IMG/VR virus record: IMGVR_UViG_2778261572_000001
Coordinates: 1 to 7,827 of that record
Reading direction: 5' to 3' (one strand)
Length of the DNA stretch: 7,827 nt
Source of the DNA: a virus
Lineage: Duplodnaviria; Heunggongvirae; Uroviricota; Caudoviricetes
Shown here: positions 1 to 7,827 of the stretch, one piece after another
Position numbering within the stretch: position 1 is the first letter of the stretch
Layout of the letters: each line of letters begins with the position of its first letter
Made by a program: the position numbers and the translations under genes
Notes under the pieces: model-generated
What the model saw: the letters and a program-made list of their open reading frames with translations, nothing else
What the model was told of the DNA's origin: nothing
Database searches by the model: none

Positions 1-168
1 GGCGTTCCCCCAAAGCAGGTAATTCCGTTATGCCAGCTAATGAAGTGGGAAGTTACCCCGCATGAAATCCGCCCAGATATTTATCCTAACCCGACCGATG
101 GTTTACCTGTTGGATGTAAGGCTAACACACAAAATGCACAGGAGTTGATTCATGAAAATCAGGCATGA
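1..168 (+). CDS. Cro/YdaS-like HTH regulator, C-terminal fragment (5' end lies outside the window)
   Basis: Frame 1 is open from the window edge to TGA at 166-168 and translates ...LMKWEVTPHEIRPDIYPNPTDGLPVGCKANTQNAQELIHENQA. It sits immediately upstream of the CII-like gene and overlaps it by 17 nt, which is the position cro/ydaS occupies in Rac-type prophages. The family assignment is from memory and from synteny only. Confidence 0.4.
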   Translation, partial: GVPPKQVIPLCQLMKWEVTPHEIRPDIYPNPTDGLPVGCKANTQNAQELIHENQA

Positions 169-574
169 GCACATCGAATCAGTGCTGTTAGCCCTGGCCG
201 CTGAAAAAGGGCAGGCGTGGGTCGCTAACGCAATTACTGAAGAATATCTGCGCCAGGGGGGCGGCGAATTGCCCCTGGTACCAGGCAAGGACTGGAACAA
301 TCAGCAGAATATCTATCATCGTTGGTTGAAAGGTGAAACGAATGCGCAAAGGGAAAAAATTCAGAAACTGATCCCAGCAATTCTGGCAATCCTTCCGCGC
401 GAGCTGCGTCACCGACTCTGCATCTTCGATACCCTGGAACGCCGTGCATTACTGGCGGCGCAGGAAGCGTTGAGTACGGCAATTGATGCGCATGATGATG
501 CAGTCCAGGCCGTTTACCGGAAAGCACATTTCAGCGGTGGTGGAGCGTCCGACGATTCTGTTGTAGTGCATTGA
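152..574 (+). CDS. ydaT: YdaT-like (CII-like) prophage regulator, 140 aa
   Basis: ATG at 152 is preceded by GGAG at 141-144 with a 7-nt spacer; stop TGA at 572-574. The 140-aa length and the position between a cro-like gene and the replication genes match Rac prophage YdaT as I recall it. The translation starts MKIRHEHIESVLLALAAEKGQAWVANAITEEYLRQGGGELPLVPGKDW. Confidence 0.62.
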   Translation: MKIRHEHIESVLLALAAEKGQAWVANAITEEYLRQGGGELPLVPGKDWNNQQNIYHRWLKGETNAQREKIQKLIPAILAILPRELRHRLCIFDTLERRALLAAQEALSTAIDAHDDAVQAVYRKAHFSGGGASDDSVVVH

Positions 575-593
575 TTGAATAGGGTATCCAATA

Positions 594-1007
594 ATGAAAA
601 TCAAACCGTACATAAATGCCGGAAATCTTACTCCCGGCGAACTACGAGACTGGATCCTGAAACTTGCAAAAAATGCAGAAATTGCGGGTTGGGGTACAGA
701 AACTTCGGTTCGGAAGCTTCAGAGCGCAGAACTTAGCCTGCGCTCAGTTATGGACGATTTATCCCCAAGAATTAATTTTCTGGGGTCAGAGCAAATAATT
801 CGTTCGGAAGGTCACTCCAGCGAAGTTGCGGAAGTTCTGAATACTCTGAGGATAACGTTTGCTGCCGTTCGCGATATTCAACGAACCATTCTCTCATTGA
901 TTTCTCAGCTTCAAGAAATTGATAGTCGCATTCCTGGCGGGGGTCATAGAGAGCGTCTTCCAGAATGTGAAGAGCAAGGACAGGGGAAACAGATAAGGGA
1001 TCAGTAA
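594..1007 (+). CDS. hypothetical protein, 137 aa (conflicts with the minus-strand ORF 772-1227)
   Basis: ATG at 594 lies 19 nt after the ydaT-like stop, with only a weak RBS (AGGG at 581-584). First codon positions are G-rich, which is a coding-like signature, and the translation contains amphipathic helix-like stretches (VAEVLNTLRITFAAVRDIQRTILSLISQLQEIDSRI). It uses many rare codons (ATA, AGA, AGG, CGA, CTA). I recognise no family. Confidence 0.35.
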   Translation: MKIKPYINAGNLTPGELRDWILKLAKNAEIAGWGTETSVRKLQSAELSLRSVMDDLSPRINFLGSEQIIRSEGHSSEVAEVLNTLRITFAAVRDIQRTILSLISQLQEIDSRIPGGGHRERLPECEEQGQGKQIRDQ

Positions 1008-1227
1008 TACGTTTTTCACTTGCCTGGTATAGCAATCTCGCCAGCGAATCATAGCTACTGGGGCTCAGGAGAGAATCCCGTGAGTGATTTGTAAGAATCA
1101 GGTGGAAGCGGGTGAGAACTATAGCCCTGCATGTTACCAGGTTAACCATGTCGTGGTCGTGCTGGTTAATTTTGTACACAGTGCGCATGTGATTTTTAAT
1201 TTTTTGGCAAACAGCCATTAAAGACAT
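772..1227 (-). CDS. hypothetical protein, 151 aa, divergent from the replication module
   Basis: On the minus strand a canonical AGGAGG (complement of 1234-1239) sits 6 nt before the ATG (complement of 1225-1227). The ORF overlaps the 3' 236 nt of the plus-strand ORF 594-1007, so at most one of the two is likely real. First codon positions are not G-enriched, which counts against it. No recognisable motif. Confidence 0.38.
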   Translation of the reverse strand: MSLMAVCQKIKNHMRTVYKINQHDHDMVNLVTCRAIVLTRFHLILTNHSRDSLLSPSSYDSLARLLYQASEKRITDPLSVSPVLALHILEDALYDPRQECDYQFLEAEKSMREWFVEYRERQQTLSSEYSELPQLRWSDLPNELFALTPEN

Positions 1228-1290
1228 GTCGAACCTCCTTTGGTTCTGTTGATTGGGGAATCACAGATTATATCCGGAGGAAGGTTCGAC
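1228..1290. promoter_or_regulatory. divergent intergenic region with an imperfect inverted repeat GTCGAACCTCC (1228-1238) / GGAGGAAGGTTCGAC (1276-1290)
   Basis: Both arms were read directly from the sequence. Each arm carries a Shine-Dalgarno-like GGAGG followed by TTCGAC, facing outward toward the minus-strand ORF and the replication gene. A role as operator or divergent promoter region is inferred; promoter hexamers were not confidently placed. Confidence 0.3.
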
Positions 1291-1306
1291 ACCAGATGAG
1301 GCAATT

Positions 1307-2431
1307 ATGGTTAAGGCTAAAAACATGCCAAATCCCATGCCAAAAACTAAGGCAAACAACGAGCCTTATCGCAAGGTAAAAATAACGATATGGGATGATC
1401 CCAAATTTAGGGCGTTATCTCCTCTGCCTCCAAGTGGACAGAGTTTGTTTATTTATCTGCTGACCAGTCCATTTACCGGGATTATTCCTGGGTTGTTTAA
1501 AGCCGGGCGGGCAGCAATGGCTGAAGAGTTGGGGTGGGATATCGAAGCCTTTGACTTAGCCTTAGGCGAAGCCATGAATCTTGGCATGGTGAAAGCAGAT
1601 ATCAAAGCCAGAGTTTTTTGGCTCCCGAATGCTGCGAAACACAATCCGCCAAACTCGATAAATGTCATTAAATCCTGGGCAAAGGCATTCGCTTTAATTC
1701 CTGATTGCCCTCTCAAATGGGAGGCCAGGGAATCGCTGAGAGCCGCGTCCTACGGGGTTTCTGAGGCTTTGGGGATGGCATTCGATAAGGCAATCCCTTT
1801 GCCTGAGGATAAGCCTAAGGATAAGGCTAACGCTTTGTCATGCGGTATCCAGATAACAGATAACAGATATATAAACCCCACACATAACGCGCGCGTGCGC
1901 GAGAGTGTTCCGGCCAGTGAGGCAAATGGCGTGCCGTTGCAGACAGCGGAACCTGATTACCTGGAAGGCCTGAGCGAACCCATCGGGAAATTTCCGATGA
2001 CCGATGGCTGGCATCCGTCGCCGGATTTTCGACGACGGGCTGCGCTGTGGGGCGTGGCTCTTCCTGAGCCGGAATTTACACCAGCTGAACTTGCCGCCTT
2101 CCGGGACTACTGGACAGCGGAGGGGAAAGTTTTCACGCAGGTTCAGTGGGAGCAGAAATTCGCCCGTCACGTACATCACGTCAGGGCGCAGGTTAAACCA
2201 GTCAGCAAGGGGGGGAACCATGCAGCAACGCCAGGTGGCACCGCATCACGGGCAGTTCAGGAAATTCGGGCAGCACGTGAGCAGTGGGAACGTGAAAACG
2301 GATTTATCCTCGACGGAAACGGCGTGGAAGCTGTGGGAACTCATGGGGGAGGTTTATTCGAACCGCTGGACCCAGAAGAACGGGGCCGCACCTTCGAAGC
2401 TCTGGATTGCACAGATTGGCGCGATGACTGA
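1307..2431 (+). CDS. phage replication initiation protein (O-like position), 374 aa from ATG 1307, with a C-terminal region resembling the DnaT-type domain
   Basis: The frame is open from 1253 to TGA at 2429-2431. ATG 1307 is preferred (GAGG at 1298-1301, 5-nt spacer); TTG 1253 and ATG 1326 are alternatives. The C-terminal region ([39 protein letters not shown]) resembles the DnaT-like ssDNA-binding domain found in phage replication proteins, as far as I can recall it. The gene sits directly upstream of a P-like gene. Confidence 0.6.
1784..1901. repeat. iteron-like repeat cluster inside the replication initiator gene (candidate origin)
   Basis: GATAAG occurs at 1784-1789, 1808-1813 and 1820-1825, the last two within a 12-bp tandem GAGGATAAGCCT/AAGGATAAGGCT at 1805-1828. 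A tandem CAGATAA CAGATAA CAGATAT follows at 1850-1870, then an AT-rich ATATATAAAC and a GC-rich palindrome CGCGC-GT-GCGCG at 1890-1901. The layout is analogous to ori-lambda, which lies inside the O gene. Confidence 0.4.
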
Positions 2432-2885
2432 GCAGCAAATCCGTCAGGTCTGCCGCCAGTGCATGGACCGCTGCCGGGCGGGTGAAACATGGCCTCCGGA
2501 CCTGGCTGAGTTTGTTGCGCTGATTTCGGAGAGTGGGGCAAATCCATTTGGTCTGACGGTGGATAACGTGATGGAGGAGTACCGCCGCTGGCGCAACGAG
2601 TCCTGGCGATACGACGGGAGCGATAAATACCCGTGGTCTCAGCCCGTGCTGTATCACATTTGCCTCGAGATGCGGGCAAAAGGGATTGAGCGTCAGATGA
2701 CCGAAGGGGAGTTAAAACGACTTGCAGAACGGCAACTAGCGAAATGGGCAAAGCATGTTGGTGACGGCTTCAGCGTTCCGCCCGTCCGGCGGCAACTGGT
2801 AGCACCAAAACGCCCGTCGGGGCCAACTCCAATTGAGTTGCTGAAACAGGAATATGAACGCCGGAAAGCGGCTGGGTTTGTTTGA
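2220..2885 (+). CDS. replication protein P-like helicase loader, 221 aa from ATG 2220
   Basis: The translation aligns by eye with lambda P: [33 protein letters not shown] against TTMEQVNAGMRVARRQNRPFLPSPGQFVAW, and [17 protein letters not shown] against YPWKSNAHYWLVTNLYQ. ATG 2220 follows a G-rich tract. Alternative starts are ATG 2343 and ATG 2424, the latter overlapping the upstream stop as ATGACTGA. Stop TGA at 2883-2885. Confidence 0.65.
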
Positions 2886-2919
2886 GTTGAGAAGTAATTT
2901 TTACCGGGAGGAAATTTTA

Positions 2920-3663
2920 ATGGAGACCGTTTTTGACACACTGAAAGCGATGGGAAAAGCCACGTCGGTAGAACTGGCTGCGCGACTTGATATCAGTCGT
3001 GAAGAAGTGCTGTGCGAGCTGTGGGAACTGAAAAAAGCTGGTTTCGTGGATAAAAACGCCTACACCTGGCGTGTGGCTGATAACAACGTTCAGCAGGAAC
3101 AGCCAGTGCAGGCTGAACTGCCGGAAGAAACCACCACGGCAACAGTCGCTAAAATTTCGGAGAGCGATTTAACTGCGACGATTGAACAACGTGGACCACA
3201 AACGGCGGATGAACTGGCTACGCTGTTCGGTACCACATCCCGCAAAGTGGCGTCAACGCTGGCAATGGCAATCAGCAAAGGTCGTCTGATTCGTGTAAAC
3301 CAGAACGGTAAATTTCGTTACTGCATACCGGGTGATAATTTACCAGCAGAGCCGAAAGCAGCATCGGTAGCGGAAACTGATGGTAAAGCCTTTCCTCAGC
3401 CAGCAGGTGTTGCGTTACCAGTACAGGAAGTTGCAACACAGGAAGATATTAAAACAGAAACTGTGGCGGACATTGTGCAGCCGCTTGAGAAGCGAGTGGA
3501 TAATCTGGTTCTGCCATCGCTGCGACAGGCAAACCGCGAACTGCGTCGGGCGAAAAATCATGTCCAGAAGTGGGAGCGAGTCTGCGCCGCGCTGCGGGAG
3601 CTGAATAAATATCGCGATATTGTCGCCCAGCTTTGCCAGGAGGCAACCAGTGAGCAAGATTGA
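2920..3663 (+). CDS. tandem winged-helix DNA-binding protein, 247 aa
   Basis: GGGAGG at 2906-2911 with an 8-nt spacer precedes ATG 2920. Two winged-helix-like modules are visible ([41 protein letters not shown] and [33 protein letters not shown]). The upstream ATG at 2854 has no RBS and was rejected. Confidence 0.62.
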
Positions 3664-4198
3664 CTATCAGGCACTGCGTGAGGCAGCAGAAGCAATAAAA
3701 ATAGCAGCCACACCACAAAAATTGCTGGCATTTCGTATGAAAGCCACACCTCAGGTTGTGTTGGAACTGCTGGATGAACTGGAAATTAAAAGCAAACGAA
3801 TTAACGAGTTAATCAAGGGTGGTGAAAACGCCAAATACGTGACTGAAATTTTCCGACTTGAGAAAGAACGCATGACGCTGGTGGCGGAGAATGCGGTAAT
3901 GCTCGAAACTATTGAAGCCGTTCGCAGTGTTGCGGATAACTCCAGTGGAATTGCCGGATGGCATTTGAATGGCGATATCGCCACATGGGAAGAGATTCTT
4001 CCTGAAATTAACGATATCGAAACCCCAGCCACCGATGCTTTCCTGGCTGATGTACGGGCGGTGGCGTTTAACGAGCTTCGCGCGGCGTTTGTCAGGCACG
4101 CAAAAGTTGCAGGACTGGATGATGCCGATACCGTAACGCTTAAGGAAGTGACAGAAGCATTATTGCATTGTGCGGAACAGATTCGCGCGCCTGAATAA
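3650..4198 (+). CDS. ead/Ea22-like family prophage protein, 182 aa (GTG start)
   Basis: AGGAGG at 3638-3643 with a 6-nt spacer precedes GTG 3650, and the gene overlaps the upstream stop by 14 nt. The N-terminus ([22 protein letters not shown]) resembles the QALREAAE signature I associate with Ea22-like prophage proteins. The ATG at 3620 given in the ORF track lacks an RBS. Confidence 0.5.
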
Positions 4199-4322
4199 TT
4201 AAATTTAGTGTTGTAAATAAAATTTAATCCTTAACCGGAGGGATTCCTGCACCCTCAAATCATCAGGAGGCCGCCCGAAAGGGCGGTAATAAAAATGGCT
4301 GAACTAATCGGAGAACAAAACG

Positions 4323-4517
4323 ATGAAAAACCGTAAAGCAAAAATTCTTTTGACCTGTAGAAACGCTCGCGGCGTCCAGCAATGGTTAAAACTCAGTAAC
4401 CGCAGAATGGGATTGTTCACAAATACGGCTGATATTGTGATGTGTTCACTTAACAAGCCCAGCGCCGCACAAAACCGCTGGAGAAACCACGGTTCTCAGC
4501 GAACTGAAGGGGAGTGA
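4323..4517 (+). CDS. small basic protein, 64 aa (uncertain)
   Basis: GGAG at 4310-4313 with a 9-nt spacer precedes ATG 4323. The translation is rich in K and R (MKNRKAKILLTCRNARGVQQWLKLSNRRMG...). It could instead be 5' UTR for the downstream genes. Confidence 0.3.
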   Translation: MKNRKAKILLTCRNARGVQQWLKLSNRRMGLFTNTADIVMCSLNKPSAAQNRWRNHGSQRTEGE

Positions 4518-4520
4518 TAT

Positions 4521-4739
4521 ATGCCTGCATTTTTCAGAAAAGAATATCCGCGAAAGATCAGAGCAACAGAATTCCTGTTTCTCATTCTGTTTATCGTGTT
4601 GATGATACCGATATCCCCGTTAATTCTGGTATGGGGAATCGGGAAAATAATTGAGCCAGTTATTGAATTGTATAACGACGTGGTATGGGCGTCGTTCAAC
4701 ACATTGCACAATAAAATTAATCCATATAAGGAAAACTGA
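4521..4739 (+). CDS. small single-pass membrane protein, 72 aa
   Basis: A strong RBS (AAGGGGAG) lies 6 nt before ATG 4521. The translation has a basic N-terminus (RKEYPRKIR) followed by one hydrophobic helix (FLFLILFIVLMIPISPLILVWGIG). The region is AT-rich. Confidence 0.55.
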   Translation: MPAFFRKEYPRKIRATEFLFLILFIVLMIPISPLILVWGIGKIIEPVIELYNDVVWASFNTLHNKINPYKEN

Positions 4740-4740
4740 A

Positions 4741-5235
4741 ATGACTTTTACCGAAAAAGAAATGATTAAAGAAATCAAAGAGCGTATCAGTAGCCTGGAC
4801 GTACGAGACGATATTGAGCGCCGGGCTTATGAAATTACATTGGCATCACTGGAAGCAGAGCCGGTAGCATGGAGTGTAGGCAATGCTATAACTCGTGACC
4901 ATGAGAAAGCACAAAAGATTGCCGGGGATACTGGATTTTCAATTATTCCATTATACACTGTCGCAAAAGATGCTCAGAGTGTGACAAATCATTGGATGCC
5001 TGAAGTTGGCGAATATTGCGAAGTATGTACTGATGACTCTGAAATTGAATGGTTAAAAATCAAGGTGGTTGCTATTCATGGCGATGAGGTAGCCGCCATT
5101 GTTTGTGACCCTGACGATTATTATTATGATCGCTTAAAGCTTTTGGGTTGGGAATACGACAATTCTGTTTTTCGCCCTCTATCCGAAGGCGATGTTGAAA
5201 ATAACCCGATAAGTGCGGAGAACACATTACGATGA
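4741..5235 (+). CDS. hypothetical acidic protein, 164 aa
   Basis: ATG 4741 is coupled to the upstream stop (TGAAATG) and preceded by AAGGA about 8 nt upstream. The ATG at 4651 in the ORF track overlaps the previous gene and has no RBS. The C-terminal half is rich in D, E and Y (CDPDDYYYDRLKLLGWEYDNSVF). I recognise no family with confidence. Confidence 0.58.
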   Translation: MTFTEKEMIKEIKERISSLDVRDDIERRAYEITLASLEAEPVAWSVGNAITRDHEKAQKIAGDTGFSIIPLYTVAKDAQSVTNHWMPEVGEYCEVCTDDSEIEWLKIKVVAIHGDEVAAIVCDPDDYYYDRLKLLGWEYDNSVFRPLSEGDVENNPISAENTLR

Positions 5236-5315
5236 CCTGGCCTGAAGCATTCACAACGGTAGGAATTGCGATGGCGGTGGCGCTGGTGGTGTATTCGATT
5301 TGCCGCTGGGGATAA
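5232..5315 (+). CDS. 27-aa hydrophobic peptide (MTWPEAFTTVGIAMAVALVVYSICRWG)
   Basis: Its ATG overlaps the upstream stop as ATGA at 5232-5235, a classic coupling arrangement. The single hydrophobic stretch is long enough for a transmembrane helix. It is absent from the ORF track because it falls below the size cutoff. Confidence 0.35.
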   Translation: MTWPEAFTTVGIAMAVALVVYSICRWG

Positions 5316-5322
5316 AAACGGT

Positions 5323-5350
5323 TTGCGGGAAAAGGAGAGTTAAGTAGAAT
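5323..5350 (+). promoter_or_regulatory. candidate weak promoter for hok/mok mRNA
   Basis: TTGCGG at 5323-5328, a 16-nt spacer, then TAGAAT at 5345-5350. This places the transcript start near 5357, exactly where the 5' element complementary to the 3' end begins (5355-5368). Confidence 0.3.
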
Positions 5351-5409
5351 TGCAGCGGGTGCTTGAGGCTATCTGTCTCAGGCATGAACACCAAAAGGCA
5401 GATAGAGAA

Positions 5410-5480
5410 AAGCCCCAGTTAACATTACGCGTCCTGCAAGACGCTTAACATTAATCTGAGGCTCAATCCATGCTGAACAC
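5410..5480 (-). ncRNA. sok: Sok-like antisense RNA (position inferred)
   Basis: In hok/sok loci the antisense RNA is transcribed opposite the mok translation-initiation region. A candidate minus-strand promoter is present: TTGCCT (complement of 5508-5513), a 17-nt spacer, then TAACCT (complement of 5485-5490). The coordinates are approximate and the ends are not determined. Confidence 0.3.
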
Positions 5481-5682
5481 ATGTAGGTTAGCCTCTTACG
5501 TGCCGAAAGGCAAGGAGAAGCAGGCTATGAAGCAGCAAAAGGCGATGTTAATCGCCCTGATCGTCATCTGTTTAACCGTCATAGTGACGGCACTGGTAAC
5601 GAGGAAAGACCTCTGCGAGGTACGAATCCGAACCGGCCAGACGGAAGTCGCTGTCTTCACAGCTTACGAACCTGAGGAGTAA
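5470..5682 (+). CDS. mok: Mok-like in-frame upstream reading frame of hok, 70 aa
   Basis: ATG 5470 is in frame with hok, with GAGG at 5457-5460 and a 9-nt spacer. The N-terminus MLNTCR... matches the chromosomal MokC-type extension as I recall it. Confidence 0.5.
   Translation: MLNTCRLASYVPKGKEKQAMKQQKAMLIALIVICLTVIVTALVTRKDLCEVRIRTGQTEVAVFTAYEPEE
5527..5682 (+). CDS. hok: Hok/Gef family type I membrane toxin, 51 aa
   Basis: The translation MKQQKAMLIALIVICLTVIVTALVTRKDLCEVRIRTGQTEVAVFTAYEPEE is an unmistakable Hok/Gef family sequence, by my recollection closest to HokD/RelF. AAGGAG at 5512-5517 with a 9-nt spacer precedes ATG 5527. Confidence 0.85.
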   Translation: MKQQKAMLIALIVICLTVIVTALVTRKDLCEVRIRTGQTEVAVFTAYEPEE

Positions 5683-5689
5683 GAGACCT

Positions 5690-5746
5690 GGCGGGGGAGA
5701 AATCTCCCGCCACCTCTGATGTGTCAGGCATCCTCAATGCACCCGC
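5690..5746 (+). other. hok mRNA 3' structure: stem-loop plus fbi-like element complementary to the mRNA 5' end
   Basis: A stem-loop lies at 5690-5711 (GGCGGGGGAG aaat CTCCCGCC). The segment 5732-5746 (CCTCAATGCACCCGC) can pair over 14 bp, with one bulge, to 5355-5368 (GCGGGTGCTTGAGG). This is the long-range tac/fbi interaction characteristic of hok mRNAs. Confidence 0.5.
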
Positions 5747-5806
5747 ACCTGACGCGTTTTGCTGGGTTAATGTTGAGCCATTTGTCATGTTAATAAGGAG
5801 GAGTGA

Positions 5807-6672
5807 ATGAGAACGTATATTAAAGAGTTGAGATGGGGTAATTTTATCCTGCTCAGAGGTGATATGATTTCTAATTATGCTTCAAATTATGGGGAATGGT
5901 GCGAGGTTGAGGTTGACTTATACAAAACATTATTATCAGAAGGTAGTAATGTTATAGAGATAGGTGCAAACATAGGACTGCATACAATTCCATTGTCAAA
6001 AATTTGTGGTAAAGGGAGCATAATATGCTTTGAACCGCAACCACCAATATTTAACATGTTATGTGGTAATTTGGCTATAAATAATATATTGAATGTTATG
6101 CCATATAACAAAGCTGTTGGAGATAGGTGTGGTAGTGTTGTAATTCCTGTGTCTTCGTATGATAAACCATGGAATTATGGTTCATTTTCAATTGAAAAAG
6201 GTTATAATAGTGAAGGTGATTATGATGCCAGCCCAGCCCAGCCCAGCAATGCATTGATCTAATCACAATAGATGCATTTACGGAATCAACGGGCTTGAAA
6301 GTTGATTTTATTAAAATAGATGTTGAAGGCTATGAACTAAACTGTATTCGCGGGGCCGTAAACACAATAAAGGATAACAGACCAGCAATATTTTGTGAAG
6401 CCATTAATAAAAATATTACAAATGAGGTTGTGTCTTTTTTATCAGATCTTGGTTATGAAGGTTTTTGGTTCATTGGAAACAGATATAGACAAGATAACTT
6501 TTTTGCATGTCCTGGACAAATCTATAATAAATTGAGTTATGATGTTAATATTATCTTCATTCATAAAGAGGACAGGGGGGGATCGAGAAATCTATGTAGA
6601 GAAAGGCTTAAAAGATTCGAGTATTTTGAGCAATTACATGAAGGGATAACTGTTCTGAATTCATATCCTTAA
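5807..6672 (+). pseudogene. FkbM-family (Methyltransf_21) SAM-dependent methyltransferase, frameshifted at a pentanucleotide repeat
   Basis: The N-terminal ORF 5807-6262 carries the VIEIGANIG glycine-rich SAM-binding motif and the ICFEP motif. The C-terminal reading frame is open from 6226 to 6672 and carries KVDFIKIDVEGYEL. The two frames meet at the repeat at 6227-6247; deleting one 5-nt unit gives a single ORF of about 286 aa. A strong RBS (AGGAG at 5796-5800) precedes ATG 5807. The region is markedly AT-rich, roughly one-third GC by eye. Confidence 0.7.
6227..6247. repeat. pentanucleotide tandem repeat GCCAG(CCCAG)3C
   Basis: Read directly from the sequence. It forms a GC-rich island inside an AT-rich gene, exactly at the frame break of the methyltransferase. 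Confidence 0.9.
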
Positions 6673-6697
6673 AAATATCTGTATTACTTCATGTTAG

Positions 6698-6750
6698 CAG
6701 ATAAACCAATTCCGAACATTGGGGTTGGTTTATCTGTATTTATGTTTTAT
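6698..6750 (+). terminator. candidate intrinsic terminator after the methyltransferase gene
   Basis: A perfect 12-bp inverted repeat, CAGATAAACCAA (6698-6709) and TTGGTTTATCTG (6725-6736), is followed by a T-rich tract (TATTTATGTTTTAT). Confidence 0.45.
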
Positions 6751-6814
6751 CATTAGAATAAAGCCAGTCTGAACAACTGGCATCTGCTGCACTGCGCCAT
6801 AGAGAGATTAATAA

Positions 6815-7414
6815 ATGGCGCATATACAACTGGTCAAACATACTTCTTCTGGTTTACTTCTCCCGGCGACGCCGGAGAGTTGCGATTTTTTGCATCAAAT
6901 CAAAATAGGTGAGTGGATACACGCAGACTTTAAGCGTGTGCGTAACTACGCATTCCACAAGCGTTTTTTCAAACTCCTGCAACTGGGATTCGATTACTGG
7001 ACTCCGGTCGGTGGGGCGATCACGCCTCGCGAACGAAAACTGGTATCAGGCTTCGTTGATTACCTGTGCGAATCAGTAGGTCGGGAACACACTCCAGCCC
7101 TGAGTGATGCCGCAGAGCAATACCTTAATACAGTTGCGACATGCAGAACCCGGGATACGGCATTGCTAAAGTCGTTTGACGCTTTCCGCGAGTGGGTAAC
7201 CATTCAGGCCGGATTTTACACCGAGCATATTTATCCGGACGGTAGCCGCGGGCGTCGAGCGAAATCCATCGCGTTTGCGAATATGGACGAAACCGAGTTT
7301 CAGCAGGTTTATAAATCTGTGCTGAATGTGCTGTGGAACTGGATCCTGTTCCGTAAATTTTCCTCTCCGGAACAAGTCGAAAATGTGGCCGCGCAGCTAC
7401 TGGAGTTTGCGTAA
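6815..7414 (+). CDS. DUF1367-like prophage nin-region protein, 199 aa
   Basis: ATG 6815 follows the terminator-like hairpin, and the stop overlaps the next start as TAATG. The family assignment is from memory of proteins of this size preceding DUF1364/YbcO genes in lambdoid prophages and was not verified. Confidence 0.55.
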   Translation: MAHIQLVKHTSSGLLLPATPESCDFLHQIKIGEWIHADFKRVRNYAFHKRFFKLLQLGFDYWTPVGGAITPRERKLVSGFVDYLCESVGREHTPALSDAAEQYLNTVATCRTRDTALLKSFDAFREWVTIQAGFYTEHIYPDGSRGRRAKSIAFANMDETEFQQVYKSVLNVLWNWILFRKFSSPEQVENVAAQLLEFA

Positions 7415-7704
7415 TGGTGAATTTACGTAAAGCGGCGCGGGGCCAGATGTGCCAGGTCAGAATCCCTGGATACTGCAATCATAATCCTGAAACGTCTGTG
7501 CTGGCGCATTACCGACTGGCGGGAACGTGTGGAACGGCGATAAAACCACACGATATGCAGGCAGCGATTGCCTGTAGCTCGTGCCACGATTTAATCGACG
7601 GGCGGGTAAAAACCAGCGATTACACCAAAGAAGAATTACGCCTGATACATGCAGAAGGTGTTTTTCGCACACAAGAAATCTGGAGAAAGGAAGGTTATTT
7701 ATGA
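7414..7704 (+). CDS. ybcO: YbcO-like (DUF1364) putative zinc-binding nuclease, 96 aa
   Basis: The translation MVNLRKAARGQMCQVRIPGYCNHNPETSVLAH...CSSCHDLIDGR matches my recollection of the YbcO family, including the N-terminal LRKAARG motif and the Cys cluster. It is coupled to the upstream gene (TAATG) and to the downstream gene (ATGA). Confidence 0.65.
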   Translation: MVNLRKAARGQMCQVRIPGYCNHNPETSVLAHYRLAGTCGTAIKPHDMQAAIACSSCHDLIDGRVKTSDYTKEELRLIHAEGVFRTQEIWRKEGYL

Positions 7705-7827
7705 TTTACCCAACGAATACAGGAAAAAGCGGAGAACACCTTCGTCTCACCACGCTGGAAAGTGTCTGGATTCAGGGGAAACTGCGTATGTGGGGGCGCT
7801 GGTCGTATATTGGTGGCGGTAAGACGG
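7701..7827 (+). CDS. 5' part of a downstream nin-region gene running off the window; possibly a Q-antiterminator-like protein
   Basis: A strong RBS (AAGGAAGG at 7687-7694) with a 6-nt spacer precedes ATG 7701, and the frame is open to the window end. The motif LRMWGRW loosely resembles the ERWGAW motif near the N-terminus of 82-type Q/QuuD antiterminators; this product guess is weak. Confidence 0.5.
   Translation, partial: MIYPTNTGKSGEHLRLTTLESVWIQGKLRMWGRWSYIGGGKT

Follow-up and report, generated by a model that had tools for sequence, protein, structure and literature searches.

A probable pair of convergent coding genes with a shared, doubly constrained core in the early region of a Rac-type prophage of Escherichia coli

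The stretch of DNA analyzed here (the window; 7,827 nucleotides) represents a Rac-type lambdoid prophage of Escherichia coli, and its positions 400-1500 were matched with 100% identity in E. coli TUM1881 (NZ_CP128979). Downstream of a CII-like regulator gene, ydaT, two convergent ORFs overlap by 236 nt (772-1007); a replication initiator gene with a DnaT domain follows, and a lambda-P-like loader comes next (Table 1). The rightward ORF starts 19 nt after the end of ydaT and has the same direction as the early operon. The replication initiator likely starts with ATG 1307, with GAGG located 5 nt ahead. On the plus strand, CAT (1225-1227), a spacer (1228-1233) and CCTCCT (1234-1239) are present, so that the minus strand reads AGGAGG-TTCGAC-ATG. 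The ribosome-binding site of the rightward ORF is weak in the window (tagggtatccaataATG). The coordinates and lengths of both ORFs, the size of their overlap, the perfect leftward and the weak rightward ribosome-binding site, and the location between a CII-like gene and the replication module had been given in a preliminary description of this DNA; all of these were verified using the ORF list, the sequence, and the matches of the flanking genes to YdaT (PF06254) and the DnaT domain.

Table 1. Features at the locus, in coordinates of the window
Feature	Position	Strand	Basis
ydaT, CII-like regulator, upstream neighbor in the early operon	152..574	+	Pfam PF06254 (YdaT_toxin, E = 1e-11), phrog_163, PGAP
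Rightward gene, 137 aa, ATG start	594..1007	+	ORF list; phrog_37051 match; homologues in 16 other lineages
Core of the rightward protein, conserved and folded (codons 1 to ~112)	594..929	+	Alignments; last helix ends at residue 112
Hairpin resembling a terminator of the leftward transcript, 133 nt downstream of the leftward stop, in the 5' region of the rightward gene	618..638	-	Prediction
Leftward gene, 151 aa, ATG start, against the early operon	772..1227	-	ORF list; full-length homologues
Doubly constrained shared core (probable), leftward codons 100-151 opposite rightward codons 60-112, position 1 opposite position 1	772..929		pS drop
C-terminal rightward tail under no selection, codons 113-137 (~26 codons, 78 nt)	930..1007	+	pN/pS, pLDDT
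~70-nt leader/inverted-repeat element, conserved and belonging to the slot	1225..1295		Column identity, folding
Leftward Shine-Dalgarno sequence AGGAGG, separated by 6 nt from ATG (1227-1225)	1234..1239	-	Sequence
Candidate leftward promoter: -35 TGGTGT (1294-1289), 16-nt spacer, -10 TATAAT (1272-1267)	1267..1294	-	Prediction
Alternative sigma-70-like promoter, TTGGCA-16-CATAAT, 10/12, -10 over the replication-gene ATG (1307)	1304..1331	-	Prediction
Replication initiator with DnaT domain, downstream neighbor	1307..2431	+	Pfam PF17948, phrog_1408, homologues of 368-375 aa

The distribution of the pair was determined in 5,426 complete E. coli genomes. The whole stretch was present in 22 of them, and the flanks were matched in 1,507. 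The preliminary description had regarded a 0.65-kb insert at this site as unexpected, which agrees with these numbers: compared with many Rac-type prophages, the pair is an extra cassette, carried by 22 of the 1,507 flank-matching genomes. A profile search of genome contigs led to a single locus. In divergent loci, the 151-aa gene was again found after a cro/ydaS-type gene and before replication genes, pointing against them; one cassette-bearing prophage has a Cox/integrase switch instead of the Rac-type or lambdoid context. The slot itself is conserved and shows presence/absence polymorphism, including an alternative cassette between the same flanks in E. coli F9792 (locus L002) and a deletion derivative (L044). 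Judged from these sequence comparisons, the ORF pair is a two-gene cassette. The slot that it occupies is variable and belongs to the early operons of Rac-type and lambdoid prophages, with the cro/cII-type regulators on one side and the replication genes on the other. Automatic annotation treats the pair unevenly. PGAP called only the leftward ORF in TUM1881 and in most records, and only the rightward ORF in JNEC-KY178; both ORFs were annotated in one phage record (PP818812.1).

Homologues of the leftward product were full-length (148-162 aa) down to 22-30% identity, and Salmonella and Serratia contained full-length 151-aa homologues at 49-58% identity. The C-terminal motif LPELxWxDLPxELF, which is encoded inside the overlap, was invariant. 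The family is small, with 23 representatives at 50% clustering in 1.84 billion proteins. Outside the shared core, the leftward gene showed a pS of 0.72-0.73 and a pN/pS of 0.35-0.46 in eight divergent lineages. The homologues, the motif and the pN/pS values support coding by this ORF, which had been proposed conditionally as a gene transcribed against the early operon. The structure model of the product is all-alpha and of low confidence (pLDDT 63).

The rightward product matched phrog_37051, a PHROG entry of unknown function, over residues 1-137 of 137 (E = 1.9e-91). A first protein search with this product yielded matches of at least 85% identity only. Divergent rightward proteins, called independently by gene finders in Klebsiella and Salmonella, were recovered with a profile of the antisense translations. 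These translations are homologous to the window product, also in the part encoded outside the leftward gene; MKIKPYINAGNLTPGELRDWILKLAKNAE of a divergent locus, for instance, aligns with MNTQPVIDAGNLSSEELSAWLIGVATAAK. The ATG start and the N-terminal protein sequence are kept, with ATG present in all but one of 17 lineages, and several relatives have a strong Shine-Dalgarno sequence ahead of the gene (e.g., aggaggaagtATG). In the 58-69 rightward codons that do not overlap the leftward gene, no in-frame stop was counted across the 17 lineages, compared with 65 and 70 stops in the other frames. Changes per position in 594-771 amounted to 0.50, 0.39, and 0.62 for the three codon positions and were thus highest at the third. 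The rightward gene outside the shared core had a pS of 0.73 and a pN/pS of 0.60 (eight divergent lineages). The AlphaFold model of the product (pLDDT 74) is all-helical, with helices at residues 14-31, 35-64, and 72-112. In 10-residue blocks, pLDDT was 82-96 from residue 41 on, spanning the overlap-encoded residues 60-112, and helix 72-112 (block pLDDT 83-96) packs with helix 35-64.

Conservation of the overlap was assessed in 17 lineages (the window, L034, L040, L042, L004, L006, L031, L033, L036, L037, L038, L045, L074-L077, and L085), which were drawn from Escherichia, Salmonella, Serratia, and viral contigs. In all 17, at protein identities down to 29-34%, the two ORFs converge and share 159-273 nt, and their phase is constant, with first codon positions facing each other. 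No lineage has a closed frame; the rightward one is open through codon 110 at least. The antisense phase is open over 138-158 codons in every divergent locus (longer in L007) and has a near-identical end point; opposite the 73 N-terminal leftward codons, it contains 0-7 stops. At the distant loci (L045, L074-L086), where the leftward protein is 29-37% identical, the partner is always present and the phase unchanged, with 194-272 nt of overlap. Because both ORFs are conserved in all divergent relatives, the pair lies far beyond chance. The contribution of the open frames themselves was evaluated by exact calculation over synonymous recodings. The chance of an open leftward frame given the rightward protein was 0.012-0.10 per lineage, and that of an open rightward frame given the leftward protein was 0.13-0.42. 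The products over eight lineages were ~1e-12 (leftward) and ~1e-5 (rightward), treating the lineages as independent, which they are not fully. Since the antisense phase of the rightward ORF stays open fairly easily by chance, the persistence of open frames within the overlap carries, by itself, moderate weight as evidence.

Within the shared core, both frames show a deficit of synonymous change. In the eight divergent lineages, pS decreased from 0.72 outside to 0.41 inside the core for the leftward gene and from 0.73 to 0.30 for the rightward gene, and the three codon positions of 772-929 are equally slow (0.22-0.29). Codons with a conserved amino acid were counted in four phylogenetically independent pairs. 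Synonymous change was found in 120 of 216 such leftward codons outside versus 29 of 125 inside the core (Fisher p = 5e-9), and in 54 of 105 versus 19 of 128 rightward codons (Fisher p = 3e-9). In a 13-codon profile, the synonymous step was located at leftward codon ~97 and at rightward codons ~53-66, which is the predicted boundary. An OLGenie-style partition of the core gave a pNN of 0.18, a pNS of 0.23, and a pSN of 0.40. The leftward frame is clearly selected within the core (pNN/pSN = 0.45, CI 0.27-0.69). The rightward frame showed only a trend (pNN/pNS = 0.78, CI 0.53-1.13), which is the weakest point of the case; selection on this frame is favored by the suppression of leftward-synonymous sites in the core (0.40 vs 0.72 outside) and by the sequence retained in partner-less paralogues. 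Close relatives (96-99.6% identical) were uninformative on the frame, with 6 overlap substitutions synonymous in the leftward versus 5 in the rightward gene. The preliminary description had considered conservation of synonymous sites in only one frame, or conservation of neither; the suppression found here affects both.

The C-terminal part of the rightward ORF behaved differently from the core. Its pN/pS was 1.21, and differences were present at 0.64 of the second rightward codon positions, which are the third positions of the leftward gene. Residues 116-137 were predicted to be disordered (pLDDT <50), and the ORF is naturally shorter in other lineages, with 110 aa in L036 and, depending on the start, 129-134 aa in L006. 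As read from the sequence, the rightward stop falls on a conserved (I/V)-T dipeptide of the leftward protein. The tail is unselected read-on through the leftward gene. Being unselected, predicted to be disordered, and cut short in L036 and L006, it reduces the nominal 236-nt overlap to a core of ~158 nt plus 78 free-riding nt.

Several loci carry natural variants of the pair. L045 contains a distant pair together with a tandem rightward paralogue (P0035) that has no antisense ORF and keeps the RIDFLTSGQIIRSEEH region. At L044, the rightward gene (P0036) stands alone, and the leftward gene is shrunk to ATG-GAC-TTA-A directly after the conserved leader. Both partner-less rightward genes retain the RI(D/N)FLxSxQII region. 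L046 is a decayed pair. At L007, the rightward N-terminus has been swapped for an unrelated 254-aa ORF that reads into the overlap; the leftward gene can therefore exist without its canonical partner.

Taken together, both ORFs are probably real protein-coding genes that share a doubly constrained core. The term "mutually exclusive", used for them in the preliminary description, is not supported, as both frames are conserved and each gene has a non-overlapping coding part of its own. It is unlikely that both genes are real with a short or irrelevant overlap, the rightward protein needing its first ~60-70 residues and an RNA or DNA element, i.e., an antisense pairing, processing or termination signal, suppressing synonymous change at 772-929. 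Such an explanation would agree with the nonsignificant pNN/pNS of the rightward frame, the unselected tail, and the ease with which the rightward frame opens opposite the leftward protein. It is opposed by a rightward frame that stays open to codon 110 or beyond in 17 of 17 lineages and by homologous sequence kept through this region in the partner-less paralogues. Residues 72-112 moreover form a confident AlphaFold helix paired with helix 35-64, and a search of Rfam gave no match.

Coding by one of the two ORFs alone is unlikely as well. If only the leftward gene coded, the rightward ORF would be its shadow in the antisense phase with the lowest tendency to stops, and 594-771 would be a leftward 3' UTR or regulatory DNA. 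The preference of PGAP for the leftward ORF, the weak rightward ribosome-binding site in the window, the unselected tail, and the nonsignificant selection test of the rightward frame are compatible with this explanation, which is nevertheless very unlikely: positions 594-771 lie outside the leftward gene, yet they show a conserved ATG, a Shine-Dalgarno sequence in relatives, complete lack of in-frame stops in 17 lineages, and changes mostly at the third codon position, and rightward-only loci exist (L044, the L045 paralogue). The converse, a rightward gene opposite a chance antisense ORF with a fortuitous ribosome-binding site, is exceedingly unlikely, although PGAP annotated the rightward ORF alone in JNEC-KY178 and PHROGs holds a family for the rightward product and none for the leftward one. 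It is contradicted by the length and the invariant motif of the leftward protein, kept to 22-30% identity, by the low pN/pS of the first 99 leftward codons, which lie outside the rightward core, by the small chance of an open leftward frame, by the pNN/pSN of 0.45, and by the nearly invariant Shine-Dalgarno sequence and leader.

The leftward leader (AGAACCnAAGGAGGTTCGAC-ATG) is almost invariant in the 17 lineages. It belongs to a ~70-nt element with an inverted repeat, the left arm of which (GTCGAACCTCC) is the antisense of the Shine-Dalgarno sequence, with GGA(A)GGTTCGRC as the right arm. Mean column identity of the element was 77% in 14 lineages in which the proteins are only 29-50% identical. 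Folding yielded -32.2 kcal/mol (z = -4.2) for the plus-strand RNA and -27.3 kcal/mol (z = -3.8) for the minus-strand RNA; compensatory change was present in only 2 of 21 pairs. The element also heads an unrelated leftward gene in L002, so it belongs to the slot and not to the gene, and it persists in L044, which has no leftward gene. The alternative cassette of L002 resembles the window in its flanks and in the invariant leftward leader and Shine-Dalgarno sequence, and consists of a rightward 98-aa gene followed by a convergent leftward 83-aa gene. It differs in that the proteins are unrelated and the genes abut stop to stop without shared coding DNA.

Promoters and terminators were predicted for the leftward gene. 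The candidate promoter at 1294-1267 predicts a leader of ~30 nt with a free Shine-Dalgarno sequence. In most lineages, a -10-like hexamer (TATAAT, TATCCT, TAGCCT, TATTCT) in the loop of the element ends 36-39 nt before the leftward ATG. The promoter-like site at 1331-1304 scores higher than that at 1294-1267, and is top-scoring only in the window and in L042. A transcript from this predicted site would carry both arms of the hairpin. A palindrome at 1249-1264 (TTGATT-N4-AATCAC) resembles the YdaT operator with the wrong spacing (N4, not N6) and is a lead only. The predicted hairpin at 618-638 is absent from other lineages, so its role is doubtful, and a search across the lineages for an intrinsic terminator conserved downstream of the leftward gene found none.

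Functional searches were performed with both products. Pfam and NCBIfam gave no match for either product or for the divergent homologues, and PADLOC had 0 matches with both products and three homologues, in line with the earlier statement that neither product is recognizable. PHROGs contained no family for the leftward product, and PDB sequence profiles matched neither protein. Foldseek searches of the PDB and BFVD with the rightward model returned generic coiled coils only (E > 0.1). A C-terminal NELF(G/A)L was considered as a clamp-binding motif and dropped as off consensus. The induction modules of linear plasmid-like phages, composed of a TF and a small ORF (PMC10432266), were rejected since locus and architecture differ.

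It is regarded as very rare for two bona fide genes of bacteria or phages to overlap over a long antiparallel stretch, and most candidates are contested, the second frame being young and showing no selection. A survey of prokaryotic genomes concluded that selection does not act on most antiparallel ORFs >180 bp (bioRxiv 10.1101/724807). Because long antiparallel ORFs are generally unselected in that survey, the window pair stands out. The antisense ORFs of E. coli O157:H7 and Pseudomonas aeruginosa have been described as novel or evolutionarily novel and, in P. aeruginosa, as embedded in annotated genes (PMC9927249, PMC8850804). As in the window, opposite-strand coding frames share >150 nt and are argued for from conservation and selection tests. 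Compared with those descriptions, the window genes differ in being of similar size, with non-overlapping halves of their own, arranged tail-to-tail, and retained to ~30% identity.

In the Pseudomonas temperate phage Fc02 (B3-like), olg1/olg2 on the lysogenic transcript overlap gene 10 of the early lytic operon (PMC9936078). Fc02 is the closest architectural precedent found: a gene of the lysogenic programme lies antisense to the gene following a cro-like gene (ner), beside the immunity switch, in an accessory module of a temperate phage. Experiments in Fc02 showed exclusion of superinfecting phages by the products of both overlapping genes. Fc02 additionally contains an overlap between genes of one strand, and the deep conservation of a doubly constrained core is described here for the window pair.

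Phage lambda makes a short non-coding RNA, oop, whose leftward start lies between cII and the replication initiator gene and which extends over the end of cII. The interaction of cII and oop is discussed in PMC5869508. The window has a comparable leftward transcript, predicted here, in the interval between a cII-type gene and the replication gene, directed against the early operon and producing sense/antisense RNA. The leftward unit is not a short non-coding RNA of the oop type, however; it codes for a conserved protein of 151 aa, and the gene that it overlaps is a separate one of 137 aa, not the cII-type gene. The rexAB genes of lambda and sieB of P22 are prophage "morons", i.e., accessory genes expressed in the lysogen. 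The pair resembles them as a presence/absence cassette in a conserved slot with its own leader, a predicted promoter, and an orientation independent of the operon. It differs by showing no homology to exclusion or defense proteins (PADLOC, Pfam, PHROGs) and by having half of the cassette in the lytic operon.

A role in regulation or protection is suggested by the location of the pair between lysis/lysogeny regulators and replication genes, where each side of the switch has one of the two genes. Based on the anatomy of the locus, a state-dependent pair can be proposed tentatively, in which the leftward gene may be lysogen-expressed and the rightward gene early-lytic, with mutual antagonism by convergent transcription. 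In the lysogen, the early promoter would be repressed, so that the leftward gene alone would be expressed from its predicted own promoter, with its strong Shine-Dalgarno sequence and near-invariant leader, as a "moron"-type accessory gene. Upon induction or infection, the early lytic transcript would yield the rightward protein, and polymerase collision and fully complementary RNA would then switch off the leftward gene. The two products would mark, and perhaps antagonize, alternative states of the phage; a role in exclusion or defense is possible.

A more far-reaching proposal, rather improbable in the combination of its parts, is that the overlap itself is the device. The two proteins would be antagonists, for example an effector of exclusion, abortive infection, or replication blocking that is expressed in the lysogen, and an antidote to it that is made early in the lytic cycle. 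Expression of one or the other would be imposed by transcription that is convergent and fully complementary, and the co-encoded C-terminal halves would keep effector and antidote from being separated by recombination in these highly mosaic phages. If true, this would be a new class of phage state-switch or defense module, defined by obligatory antisense dual coding.

For genome annotation, the locus reveals a systematic error of the pipelines, by which one ORF of the pair is kept and the other dropped arbitrarily. With both ORFs very probably coding, each gene is anchored as coding by its own half, and the overlap, its phase, and the core persist to ~30% protein identity. The pair offers a clean natural system for the co-evolution of two proteins on one piece of DNA.

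The slot between ydaT and the DnaT-domain replication gene is variable in content. In E. coli F9792 (NZ_CP024273, locus L002) the same slot was occupied by a different cassette of the same plan (L002 3188-3736), in which a rightward gene of 98 aa adjoins a convergent leftward gene of 83 aa. The leader and SD sequence of this leftward gene were identical to those of the leftward gene of the window. Pfam gave no match for either protein of the cassette.

Other variants of the slot were observed at three loci. At L045 (3501-4528) the rightward gene was tandemly duplicated; a copy of 120 aa without an antisense partner is followed by a copy of 126 aa, which overlaps a leftward homologue of 157 aa by 194 nt. 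The leftward gene was intact in Trabulsiella guamensis (L007 1466-2492), where a 254-aa ORF on the opposite strand, with an unrelated N-terminal part, enters the same overlap in frame. This ORF is the product of a fusion or else a remnant of recombination. In one close relative (IMGVR_UViG_2731957942_000002) a 1-nt deletion at the equivalent of window 1198 shifts the frame of the leftward gene, leading to a stop after 26 codons, and the plus ORF is intact.

Coordinates of the inverted-repeat element, operator-like sites and further genes.
Feature	Locus	Positions	Remark
Intergenic inverted-repeat element	window	1225-1295	~70 nt; alignment A5
Copy of the element	L002	3734-3800	
Copy of the element	L044 (plus gene alone)	3862-3934	
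YdaT operator match TTGATTCATGAAAATCAG	window	145-162	ydaS/ydaT junction; 1 mismatch
N4-spaced operator variant TTGATTGGGGAATCAC	window	1249-1264	predicted leftward transcript start
Operator-like sites inside the cassette	window	897-914; 1084-1101	2 mismatches each
Hok/Gef family toxin ORF	window	5470-5682	E = 3e-23
ORFs matching N- and C-terminal methyltransferase parts	window	5807-6262; 6295-6672	neighbouring

The annotated PGAP start of the replication gene (window 1253-2431; L001 7118-8032) corresponds to window 1517 and yields 305 aa. This start is probably placed too far downstream, since homologues comprise 368-375 aa and GAGG is located 5 nt before the ATG at 1307. The Hok/Gef ORF presumably belongs to a hok/sok-type type I toxin-antitoxin locus. 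The two methyltransferase-like ORFs, located in an island of low GC content (31-39%), showed a weak TRM5/TYW2 match and an FkbM domain (E = 1e-10), and look like a single FkbM-type gene broken by a stop or frameshift. PP818812.1, named 'Actinobacillus phage vB_Apl-pPE4', shares 98% protein-level identity and the gene order recE, kil, dicA-like, ydaT with the E. coli Rac-type module of the window; its host label looks doubtful.

The published YdaT operator, TTGATT-N6-AATCAA, was matched by four N6-spaced sites in total, compared to 0.74 expected. The site at the ydaS/ydaT junction has the same position as the operator in CP-933P.

Column identity in the inverted-repeat element was 77% (alignment A5), whereas protein identity of the flanking genes was 29-50%. 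A fold of -32 kcal/mol (z = -4.2) was predicted, with the SD sequence and ATG of the leftward gene in one arm and a predicted promoter-like -10 sequence in the loop. The same element also precedes unrelated genes of other cassettes and may therefore be part of the slot itself, as a regulatory sequence or a junction between modules.

Follow-up and report, generated by a model that had tools for sequence, protein, structure and literature searches.

A candidate replication origin of 12-bp-phased repeats within the initiator gene of a Rac/DicA-type lambdoid prophage

The window—the whole stretch of 7,827 nucleotides analysed here—covers the early-right region of an E. coli lambdoid prophage of the Rac/DicA type. 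Its genes are listed in Table 1, along with the repeat features that are the subject of this report; the nearest record, PP818812.1, shares 98% identity across the module. None of the public records examined for these prophages annotates an origin, our literature search found no paper describing this one, and the paper on Eru-type Stx phages does not discuss origins or iterons. An Rfam scan found no RNA family in the origin region, the sole match in the window being sok at 5357-5532. A search for natural plasmids with this initiator gave a single record, circular and 47.7 kb long, that probably represents the genome of the phage.

Table 1. Genes, encoded domains and repeat features of the window, in positional order
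Feature	Position	Strand	Description and basis
YdaT/CII-like gene	152-574		First in window order
Two overlapping ORFs	between YdaT/CII-like gene and initiator		Function unknown
Replication initiator gene	1307..2431	+	ORF of 374 aa; phrog_1408 'replication initiation protein', E 7e-91; predicted order: N-terminal winged-helix domain, disordered linker, DnaT-like C-terminal domain
Array 0	1313..1379		Gene 5' end; about six 12-bp-phased WWGSC sites (AAGGC, ATGCC, ATGCC, AAGGC, GAGCC, AAGGT); phased-pattern search, also direct repeat D1
Folded N-terminal domain, coding region	1394..1801	+	aa 30-165; predicted winged helix
Array A	1544..1615		Six 12-bp-phased sites (AAGCC, TAGCC, AAGCC, TTGGC, AAGCA, AAGCC); phased-pattern search, TRF 12-bp period at 1543-1573
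Array B	1763..1843		Linker; seven 12-bp-phased WWGSC(W) sites (GAGGC, ATGGC, AAGGC, TTGCC, AAGCC, AAGGC, TTGTC); contains the three GATAAG
CAG-purine tandem and AT-rich tract	1844..1878	+	GGTATC, then CAGATAA x3, then ATATAAACCC; TRF; candidate unwinding element and mosaic junction
C-module box	1873..1907	+	AAACCCCACACATAAC-GCGCGCGTGCGCG-AGAGTG; includes GC-rich near-palindrome; common to all 8 upstream sequence types
DnaT-like ssDNA-binding domain	1991..2191	+	aa 229-295; Pfam PF17948, E 9e-18; NCBIfam DnaT NF002770, partial match
Lambda-P-family helicase loader gene	2424..2885	+	Overlaps initiator stop codon; Pfam PF06992, E 1e-15; phrog_109 'P-like helicase loader'
DUF1627, Ead/Ea22, hok/sok, DUF1367 and YbcO genes	3' of loader, in that order		

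The initiator, which bears the PGAP name 'DnaT-like ssDNA-binding domain-containing protein', has no Pfam match at E <= 0.01 over amino acids 1-228; the PHROG families 'replisome organizer' and 'DnaD-like helicase loader' match residues 21-133 weakly (E 4e-4 to 5e-13). An AF2 model built on 80 homologs reaches an overall pLDDT of 82, superseding an earlier run on a 10-sequence alignment (pLDDT 62), and has a confident core at residues 30-165, where the elements of a winged helix are predicted (H44-53, E63-65, H68-75, H79-91, E96-98 and E103-105), followed by a helical bundle. A sequence-profile search of the PDB returned only spurious designed-repeat and PPR matches, and a Foldseek search gave no significant E-value. 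A preliminary description of this DNA had placed its repeats in a linker between the N-terminal and DnaT-like parts of the protein, and the placement was right: pLDDT drops below 50 at residues 169-182, and the Pfam DnaT domain lies at residues 229-295.

The same description was built around five GATAA cores, and all of the elements that it listed are present. GATAAG occurs at 1784, 1808 and 1820, all three times in frame as Asp-Lys codons; the 12-bp tandem is returned by Tandem Repeats Finder (TRF) as 2.5 copies of a 12-bp unit at 1801-1830; CAGATAA stands three times in tandem at 1850-1870, where TRF reports 2.9 copies of a 7-bp unit (1850-1869); and the AT-rich run, ATATATAAAC, lies at 1867-1876. 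Five GATAA do fall within 80 bp, but they make up two separate repeat families rather than one. Not one of 2000 dinucleotide shuffles gave five GATAA in 90 bp, and any 5-mer occurred five times in 90 bp in 4 of 300 shuffles. The three GATAAG belong to a true array of 12-bp units in strict register, yet GATAA is not the iteron core that it was taken for, the conserved core being WWGSCW; the other two GATAA, within CAGATAA, are a separate 7-bp tandem element.

In alignments of the linker DNA the conserved unit has a 12-bp period and the core WWGSCW, which takes the form RAG-S-CTT in GC-rich hosts and T-W-W-G-S-C-W in enterics. The array units thus consist of a quasi-palindromic core of 5-7 bp, WWGSCWW, every 12 bp—a core that is short and degenerate. 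The units of array B keep strict register at 1772 (GGGATGGCATTC), 1784 (GATAAGGCAATC), 1796 (CCTTTGCCTGAG), 1808 (GATAAGCCTAAG), 1820 (GATAAGGCTAAC) and 1832 (GCTTTGTCATGC). The extent first assigned to the feature, 1784-1901, does contain the elements named above, but the feature reaches beyond it to arrays A and 0, with a spacing of about 230 bp between the three arrays. Array A overlaps codons 80-103, which correspond to the predicted recognition helix and first wing strand.

A search for the phased pattern (four WWGSC-N7 units with at most one mismatch) matched the window 16 times, where 0.01 matches were expected, and every match fell into one of three clusters (1313-1379, 1545-1609 and 1763-1839) within the initiator gene's N-terminal half. 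In a complete 47.5-kb phage genome that is 98% identical there were 17 matches against 0.03 expected, in the same three clusters only; within the phage genome, the arrays are unique to the initiator gene. A DnaA-box-driven origin was also considered and ruled out, as the region holds a single box with one mismatch and neither a perfect box nor a cluster. Short sites at 12-bp spacing are apparently new to the literature.

The preliminary description had proposed a comparison with homologous initiator genes, and when this was made the DNA repeats proved to be kept at synonymous sites. The set of N-domain homologs numbers about 80, with 27 genome loci (46-91% amino acid identity) and some 50 viral contigs (78-84%); the 27 loci range from Salmonella, Citrobacter and Pluralibacter to Stenotrophomonas, Variovorax, Paraburkholderia, Cupriavidus, Pandoraea and Methylomicrobium, and homologs with arrays span Enterobacteria to Burkholderiales. 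In the relatives' 3.4-kb loci the phased pattern occurs almost only at two fixed positions in the gene, those of array A (20 of 27) and array B (16 of 27); by the strict four-unit test, array A is absent in 7 relatives and array B in 11. Array 0 is found at the same gene position in enteric relatives only.

Codon choice sets the arrays apart from the rest of the gene. Two islands, at 1544-1595 and 1781-1853, have codon identity near 100%, while other conserved residues typically show 40-60% majority-codon use. In GC-rich hosts (62-67% GC), Ala is encoded by GCT at 62% of positions in array B versus 15% elsewhere in the gene, Pro by CCT at 74% versus 14%, and Lys by AAG at 99% versus 67%. The bias recurs in 52 enteric genes, with Leu TTG at 97% versus 16%, Lys AAG at 90% versus 41%, Ala GCT at 78% versus 21%, and Pro CCT at 73% versus 30%. 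In array A the first codon of each unit (Glu, Lys or Gln) ends in A—as GAA, AAA or CAA—in 106 of 119 cases versus 253 of 781 elsewhere; these codons keep AAGCC across the codon boundary, and the motif is therefore held in a reading register other than that of array B. The p-values of 1e-12 to 1e-23 for the rare Ala GCT, Pro CCT and Lys AAG kept in array B of GC-rich hosts, and of 5e-33 for array A, overstate independence because the codon tests pool related sequences. Shared ancestry is partly controlled by the distant-pair test only: in 159 pairs with at most 62% amino acid identity, the proportion of identical residues with an identical codon is 0.60 in array A and 0.75 in array B versus 0.38 elsewhere. 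Equivalent unit positions also encode chemically different residues (Lys AAG or Leu TTG; Ala GCT or Pro CCT) while WWGSCW stays. The phasing of array A could in part be the 4-residue periodicity of an amphipathic helix; as a whole, these comparisons show that the arrays are constrained at the DNA level, independent of the encoded protein.

Array B is followed by the CAG-purine and AT-rich tract, which contains the least stable 30-mer of the gene (1846-1875, dG -30.9 versus a mean of -42.1, sd 3.5; top 0.8% of the window). In relatives the least stable 30-mer overlaps the tract at 18 of 27 loci and does not at the other 9. AT content over 27 bp is 74%, compared with 85% for the best 27-mer of lambda, whose AT-rich tract is longer; both are purine-rich on the coding strand. 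In enterics the homologous tracts read CAGNAAA x4; those of GC-rich hosts are (CAGGAR)n and run to about 3-10 units. The CAGATAA tract is a candidate unwinding element, and probably acts as one.

The C-module box contains a 15-nt alternating purine-pyrimidine run at 1887-1901 as well as the GC-rich palindrome of the preliminary description. The latter, CGCGCGCGTGCGCG at 1888-1901, is present but imperfect, with a 5-bp stem; a role as a hairpin was rejected, as it folds no better than shuffles (z -0.89). Conservation of the box DNA beyond coding need is seen mainly in one frame-shifted relative, TL-2011b, where CCCCACACATA is retained but read in another frame. Where the C-domains are more diverged, the box changes to about the same degree as the codons next to it (for example CCCCTCTCTTAACGCGGGCGCG), with some of these loci mis-anchored.

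The initiator gene is modular. The N-domain, arrays and CAG tract occur with at least three classes of C-domain: a DnaT-type or other acidic-tailed C-domain is followed by a lambda-P-like loader (PF06992), one ending in ...PPGFRG by an IstB/DnaC-like ATPase (PF01695), and a third type by a DnaB helicase (PF00772 and PF03796). Across these loci the arrays are inherited together with the N-domain, and the C-domain co-varies with the helicase or loader partner. The 83 loci that have the window's DnaT-type C-domain comprise 8 upstream (N-terminal) sequence types, the window's and seven others, and each type has its own repeats directly before the shared tract and box (...ACAGATAAAGATACAGATCTAAAAGAATTAAA followed by CCCCACACATAACGCGCGCGTGCGCGAGAGTG). 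Among these repeats are TGTCACGAC, which recurs 4 to 8 times at a 10/11-bp period, the copies being read in rotating frames; CAACTACG, in both orientations; GTAACGC-N5-GCGTTAC; CAAAGACACCCAAA; and GTTCAAAC. At least three of the other upstream types have a second array 200-300 bp upstream. By megablast against other phages and E. coli genomes, breakpoints fall at window positions 1847-1869; repeats tied to the N-domain, with breakpoints just after them, are what one would expect if the binding sites cannot be separated from the domain that recognises them.

The sequence comparisons thus support the earlier reading of the locus as a candidate origin, with its anatomy revised and enlarged. We consider it probable that 1763-1907, together with arrays A and 0, is the functional replication origin of the prophage, embedded in its own initiator gene. 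The N-terminal winged-helix domain, as an oligomer, would bind the 12-bp-phased WWGSCW sites, and melting would occur in the adjoining CAGATAA x3 / ATATATAAA tract, where the duplex is less stable than anywhere else in the gene. From what is known of its family, the DnaT-like C-terminal domain would then recruit the neighbouring lambda-P-like loader, which would deliver the host DnaB; holding the unwound strand may be a further role of the C-terminal domain.

By analogy of layout, the closest functional analogue is ori-lambda, where iterons and an AT-rich tract lie in the middle of gene O and gene P follows downstream (PMC7466680). In both systems the elements sit mid-gene, at the boundary of a DNA-binding N-domain and a loader-binding C-domain: array B, tract and box occupy codons 153-201 here, and the lambda iterons O codons 116-144. 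Both have repeated initiator sites, candidate ones here, and then an AT-rich tract in which purines predominate on the coding strand; both also have a gene for a P-family loader immediately downstream and, in mosaic relatives, iterons that co-vary with the N-domain and an exchange point just past the iterons. Unlike lambda O, the initiator has an N-domain with no Pfam Phage_rep_O match. Each of its three arrays has 6-7 sites of 5-7 bp at 12-bp phasing, whereas lambda has four 18-bp iterons with internal dyad symmetry at 20-24-bp spacing; the C-domain is DnaT-like, and a 7-bp CAGATAA repeat makes up the AT tract, which is shorter than that of lambda. The parallel with ori-lambda drawn in the preliminary description thus extends to position, co-variation, AT-rich tract and loader but not to an O-family N-domain or to the iteron type, and we therefore class the locus as one that would work like ori-lambda, not as a member of its family.

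Other replicons can also be set beside this design. In RepA_N plasmids such as pSK41 the origin lies centrally in rep, encodes a dispensable linker and is bound by an N-terminal winged HTH, and in the RepA_N plasmid pPR9 origin and N-domain have been exchanged as one. No sequence relationship to these theta plasmids of Gram-positive bacteria is detectable; the present initiators belong to phages of Proteobacteria, their arrays are three in number with much shorter units, and their partner is a P-like loader, a DnaC-like ATPase or a DnaB helicase rather than the DnaG primase of pSK41. In phage SPP1, oriL lies inside gene 38, and the 'replisome organizer' G38P binds repeats within its own gene. 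The candidate sites described here are likewise inside the gene of the initiator; unlike G38P, the protein has no Pfam Phage_rep_org_N match, and the host phylum and repeat type differ. Iteron-plasmid origins (RepA, pi or TrfA) differ in having 17-22-bp iterons at about 22 bp instead of 12-bp units, and the present locus has neither a DnaA cluster nor a Rep_3 Pfam match. Finally, the domesticated DopC/DopE pair joins an O-like protein with a DnaT C-terminal motif to a lambda-P-like gene beside it (Brezellec et al. 2017, PMC5509034), and the combination of DnaT-type C-domain and P-like neighbour is shared by the window and by a PPompW-type relative (L002). DopC has an HTH_36 N-domain, and its authors found no iterons (PMC5509034); the N-domain of the window protein is not HTH_36, is without any Pfam match, and comes with conspicuous arrays.

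The main rival to the origin reading is a regulatory one: the arrays would be genuine binding sites for the initiator or another protein that serve autoregulation, copy control or handcuffing, with replication starting elsewhere in the prophage. Constraint at the DNA level shows only that something reads the DNA; a protein bound to array 0, close to the start of the gene, could repress expression, and three arrays at their spacing of about 230 bp could loop. Against this, the complete 47.5-kb relative has no other array, the arrays adjoin the least stable duplex, and operators would be expected in a promoter rather than in an interdomain linker. The N-domain and arrays also swap as a unit against C-domains matched to loader or helicase, as at known intragenic origins, and we consider a purely regulatory role unlikely.

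Somewhat less likely again is that tract and box act chiefly in recombination, as conserved linker homology through which lambdoid N- and C-modules are shuffled, and have no role in initiation, and that the sequence shared among loci reflects recent descent of the C-module. The clustering of breakpoints within the tract, the travelling of the box with the C-domain, and the drift of the box at the pace of the surrounding coding sequence in diverged C-domains would all fit such a junction; it leaves unexplained why arrays A and B are constrained at synonymous sites even where the C-domains are unrelated, and the retention of the box sequence in another frame in TL-2011b. An origin, moreover, predicts a junction at this very place too, because the iterons must stay with the N-domain.

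It is very improbable that a low-complexity Pro/Lys/Asp (or Gln/Glu) protein linker, together with replication slippage, simply gave rise to repeats with no function at the DNA level: the in-frame Asp-Lys reading of GATAAG, the equivalence of 12 bp to four codons, the predicted disorder of the linker and the variable copy number of (CAGGAR)n, as slippage would give, all speak for it, but rare synonymous codons hold their place in the arrays even among distant hosts, Lys/Leu and Ala/Pro alternate while WWGSCW stays, array A lies inside a folded domain with the motif in a different codon register, and the 7-bp and 10/11-bp periods of the sister elements cannot be protein repeats. The codon analyses largely refute a purely protein-level explanation.

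Returning to the origin reading, a broader proposal may be put forward tentatively. The initiators could form a widespread, undescribed family in proteobacterial phages that has no Pfam model for its N-domain. Each origin would be made up of 12-bp mini-iterons in three helically phased arrays, spaced by about 230 bp and wrapped around an initiator oligomer; the CAG-purine microsatellite would be a tunable unwinding element, with its top strand captured by the DnaT-like C-domain. The paired arrays 200-300 bp apart in at least three other upstream types suggest a general multi-array design, unlike the single four-iteron block of lambda. If this is correct, the position of array A over the recognition-helix codons would mean that the DNA encoding the reading head is also what it reads.

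The principle of an origin within an initiator gene is classical; its dual-coded, multi-array architecture and the breadth of that architecture would be new, and are directly testable. The locus illustrates dual coding clearly, the same bases being constrained both by the protein that they encode and by their role as protein-binding DNA. The module of N-domain and iterons is found in Gamma- as well as Betaproteobacteria and is combined with helicase-delivery partners of three kinds, so it could serve as a natural system for the mixing and matching of origin recognition and helicase loading. A defined origin would also give a handle on prophage induction and copy number, and a source of compatible new replicons.

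Rac/DicA-type lambdoid prophages with DnaT-type initiators are common. Among 5426 complete E. coli genomes, the same N-terminal half is present in 37, a further 255 share the sequence only from about window position 1851 onward, and the C-module is carried by 292. The C-module also occurs in PPompW prophages, located beside Stx2a phages.

The coding DNA of the initiator's putative reading head appears to double as a repeat array. In particular, array A—the six 12-bp-phased WWGSC sites of the candidate intragenic origin—overlaps the codons that specify H79-91, the predicted recognition helix, together with the winged helix's first wing strand, so the DNA that encodes this putative reading head would itself carry the putative binding sites. 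Two arrays, lying 200-300 bp apart within the gene, are also found in other initiator N-terminal types, as seen in loci L009, L056, L084, L003 and L042. Among these types the copy number of TGTCACGAC ranges from 4 to 8, and translation of the repeats cycles through the reading frames, as in CHDESRTCHDESRTCHDVSRHVTT.

Coordinates of features in the window and of paired arrays in related loci
Feature	Position	Description
Perfect 10-nt inverted repeat	1227-1291	TGTCGAACCT / AGGTTCGACA; 45 nt between arms
Array A	1544-1615	
Strictly alternating purine-pyrimidine run	1887-1901	15 nt, ACGCGCGCGTGCGCG; immediately after AT-rich tract
hok/sok toxin-antitoxin locus	5357-5682	
sok	5357-5532	Rfam RF01794, 118.9 bits
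Hok-like ORF	5470-5682	
FkbM-like methyltransferase gene	5807-6672	
Pentanucleotide repeat (CCAGC)x4	6228-6247	
Paired repeat arrays (L009, L056, L084)	about -370..-300 and -120..-28	Relative to the C-module box, common to eight N-terminal types

Further sequence elements flank the initiator start and the AT-rich tract. The inverted repeat is placed between a divergent ORF, 772-1227(-), and the start of the initiator, where it may act as an operator or form an RNA structure. In L029 this leader stands ahead of a DUF1376-type initiator. The alternating purine-pyrimidine run would in principle be prone to form Z-DNA, and CG-alternating variants of it are present in other versions of the C-module, the DnaT-like C-terminal half of the initiator.

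In the loci compared (L148, L164, L191; L091, L093, L099), the C-terminal tail of the initiator makes the downstream partner predictable: initiators ending in ...IPPGFRG are partnered by an IstB/DnaC-like ATPase, those with the acidic endings ...DWRDD or ...FDDE by a P-like loader, and those with a third tail type by a DnaB helicase.

The best phage match to the window's E. coli prophage module, at 98% identity, is PP818812.1 (L004, L193), named 'Actinobacillus phage vB_Apl-pPE4' with A. pleuropneumoniae as stated host. The remaining genes of this record resemble E. coli Rac-type phage, and the host label looks doubtful. CP100067.1 (L194), a circular E. coli 'plasmid' of 47.7 kb without a replicon type, carries an initiator N-terminal half identical to the window's, with a P-like gene beside it; the record probably represents the window's phage in circular form.

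Elsewhere, the window holds a hok/sok toxin-antitoxin locus and, within an AT-rich island, an FkbM-like methyltransferase gene. The latter is split by the four CCAGC units, and the ORF with three units is unbroken (286 aa); the split would reflect slipped-strand phase variation, or else the gene is a pseudogene.

Follow-up and report, generated by a model that had tools for sequence, protein, structure and literature searches.

Independently assorting, probably early accessory genes and a conserved 27-codon reading frame between ea22-like and hok/sok in a lambda-like prophage of E. coli

Ea-type gene arrays and the layout of the locus

A described counterpart of the locus studied here is the exo-xis/ea region of phage lambda, in which ea22, ea8.5, orf60a, orf61 and orf63 form, like the present cluster, a head-to-tail row of small, non-essential, early and highly mosaic genes. 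The Ea22 protein is known for swappable C-terminal domains (PMC10834534). A related plan, in which a conserved N-terminal helical module is followed by an exchangeable C-terminal domain, is found in YfdT of the cryptic K-12 prophage CPS-53, in DUF551/Ea22-type proteins and in the 164-aa protein described below, and the latter also occupies the position that DUF551/Ea22-type proteins have in ea-gene arrays. The sole phenotype reported for YfdT is an inhibition of replication initiation by yfdT and yfdQR at high copy number (PMC4776307); nothing links the 164-aa protein to this effect. Two further classes of elements are relevant for comparison. Type I toxins (Hok, TisB, DinQ, Ibs) and regulatory micropeptides such as KdpF, AcrZ and MgtS resemble the 27-aa product of the cluster in being small, consisting of a single hydrophobic helix and being missed by standard annotation. 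Morons, in the concept of Hendrix and Juhala, are inserted genes that carry their own promoter and terminator and differ from their surroundings in base composition.

The window, i.e. the whole 7,827-nt stretch of IMG/VR record IMGVR_UViG_2778261572_000001 that was analysed, derives from a lambda-like prophage of E. coli and has the gene order YdaT - O/P-like - DUF1627 - Ea22 - cluster - hok - FkbM - DUF1367 - DUF1364. In relatives the synteny continues beyond the window to DUF1133/antiterminator-Q, which places the cluster 3' of the replication genes with a Q-like antiterminator downstream. The array lies on the pR-side operon, in contrast to the lambda exo-xis/ea region, whereas in Stx phages the same gene families are found in the pL-side ea/exo-xis region adjoining xis-int. 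Lambda itself possesses none of the four cluster genes (0/4) and has no peptide after ea22, and the peptide was also found to be absent from CPS-53 of K-12.

An earlier sequence-only reading had described the segment between the Ea22-like gene and hok/sok as four consecutive same-strand genes for products of 64, 72, 164 and 27 aa. The ORF listing and direct reading of the sequence confirmed this description (Table 1). The segment is indeed AT-richer, with a GC content of 0.43 over 4323-5315 against 0.505 upstream, and the genes are tightly coupled through the junctions TGA-TAT-ATG, TGA-A-ATG and ATGA, the second of which couples the start of ORF164 to the stop of ORF72. The properties assigned to the products also hold: the 64-aa protein is basic (pI 11.6), the 72-aa protein is a single-pass membrane protein (pI 9.2) with a single, strongly hydrophobic stretch spanning aa 19-37 (KD 3.0), the 164-aa protein is acidic (pI 4.4), and the 27-aa product is hydrophobic, with one segment at aa 6-24 (KD 2.1), and starts at the ATGA overlap. 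The upstream flank is formed by an Ead_Ea22 (PF13935) protein encoded at 3620-4198 (Pfam, 1.5e-10). All four ORFs are genuine genes under purifying selection and not chance reading frames.

Table 1. Coordinates of features in and around the cluster (positions in the window)
Feature	Position	Strand	Description
Start-site cassette	4265..4297	+	AGGAGG 4265-4270; GNRA hairpin GCCGCCC-GAAA-GGGCGGU 4270-4287; ATG 4295
Stub ORF	4295..4336	+	13 codons, MAELIGEQNDEKP; overlaps ORF64 start in a different frame (direct reading)
ORF64	4323..4517	+	64 aa, very basic; phrog_1380; GGAG 9 nt 5' of ATG
ORF72	4521..4739	+	72 aa; basic N-terminus, one TM segment aa ~17-40; DUF4014
ORF164	4741..5235	+	164 aa from ATG; mechanical ORF opens at TTG 4651
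ORF164 N-terminal module	4741..4866	+	aa 1-42; helical hairpin; ends at conserved hinge IxLASLEAEP
ORF164 middle segment	4867..4989	+	aa 43-83; small alpha/beta linker module
ORF164 C-terminal domain	4990..5181	+	aa ~84-147; motif W.P.VG..CEV...FRP[LI]; rare, outside Pfam
ORF164 tail	5182..5235	+	..SEGDVENNPISAENTLR*; predicted disordered, pLDDT <50; carries GGAG 5217-5220 for ORF27
ORF27 (pep27)	5232..5315	+	27 aa, MTWPEAFTTVGIAMAVALVVYSICRWG; single-helix membrane micropeptide gene; ATGA overlap start
hok/sok/mok locus	5323..5682	+	sok Rfam match 5357-5532; mok 5470-5682; hok 5527-5682

Anatomy of ORF64, ORF72 and ORF164

Directly upstream of ORF64 lies a start-site cassette with a stable hairpin (fold energy -15.7 kcal/mol, z = -2.7). 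The same hairpin occurs in other prophages 6-8 nt 5' of the ATG of DUF4014 (22/66 loci) or of a DUF7167 gene. The cassette is conserved as a start site, and it may serve as a split Shine-Dalgarno site. In the window it is followed by a 13-codon stub ORF, the leftover of joining this conserved cassette to the ORF64 cassette. Homology to strains cq9 and TUM1881 stops at ~4293-4294, at the stub ATG, and homology to phage Dewey starts at 4310. ORF64 is a full-length member of phrog_1380 (E = 2e-23, residues 1-61 aligning to profile positions 1-61 of 62) and has 206 relatives in IMG/VR. Its dN/dS is 0.10-0.28 when compared to relatives of 63-90% identity, and the single indel seen, of 6 nt relative to Dewey, keeps the frame. 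A PDB sequence search with ORF64 gave no match. The gene is present in 486 members of a set of 5,426 complete E. coli genomes that underlies all prevalence figures, and plasmids account for half of the places where it occurs.

The Shine-Dalgarno sequence of ORF72, AAGGGGAG, is embedded in the final codons of ORF64. ORF72 is a full-length member of DUF4014 (PF13198; 6e-23): it scores 81.5 bits where 23.2 would suffice, and its residues 3-72 align to positions 3-72 of the 72-position profile. It also matches phrog_1832 (1.6e-43). The PHROG label of the latter, 'released from the phage upon host infection', could not be traced to supporting evidence, and a literature search for DUF4014 found no mention of the family. 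Among the six frames, pN/pS is lowest in sense (0.25). The family phrog_20982 corresponds to the antisense strand of DUF4014; since the pN/pS of that strand is 0.52, as compared to 0.25 in the sense frame, phrog_20982 was taken to consist of mis-called ORFs. DUF4014 is found in 1,024 of the genomes. It is preceded by either AAAGGAGAGTGAT[AG]TG or the hairpin cassette. On its 3' side 67 of 68 loci retain the TGAnATG junction, although the gene that follows encodes any of more than 10 unrelated proteins.

In the window this next gene is ORF164. Its homologues begin with MTFTEKE.., which supports ATG 4741 as the start rather than the upstream TTG. The protein is chimeric, joining a YfdT-like N-terminal module to a rare, predicted Tudor/SH3-like barrel outside Pfam. 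Within the N-module, aa 2-41 are identical to K-12 YfdT aa 3-42 at 34 of 40 positions (85%), up to the LxSLExEP hinge, and the AF2 model shows helices at 5-18 and 24-38. It is common to hundreds of DUF551-type prophage proteins and is matched by phrog_5117, 660, 60 and 3323; the majority of the 1,629 matches in the ORF164 homology search span this module alone. The middle segment is shared with the relatives P0001 and P0002 and missing from P0003-5 in the alignment, and its pLDDT is 68-80 for residues 41-70 and about 50 past residue 70. The C-terminal domain differs from those of YfdT and DUF551. It is modelled as a five-stranded Tudor/SH3-like barrel, and this variable barrel would most likely be a binding domain. 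Relatives of the C-terminal half reach 60-65% identity, and the domain is found behind three different N-termini. It was seen in three contexts only, in 3/3 of which it belongs to the gene immediately 5' of the peptide and hok, so that domain and peptide might be paired. Giant repeat proteins (P0184-P0186) also aligned to the domain by way of numerous weak copies of a Cys/Glu-rich repeat unit; these matches were treated as spurious.

No Pfam family matched ORF164 at E <= 1, Ead_Ea22 (PF13935) included, and DUF551 (PF04448) gave no Pfam match to the C-terminal domain, with an hhalign probability of 0.75%. PDB sequence searches with ORF164 and with the profile of the C-terminal domain found no match. 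The full-length AF2 model had a pLDDT of 56, too poor for searching, and the fold search was done with the C-terminal domain model alone; in BFVD this retrieved only uncharacterised phage proteins. ORF164 is present in 2 of the 5,426 genomes. Strains TUM1881 and E9 have it together with the peptide.

The 27-aa peptide gene

ORF27 relatives were sought with degenerate DNA patterns and tblastn, the latter giving 94 phage records at 59-100% identity. Carriers include E. coli prophages, phage-plasmids and the Stx phages 933W and VT2-Sakai, and the frame is present in 1,635 of the 5,426 complete E. coli genomes (~30%) with up to 7 copies per genome. The length of 84 nt is very short for routine gene calling, and ORF27 is missing from all RefSeq and phage records inspected, including their PGAP annotation. 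A literature search for the peptide sequence, which included the supplements of the Sakai ribosome-profiling paper, found no match. ORF27 always overlaps the stop codon of an Ea22/DUF551-type gene, through an ATGA, GTGA or TAATG overlap at every copy. A small number of conserved tail classes (..PEPPQEVNQ, ..GLISVEDILR, ..PISAENTLR) covers the genes that precede it, and each class carries GGAG or GGAGG before the peptide ATG.

The conservation pattern is that expected of a protein-coding gene. The frame is intact in 137 of 140 copies, all of which overlap the upstream stop, and in 81 of 89 copies from loci that were not chosen for the peptide. Within types there are 109.5 synonymous against 45.5 non-synonymous changes, and by our own count from the sequences the copies in L296 and in the window are separated by 11 synonymous changes and only 2 non-synonymous ones. 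In an alignment of seven variant types W3, P4, G11, Y21, S22, R25 and W26 are invariant, and replacements elsewhere exchange one hydrophobic residue for another. Both frame conservation and the synonymous excess argue for translation. We tentatively suggest, at a rather low probability, that ORF27 represents a widespread, essentially unannotated family of translated membrane micropeptides of 24-27 aa, forming a conserved terminal cassette of ea-type arrays in lambdoid and P1-like phages, with a specific membrane function that might consist in keeping out the DNA of infecting phages, in controlling a membrane protein of the host or in a dose-limited membrane depolarisation.

Three rival explanations of ORF27 were also weighed. 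The 84 nt could be kept as a cis element, such as an upstream part of hok, a transcript-end signal or a recombination boundary, with an incidental and untranslated frame. The small number of codons, the missing PGAP annotation, the location at a module boundary where hok or hairpins often come next, and the replacement of ATG by ATA in a few copies would agree with this. It is nevertheless quite improbable in view of the retained frame and length, the synonymous excess both within types and in L296, the conservative replacements with seven invariant residues, and the Shine-Dalgarno sequence that precedes the frame in each tail class. Moreover, the region shows no RNA structure signal (z = +1.0), Rfam has no match over 5232-5315, and the frame is found where hok is absent. 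The proposal that the ORF27 region belongs to the hok transcript was rejected too, as the sok match does not begin until 5357 and copies of the peptide exist where hok is lacking. Alternatively, ORF27 could encode a type I-like membrane-damaging toxin or a holin-like peptide, its dose limited by weak coupling, that joins hok in post-segregational killing or abortive infection. In size, in hydrophobicity and in the small-residue face of the helix (G11, A13, A15, A17) it resembles TisB, DinQ, Ibs and Hok-type peptides; with 27 aa and the hydrophobic segment given above it is a small hydrophobic peptide, and hok adjoins it in 39-70% of loci. Unlike type I toxins, however, ORF27 is co-directional and translated through a stop-start overlap within an operon, and it has neither its own promoter, a long leader nor an antisense RNA signal. 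No significant sequence match to the known small peptides was obtained (KdpF gave E = 0.024, under the KdpF cut-off), and the toxin families in Pfam, NCBIfam and PADLOC showed no similarity. Up to seven copies of an unregulated toxin in a single genome would also be hard to tolerate, and we consider this explanation unlikely. A two-part unit, in which the peptide anchors or regulates ORF164, or another Ea22/DUF551-type protein at the array end, at the inner membrane, perhaps via the conserved C-terminal tail, has a similarly low probability. In its favour, every copy has the overlap as an obligate feature, there are few classes of upstream tails, and the C-terminal domain of ORF164 is seen solely directly 5' of the peptide. 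However, the conservation of the tails is explained by the Shine-Dalgarno sequence embedded in them, and the potential partners carry unrelated domains, among them DUF551, Ea22 C-terminal domains and the Tudor-like barrel. Nor did a fused form turn up: a 90% cluster that joined the peptide with 121-aa DUF551 proteins suggested one, but these proteins lack the peptide and the clustering was artefactual.

Assembly of the cluster and its relation to defence modules

The breakpoints of homology, at 4294, 4310, 4507, 4528, 4865, 5208 and 5316, all lie no more than ~25 nt from the beginning or end of a gene, or coincide with the LASLEAEP hinge of ORF164. One of them, 5208, lies within the ORF164 tail and marks where homology to cq9 and ArgO145 starts. 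Each start codon is 0-3 nt from the preceding stop or overlaps it, and its Shine-Dalgarno sequence is inside the last codons of the preceding gene. A crude consensus search of 3900-5900, by which weak or non-sigma-70 promoters would be missed, found no terminator-like site where 2.2 are expected by chance and one promoter-like site, inside ORF164, where 3.0 are expected. Since no internal promoter or terminator exceeds chance, the genes look like parts of an early operon and not like self-contained cargo.

These observations make it likely that the segment is a lambdoid early (pR/pL-operon) stretch in which four unrelated, translationally coupled mosaic accessory genes have been joined by recombination at conserved junctions. 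Gene exchange would take place in the sequence that the junction cassettes have in common, and would give each gene its own distribution. The cluster would be transcribed together with the neighbouring genes and translated by coupling, the 27-aa transmembrane micropeptide being made in step with whichever Ea22/DUF551-type gene closes the array. The products most likely act separately, in early lytic growth or infection; this timing, as opposed to expression in the lysogen, is suggested by the position of the genes, and some of the products may be active at the membrane.

The sequence-only reading had instead put forward a single candidate accessory module, whose small membrane protein, cytoplasmic partner and micropeptide would together bring about superinfection exclusion, abortive infection or toxicity. 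Parts of that description stand: the genes are accessory and uncharacterised, they occupy a variable lambdoid region of raised AT content, and the row codes, with coupled translation, for two small membrane proteins and one soluble, acidic product. The adjoining hok/sok toxin-antitoxin genes and the methyltransferase gene of low GC content also speak for the module. The modular function is not supported. Co-occurrence across genomes had been named beforehand as a refutation test, and the genes do not co-occur. The genome counts of ORF64, ORF72, ORF164 and ORF27 (486, 1,024, 2 and 1,635) are up to ~800-fold apart, and in IMG/VR prophage loci each part has many different neighbours. Among 80 loci with an ORF64 relative, DUF4014 lies within 3 kb in 7 and the ORF164 C-terminal domain in 0; the 66 DUF4014 loci contain ORF64 in 16, the ORF164 N-module in 22, its C-terminal domain in 0 and the peptide in 43; and 27 of 62 peptide loci contain DUF4014. 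Pairwise co-occurrence thus amounts to 0-65%, rough fractions since IMG/VR loci are redundant and phylogenetically non-independent, and the exact 164-aa partner is found in 0 of the 208 IMG/VR loci examined, the gene 3' of DUF4014 being freely swapped. DUF4014, the peptide and hok do occur together in 65-70% of close DUF4014 loci, which could hide a looser functional link, but the peptide is present without DUF4014 or hok in 933W, YYZ-2008, PhiR12_5 and 666R9. None of the four proteins matched a family in PADLOC-DB v2 at E <= 1. With the promoter scan pointing the same way, a single exclusion, abortive-infection or toxin module is very unlikely, and the cluster is best read as a set of early-operon accessory genes, each shuffled on its own, instead of a module dedicated to defence.

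The cluster resembles morons in having a GC content below that of its flanks and a variable presence among related prophages. It is unlike them in that the consensus scan found no flanking promoter or terminator and in that its junctions are coupled to the neighbouring genes, so that it does not qualify as a moron. The adjoining hok/sok locus and the low-GC FkbM methyltransferase gene fit the moron concept better. The former is well defined (sok, Rfam RF01794, 118.9 bits; hok, Pfam HOK_GEF, 1.2e-23), has the layout of sokW/mokW/hokW of phage 933W, and begins with a promoter-like sequence, TTGCGG-16 nt-TAGAAT at 5323-5350, in our own reading and under the threshold of the scanner. The FkbM gene contains a hypervariable CCAGC tract and looks phase-variable.

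For lambdoid prophages in general, these results advise caution: tight packing and coupled junctions reflect the mosaic joining of cassettes and are no sign of a functional unit, so clusters of this kind should not be read as defence modules without evidence of co-occurrence. The predicted Tudor-like domain of ORF164 would add another swappable head to those of the Ea22/YfdT-type proteins. A useful and notable product of the analysis is the 27-aa peptide gene, which, while unannotated in the inspected records, is under purifying selection and very common.

Setting of the four small genes

The window corresponds to the early-right part of a lambdoid prophage of E. coli, and annotated relatives keep the gene order listed in the table, running on to a DUF1133/antiterminator-Q-like gene. 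Four plus-strand reading frames, ORF64, ORF72, ORF164 and ORF27, occupy a segment with a GC content of 0.43 versus 0.505 upstream. The frames described in the sequence-only reading were recovered exactly. Their coupled junctions are TGA-TAT-ATG between ORF64 and ORF72, TGA-A-ATG between ORF72 and ORF164, and ATGA between ORF164 and ORF27. The pI is 11.6 for ORF64, 9.2 for ORF72 and 4.4 for ORF164; ORF72 contains a single strong hydrophobic segment and ORF27 another.

Features of the window in gene order
Feature	Position	Remark
YdaT-like gene and O/P-type replication genes		first in the gene order
DUF1627 gene		between replication genes and Ead/Ea22-like gene
Ead/Ea22-like gene	3620-4198	just before the four ORFs
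Start cassette	4265-4297	AGGAGG; GNRA hairpin GCCGCCC-GAAA-GGGCGGU at 4270-4287; ATG at 4295
ORF64	4323-4517	64 aa
Antisense ORF	4496-4711	71 aa, minus strand
ORF72	4521-4739	72 aa
ORF164	4741-5235	164 aa
ORF27	5232-5315	27 aa
hok/sok/mok	sok 5357-5532 (Rfam), hok 5527-5682	after the four ORFs
FkbM-family methyltransferase, split	5807-6672	after hok/sok/mok
CCAGC tract	6228-6247	pentanucleotide repeat
DUF1367 and DUF1364 genes		last in the gene order

All four ORFs are genuine genes. ORF64 matches phrog_1380 at 2e-23, and IMG/VR contains 206 relatives of it; its dN/dS is 0.10-0.28 against relatives at 63-90% identity, and the sole indel seen in this comparison was of 6 nt. ORF72 belongs to DUF4014 over its full length (81.5 bits, cut-off 23.2). 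The ORF antisense to it matches phrog_20982 at 2.4e-31. Across 57 distinct homologous DNAs pN/pS was lower in the DUF4014 sense frame (0.25) than in any of the other five, with 0.52 for the antisense frame. Because these substitution patterns favour the sense frame, phrog_20982 is probably a collection of mis-called antisense ORFs.

The start cassette contains a stable hairpin (z = -2.7) with the ATG 7 nt behind it. The cassette is conserved, and in other prophages it directly precedes the ATG of a DUF4014 or DUF7167 gene. The ATG in the window starts no more than a stub of 13 codons, which overlaps the beginning of ORF64 and is a remnant of the joining of cassettes. With the hairpin folded, the distance between Shine-Dalgarno sequence and ATG would become normal, as it does at T4 gene 38 with its split ribosome-binding site.

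Five of the 5,426 complete E. coli genomes have the low-GC FkbM-family gene, each time immediately behind hokD. It has a weak Pfam match to V. cholerae RfbT. It is split into ORFs of 151 and 125 aa by the CCAGC tract. The number of repeat units differs in all eight homologous copies compared (window, L002 and loci L300-L305; 3, 4, 6, 10, 12, 17, 27 and 34 units), and only two are in frame. Judged by its sequence, the gene looks like a phase-variable locus of the slipped-strand type, which to our knowledge is unusual for E. coli; a literature search found no paper.

The composite protein ORF164

Nearly all of the 1,629 database relatives of ORF164 match it over no more than the first ~45-75 residues. 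Identity to K-12 YfdT is 85% over residues 2-41, and the N-terminal helical hairpin closes at a conserved hinge, IxLASLEAEP, after which relatives of this N-module carry DUF551 or other heads. The C-terminal half is found again, 60-65% identical, in the database proteins P0003-P0005, there behind a different N-terminus. The head in the window, a putative Tudor/SH3-like barrel (aa ~84-147), has no Pfam match, and its assignment to DUF551 was rejected (hhalign probability 0.75%). Among 1.84 billion representative proteins searched, 15 matched the head. Nine of these (P0188-P0196, 35-41% identical) have the motif W.G.GLPPVG..CEV...FRPI and, towards the C-terminus, another conserved one, ..IYDAIAAGKIPGI[KR]I[DE], and no Pfam domains; P0195 contains three barrel repeats. 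These barrel relatives are an unclassified domain family without a Pfam entry. The last 17 residues of ORF164 are predicted to be disordered and encode the ORF27 Shine-Dalgarno sequence.

The head is very rare in complete E. coli genomes, and PGAP leaves it unannotated in both that have it. In loci L001 (4302-4424) and L002 (4214-4336), the equivalents of window 4741-4863, RefSeq/PGAP treats codons 1-41 as a pseudogene of 'dTDP-6-deoxy-L-hexose 3-O-methyltransferase' and has no annotation for the intact ORF of 164 aa. This name seems to have spread from the 210-aa proteins P0008 and P0009, which share only the YfdT-like N-terminal module.

The micropeptide ORF27

As the least obvious gene of the four, ORF27 was tested most. 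By tblastn, 94 phage records contain it (59-100% identity), and in 92 the match spans 80% or more of its 27 residues. In 933W, YYZ-2008, PhiR12_5 and 666R9 it is unannotated and its start overlaps the stop of the preceding gene as ATGA. A pattern scan in which start and stop were left free gave 140 copies, 136 starting with ATGA and three with GTGA; start codon and stop at codon 28 were retained in 137. Within types, unique sequences showed 109.5 synonymous versus 45.5 non-synonymous differences, at sites in a ratio of roughly 1:3. The most diverged close copy, in a locus found through P0005 (L296), differs from that of the window by 11 synonymous and two conservative changes, as counted from the sequences. 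In seven aligned variant types W3, P4, A6, G11, A15, V16, Y21, S22, R25 and W26 are invariant and core substitutions are hydrophobic for hydrophobic. At the RNA level neither an unusual fold (z = +1.0) nor an Rfam match was seen.

Loci fetched via ORF64 or DUF4014 served as a sample not selected for the peptide, in which 81 of 89 copies were intact. This count includes a 24-aa variant (MSWPEAFAIVGVAMAIAAIFIFWG), which starts at a TAATG overlap; the loci with the variant are L030, L032, L063 and L022, L035, L060, L078, L082, L240. ATA replaces ATG in six copies of the sample (six loci of the 24-aa variant), pointing to decay or to initiation of a non-canonical kind. The final codons of the gene upstream of ORF27 (tail classes ..PEPPQEVNQ, ..GLISVEDILR and ..PISAENTLR) always contain GGAG or GGAGG, and the ribosome-binding site therefore belongs to the cassette that moves with ORF27.

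The complete E. coli genomes hold ORF27 in 3,111 places, up to seven per genome. Of these, 163 are plasmid-borne, including ~95-kb replicons with ead/Ea22-like genes and a gene for a homologue of DNA polymerase III theta. It is absent from lambda and K-12 CPS-53. PGAP did not annotate it in either RefSeq record inspected, and a few GenBank submissions call it as a gene. Downstream lie hok/sok, a DUF4222-xis-int set or oppositely oriented genes; since these neighbours vary, the idea that ORF27 is part of hok was rejected. ORF27 is a conserved and largely unannotated micropeptide. The boldest reading, a specific membrane function for it, is possible but less likely than not. Among species-representative genomes the only pattern match outside Escherichia/Shigella, a 431-bp contig of Xanthomonas pisi DSM 18956 (L092), is probably contamination. 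The peptide also falls in the 90%-identity cluster of P0165, whose representative is a 121-aa DUF551 protein without the peptide, a grouping that is an artefact of clustering and could mislead look-ups.

Mosaic organization and possible roles

The proposal that the four genes form one module is contradicted by their prevalence in the 5,426 complete genomes (ORF64 486, DUF4014 1,024, ORF164 head 2, ORF27 1,635) and by neighbours that assort separately. Among 80 IMG/VR loci with an ORF64 relative, seven had DUF4014, none the ORF164 head and about 35 ORF27. The 66 loci with DUF4014 included ORF64 in 16, the ORF164 N-module in 22, the head in none, ORF27 in 43 and hok in 46, and the 62 with ORF27 had ORF64 in 8, DUF4014 in 27 and hok in 24. 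DUF4014 is followed by one of more than 10 unrelated proteins, such as an 87-aa protein or an HNH endonuclease, and the TGAnATG junction after it is kept in 67 of 68 loci despite the changing downstream gene. No phage record or complete genome covered 80% of 4200-5450. Homology with different relatives breaks at 4294, 4310, 4507, 4528, 4865, 5208 and 5316, that is, at gene boundaries, embedded ribosome-binding sites included, or at the ORF164 hinge. This pattern of breakpoints and neighbours is the classical lambdoid-phage mosaic, with the coupled junctions as the shared sequence where cassettes recombine.

Searches with PADLOC, NCBIfam and Pfam models gave no support to a defence or toxin role, as had been suggested for the cluster, in any of its four products. 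What stands of the earlier interpretation is that the genes are accessory and that two encode membrane proteins. As a set, the four are ordinary mosaic accessory genes of a lambdoid prophage. Because 3900-5900 contains no terminator-like site and, with a single one inside ORF164, fewer promoter-like sites than expected by chance, the four genes look co-transcribed with the early operon. Their families also occur in the pL-side ea/exo-xis region of Stx phages, a region of non-essential early genes influencing the lysis-lysogeny decision (PMC10834534), and yfdT together with yfdQR at high copy number inhibits replication initiation (PMC4776307). On these grounds we infer that the four products would be expressed early in the lytic cycle and may have host-directed roles, each acting separately.

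Follow-up and report, generated by a model that had tools for sequence, protein, structure and literature searches.

The stretch of viral DNA analysed here (the window, 7,827 nucleotides) very probably carries a hokD/hokW-type hok/mok/sok type I toxin-antitoxin module of a lambdoid prophage, with a mechanism homologous to those of plasmid R1 hok/sok and of hokW-sokW from Sakai prophage 5 (Sp5). The locus is already known in kind: it is an ordinary, apparently intact hok/mok/sok copy, and it lies in the early-right (nin-like) region of the prophage, co-oriented with the surrounding genes. Related loci, annotated hokD or Hok/Gef, occur in 4938 of 5426 complete E. coli genomes, and the region's homology to thousands of hok loci puts its features far beyond chance. 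Its sequence elements, complementarities, homology and covariation are direct observations.

Elements of the locus

A sequence-only reading had proposed a complete hok/mok/sok locus here, with a 51-aa Hok/Gef toxin at 5527-5682 and an in-frame Mok-like extension from 5470. Every defining element that can be sought in sequence was found at its homologous position (Table 1), including the Pfam HOK_GEF toxin, an RF01794 leader, the tac/fbi pairing, and a sokW-like promoter and Sok, and the element coordinates first proposed agreed with the sequence to within 1-2 nt. The open reading frame at the proposed toxin position matches Pfam PF01848 with E = 3e-23 and 81.6 bits (cut-off 22), covering the full 42-position profile, and PHROG 251 with E = 2.8e-33; its 51-aa product is 100% identical to K-12 HokD/RelF. 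The NCBIfam Hok subfamily model scored 48.5 bits, under its 73-bit cut-off, as expected because that model was trained on another branch. Distant relatives were searched for with a four-sequence Hok alignment as the query.

The predicted Mok extension is likewise present, as a 70-aa frame that continues through hok and has its own Shine-Dalgarno (SD) sequence. The same in-frame arrangement occurs in the annotated mokC of K-12 and in orf74/MokW of VT2-Sakai. Judged from the sequences of close relatives, it is one of three arrangements, in which mok is in frame with hok, in the +1 frame, or ends at the hok ATG; the hok start is reached in every case, and the frame itself is not conserved.

The leader scored 118.9 bits against Rfam RF01794 (gathering score 59) over 5357-5532. 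On the hok-sense strand, this Rfam ‘sok’ model spans the stretch between tac and the hok AUG, and the match supports the leader, not the antisense transcript. A permissive Rfam search of 5200-5900 added only a chance snoRNA match (E = 0.062). RNA spanning 5357-5760 has a minimum free energy (MFE) of -155.9 kcal/mol (z -6.2), and homology among hok loci begins near the -10 element and stops at fbi.

A strict sigma-70 consensus scan of 5200-5900 called neither the hok nor the sok promoter and no terminator, so both promoters were assigned by homology and from the sokW paper. The hok -10, TAnAAT, is conserved in an alignment of 10 loci, and the promoter scan picked up the equivalent hok site in a Rac-type copy. 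Downstream of fbi we found no intrinsic terminator on the + strand in a search from 5680 to 6697. Such a terminator is present in Rac442, K-12 hokD and PPompW and absent in Sp5 hokW; as the latter is functional, its absence does not exclude membership of the hok/mok/sok family, but it leaves the full-length 3′ end of the hok mRNA undefined. The proposal that the RNA architecture is intact thus stands for all the other elements and fails for the terminator after fbi.

Table 1. Coordinates of the hok/mok/sok features in the window.
Feature	Positions	Strand	Basis
Putative weak hok promoter: -35 TTTGCG (5322-5327), 17-nt spacer, -10 TAGAAT (5345-5350)	5322..5350	+	inferred
hok mRNA core, putative +1 G5357 to fbi end	5357..5746	+	RF01794 model start 5357
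tac (translational activator element)	5357..5368	+	DNA complementarity reaches 5355; pairs with fbi
Metastable 5′ hairpin of nascent transcript (tac and sequence directly 3′)	5359..5385	+	fold
Predicted Sok antisense RNA, about 73-78 nt	5406..5478	-	fold, sokW homology; ends inferred
ucb / anti-SD (AAGCCCC)	5410..5416	+	pairs mok SD (closed form), tac (open form)
Sok hairpin extension: TTAACATTA (5419-5427), palindrome CGCGTCCTGCAAGACGC (5428-5444), TTAACATTA (5445-5453)	5419..5453	strand-neutral	
mok Shine-Dalgarno GAGG, 8 nt before ATG 5470	5458..5461	+	sequence; family-conserved as GAGGC
mok ORF, 70 aa, in frame with and through hok	5470..5682	+	ORF list, translation
mok-start hairpin loop CUGAACA (open form), holds YUNR (CUGA)	5473..5479	+	hairpin 5458-5495 in folds
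sok promoter: -35 TTGCCT (5508-5513), 17-nt spacer, -10 TAACCT (5485-5490), reverse complements	5485..5513	-	sokW homology
dcb (GCCUC), pairs mok SD in open form	5491..5495	+	folds; Rfam consensus hairpin
hok Shine-Dalgarno AGGAG	5513..5517	+	read from sequence; GGAGAAG invariant in alignment of 10 loci
hok toxin gene, 51 aa and stop	5527..5682	+	Pfam PF01848, PHROG 251
3′ stem-loop, 10 bp, GAAA loop	5689..5712	+	fold
fbi (fold-back inhibitory element), 49 nt past hok stop codon	5732..5746	+	pairing, covariation

The antisense RNA and the mRNA switch

The predicted Sok RNA consists of a single-stranded 5′ tail over the mok start, a long hairpin and a UUUUCUCU tail, and its minus-strand fold has a free energy of -33.4 kcal/mol (z -5.9). 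It differs from the Sp5 SokW region by 1 nt, located in the loop, and the Northern probe used for sokW, YO-592, is an exact match to 5449-5478. The sok promoter, TTGCCT-17-TAACCT, is identical to that of sokW; primers YO-597 and YO-422 have perfect matches in the window, and YO-421 marks the -10 bases that were mutated in a promoter-less sokW construct that lost antitoxin activity. In Sp5, sokW is transcribed and neutralises HokW in a manner dependent on that -10 element (PMC8621323). The same Sok design, with the promoter in the 5′ part of mok followed by tail, hairpin and U-tail, is present in 31 distinct relatives as well.

The direct repeats and the small palindrome (about 5429-5445) that had been pointed out in the presumed Sok-coding region both lie within this sokW-homologous RNA, with the palindrome at 5428-5444 and a repeat on either side. 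They make up both arms and the tip of a Sok terminator hairpin that is extended, being ~18 nt longer than that of other branches. The hokD/hokW-type loci of E. coli, Shigella, E. albertii, E. ruysiae and Kluyvera all have this extended hairpin; hokC-, PPompW-, Photorhabdus- and R1-type loci do not.

The long-range pairing between 5355-5368 and 5732-5746, proposed initially as a tac/fbi helix, held up well. The segment 5355-5368 (GCGGGTGCTTGAGG) is the reverse complement of 5732-5746 (CCTCAATGCACCCGC) over 14 bp with U5738 bulged, and these are the only two sites in the window with this complementarity pattern (0.00 expected, 200 shuffles). With G5357 as the transcription start, by analogy with relatives, the RNA would contain 12 of the 14 pairs; the helix is present in both the MFE and the centroid structures, with a probability of 0.99 in the full-length fold. 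Across 33 distinct enterobacterial loci the 6-pair inner helix is 93.9% paired, and one of its pairs splits into C-G (18 loci) and U-A (13 loci), while the Photorhabdus clade has GAGA/UCUC for GAGG/CCUC. Compensatory changes thus support tac/fbi across the 33 diverse loci. Helix 2 has no single scoring register across clades, because the bulge is exclusive to the hokD/C branch, and per-locus duplexes were used for it. The position of fbi is also similar among relatives, 45-57 nt past the hok stop in most of 55 distinct loci.

All the complementarities needed for the switch (tac, ucb, SD and dcb) are present and agree with the Rfam consensus structure. The metastable hairpin comprises 11 bp (-16.5 kcal/mol, z -4.3) and its role is as given for R1 (PMC9841398). 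The ucb element is conserved in all 50+ leaders, and both the truncated fold and the Rfam consensus structure show tac paired with 5410-5416. Thermodynamic prediction of the effect of removing fbi, comparing the full-length RNA with 5357-5722, gave pairing probabilities that fell from 0.75 to 0.33 for the mok SD with ucb (CCCC), and rose from 0 to 0.48 for tac with ucb (5410-5417) and from 0.00 to 0.45 for the SD with dcb. This ensemble shift is weaker for 5357-5712 than for 5357-5722, and the open form reaches a probability of only 0.15-0.48 in truncated RNAs. The CUGAACA loop has an unpaired probability of 0.43 in the closed form and 0.54-0.70 in the truncated forms, and it is likely the first contact for the Sok 5′ tail. 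Its YUNR motif presumably has the U-turn role known from R1.

The 3′ stem-loop, placed by the sequence-only reading at 5690-5711, has its core at 5689-5712; extended to 5684-5717 it is predicted at -21 kcal/mol (z -4.8), and it is conserved in the alignment. By analogy with R1, for which mutational data show a protective role of the 3′ hairpin (PMC9841398), it probably forms the 3′ end that protects the active mRNA once this has been processed.

Homology with R1 hok/sok and Sp5 hokW-sokW suggests the transcript ends, the processing, the toxicity and the biological role of this copy, and on that model the module would work as follows. A stable hok mRNA would be made from the weak promoter (-10 at 5345-5350), starting near G5357, with tac kept in the local hairpin 5359-5385 during the nascent stage. 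Once transcribed, fbi (5732-5744) would pair with tac and free the anti-SD AAGCCCC (5410-5416) to sequester the mok SD (5458-5461), leaving an RNA that would not be translated and would escape binding by Sok. As the 3′ end is slowly trimmed to the 5689-5712 hairpin, fbi would be lost; tac would then pair with the anti-SD, and the mok start would refold as the hairpin 5458-5495 with its CUGAACA loop exposed. A short, unstable Sok, expressed from the strong convergent promoter TTGCCT-17-TAACCT on the minus strand (~5478 to 5406), would bind this exposed loop through its 5′ tail, blocking mok translation and targeting the duplex for RNase III. When Sok is exhausted, mok would be translated with hok translation coupled to it, and the 51-aa Hok would damage the inner membrane. 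Hok toxicity, its neutralisation by Sok, 3′ processing of the mRNA and RNase III cleavage of the duplex have been demonstrated in hokW-sokW (PMC8621323) and R1 (PMC9841398), and the mechanism has been described for R1 (PMC9841398).

Biological role and alternative explanations

The most likely role of the module, by analogy, is that of hokW-sokW: loss of Sok and production of Hok on prophage induction, aiding lysis and phage release. In Sp5, RecA-dependent induction leads to Sok loss and Hok production, and two-fold fewer phages are released when the hokW-sokW locus is missing (PMC8621323). A functional module that instead serves prophage stabilisation, by killing prophage-free cells, or abortive infection is a possible but less favoured alternative. 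Plasmid hok/sok is classically a post-segregational killing system, and T4 plating is lowered by R1 hok/sok (both as summarised in PMC8621323); in addition, prophages show a roughly four-fold enrichment in hok genes (bioRxiv 10.1101/2025.08.07.668861). However, direct experimental work on a near-identical prophage locus is limited to the Sp5 observations, and hok is not enriched beside defence systems (bioRxiv 10.1101/2025.08.07.668861). These roles are not mutually exclusive, and the data from this locus do not tell them apart.

That the locus only looks intact, and is an inert or decaying prophage passenger in which loss of the terminator leaves no defined 3′ end and trimming-dependent activation fails, seems unlikely. 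The missing terminator is consistent with this view, as is the 3′ flank, which is a diverged form of the small terminator of strain C5. The hok-methyltransferase junction occurs in just one of the 5426 complete E. coli genomes, with the adjoining methyltransferase gene frameshifted in the window, and the chromosomal hokA/B/C loci are reported, in work cited in bioRxiv 10.1101/2025.08.07.668861, not to mediate post-segregational killing. Yet Sp5 hokW, which also lacks the terminator, is a working pair for which full-length and shorter hokW RNAs are detectable; all other elements of the window locus are intact, its Hok is identical to HokD, and it is free of the stop codons, frameshifts or IS insertions of the kind that affect K-12 hokC or hokD. 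These features suggest that the copy is functional rather than decayed, as had been proposed. A further alternative, that the 9-bp repeats and 17-bp palindrome are an insertion footprint, i.e. a target-site duplication round a small mobile or palindromic element that disrupts sok, is highly improbable and was rejected. Chance is an improbable source of exact 9-bp repeats (0.09 expected in the window for TTAACATTA), and the segment does amount to an insertion inside the hairpin loop, 16 nt long in the match to the Rfam model and about 18-26 nt when that consensus and the hokC-, R1- and Photorhabdus-type loci are compared with it. But it is conserved in every hokD/hokW-type locus examined, the functional sokW included, it extends the Sok hairpin coaxially (-31 kcal/mol, versus about -21 for short-hairpin relatives), and the divergent copies L039 and L040 keep the pairing through compensatory changes on both arms. 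A conserved segment that preserves pairing would therefore be at most an ancient expansion fixed in the RNA, not a disruption of sok.

We also rejected, as unsupported, the idea that the 3′ flank (5747-5806) is an inverted hok/sok remnant or a second long-range lock. The flank holds three short colinear complementarities, but its best local alignment was equalled in 22 of 1000 shuffles and in 8 of 174 other segments of the window, and the predicted folding effect reverses with the chosen 3′ end. For hypothetical RNAs extended in the 3′ direction, the tac/fbi probability is 0.0 when the RNA ends at 5806 and 0.76 when it ends at 5900, so that the modelled fold is unstable.

With no terminator after fbi, as in Sp5 hokW, and an orientation shared with the early-right operon in which it lies, the locus could be wired for read-through. 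In this speculative and rather improbable scenario, transcription from a phage early promoter would hit the sok promoter head-on and silence Sok by transcriptional interference, and it would yield 3′-extended hok RNAs in which the added flank (5748-5793) would compete against the tac/fbi lock, tying Hok activation to induction. If true, this would explain the so far unexplained RecA-dependent disappearance of sokW RNA, and it would be a phage-specific trigger, unlike the decay-timer logic of plasmid hok/sok. Beyond annotation the locus matters little. What it offers are exact positions for features commonly left out of genome annotation (sok, mok, tac, fbi, ucb and dcb), the recognition of direct repeats and palindrome as the mark of the extended Sok hairpin that belongs to the prophage hokD/hokW branch, a mok frame that is free to vary, and a terminator after fbi that is dispensable in at least one functional relative. 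The role of prophage hok/sok is only partly settled, and to this the locus adds the speculative read-through idea and no other handle.

Comparison with characterised hok loci

Alignment to known hok loci, suggested at the outset as a check, returned a homologous architecture. Over 5340-5746 the window is 95.3% identical at the DNA level to hokW-sokW (mokW) of Sakai prophage 5/phage VT2-Sakai (Takada et al. 2021, PMC8621323). The two share the promoter region, tac, leader hairpins, extended Sok hairpin, sok promoter, in-frame 70-aa mok and fbi, and the published hokW and sokW probes and primers find exact matches in the window. Both are lambdoid prophage loci without a terminator after fbi. They differ in the Hok C-terminus (...VFTAYEPEE in the window, ...VFVDYESEK in HokW), in a few leader substitutions that preserve pairing, in the 3′ flank and in the prophage neighbourhood.

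K-12 hokD (relF, in the Qin cryptic prophage) encodes the identical Hok peptide and is nearly identical to the window in the coding region, 3′ stem-loop and fbi. It has lost everything 5′ of the hok SD (tac, ucb, mok and sok) and is placed behind relBE, whereas the window has the complete leader; conversely, K-12 hokD has kept the terminator after fbi and the window has not. K-12 hokC (gef)/mokC/sokC has the same architecture, tac sequence and in-frame mok, with a Hok that is 82% identical. However, the hokC-type Sok has a short hairpin and a predicted length of about 60 nt, compared with about 73-78 nt in the window, and the sokC -10 is unlike that of the window sok. K-12 hokC also lacks fbi: the alignment stops before it, and IS186A is annotated ~20 nt past the hokC stop.

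The reference system, plasmid R1 hok/sok (parB), has the same element order and logic as the window: tac, metastable hairpin, ucb, Sok hairpin, mok SD, mok, the sok promoter inside mok, dcb, hok, 3′ hairpin and fbi. This order is shared even though the R1 and window Hok proteins are only 43% identical, and the R1 tac GGCGCUUGAGG comes with a matching fbi CCUGAAGCGCC, an instance of covariation. Compared with the window, R1 has a longer first hairpin, a short Sok hairpin and a terminator after fbi, and it is plasmid-borne, with post-segregational killing proven.

Identity of the hok locus and its prophage setting

The 51-aa ORF that the sequence-only reading had taken for a Hok-family toxin was recovered by the ORF listing; it matches Pfam HOK_GEF (E = 3e-23) and PHROG 251 ('MokW-like host killing') and is 100% identical to K-12 HokD/RelF. 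Rfam RF01794 matches 5357-5532 with 118.9 bits (gathering score 59). As that model is oriented along the hok-sense strand and extends from tac to the hok AUG, the match is evidence for the mRNA leader rather than for an antisense RNA. Over 5340-5746, identity to the 'gef homolog/MokW' locus of phage VT2-Sakai is 95.3%; that phage locus is hokW-sokW, an experimentally proven type I toxin-antitoxin pair (PMC8621323). Pfam, Rfam and this identity bear out the earlier view that the system is of a known type. Each sequence feature named in the sequence-only reading was confirmed, and the hok/mok/sok interpretation is supported. Among 5426 complete E. coli genomes, 4938 carry related loci by megablast (query 5300-5800), annotated hokD or Hok/Gef and numbering two per genome at the median; both the system and this prophage subfamily have been described before and are ubiquitous.

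Alignment to characterised loci had been proposed as a check. Across ten other loci (TUM9812, Sp5 hokW, a Rac-type phage, PPompW, PhiR12_3, a P1-like phage, two plasmids, and K-12 hokC and hokD), homology begins near the hok promoter -10 and stops at the final fbi base, beyond which the flank differs in each locus. K-12 hokD matches only from the hok SD onwards, having lost the leader that the window has in full. The Mok-like extension reported in the hok frame is a 70-aa ORF, shared in that frame with Sp5, PPompW and hokC. The Rac442 and P1-like copies carry mok in the +1 frame (68 aa), and in TUM9812 and PhiR12_3 mok is 17-19 aa long, its stop coinciding with the hok ATG or falling just short of it. 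Constant across relatives are an SD and a start codon, 56-58 nt upstream, from which translation runs as far as the hok start, a pattern consistent with translational coupling. Judged from this pattern of conservation, it is evidently the translation of mok, and not the Mok peptide itself, that is under selection.

Codon 47 of hok (5665-5668, TAC then G) reads as Tyr47, a UAC inside a UACG motif. [quoted passage not shown] Near-identical enterobacterial hok loci also occur on contigs labelled Veillonella, Acinetobacter, Xanthomonas, Ferruginibacter, Streptomyces and Oscillibacter (L021, L031, L038, L073-L075), likely through assembly contamination by E. coli or plasmid DNA.

The window derives from a lambdoid prophage of mosaic, Rac/Stx-like make-up. 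Every sizeable ORF with a family match in the ORF listing, Pfam and PHROG lies on the + strand; among them are, in order, YdaT-like, DnaT-domain replication protein, DUF1627, Ead/Ea22-like, hok locus, split FkbM methyltransferase, DUF1367 and YbcO/DUF1364. The nearest phage records are Rac-like and Stx-converting phages. The whole window was found in none of the complete E. coli genomes, the best match reaching 77% coverage at 97% identity. A record titled 'Actinobacillus phage vB_Apl-pPE4' (PP818812.1) shares 96% identity with 74% of the window, an E. coli-type lambdoid sequence, and the shared part includes the hok locus. Its host label looks doubtful.

Several neighbouring ORFs drew attention. 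The methyltransferase gene lies in two ORFs in different frames, matching PHROG 8156 (positions 45-116 and 155-210) and Pfam Methyltransf_21, and is probably a frameshifted pseudogene; the E. coli TUM9812 annotation shows the identical split. Directly upstream of the hok promoter is a hydrophobic 27-aa ORF (MTWPEAFTTVGIAMAVALVVYSICRWG) whose start codon overlaps the stop of the preceding ORF (ATGA) and for which PHROG and NCBIfam searches returned no match. The Sp5 cloning primer YO-432 includes ATGACCTGGCCTGAAGC, which equals the opening 17 nt of this ORF; the same ORF start thus appears to be present in Sp5. Further upstream, a 72-aa ORF, hydrophobic in its core, hits PHROG 1832 ('released from the phage upon host infection', E = 1.6e-43). 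ORF 4651-5235, as listed mechanically, overlaps part of it with its 5' end; the true start of 4651-5235 is probably further downstream.

Features of the hok locus and its neighbours (window positions)
Feature	Position	Strand	Detail
72-aa ORF	4521-4739	+	hydrophobic core
Listed ORF	4651-5235	+	
27-aa ORF	5232-5315	+	MTWPEAFTTVGIAMAVALVVYSICRWG
hok promoter -10	5345-5350	+	TAGAAT
tac	5355-5368	+	
Nascent 5' hairpin	5359-5385	+	-16.5 kcal/mol
Predicted Sok	~5478 to 5406	-	-33.4 kcal/mol, z -5.9
ucb	5410-5416	+	AAGCCCC
Direct repeats	5419-5427, 5445-5453		TTAACATTA
Palindrome	5428-5444		17 nt
mok SD	5458-5461	+	
mok ORF	from 5470	+	70 aa, in frame with hok
sok -10 counterpart	5485-5490	-	reverse complement
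dcb	5491-5495	+	GCCUC
hok ORF	5527-5682	+	51 aa
3' hairpin	5689-5712	+	10 bp, GAAA loop; -21 kcal/mol for 5684-5717
fbi	5732-5746	+	
Methyltransferase ORFs	5807-6262, 6295-6672	+	different frames
Terminator-like site	6697-6737	+	first after fbi

The tac/fbi pairing and the predicted switch

The complementarity claimed between the two ends of the transcript is real: tac is the reverse complement of fbi with U5738 bulged, a pattern with no other occurrence in the window and none in 200 shuffles. When 5357-5760 is folded, the MFE structure (-155.9 kcal/mol, z -6.2) and the centroid structure alike place the first 12 nt in a helix with 5732-5744, and the partition-function pairing probability is 0.99. 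The fbi of the window differs from those of its closest relatives solely by U for C at 5738, a change that is neutral for pairing because this base is bulged.

For comparison, 80 Hok-encoding loci were collected, using one genome per species, from Escherichia, Shigella, Kluyvera, Photorhabdus, Pantoea, Citrobacter, Enterobacter, Buttiauxella and others. Of the 55 distinct loci whose tac is recognisable, most have their best duplex of the tac 17-mer with the 130 nt following the stop codon at 45-57 nt past that codon; exceptions include copies with a disrupted 3' end or a best duplex elsewhere. The two elements covary, pairing GGGUGCUUGAGG with CCUCAA(C/U)GCACCC in the hokD/W/C branch, GGGCGCUUGAGA with UCUCAAGCGCCC in Photorhabdus and GGCGCUUGAGGC with GCCUGAAGCGCC in the R1-like branch. 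A MAFFT alignment of 33 distinct tac and fbi pairs shows 93.9% pairing in the inner six-pair helix; one position of that helix is C-G in 18, U-A in 13 and U-G in 1, and the covariation score was reached by 0 of 500 shuffles. The outer half lacks a single scoring register, since the bulge is confined to the hokD/C branch.

In plasmid R1, a metastable 5' hairpin gives way to the tac/fbi lock, in which the ucb anti-SD covers the mok SD, and after 3' trimming tac/ucb and SD/dcb stems form and Sok is able to bind (PMC9841398). The window contains all elements required by an R1-type switch, including the 3' stem-loop, which had been placed at 5690-5711. Partition-function predictions for the full-length RNA versus 5357-5722 gave 0.75 versus 0.33 for mok SD with ucb, 0.00 versus 0.48 for tac with ucb, 0.00 versus 0.45 for mok SD with dcb, and 0.43 versus 0.70 for an unpaired CUGAACA loop. 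The predicted ensemble thus shifts in the direction expected of the switch, with a smaller shift for an RNA ending at 5712. The CUGAACA loop holds CUGA, a YUNR motif, and motifs of this kind are used in R1 for Sok recognition.

The predicted Sok hairpin and its repeats

Predicted Sok begins with a single-stranded 5' tail that is complementary to the mok start, continues into one long hairpin and finishes in a GGGGCUUUUCUCU tail. A primer that abolished the sokW promoter places the sokW -10 at TAACCT (PMC8621323), and the window has its counterpart. The direct repeats around a palindrome described by the sequence-only reading are present, with TTAACATTA occurring exactly twice. On the minus strand both copies read UAAUGUUAA and pair with each other, including two G-U pairs, with the palindrome as the tip; the same positions would be C-A mismatches on the hok strand, and the extension thus adds more stability to Sok than to the mRNA. 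Among 31 distinct predicted Sok regions, those of the hokD/hokW branch are 75-80 nt (about -28 to -32 kcal/mol) and those of the hokC, R1, Photorhabdus and PPompW types are 55-61 nt (about -20 to -24 kcal/mol). In the ten-locus alignment, every hokD/hokW-type locus has the repeat-palindrome-repeat segment, and hokC-type and PPompW loci lack it. Divergent copies retain the paired extension via changes on both arms, as in copy L040 (UGAUGUUGAGCGUC...GACGCUCAAUGUU), and the predicted Sok differs from Sp5 SokW by one loop base. Given the branch-wide presence, the changes on both arms and the near-identity to SokW, the repeats are best read as a subfamily trait of the predicted antitoxin hairpin rather than the scar of an insertion or an element in its own right.

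The 3' flank and comparison with hokW-sokW

The claim of an intact RNA architecture stands for the switch elements, all of which are present, but not for the 3' end, where an intrinsic terminator is missing. Rac442, PPompW, K-12 hokD and many others carry ACCCGCTTCGGCGGGTTTTTT, a clear intrinsic terminator, a few bases after fbi. In the window and TUM9812 this flank is CACCTGACGCGTTTTGCTGG, which a terminator scan of the window did not call and which looks like a degraded form of the small terminator of strain C5. The 3' end of the full-length RNA therefore cannot be inferred for this copy, nor, as a consequence, can its processing kinetics. The junction with the methyltransferase (flank 5747-5806) occurs in 1 of 5426 complete E. 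coli genomes. Three short segments of this flank are complementary to 5533-5544, 5443-5454 and 5419-5428, a marginal signal (22 of 1000 shuffles, and 8 of the 174 control segments, equalled the best local alignment) whose predicted folding effect varies with the 3' end chosen.

Genes of the hok family are about four-fold enriched in prophages (bioRxiv 10.1101/2025.08.07.668861), and prophage stabilisation or abortive infection is a possible role for the module. The hok locus points the same way as the early-right operon and has no terminator, so induced read-through could silence the convergent sok promoter, a speculative idea that we consider improbable. Our best guess, by analogy, is a role on prophage induction like that of hokW-sokW, given the near-identical regulatory region; YO-592, YO-597 and YO-422, oligonucleotides published as sokW and hokW probes and primers, match the window exactly. 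After mitomycin C, sokW RNA is lost and HokW appears in a RecA-dependent manner, about an hour ahead of endolysin, and deletion of hokW-sokW halves phage release (PMC8621323). Sp5 hokW likewise has no terminator after fbi, yet it is functional, which makes the missing terminator of the window copy a caveat and not a disqualification.

Follow-up and report, generated by a model that had tools for sequence, protein, structure and literature searches.

A candidate repeat-switched FkbM-family methyltransferase gene in a Rac/lambdoid prophage of Escherichia coli

Random on/off switching of a methyltransferase by a five-base repeat within its gene, a form of control that is rare in E. coli, is the most likely reading of an AT-rich prophage segment analysed here at the sequence level. 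The segment lies in a viral stretch of 7,827 nucleotides, which we call the window throughout. In our judgement the gene is probably a prophage-borne contingency locus, its translation being set by the copy number n of a (CCAGC)n tract and being OFF in the window. The sequence features by which such a locus is recognised are all present: a repeat unit that is not a multiple of three, a variable copy number, both ON and OFF alleles, and purifying selection downstream of the repeat.

The features of the window used in this work are listed below, with positions counted from its first letter.

5357..5532 (+), hok/sok regulatory RNA region, upstream of hok (Rfam RF01794, sok, 118.9 bits, gathering score 59)
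5527..5682 (+), hokD toxin gene of 51 amino acids, left neighbour of the cassette (PF01848, E = 3e-23)
5749..5768 (+), remnant of the hok transcript terminator, with a degenerate stem and the T-run lost (alignment with the empty site L153)
5769..6760 (+), low-GC insert, a moron-like cassette (homology borders; GC 0.336 against 0.49)
5795..5801 (+), Shine-Dalgarno sequence AAGGAGG (read from the sequence)
5807..6227 (+), N-terminal part of the methyltransferase, the predicted SAM-binding half, frame 2 (ORF list; EIGANIG motif; AlphaFold Rossmann fold)
6228..6247 (+), (CCAGC)4 simple sequence repeat (SSR), the proposed switch (TRF, regular expression, frame simulation)
6248..6672 (+), C-terminal part of the methyltransferase, frame 1, intact and predicted to be untranslated in the current register (translation; PF05050; dN/dS 0.065)
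6260..6262 (+), premature stop TAA, reached in the OFF frame (ORF list, translation)
6697..6747 (+), intrinsic-terminator-like hairpin, a 19-bp stem with a T-rich tail at the end of the cassette (terminator scan; z = -6.5)
6815..7414 (+), DUF1367 nin-region gene, right neighbour of the cassette (PF07105, E = 1.6e-97)
7414..7704 (+), YbcO/DUF1364 nuclease-like nin-region gene (PF07102, E = 9.7e-45)

The first-pass annotation of this DNA had assigned a methyltransferase to the segment. Its family assignment to FkbM stood, its intact gene did not, as the pentanucleotide repeat had been overlooked. The gene is split in the window into an ORF of 151 amino acids at 5807-6262 and a second ORF in another frame, ending at 6672 (ORF list). 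According to three-frame translation, homology goes on in frame 1 straight after the (CCAGC)4 tract; the frame is lost at the tract and translation would end at the TAA listed above. The repaired in-frame protein (P0003) matches PF05050 with 62.1 bits (cut-off 22.7) and TIGR01444 with 103.5 bits (cut-off 37.7), and the C-terminal half of the window gene alone scores 42.3 bits against PF05050, with the match on profile residues 113-172. The cassette is thus predicted to encode one FkbM-family, class I SAM-dependent methyltransferase.

The AlphaFold model of the enzyme has a mean pLDDT of 90.8 and alternating beta/alpha elements arranged as a Rossmann fold. The glycine-rich SAM-binding motif is E-I-G-A-N-I-G, in which G53 and G57 are invariant in the alignment of homologues. 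Structure searching of the PDB gave as best match the uncharacterised FkbM structure 2py6 at 18% identity, the rest being generic class I methyltransferases, and a sequence search of solved structures gave only weak matches, to TYW2 and 2py6. A match to PHROG 8156 bears the label 'methyltransferase' only. No signal peptide or membrane segment was evident on reading the enzyme sequence.

The tract itself is perfect (100% matches in both TRF and regular expression scans) and has 80% GC within a gene of 33% GC. None of 200 shuffled windows matched the (CCAGC)4 20-mer. Frame simulation places the window allele, with n = 4, out of frame and copy numbers of 0, 3, 6 or 9 in frame; removing one unit from the tract of the window or adding two results in a protein of 286 or 291 amino acids. 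Allele A, which is the type found in the window, needs n = 0 mod 3 to be ON; for allele B, with a single additional base at the tract's 5' edge, the requirement is n = 1 mod 3. Full-length protein (283-306 amino acids) is obtained only from copy numbers in the right register, and both OFF frames meet a stop no more than 15 nt past the tract.

The tract is located at about codon 141, and in ON proteins it is read as one to about five PAQPS units, placed in a loop. Since the AlphaFold model has the residues coded by the repeat in a loop of lower confidence that lies between the Rossmann domain's two halves, a variable number of PAQPS units is plausibly tolerated by the enzyme. In an alignment of four diverged E. 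coli alleles (72-91% identity) neither the loop that holds the repeat nor its PAQPS-coding frame changes. At that site of the alignment, homologues of 48% identity or lower show no repeat and a loop of the usual variable kind.

The mechanism that we propose is as follows. Replication slippage would add or remove 5-bp units in the hypermutable (CCAGC)n tract, which is placed within a surface loop of the enzyme. One register out of three would give full-length protein with a variable number of PAQPS units, and the other two would lead to a stop shortly past the tract. The window, with n = 4, would be OFF and a single unit away from ON (n = 3). Judging from the differences between strains, switching may be frequent and reversible within a clone. 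A loop of 5 nt should go unrecognised by MutS. Two other accounts of the split gene were considered and dropped. Programmed ribosomal frameshifting was set aside because copy-number variation and natural in-frame alleles account for the split, and internal restart at TTG 6295 because it is without a ribosome-binding site and homology in the same frame extends upstream.

Copy number was compared across 19 E. coli loci, giving 3, 4, 4, 4, 6, 8, 10, 10, 10, 10, 12, 13, 16, 17, 17, 17, 26, 27 and 34, i.e. 12 distinct values. The five carriers among complete genomes (L001-L005) have n = 34, 17, 3, 10 and 12, respectively, two IMG/VR contigs have n = 6 and 27, and a pattern scan of metagenomes resulted in one short, uninformative contig with n = 4. 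Ten draft-genome loci (n = 17, 4, 17, 10, 10, 13, 26, 16, 8 and 10) were retrieved through the split C-terminal ORF, and this set is biased toward the out-of-frame state.

Sequences outside the tract are nearly or fully identical in many of these loci. L002-L005 have 0 mismatches over 852 nt outside the tract, yet their copy numbers are 17, 3, 10 and 12; 3 positions separate the window, with 4 copies, from L001, with 34. Seven more allele-A loci equal the window over 846 nt outside the tract, having n = 4, 10, 10, 13, 16, 17 and 17. Because loci identical outside the tract differ so widely in n, tract length evidently changes far faster than point substitution, as far as can be read from aligned sequences.

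Two loci are ON, namely L004 (n = 10) and L006 (n = 6, together with a compensating 10-nt difference), and the other loci are OFF. No stop or frameshift besides that of the tract was found in the 19 loci. In the less biased set, consisting of the window and L001-L007, 2 of 8 copies are ON, as would be expected of random registers but also if the isolates sampled were under weak selection for ON or under none.

More than 300 distinct E. coli entries in the protein database belong to the gene. Full-length forms of 286, 288, 289, 291, 298 and 306 amino acids are found, with in-frame natural alleles in four allele classes. Many entries are N-terminal fragments of 146-176 amino acids, and many others are labelled 'partial', with about 130-140 amino acids and a contig ending at the tract. 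The tract accounts for the way in which pipelines annotate the gene, giving two ORFs, labelling it 'partial' or placing it at a contig end.

Selection on the gene was estimated from alleles A and B, which differ at the DNA level by 15% in the N-terminal half and 25% in the C-terminal half. The dN/dS ratio is 0.061 upstream and 0.065 downstream of the tract, and the C-terminal half, OFF in most genomes, is therefore as constrained as the always-translated N-terminal half. With a ratio of about 0.06 in both, the two halves are under strong purifying selection, and not in pseudogene decay.

Homologues in other bacteria were scanned using one genome per species. Those found share 38-45% identity and come from many Pasteurellaceae, from Neisseria, Moraxella and Fusobacterium, from Alpha- and Betaproteobacteria of the environment, and from Actinomycetota, Mycobacterium included. 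A number of the Pasteurellaceae genes have a repeat immediately behind the start codon. Of these, L. koalarum with (TCAA)9, Pasteurellaceae bacterium Pebbles2 with (GTCA)12 and Pasteurellaceae bacterium LIM206 with (AGCAC)11 are ON, and Lonepinella sp. with (CAAT)25 and a second paralogue of Lonepinella BR2474 with (CAAACAG)6 are OFF. The H. parahaemolyticus homologue is frameshifted at a mid-gene G10 run, at about codon 70. Actinobacillus and Ursidibacter homologues carry (ACAGA)11-13, (GCAGA)5, (ACAGC)11 and (GCACA)7 in the 3' third of the gene, and Muribacter, Necropsobacter and Caviibacterium have A9-A11 between -35-like and -10-like hexamers, that is in the promoter spacer.

Units and positions are unrelated to those in E. 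coli, so the Pasteurellaceae and E. coli repeats arose independently. By this comparison the methyltransferase family has acquired SSRs independently at least six times, at four positions. Random switching of the enzyme would therefore seem to be advantageous, since at least six independent gains are otherwise hard to explain.

Explanations of the tract other than switching were weighed against these data. Differences in repeat count may arise from sequencing or assembly, and many draft-genome proteins are in fact 'partial', with contigs ending at the tract; we consider such artefacts hardly credible as the source, because every tract is perfect and any two differ by an exact multiple of 5 bp, closed genomes produced in different laboratories have different counts, flanks are identical in loci with different counts, and the protein database contains many distinct length classes. 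It is also improbable, if less so, that the moron was inactivated by frameshift in an unstable repeat and that the polymorphism is neutral, having no regulatory role. The gene is indeed very rare (5 of 5426 complete genomes), and 17 of the 19 loci are out of frame, though ten of the loci came from the biased retrieval through the split ORF. Decay of this kind is difficult to combine with a dN/dS of about 0.06 on both halves of alleles that are 15-25% diverged, or with a second disabling mutation being seen in 0 of 19 loci. Furthermore, natural in-frame alleles exist in four allele classes, the position of the tract is kept across alleles, and SSRs have been gained repeatedly by the family in other genera.

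Only slightly better placed is the view that the repeat chiefly tunes the enzyme, the length of the PAQPS loop altering activity or specificity and the out-of-frame states being by-products. The number of PAQPS units in ON proteins does vary, from one to about five, the loop that carries them being a flexible part of the catalytic domain, and NeuO, whose activity is reportedly modulated by repeat number, serves as the analogy. A 5-bp unit, on the other hand, makes two of three registers non-functional, with both OFF frames stopping within 15 nt of the tract, and the Pasteurellaceae SSRs, being located just past the start codon or within the promoter, could control nothing but on/off state or level. 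On/off switching is the reading that we retain.

The DNA that carries the putative switch differs in composition from its surroundings. The low-GC insert of about 990 bp (5769-6760) has a GC content of 0.336, computed on the 7,827-nt window, and the rest of the window has a mean of 0.492 (z = -3.5 for 990-nt windows); the lowest 990-nt window outside the cassette has 0.415. Using 300-nt windows, GC is 0.31-0.38 at about 5800-6800 and 0.48-0.54 on both flanks. At the codon level, GC3 is 0.24 and 0.26 in the two halves of the methyltransferase gene and 0.35-0.65 in the other ORFs of the window. An AT-rich island between flanks of about 50% GC, as described in the first-pass annotation with sliding-window GC and codon usage named as the checks, is thus borne out by both measures. 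In alignment with empty-site prophages homology stops at 5768 (5748 against L155) and restarts at 6761-6763. We therefore read the island as a cassette of foreign DNA within the early-right (nin) region of an E. coli prophage of the Rac/lambdoid type.

The gene to the left of the cassette bears a hokD annotation in every related locus. In a related prophage with an empty site (L153), hokD stands directly before DUF1367, with about 36 bp between the homology blocks, and this spacer includes the T-run of the hok terminator. Other cargo occurs at the same place: a small ORF in L154 and a Doc-family toxin pair in L155. Being empty (L153) or differently filled (L154, L155) in relatives, the hokD/DUF1367 junction can be regarded as a cargo hot spot on sequence grounds, and most related prophages are without the cassette there. 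The gene was found in 5 of 5426 complete E. coli genomes, each time directly 3' of hokD. The earlier proposal of a horizontally acquired moron between hok and the nin-like genes, for which absence of the insert at this junction in relatives was the check put forward, is supported by the empty site, by the other cargo and by the rarity of the gene. The marks of a moron are found, i.e. presence or absence at a fixed junction of conserved phage genes, atypical composition, and a predicted terminator of its own consisting of a hairpin and a T-rich tail.

Searches of deposited phage genomes at the DNA and protein level gave no close homologue, only FkbM genes of 26-30% identity in jumbo and rhizobial phages. 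Among the plasmids searched, nothing nearer than distant homologues (33% identity or less) was found. Carrier isolates were mainly from pigs and poultry.

Signals for expression of the cassette were examined next to its coding sequence. The Shine-Dalgarno sequence is placed 5 nt before the ATG at 5807 (direct sequence reading), confirming the strong RBS ascribed to the island earlier. The terminator-like hairpin, formerly given as 6698-6750, was recovered by terminator scan and folding as a stem of 19 pairs at 6697-6737 followed by ATTTATGTTTT, with -29.3 kcal/mol and z = -6.5 against shuffles. No sigma-70-like promoter was detected between hok and the ATG at 5807 in a promoter scan of the region upstream of the cassette gene. 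The empty site L153 carries cccgcttcggcggg followed by a T-run, forming the hok terminator, and both methyltransferase alleles are without it: in the alignment with L153 the stem is disrupted and the T-run is gone in A as well as in B. As the hok terminator is lost and the promoter scan was negative, transcriptional read-through from hok into the cassette is plausible. The gene would then be transcribed through hok in lysogens and from pR in lytic growth.

To our knowledge E. coli is a textbook example of a species with very few SSR switches, neuO of prophage CUS-3 being the standard exception. Our literature search gave no account of the E. coli locus or of a CCAGC repeat switch; related publications were a 2009 note on NTHI0694 and the neuO papers. 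The closest known analogue of the locus is neuO of prophage CUS-3 in E. coli K1, which PMC3046976 and PMC13001214 describe as a proven 'mobile contingency locus' (Deszo et al. 2005). Both are accessory genes of E. coli prophages for a modifying transferase, and both have a repeat within the ORF whose unit is not a multiple of 3, with 2-93 copies in neuO (PMC3046976) and 3-34 here. One of three registers is ON in either case, and the repeat is translated and the peptide repeat retained in the active enzyme, which for the present gene is a prediction.

The differences from neuO are considerable. NeuO is a left-handed beta-helix O-acetyltransferase and the present enzyme a class I FkbM methyltransferase; the neuO repeat is a 7-nt unit just past the start codon, and that of the present gene a 5-nt GC-rich unit in a mid-domain loop. 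CUS-3 is P22-like, whereas the present gene follows hokD in the nin region of a Rac/lambdoid phage. For neuO, experiments have proven both the switching and the substrate, which is K1 polysialic acid; for the present locus both are putative. No homology to NeuO was found, the enzyme being by fold and by family a class I methyltransferase, and the locus is neuO-like in working only.

Repeat loci of Haemophilus and other Pasteurellaceae (lic1, lic2A, lgtC; NTHI0694) are comparable in slipped-strand frameshift switching, which is proposed here. The FkbM-family gene NTHI0694 of H. influenzae 86-028NP has a (G)12 tract, and a survey from 2009 suggested LPS O-methylation for it (PMC2651432); its likeness to the present gene is at the level of the FkbM family. 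Tetra-, penta- or heptanucleotide or homopolymer tracts are also borne by the homologues described above from Lonepinella, Actinobacillus, Ursidibacter and H. parahaemolyticus. Those loci are chromosomal and belong to mucosal bacteria with small genomes, whereas the present one is phage-borne in E. coli.

The lambdoid morons share with the cassette the insertion between conserved phage genes, a deviant GC content, a terminator of their own, and absence or replacement in relatives. They differ in that no promoter of its own was detected for the present gene, the upstream hok terminator being destroyed instead, which suggests expression by read-through.

Characterised FkbM O-methyltransferases (FkbM of FK506, NoeI of Nod-factor fucose, and that of Rhizobium etli LPS) have PF05050/TIGR01444 and the SAM-binding Rossmann fold in common with our enzyme. 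There is no close sequence kinship and no biosynthetic cluster here, and for these reasons the substrate is not transferable from them. Neighbourhoods of homologues at 40-45% identity from Pseudomonas, Labrys, Paraburkholderia, Pandoraea, Actinomycetota and Pasteurellaceae contained no conserved partner and no glycan genes. The neighbours are EAL, glutamine synthetase, aminotransferase, transposase/integrase, resolvase, SprT and sigma-54 activator genes. The homologues are thus solitary genes in unrelated housekeeping or mobile-element contexts, and no substrate can be assigned through guilt by association.

Enzymes that modify surface structures, or restriction-modification methyltransferases, are the typical subjects of phase variation. 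By analogy we tentatively rank O-methylation of a cell-envelope (surface) glycan first among the candidate activities, though at less than even probability. Sugars or small molecules are the substrates of all characterised members of the FkbM family known to us. In Rhizobium etli, a link of FkbM-family enzymes with methylated LPS sugars has been made (cited in PMC2651432), and an FkbM gene from a different subfamily is among the LPS-related mutations associated with phage resistance of Serratia symbiotica (PMC12505973). Gene context gives no support for a surface glycan, as homologues lie outside glycan clusters, and an LPS-specific target is disfavoured by the presence of homologues in Actinomycetota, Mycobacterium and Fusobacterium.

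Actinomycetota are bacteria without LPS, and their homologues of 43% identity leave room for a non-LPS target. We regard it as rather unlikely that the family acts on a conserved target of this type (nucleic acid, a universal envelope precursor or protein), switching then being bet-hedged resistance to phages or host defences. A nucleic-acid methyltransferase in particular, acting on DNA or RNA as a phasevarion-like epigenetic switch or as a phase-variable anti-restriction or defence function of the prophage, appears a little less probable again. The enzyme is encoded by a solitary mobile gene in the phage nin region, a frequent site of DNA methyltransferases, its identity of 40-45% is kept across phyla including bacteria without LPS, and its fold matches include RumA, RlmCD, TrmA and fibrillarin, at the generic class I level. 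Arguing the other way, FkbM models alone match and no N6A, N4C or 5mC DNA methyltransferase family does, the motifs DPPY, NPPY and SPPY are absent from the conserved columns, and the PADLOC defence-system search gave no match. The substrates of characterised members, sugars or small molecules as far as is known to us, and the FkbM-LPS link cited in PMC2651432 also count against nucleic acid. Neither is there resemblance to a phasevarion DNA methyltransferase of the Mod/HsdM type in the models matched, and no restriction or specificity genes were found next to the methyltransferase at related loci.

Under the contingency-locus reading, the enzyme would O-methylate a cell-envelope glycan or some other target, and the resulting heterogeneity of the target may help the lysogen, for example by masking of a phage receptor or by antigen variation. 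If instead the target is a non-LPS one, this would be a new class of phase-variable modification system, captured by a coliphage as a switchable lysogenic-conversion gene and lying outside both the canonical DNA-methyltransferase phasevarions and the glycosyltransferase contingency genes.

The locus would add a second, unrelated prophage-borne repeat switch to E. coli, with up to 34 pentanucleotide copies, and suggests that the contingency-locus strategy can reach enterobacteria through phages, in the form of ready-made cassettes. It offers a well-defined experimental target for surface or receptor modification, phage resistance and antigenic variation. The repeated gains of SSRs would mark the methyltransferase as an enzyme whose activity is repeatedly worth randomising.

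Two diverged E. coli versions of the FkbM-family methyltransferase gene, allele A (the window type) and allele B, are separated by the same one-base difference as is found at comparison locus L164. On the 5' edge of its (CCAGC)n tract (flank 'gatgc'), this copy of allele A carries an additional C, with the result that the ON register, i.e. the full-length reading frame, is n = 1 mod 3 in place of n = 0. In the carrier strain TUM9812 (L001), substitutions have turned the GGGGGGGAT of the window into GGGGGGGGG, which gives the C-terminal portion of the gene a G9 homopolymer (L001 7026-7034); the reading frame is the same.

Dozens of E. coli draft assemblies hold 'partial' FkbM proteins of ~130-140 aa, drawn from the protein clusters of P0006, P0007, P0009 and P0010 (methyltransferase proteins used for the database clusters). 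The contigs stop at the tract; therefore, short-read assemblies are broken by long tracts and the gene is systematically mis-annotated.

Repeats were also found in homologues from other genera. In Pasteurellaceae, unrelated tetra-, penta- or heptanucleotide repeats lie directly 3' of the start codon, and the H. parahaemolyticus homologue has a mid-gene G10 run. ON and OFF copies are both present among these homologues. A second set, in Actinobacillus and Ursidibacter, consists of the pentanucleotide repeats ACAGA, GCAGA, ACAGC and GCACA within the 3' third of the ORF, immediately preceding the conserved C-terminal helix, where slippage would alter only the last ~30 residues.

Repeat positions in homologues, by comparison locus
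L123 5897-5996, 5'-end and mid-gene set, Pasteurellaceae
L125 5951-5986, same set
L127 5932-5979, same set
L136 5932-5986, same set
L134 9208-9249, same set
L152 6205-6214, same set
L084, L089 and L096 ~6766-6830, 3'-third set, Actinobacillus and Ursidibacter
L113 6772-6826, 3'-third set
L120 6036-6070, 3'-third set

Lonepinella BR2474 (L134) has two methyltransferase paralogues 3 kb apart (6001-6699 and 9271-10008), only one of which has a repeat.

Upstream of the homologue in L080, L100 and L121, poly-A tracts of 9-11 nt (~5945-5956) sit between -35-like (TTGAGC, TTGCAC, TTGCTC) and -10-like (TAAAAT, TATACT, TATAAT) hexamers with spacers of 15-17 nt, an arrangement that looks like a promoter-spacer repeat switch. 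The Neisseria sicca 4320 homologue (L137 6001-6711) has an ORF of at most 121 aa from its ATG; since protein homology goes on in the same frame, a nonsense mutation is suggested.

Elsewhere in the window, a second, milder low-GC stretch (4500-5250; 0.38-0.44) contains a 194-aa ORF (4651-5235; GC3 0.35), which had no match in Pfam and may be another accessory gene. Short tandem repeats within a replication-organiser-like ORF (1253-2431), namely 12-mers of ~2.5 copies and CAGATAA in 2.9 copies, may be origin iterons.

Short tandem repeats in ORF 1253-2431
Window 1543-1573
Window 1801-1830
Window 1850-1869

In empty-site prophages, hok is followed by an intrinsic terminator, cccgcttcggcggg plus a T-run (L153 1000-1030). 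Compared with this, the terminator is disrupted in all methyltransferase carriers (window 5749-5768), which suggests that hok transcription may read through into the cassette and so express it. Other prophages have different cargo between hokD and DUF1367: in L154 (1020-1400) it is a small partial ORF, and in L155 (990-2230) a small ORF precedes a gene for a Doc (death-on-curing) toxin. Cargo appears to have been inserted at the hokD/DUF1367 junction recurrently.

Follow-up and report, generated by a model that had tools for sequence, protein, structure and literature searches.

Why should a methyltransferase gene in an Escherichia coli prophage be broken exactly at a short tandem repeat? The window (the whole stretch of DNA that was analysed, 7,827 nt; coordinates refer to it unless another record is named) carries a gene of the FkbM family that is divided between two reading frames, with a pentanucleotide tract at the junction. 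The original prediction regarded it as a candidate phase-variable gene, with a dead pseudogene and a sequencing or assembly error as the alternatives. Is the gene switched, dead or simply misread?

The repeat tract and the protein it interrupts

The features on which the question turns are the following:

5795..5801, plus strand: strong Shine-Dalgarno sequence AAGGAGG, read from the sequence, 5 nt before the ATG at 5807
5807..6262, plus strand: N-terminal frame of the FkbM gene (frame 2), giving a 151-aa truncated product (OFF); recognised as an ORF with a profile match and carrying the SAM-binding motif
6226..6672, plus strand: C-terminal frame of the FkbM gene (frame 1), which holds KIDVEGYE and bears a signature of selection
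6228..6247, plus strand: simple sequence repeat (CCAGC)x4, candidate frame switch; 4.0 copies, 100% match (Tandem Repeats Finder)

The ORFs bear out the split, with its coordinates, as it was first described. Frame 2 is closed by the TAA at 6260-6262, 4 codons past the tract, while frame 1 opens at 6226 immediately after a TGA (6223-6225) and ends with the TAA at 6670-6672. The junction of the two frames does coincide with the repeat, originally written as GCCAG(CCCAG)3C at 6227-6247; the same bases form a perfect (CCAGC)x4 at 6228-6247. A period-5 tract of at least 20 nt arose in none of 2000 dinucleotide-preserving shuffles of the window, where the longest reached 16 nt. The CCAGC tract is real and non-random. 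Neither a Chi-like nor a Dcm site matches within the repeat by inspection.

In all three frames the tract encodes the same PAQPS period and contains no stop codon. When the window gene was rebuilt with different unit numbers, n=3 and n=6 each yielded a single ORF (286 and 291 aa, respectively), and n=1, 2, 4, 5, 7 or 8 led to a stop 3-4 codons past the tract; an allele of the window type is thus ON when n is a multiple of 3. This agrees with the earlier expectation that loss of one unit or gain of two would restore one ORF of about 286 aa. With the four units of the window, the C-terminal frame (6226-6672) is predicted to be out of the ribosomes' reach. Programmed ribosomal frameshifting was considered and rejected, as there is no slippery site and the state is set by the DNA copy number.

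The repaired 286-aa protein matches Pfam Methyltransf_21 (PF05050) with 64.7 bits (cut-off 22.7 bits; E 1.5e-17), in an alignment that covers positions 1-172 of the 173 in the profile, and the NCBIfam model TIGR01444 (fkbM_fam) with 104.9 bits (cut-off 37.7 bits), so that the expected full-length family match was obtained. Both motifs that had been pointed out are present, the SAM-binding VIEIGANIG at 5951-5977 and KIDVEGYE at 6313-6336, and residues G53, G57, E76, K173, D175, E177, E180 and E201 are invariant across 58 homologues. The predicted product is an FkbM-family SAM-dependent methyltransferase with a class I (Rossmann-like) methyltransferase fold. The AlphaFold2 model of P0003, a natural 291-aa ON allele identical to the window sequence outside the tract, has a mean pLDDT of 94.3; the repeat-coded residues (141-150) fall in its sole low-confidence block (pLDDT 69) and form a surface loop that links the Rossmann core with the strand running up to KIDVEG. 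The corresponding loop is variable in homologues that have no repeat.

Fold searches with the FkbM product returned generic class I methyltransferases and did not narrow the substrate. Neighbourhoods of four homologues with 40-47% identity were also considered as a guide to the substrate and were discarded, being mutually unrelated: a stress-sigma cluster, genes for TPR/GT41/sulfotransferase proteins, P450 genes and a two-partner secretion system. There is a weak match to PF05575 (E 0.0067, 16.2 bits against a 27.9-bit cut-off). No DNA methyltransferase was matched by the repaired protein in Pfam or NCBIfam, the DNA-methyltransferase motifs (D/N/S)PP(Y/F/W) and PCQ are absent from it, and PADLOC recorded no defence system. 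No res/hsdR or specificity gene adjoins the locus, whose neighbours are hokD and the DUF1367, YbcO and DUF1133 genes. Neither of the two phasevarion hallmarks that we looked for, a DNA-methyltransferase domain or motif and an adjacent restriction or specificity gene, is therefore predicted for the FkbM gene.

Repeat number and selection among relatives

Close relatives in the protein database come from E. coli only and fall into four diverged allele families (79-99% amino-acid identity), in all of which the same tract occupies the same codon. Overall, copy numbers of 3, 4, 5, 6, 8, 9, 10, 11, 12, 15, 16, 17, 19, 20, 27 and 34 were found, those of intermediate size from short reads being best taken as minimum values, some of which may be collapsed, in line with a published warning (PMC5909438). 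Assigned by matching predicted products, and with the third and fourth families each represented by one DNA locus plus protein sequences, they are distributed as follows:

Window-type family: n = 3, 4, 5, 6, 10, 11, 16, 19, 34; ON at 3 and 6
Second family: n = 3, 4, 6, 9, 10, 12, 17, 27; ON at 4 and 10
Third family: n = 5; ON at 5
Fourth family: n = 8, 15, 20; ON at 15

Intact alleles, encoding proteins of 286, 291, 288, 298, 306 and 289 aa, thus exist in every family, and in both OFF frames a stop is reached 3-7 codons past the tract across alleles. Most sampled alleles are OFF. Counted as combinations of family and number, 6 of the 21 states are ON and 15 are OFF, close to the one third in frame that is expected when the frame is not under constant selection, as for an unbiased switch. 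Comparison across homologues therefore gave a repeat number of 3 to 34 units, in-frame variants included.

Among complete E. coli genomes the FkbM gene is rare (5 of 5,426, of which 5,115 have some match to the window). In the five long-read genomes that carry it, the homologous site has 34 (TUM9812), 3 (tcmA_3), 12 (E41), 10 (E9) and 17 units (VTB97432v); of these copies, the one with 10 units alone is annotated as a single intact gene (298 aa). One IMG/VR contig has 27 units; this tract and the 34-unit one are perfect and uninterrupted. Scans for the tract plus its flanks added one locus each from IMG/VR and from metagenomes. Many database entries are labelled partial and begin or stop at most a few residues from the tract (clusters of P0006, P0007, P0009 and P0010), which indicates that draft (short-read) assemblies commonly break there and that both prevalence and tract lengths are under-reported.

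Three individual records deserve mention in their own right. In P0002 (a Logan contig; 286 aa, in frame) the tract has ...ASPAMQCID... in place of ...ASPAQQCID...; the repeat is interrupted or altered there, which could reflect either a real stabilising mutation or an assembly error. In E. coli TUM9812, RefSeq lists a 59-aa 'hypothetical protein' (WP_264831870.1; L001 3414-3593) on the opposite strand; it is made up of little else than the 34-unit repeat and is very likely a spurious ORF arising from the stop-free tract. Finally, a member of the most diverged family (~79% identity; L031 492-1484, contig AATMKH020000069.1 of GCA_012907645.2) lies beside a Rep3_N plasmid-type replication gene and a DUF4222 gene on a contig that ends within the FkbM gene; this context suggests a plasmid or phage-plasmid, not a lambdoid nin region.

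Differences in unit number were found on backgrounds that are otherwise the same. Locus L025, with six units and an intact 291-aa gene, differs from window positions 5719-7827 (n=4, OFF) by no mismatch over 2,109 shared positions and by a single 10-nt gap. Likewise, L023 (n=3, ON) and L039 (n=16, OFF) represent the same prophage with 2 mismatches in 6.45 kb, and the 34-unit copy of TUM9812 shows 3 substitutions relative to the window in 846 nt of coding sequence. In these pairs the tract changed faster than point mutations accumulated. Such ON and OFF alleles, which differ in n on identical or near-identical backgrounds, argue strongly for the phase-variable reading first proposed, and the four-unit copy of the window is, judging from these comparisons, a real OFF allele of a gene that exists both ON and OFF in nature.

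Both halves of the gene carry the mark of purifying selection. Between families, where pS is 0.28-0.79, the N-terminal half (before the tract) has a pN/pS of 0.10-0.15 and the C-terminal half one of 0.13-0.18. When the DNA downstream of the tract is read in the two wrong frames, pN/pS rises to 1.1-2.1 and 9-22 stops appear. In the alleles the C-terminal frame is free of stops and of other frameshifts, the phase of the tract being the sole lesion. The low ratios in both halves imply that selection has maintained the whole protein, with the tract remaining at the same codon throughout.

It might be argued that the selected trait is the length of the (PAQPS)n loop itself, which would tune the enzyme, and that out-of-frame copies are deleterious by-products on the way to loss. 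The tract-coded surface loop does span 3-15 units in intact proteins of 286-306 aa, and the stop-free PAQPS period common to the three frames would suit such a role. However, 15 of 21 states are out of frame, near the 2/3 expected without selection on frame, and OFF alleles sit on otherwise undamaged backgrounds with identical flanks. Moreover, in homologues of at most 53% identity, which come from metagenomes and from a MAG of the Burkholderiales, there is no repeat and the loop is an ordinary one, as long as that with n=3. We consider selection on loop length an improbable account.

The second alternative, a decaying pseudogene with a neutral microsatellite, holds that the cargo gene no longer functions in E. 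coli and that tract length merely drifts. The interrupted copy in the window, the preponderance of OFF alleles, the rarity of the gene, the failure of a promoter scan to detect a promoter and the flagging of one copy as a pseudogene by PGAP are all compatible with it. Yet purifying selection on both halves, seen in four families at near-saturated synonymous divergence, indicates that the family is not a dead pseudogene, the C-terminal frame has escaped the stops that fill the wrong frames, and the lesion is always at the tract only, with intact alleles in every family. Decay is thus very improbable, and this alternative from the original prediction is disfavoured. That n=4 is a sequencing or assembly artefact and the gene of the source strain is intact is hardly credible: although the window is a whole contig (NLMV01000110.1, 7,827 bp) of an E. 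coli draft assembly (GCA_002229415.1), and long repeat tracts are known to come out at the wrong length in short-read assemblies (PMC5909438), the same 151-aa product with n=4 recurs in four independent assemblies or runs whose upstream genes differ, a tract of 20 nt, being shorter than common assembly k-mers and reads, would not be expected to collapse to n=4, and long-read complete genomes vary likewise.

The prophage cassette

Two further features define the unit in which the gene travels:

5749..6760, plus strand: FkbM cargo cassette, 1,012 bp, 34% G+C; homology to the TUM1881 prophage (E. coli; L037) breaks off after 5748 and is found again from 6761
6697..6737, plus strand: terminator-like hairpin with a 19-bp stem followed by a T-rich run, from a consensus scan; 25 nt past the stop codon and within the cassette

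The G+C content of the cassette (0.34) departs from that of its flanks (0.47 and 0.50). In the TUM1881 prophage, which is otherwise 94-99.9% identical to the window, the slot between hokD and the DUF1367 gene (L037 5553-6794) is filled by a hypothetical gene and a toxin of the Doc (death-on-curing) family. The cassette has three features of a moron, namely a discrete insert between conserved phage genes, alternative cargo in a relative and deviant composition, and the hokD-DUF1367 slot is, on this comparison, a cargo hotspot. The gene order (YdaT-like, DnaT-like and P-like replication genes, DUF1627, Ead/Ea22, the hok/sok module, FkbM, DUF1367, YbcO) places the FkbM gene in the predicted nin region of a lambdoid prophage.

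Directly upstream of the cassette lies a hok/sok type I toxin-antitoxin module (5357-5682), composed of a sok match in Rfam (5357-5532, 118.9 bits), the HokD ORF (5527-5682, 51 aa) and a mok-like ORF that starts at 5470 and overlaps it. The FkbM gene directly follows a hok-family gene in all relatives that were examined, the most diverged family included. Between the DUF4014 gene and hok, a 194-aa ORF (4651-5235) has no Pfam or PADLOC match; at its position in L004 and L037, RefSeq annotates a 41-codon remnant as a partial 'dTDP-6-deoxy-L-hexose 3-O-methyltransferase'. As for expression signals, the consensus scan found no sigma-70-like promoter between 5683 and 5806, that is, in the spacer from hokD to the ATG, which includes the 58-nt leader of the cassette. 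The terminator-like hairpin is also present in the L030 allele family.

A search of 50,697 phage records gave no DNA match, and at the protein level only methyltransferases of at most 33% identity from rhizobial and jumbo phages; plasmids held only distant FkbM genes (at most 34% identity). Among GTDB species representatives there was no close relative, the best being a repeat-less homologue with 53% identity in a Burkholderiales MAG.

Proposed mechanism and known phase-variable genes

Taken together, these comparisons make it highly probable that the FkbM gene is a contingency locus, switched by a slipped-strand CCAGC repeat and carried by lambdoid prophages of E. coli. In this proposal the CCAGC copy number would set the reading frame, the repeat itself encoding the (PAQPS)n surface loop, and slipped-strand mispairing during replication would add or remove 5-nt units. 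One copy-number class in three would then give the full enzyme of 286-306 aa, and the other two would run into a stop 3-7 codons past the tract, losing the C-terminal half with its invariant K/D/E/E residues. Loops of 5 nt should lie beyond the sizes that MutS repairs in E. coli, and the tract would for that reason be unstable even in repair-proficient cells. We infer that copy number changes frequently and reversibly within a clone. Since no promoter was found in the cassette, transcription in lysogens would probably depend on read-through from hokD or on phage early transcripts.

Not all tracts need be equally active. The short states n=3, 4 and 6 recur unchanged across several assemblies, which suggests that short tracts are fairly stable; tracts such as n=4 may switch slowly, and the window's own four-unit tract is probably slow or near-locked in the OFF state, being weakly mutable. 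The minus strand of 6228-6247, (GCTGG)n, reads GGGCTGGGCT... and fits the canonical G-quadruplex pattern, four runs of G3 separated by 2-nt loops, when n is at least 5; the four units of the window are one G3 run short of it, and the coding strand is the matching C-rich (i-motif-type) sequence. The predicted (GCTGG)n G-quadruplex at n of at least 5 could help drive instability.

Textbook phase variation in E. coli proceeds by DNA inversion and Dam methylation, and repeat-driven switches are seen as typical of Haemophilus, Neisseria, Campylobacter and Helicobacter. Genes switched by repeats are a familiar kind; what stands out here is the species of the host, the phage that carries the gene and the family of the enzyme. 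In Haemophilus and Neisseria, contingency loci with tetra- and pentanucleotide units (for example the lic and lgt genes, modA with AGCC[n], modB with CCCAA[n]) resemble the FkbM gene in having within the ORF a perfect repeat with a unit length not divisible by 3, long perfect tracts and a number that varies between strains. The mechanism proposed here, ON/OFF switching at the level of translation, follows the logic of these loci and of those in Campylobacter. They differ from it in that the host here is E. coli, the vehicle is a temperate phage and switching is deduced from sequence. PMC5909438 and PMC11868660 provide background to this comparison. Phase variation was reviewed in 2025 in a paper that covers E. 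coli only via DNA inversion and Dam methylation, and neither 'prophage' nor 'pentanucleotide' occurs in its text. Searches of the literature for FkbM genes with repeats, for CCAGC or its rotations and for pentanucleotide repeats in E. coli prophages returned no description of the locus.

The remark in the original prediction that such a switch is unusual for E. coli holds, the sole precedent found in this species being a Type III mod gene with a 7-nt CAGCGAC[n] tract, present in some Shiga-toxin-producing strains and presented in 2018 as the first phase-variable methyltransferase in E. coli (PMC5909438). In both cases a methyltransferase ORF is interrupted by a repeat whose number varies between strains, only a subset of strains carries the gene, and short-read assemblies break the tract or give it a wrong length. 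The mod product, however, is a DNA N6-adenine methyltransferase of a restriction-modification system, whereas the FkbM gene has a 5-nt unit, neither a DNA-methyltransferase motif nor a res partner, and a place in the cargo slot of a lambdoid prophage.

Two methyltransferases that act on surface glycans offer functional parallels. RfbT (WbeT) of Vibrio cholerae is an FkbM-related O-antigen methyltransferase, the loss of which by mutation changes the serotype, as in Ogawa/Inaba conversion. The FkbM product is not a member of the RfbT family, as its PF05575 score lies below the cut-off, and RfbT is not known to have a repeat-tract switch or to be phage-borne. In Campylobacter jejuni, cj1426 encodes a phase-variable capsule heptose 6-O-methyltransferase whose ON and OFF states alter the surface glycan and the serotype (PMC8437040). 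Like the FkbM gene, it specifies a non-DNA methyltransferase with a repeat tract in its ORF, but its tract is poly-G, it resides in a chromosomal capsule cluster and its substrate is known, in contrast to a pentanucleotide on a prophage. By analogy, cj1426 seems the most likely functional model for the E. coli gene. Our best guess for the target, made by analogy with cj1426 and RfbT and offered with low confidence, would be a surface glycan modified by O-methylation. The stronger proposition, that a temperate phage brings in a true contingency locus whose CCAGC tract switches glycan O-methylation (of O-antigen, LPS core or flagellin glycan), so that clonal lysogens are always mixed, we put forward as a tentative and rather doubtful possibility.

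If the contingency reading is true, this locus is, among the literature found, a second and unrelated repeat-switched methyltransferase in E. coli, and one that is mobile on lambdoid prophages. As the product is by homology a non-DNA methyltransferase, it would point to the switching of a small-molecule or glycan modification and not of an epigenetic regulon. Annotation pipelines render such a gene as two fragments, a pseudogene or partial proteins at contig ends, with the consequence that both the gene and its state are routinely missed. Were the target indeed a surface glycan, the lysogen population would be heterogeneous towards phages or antibodies, and a mixture of modified and unmodified lysogens might serve as a hedge against superinfecting phages or host antibody.
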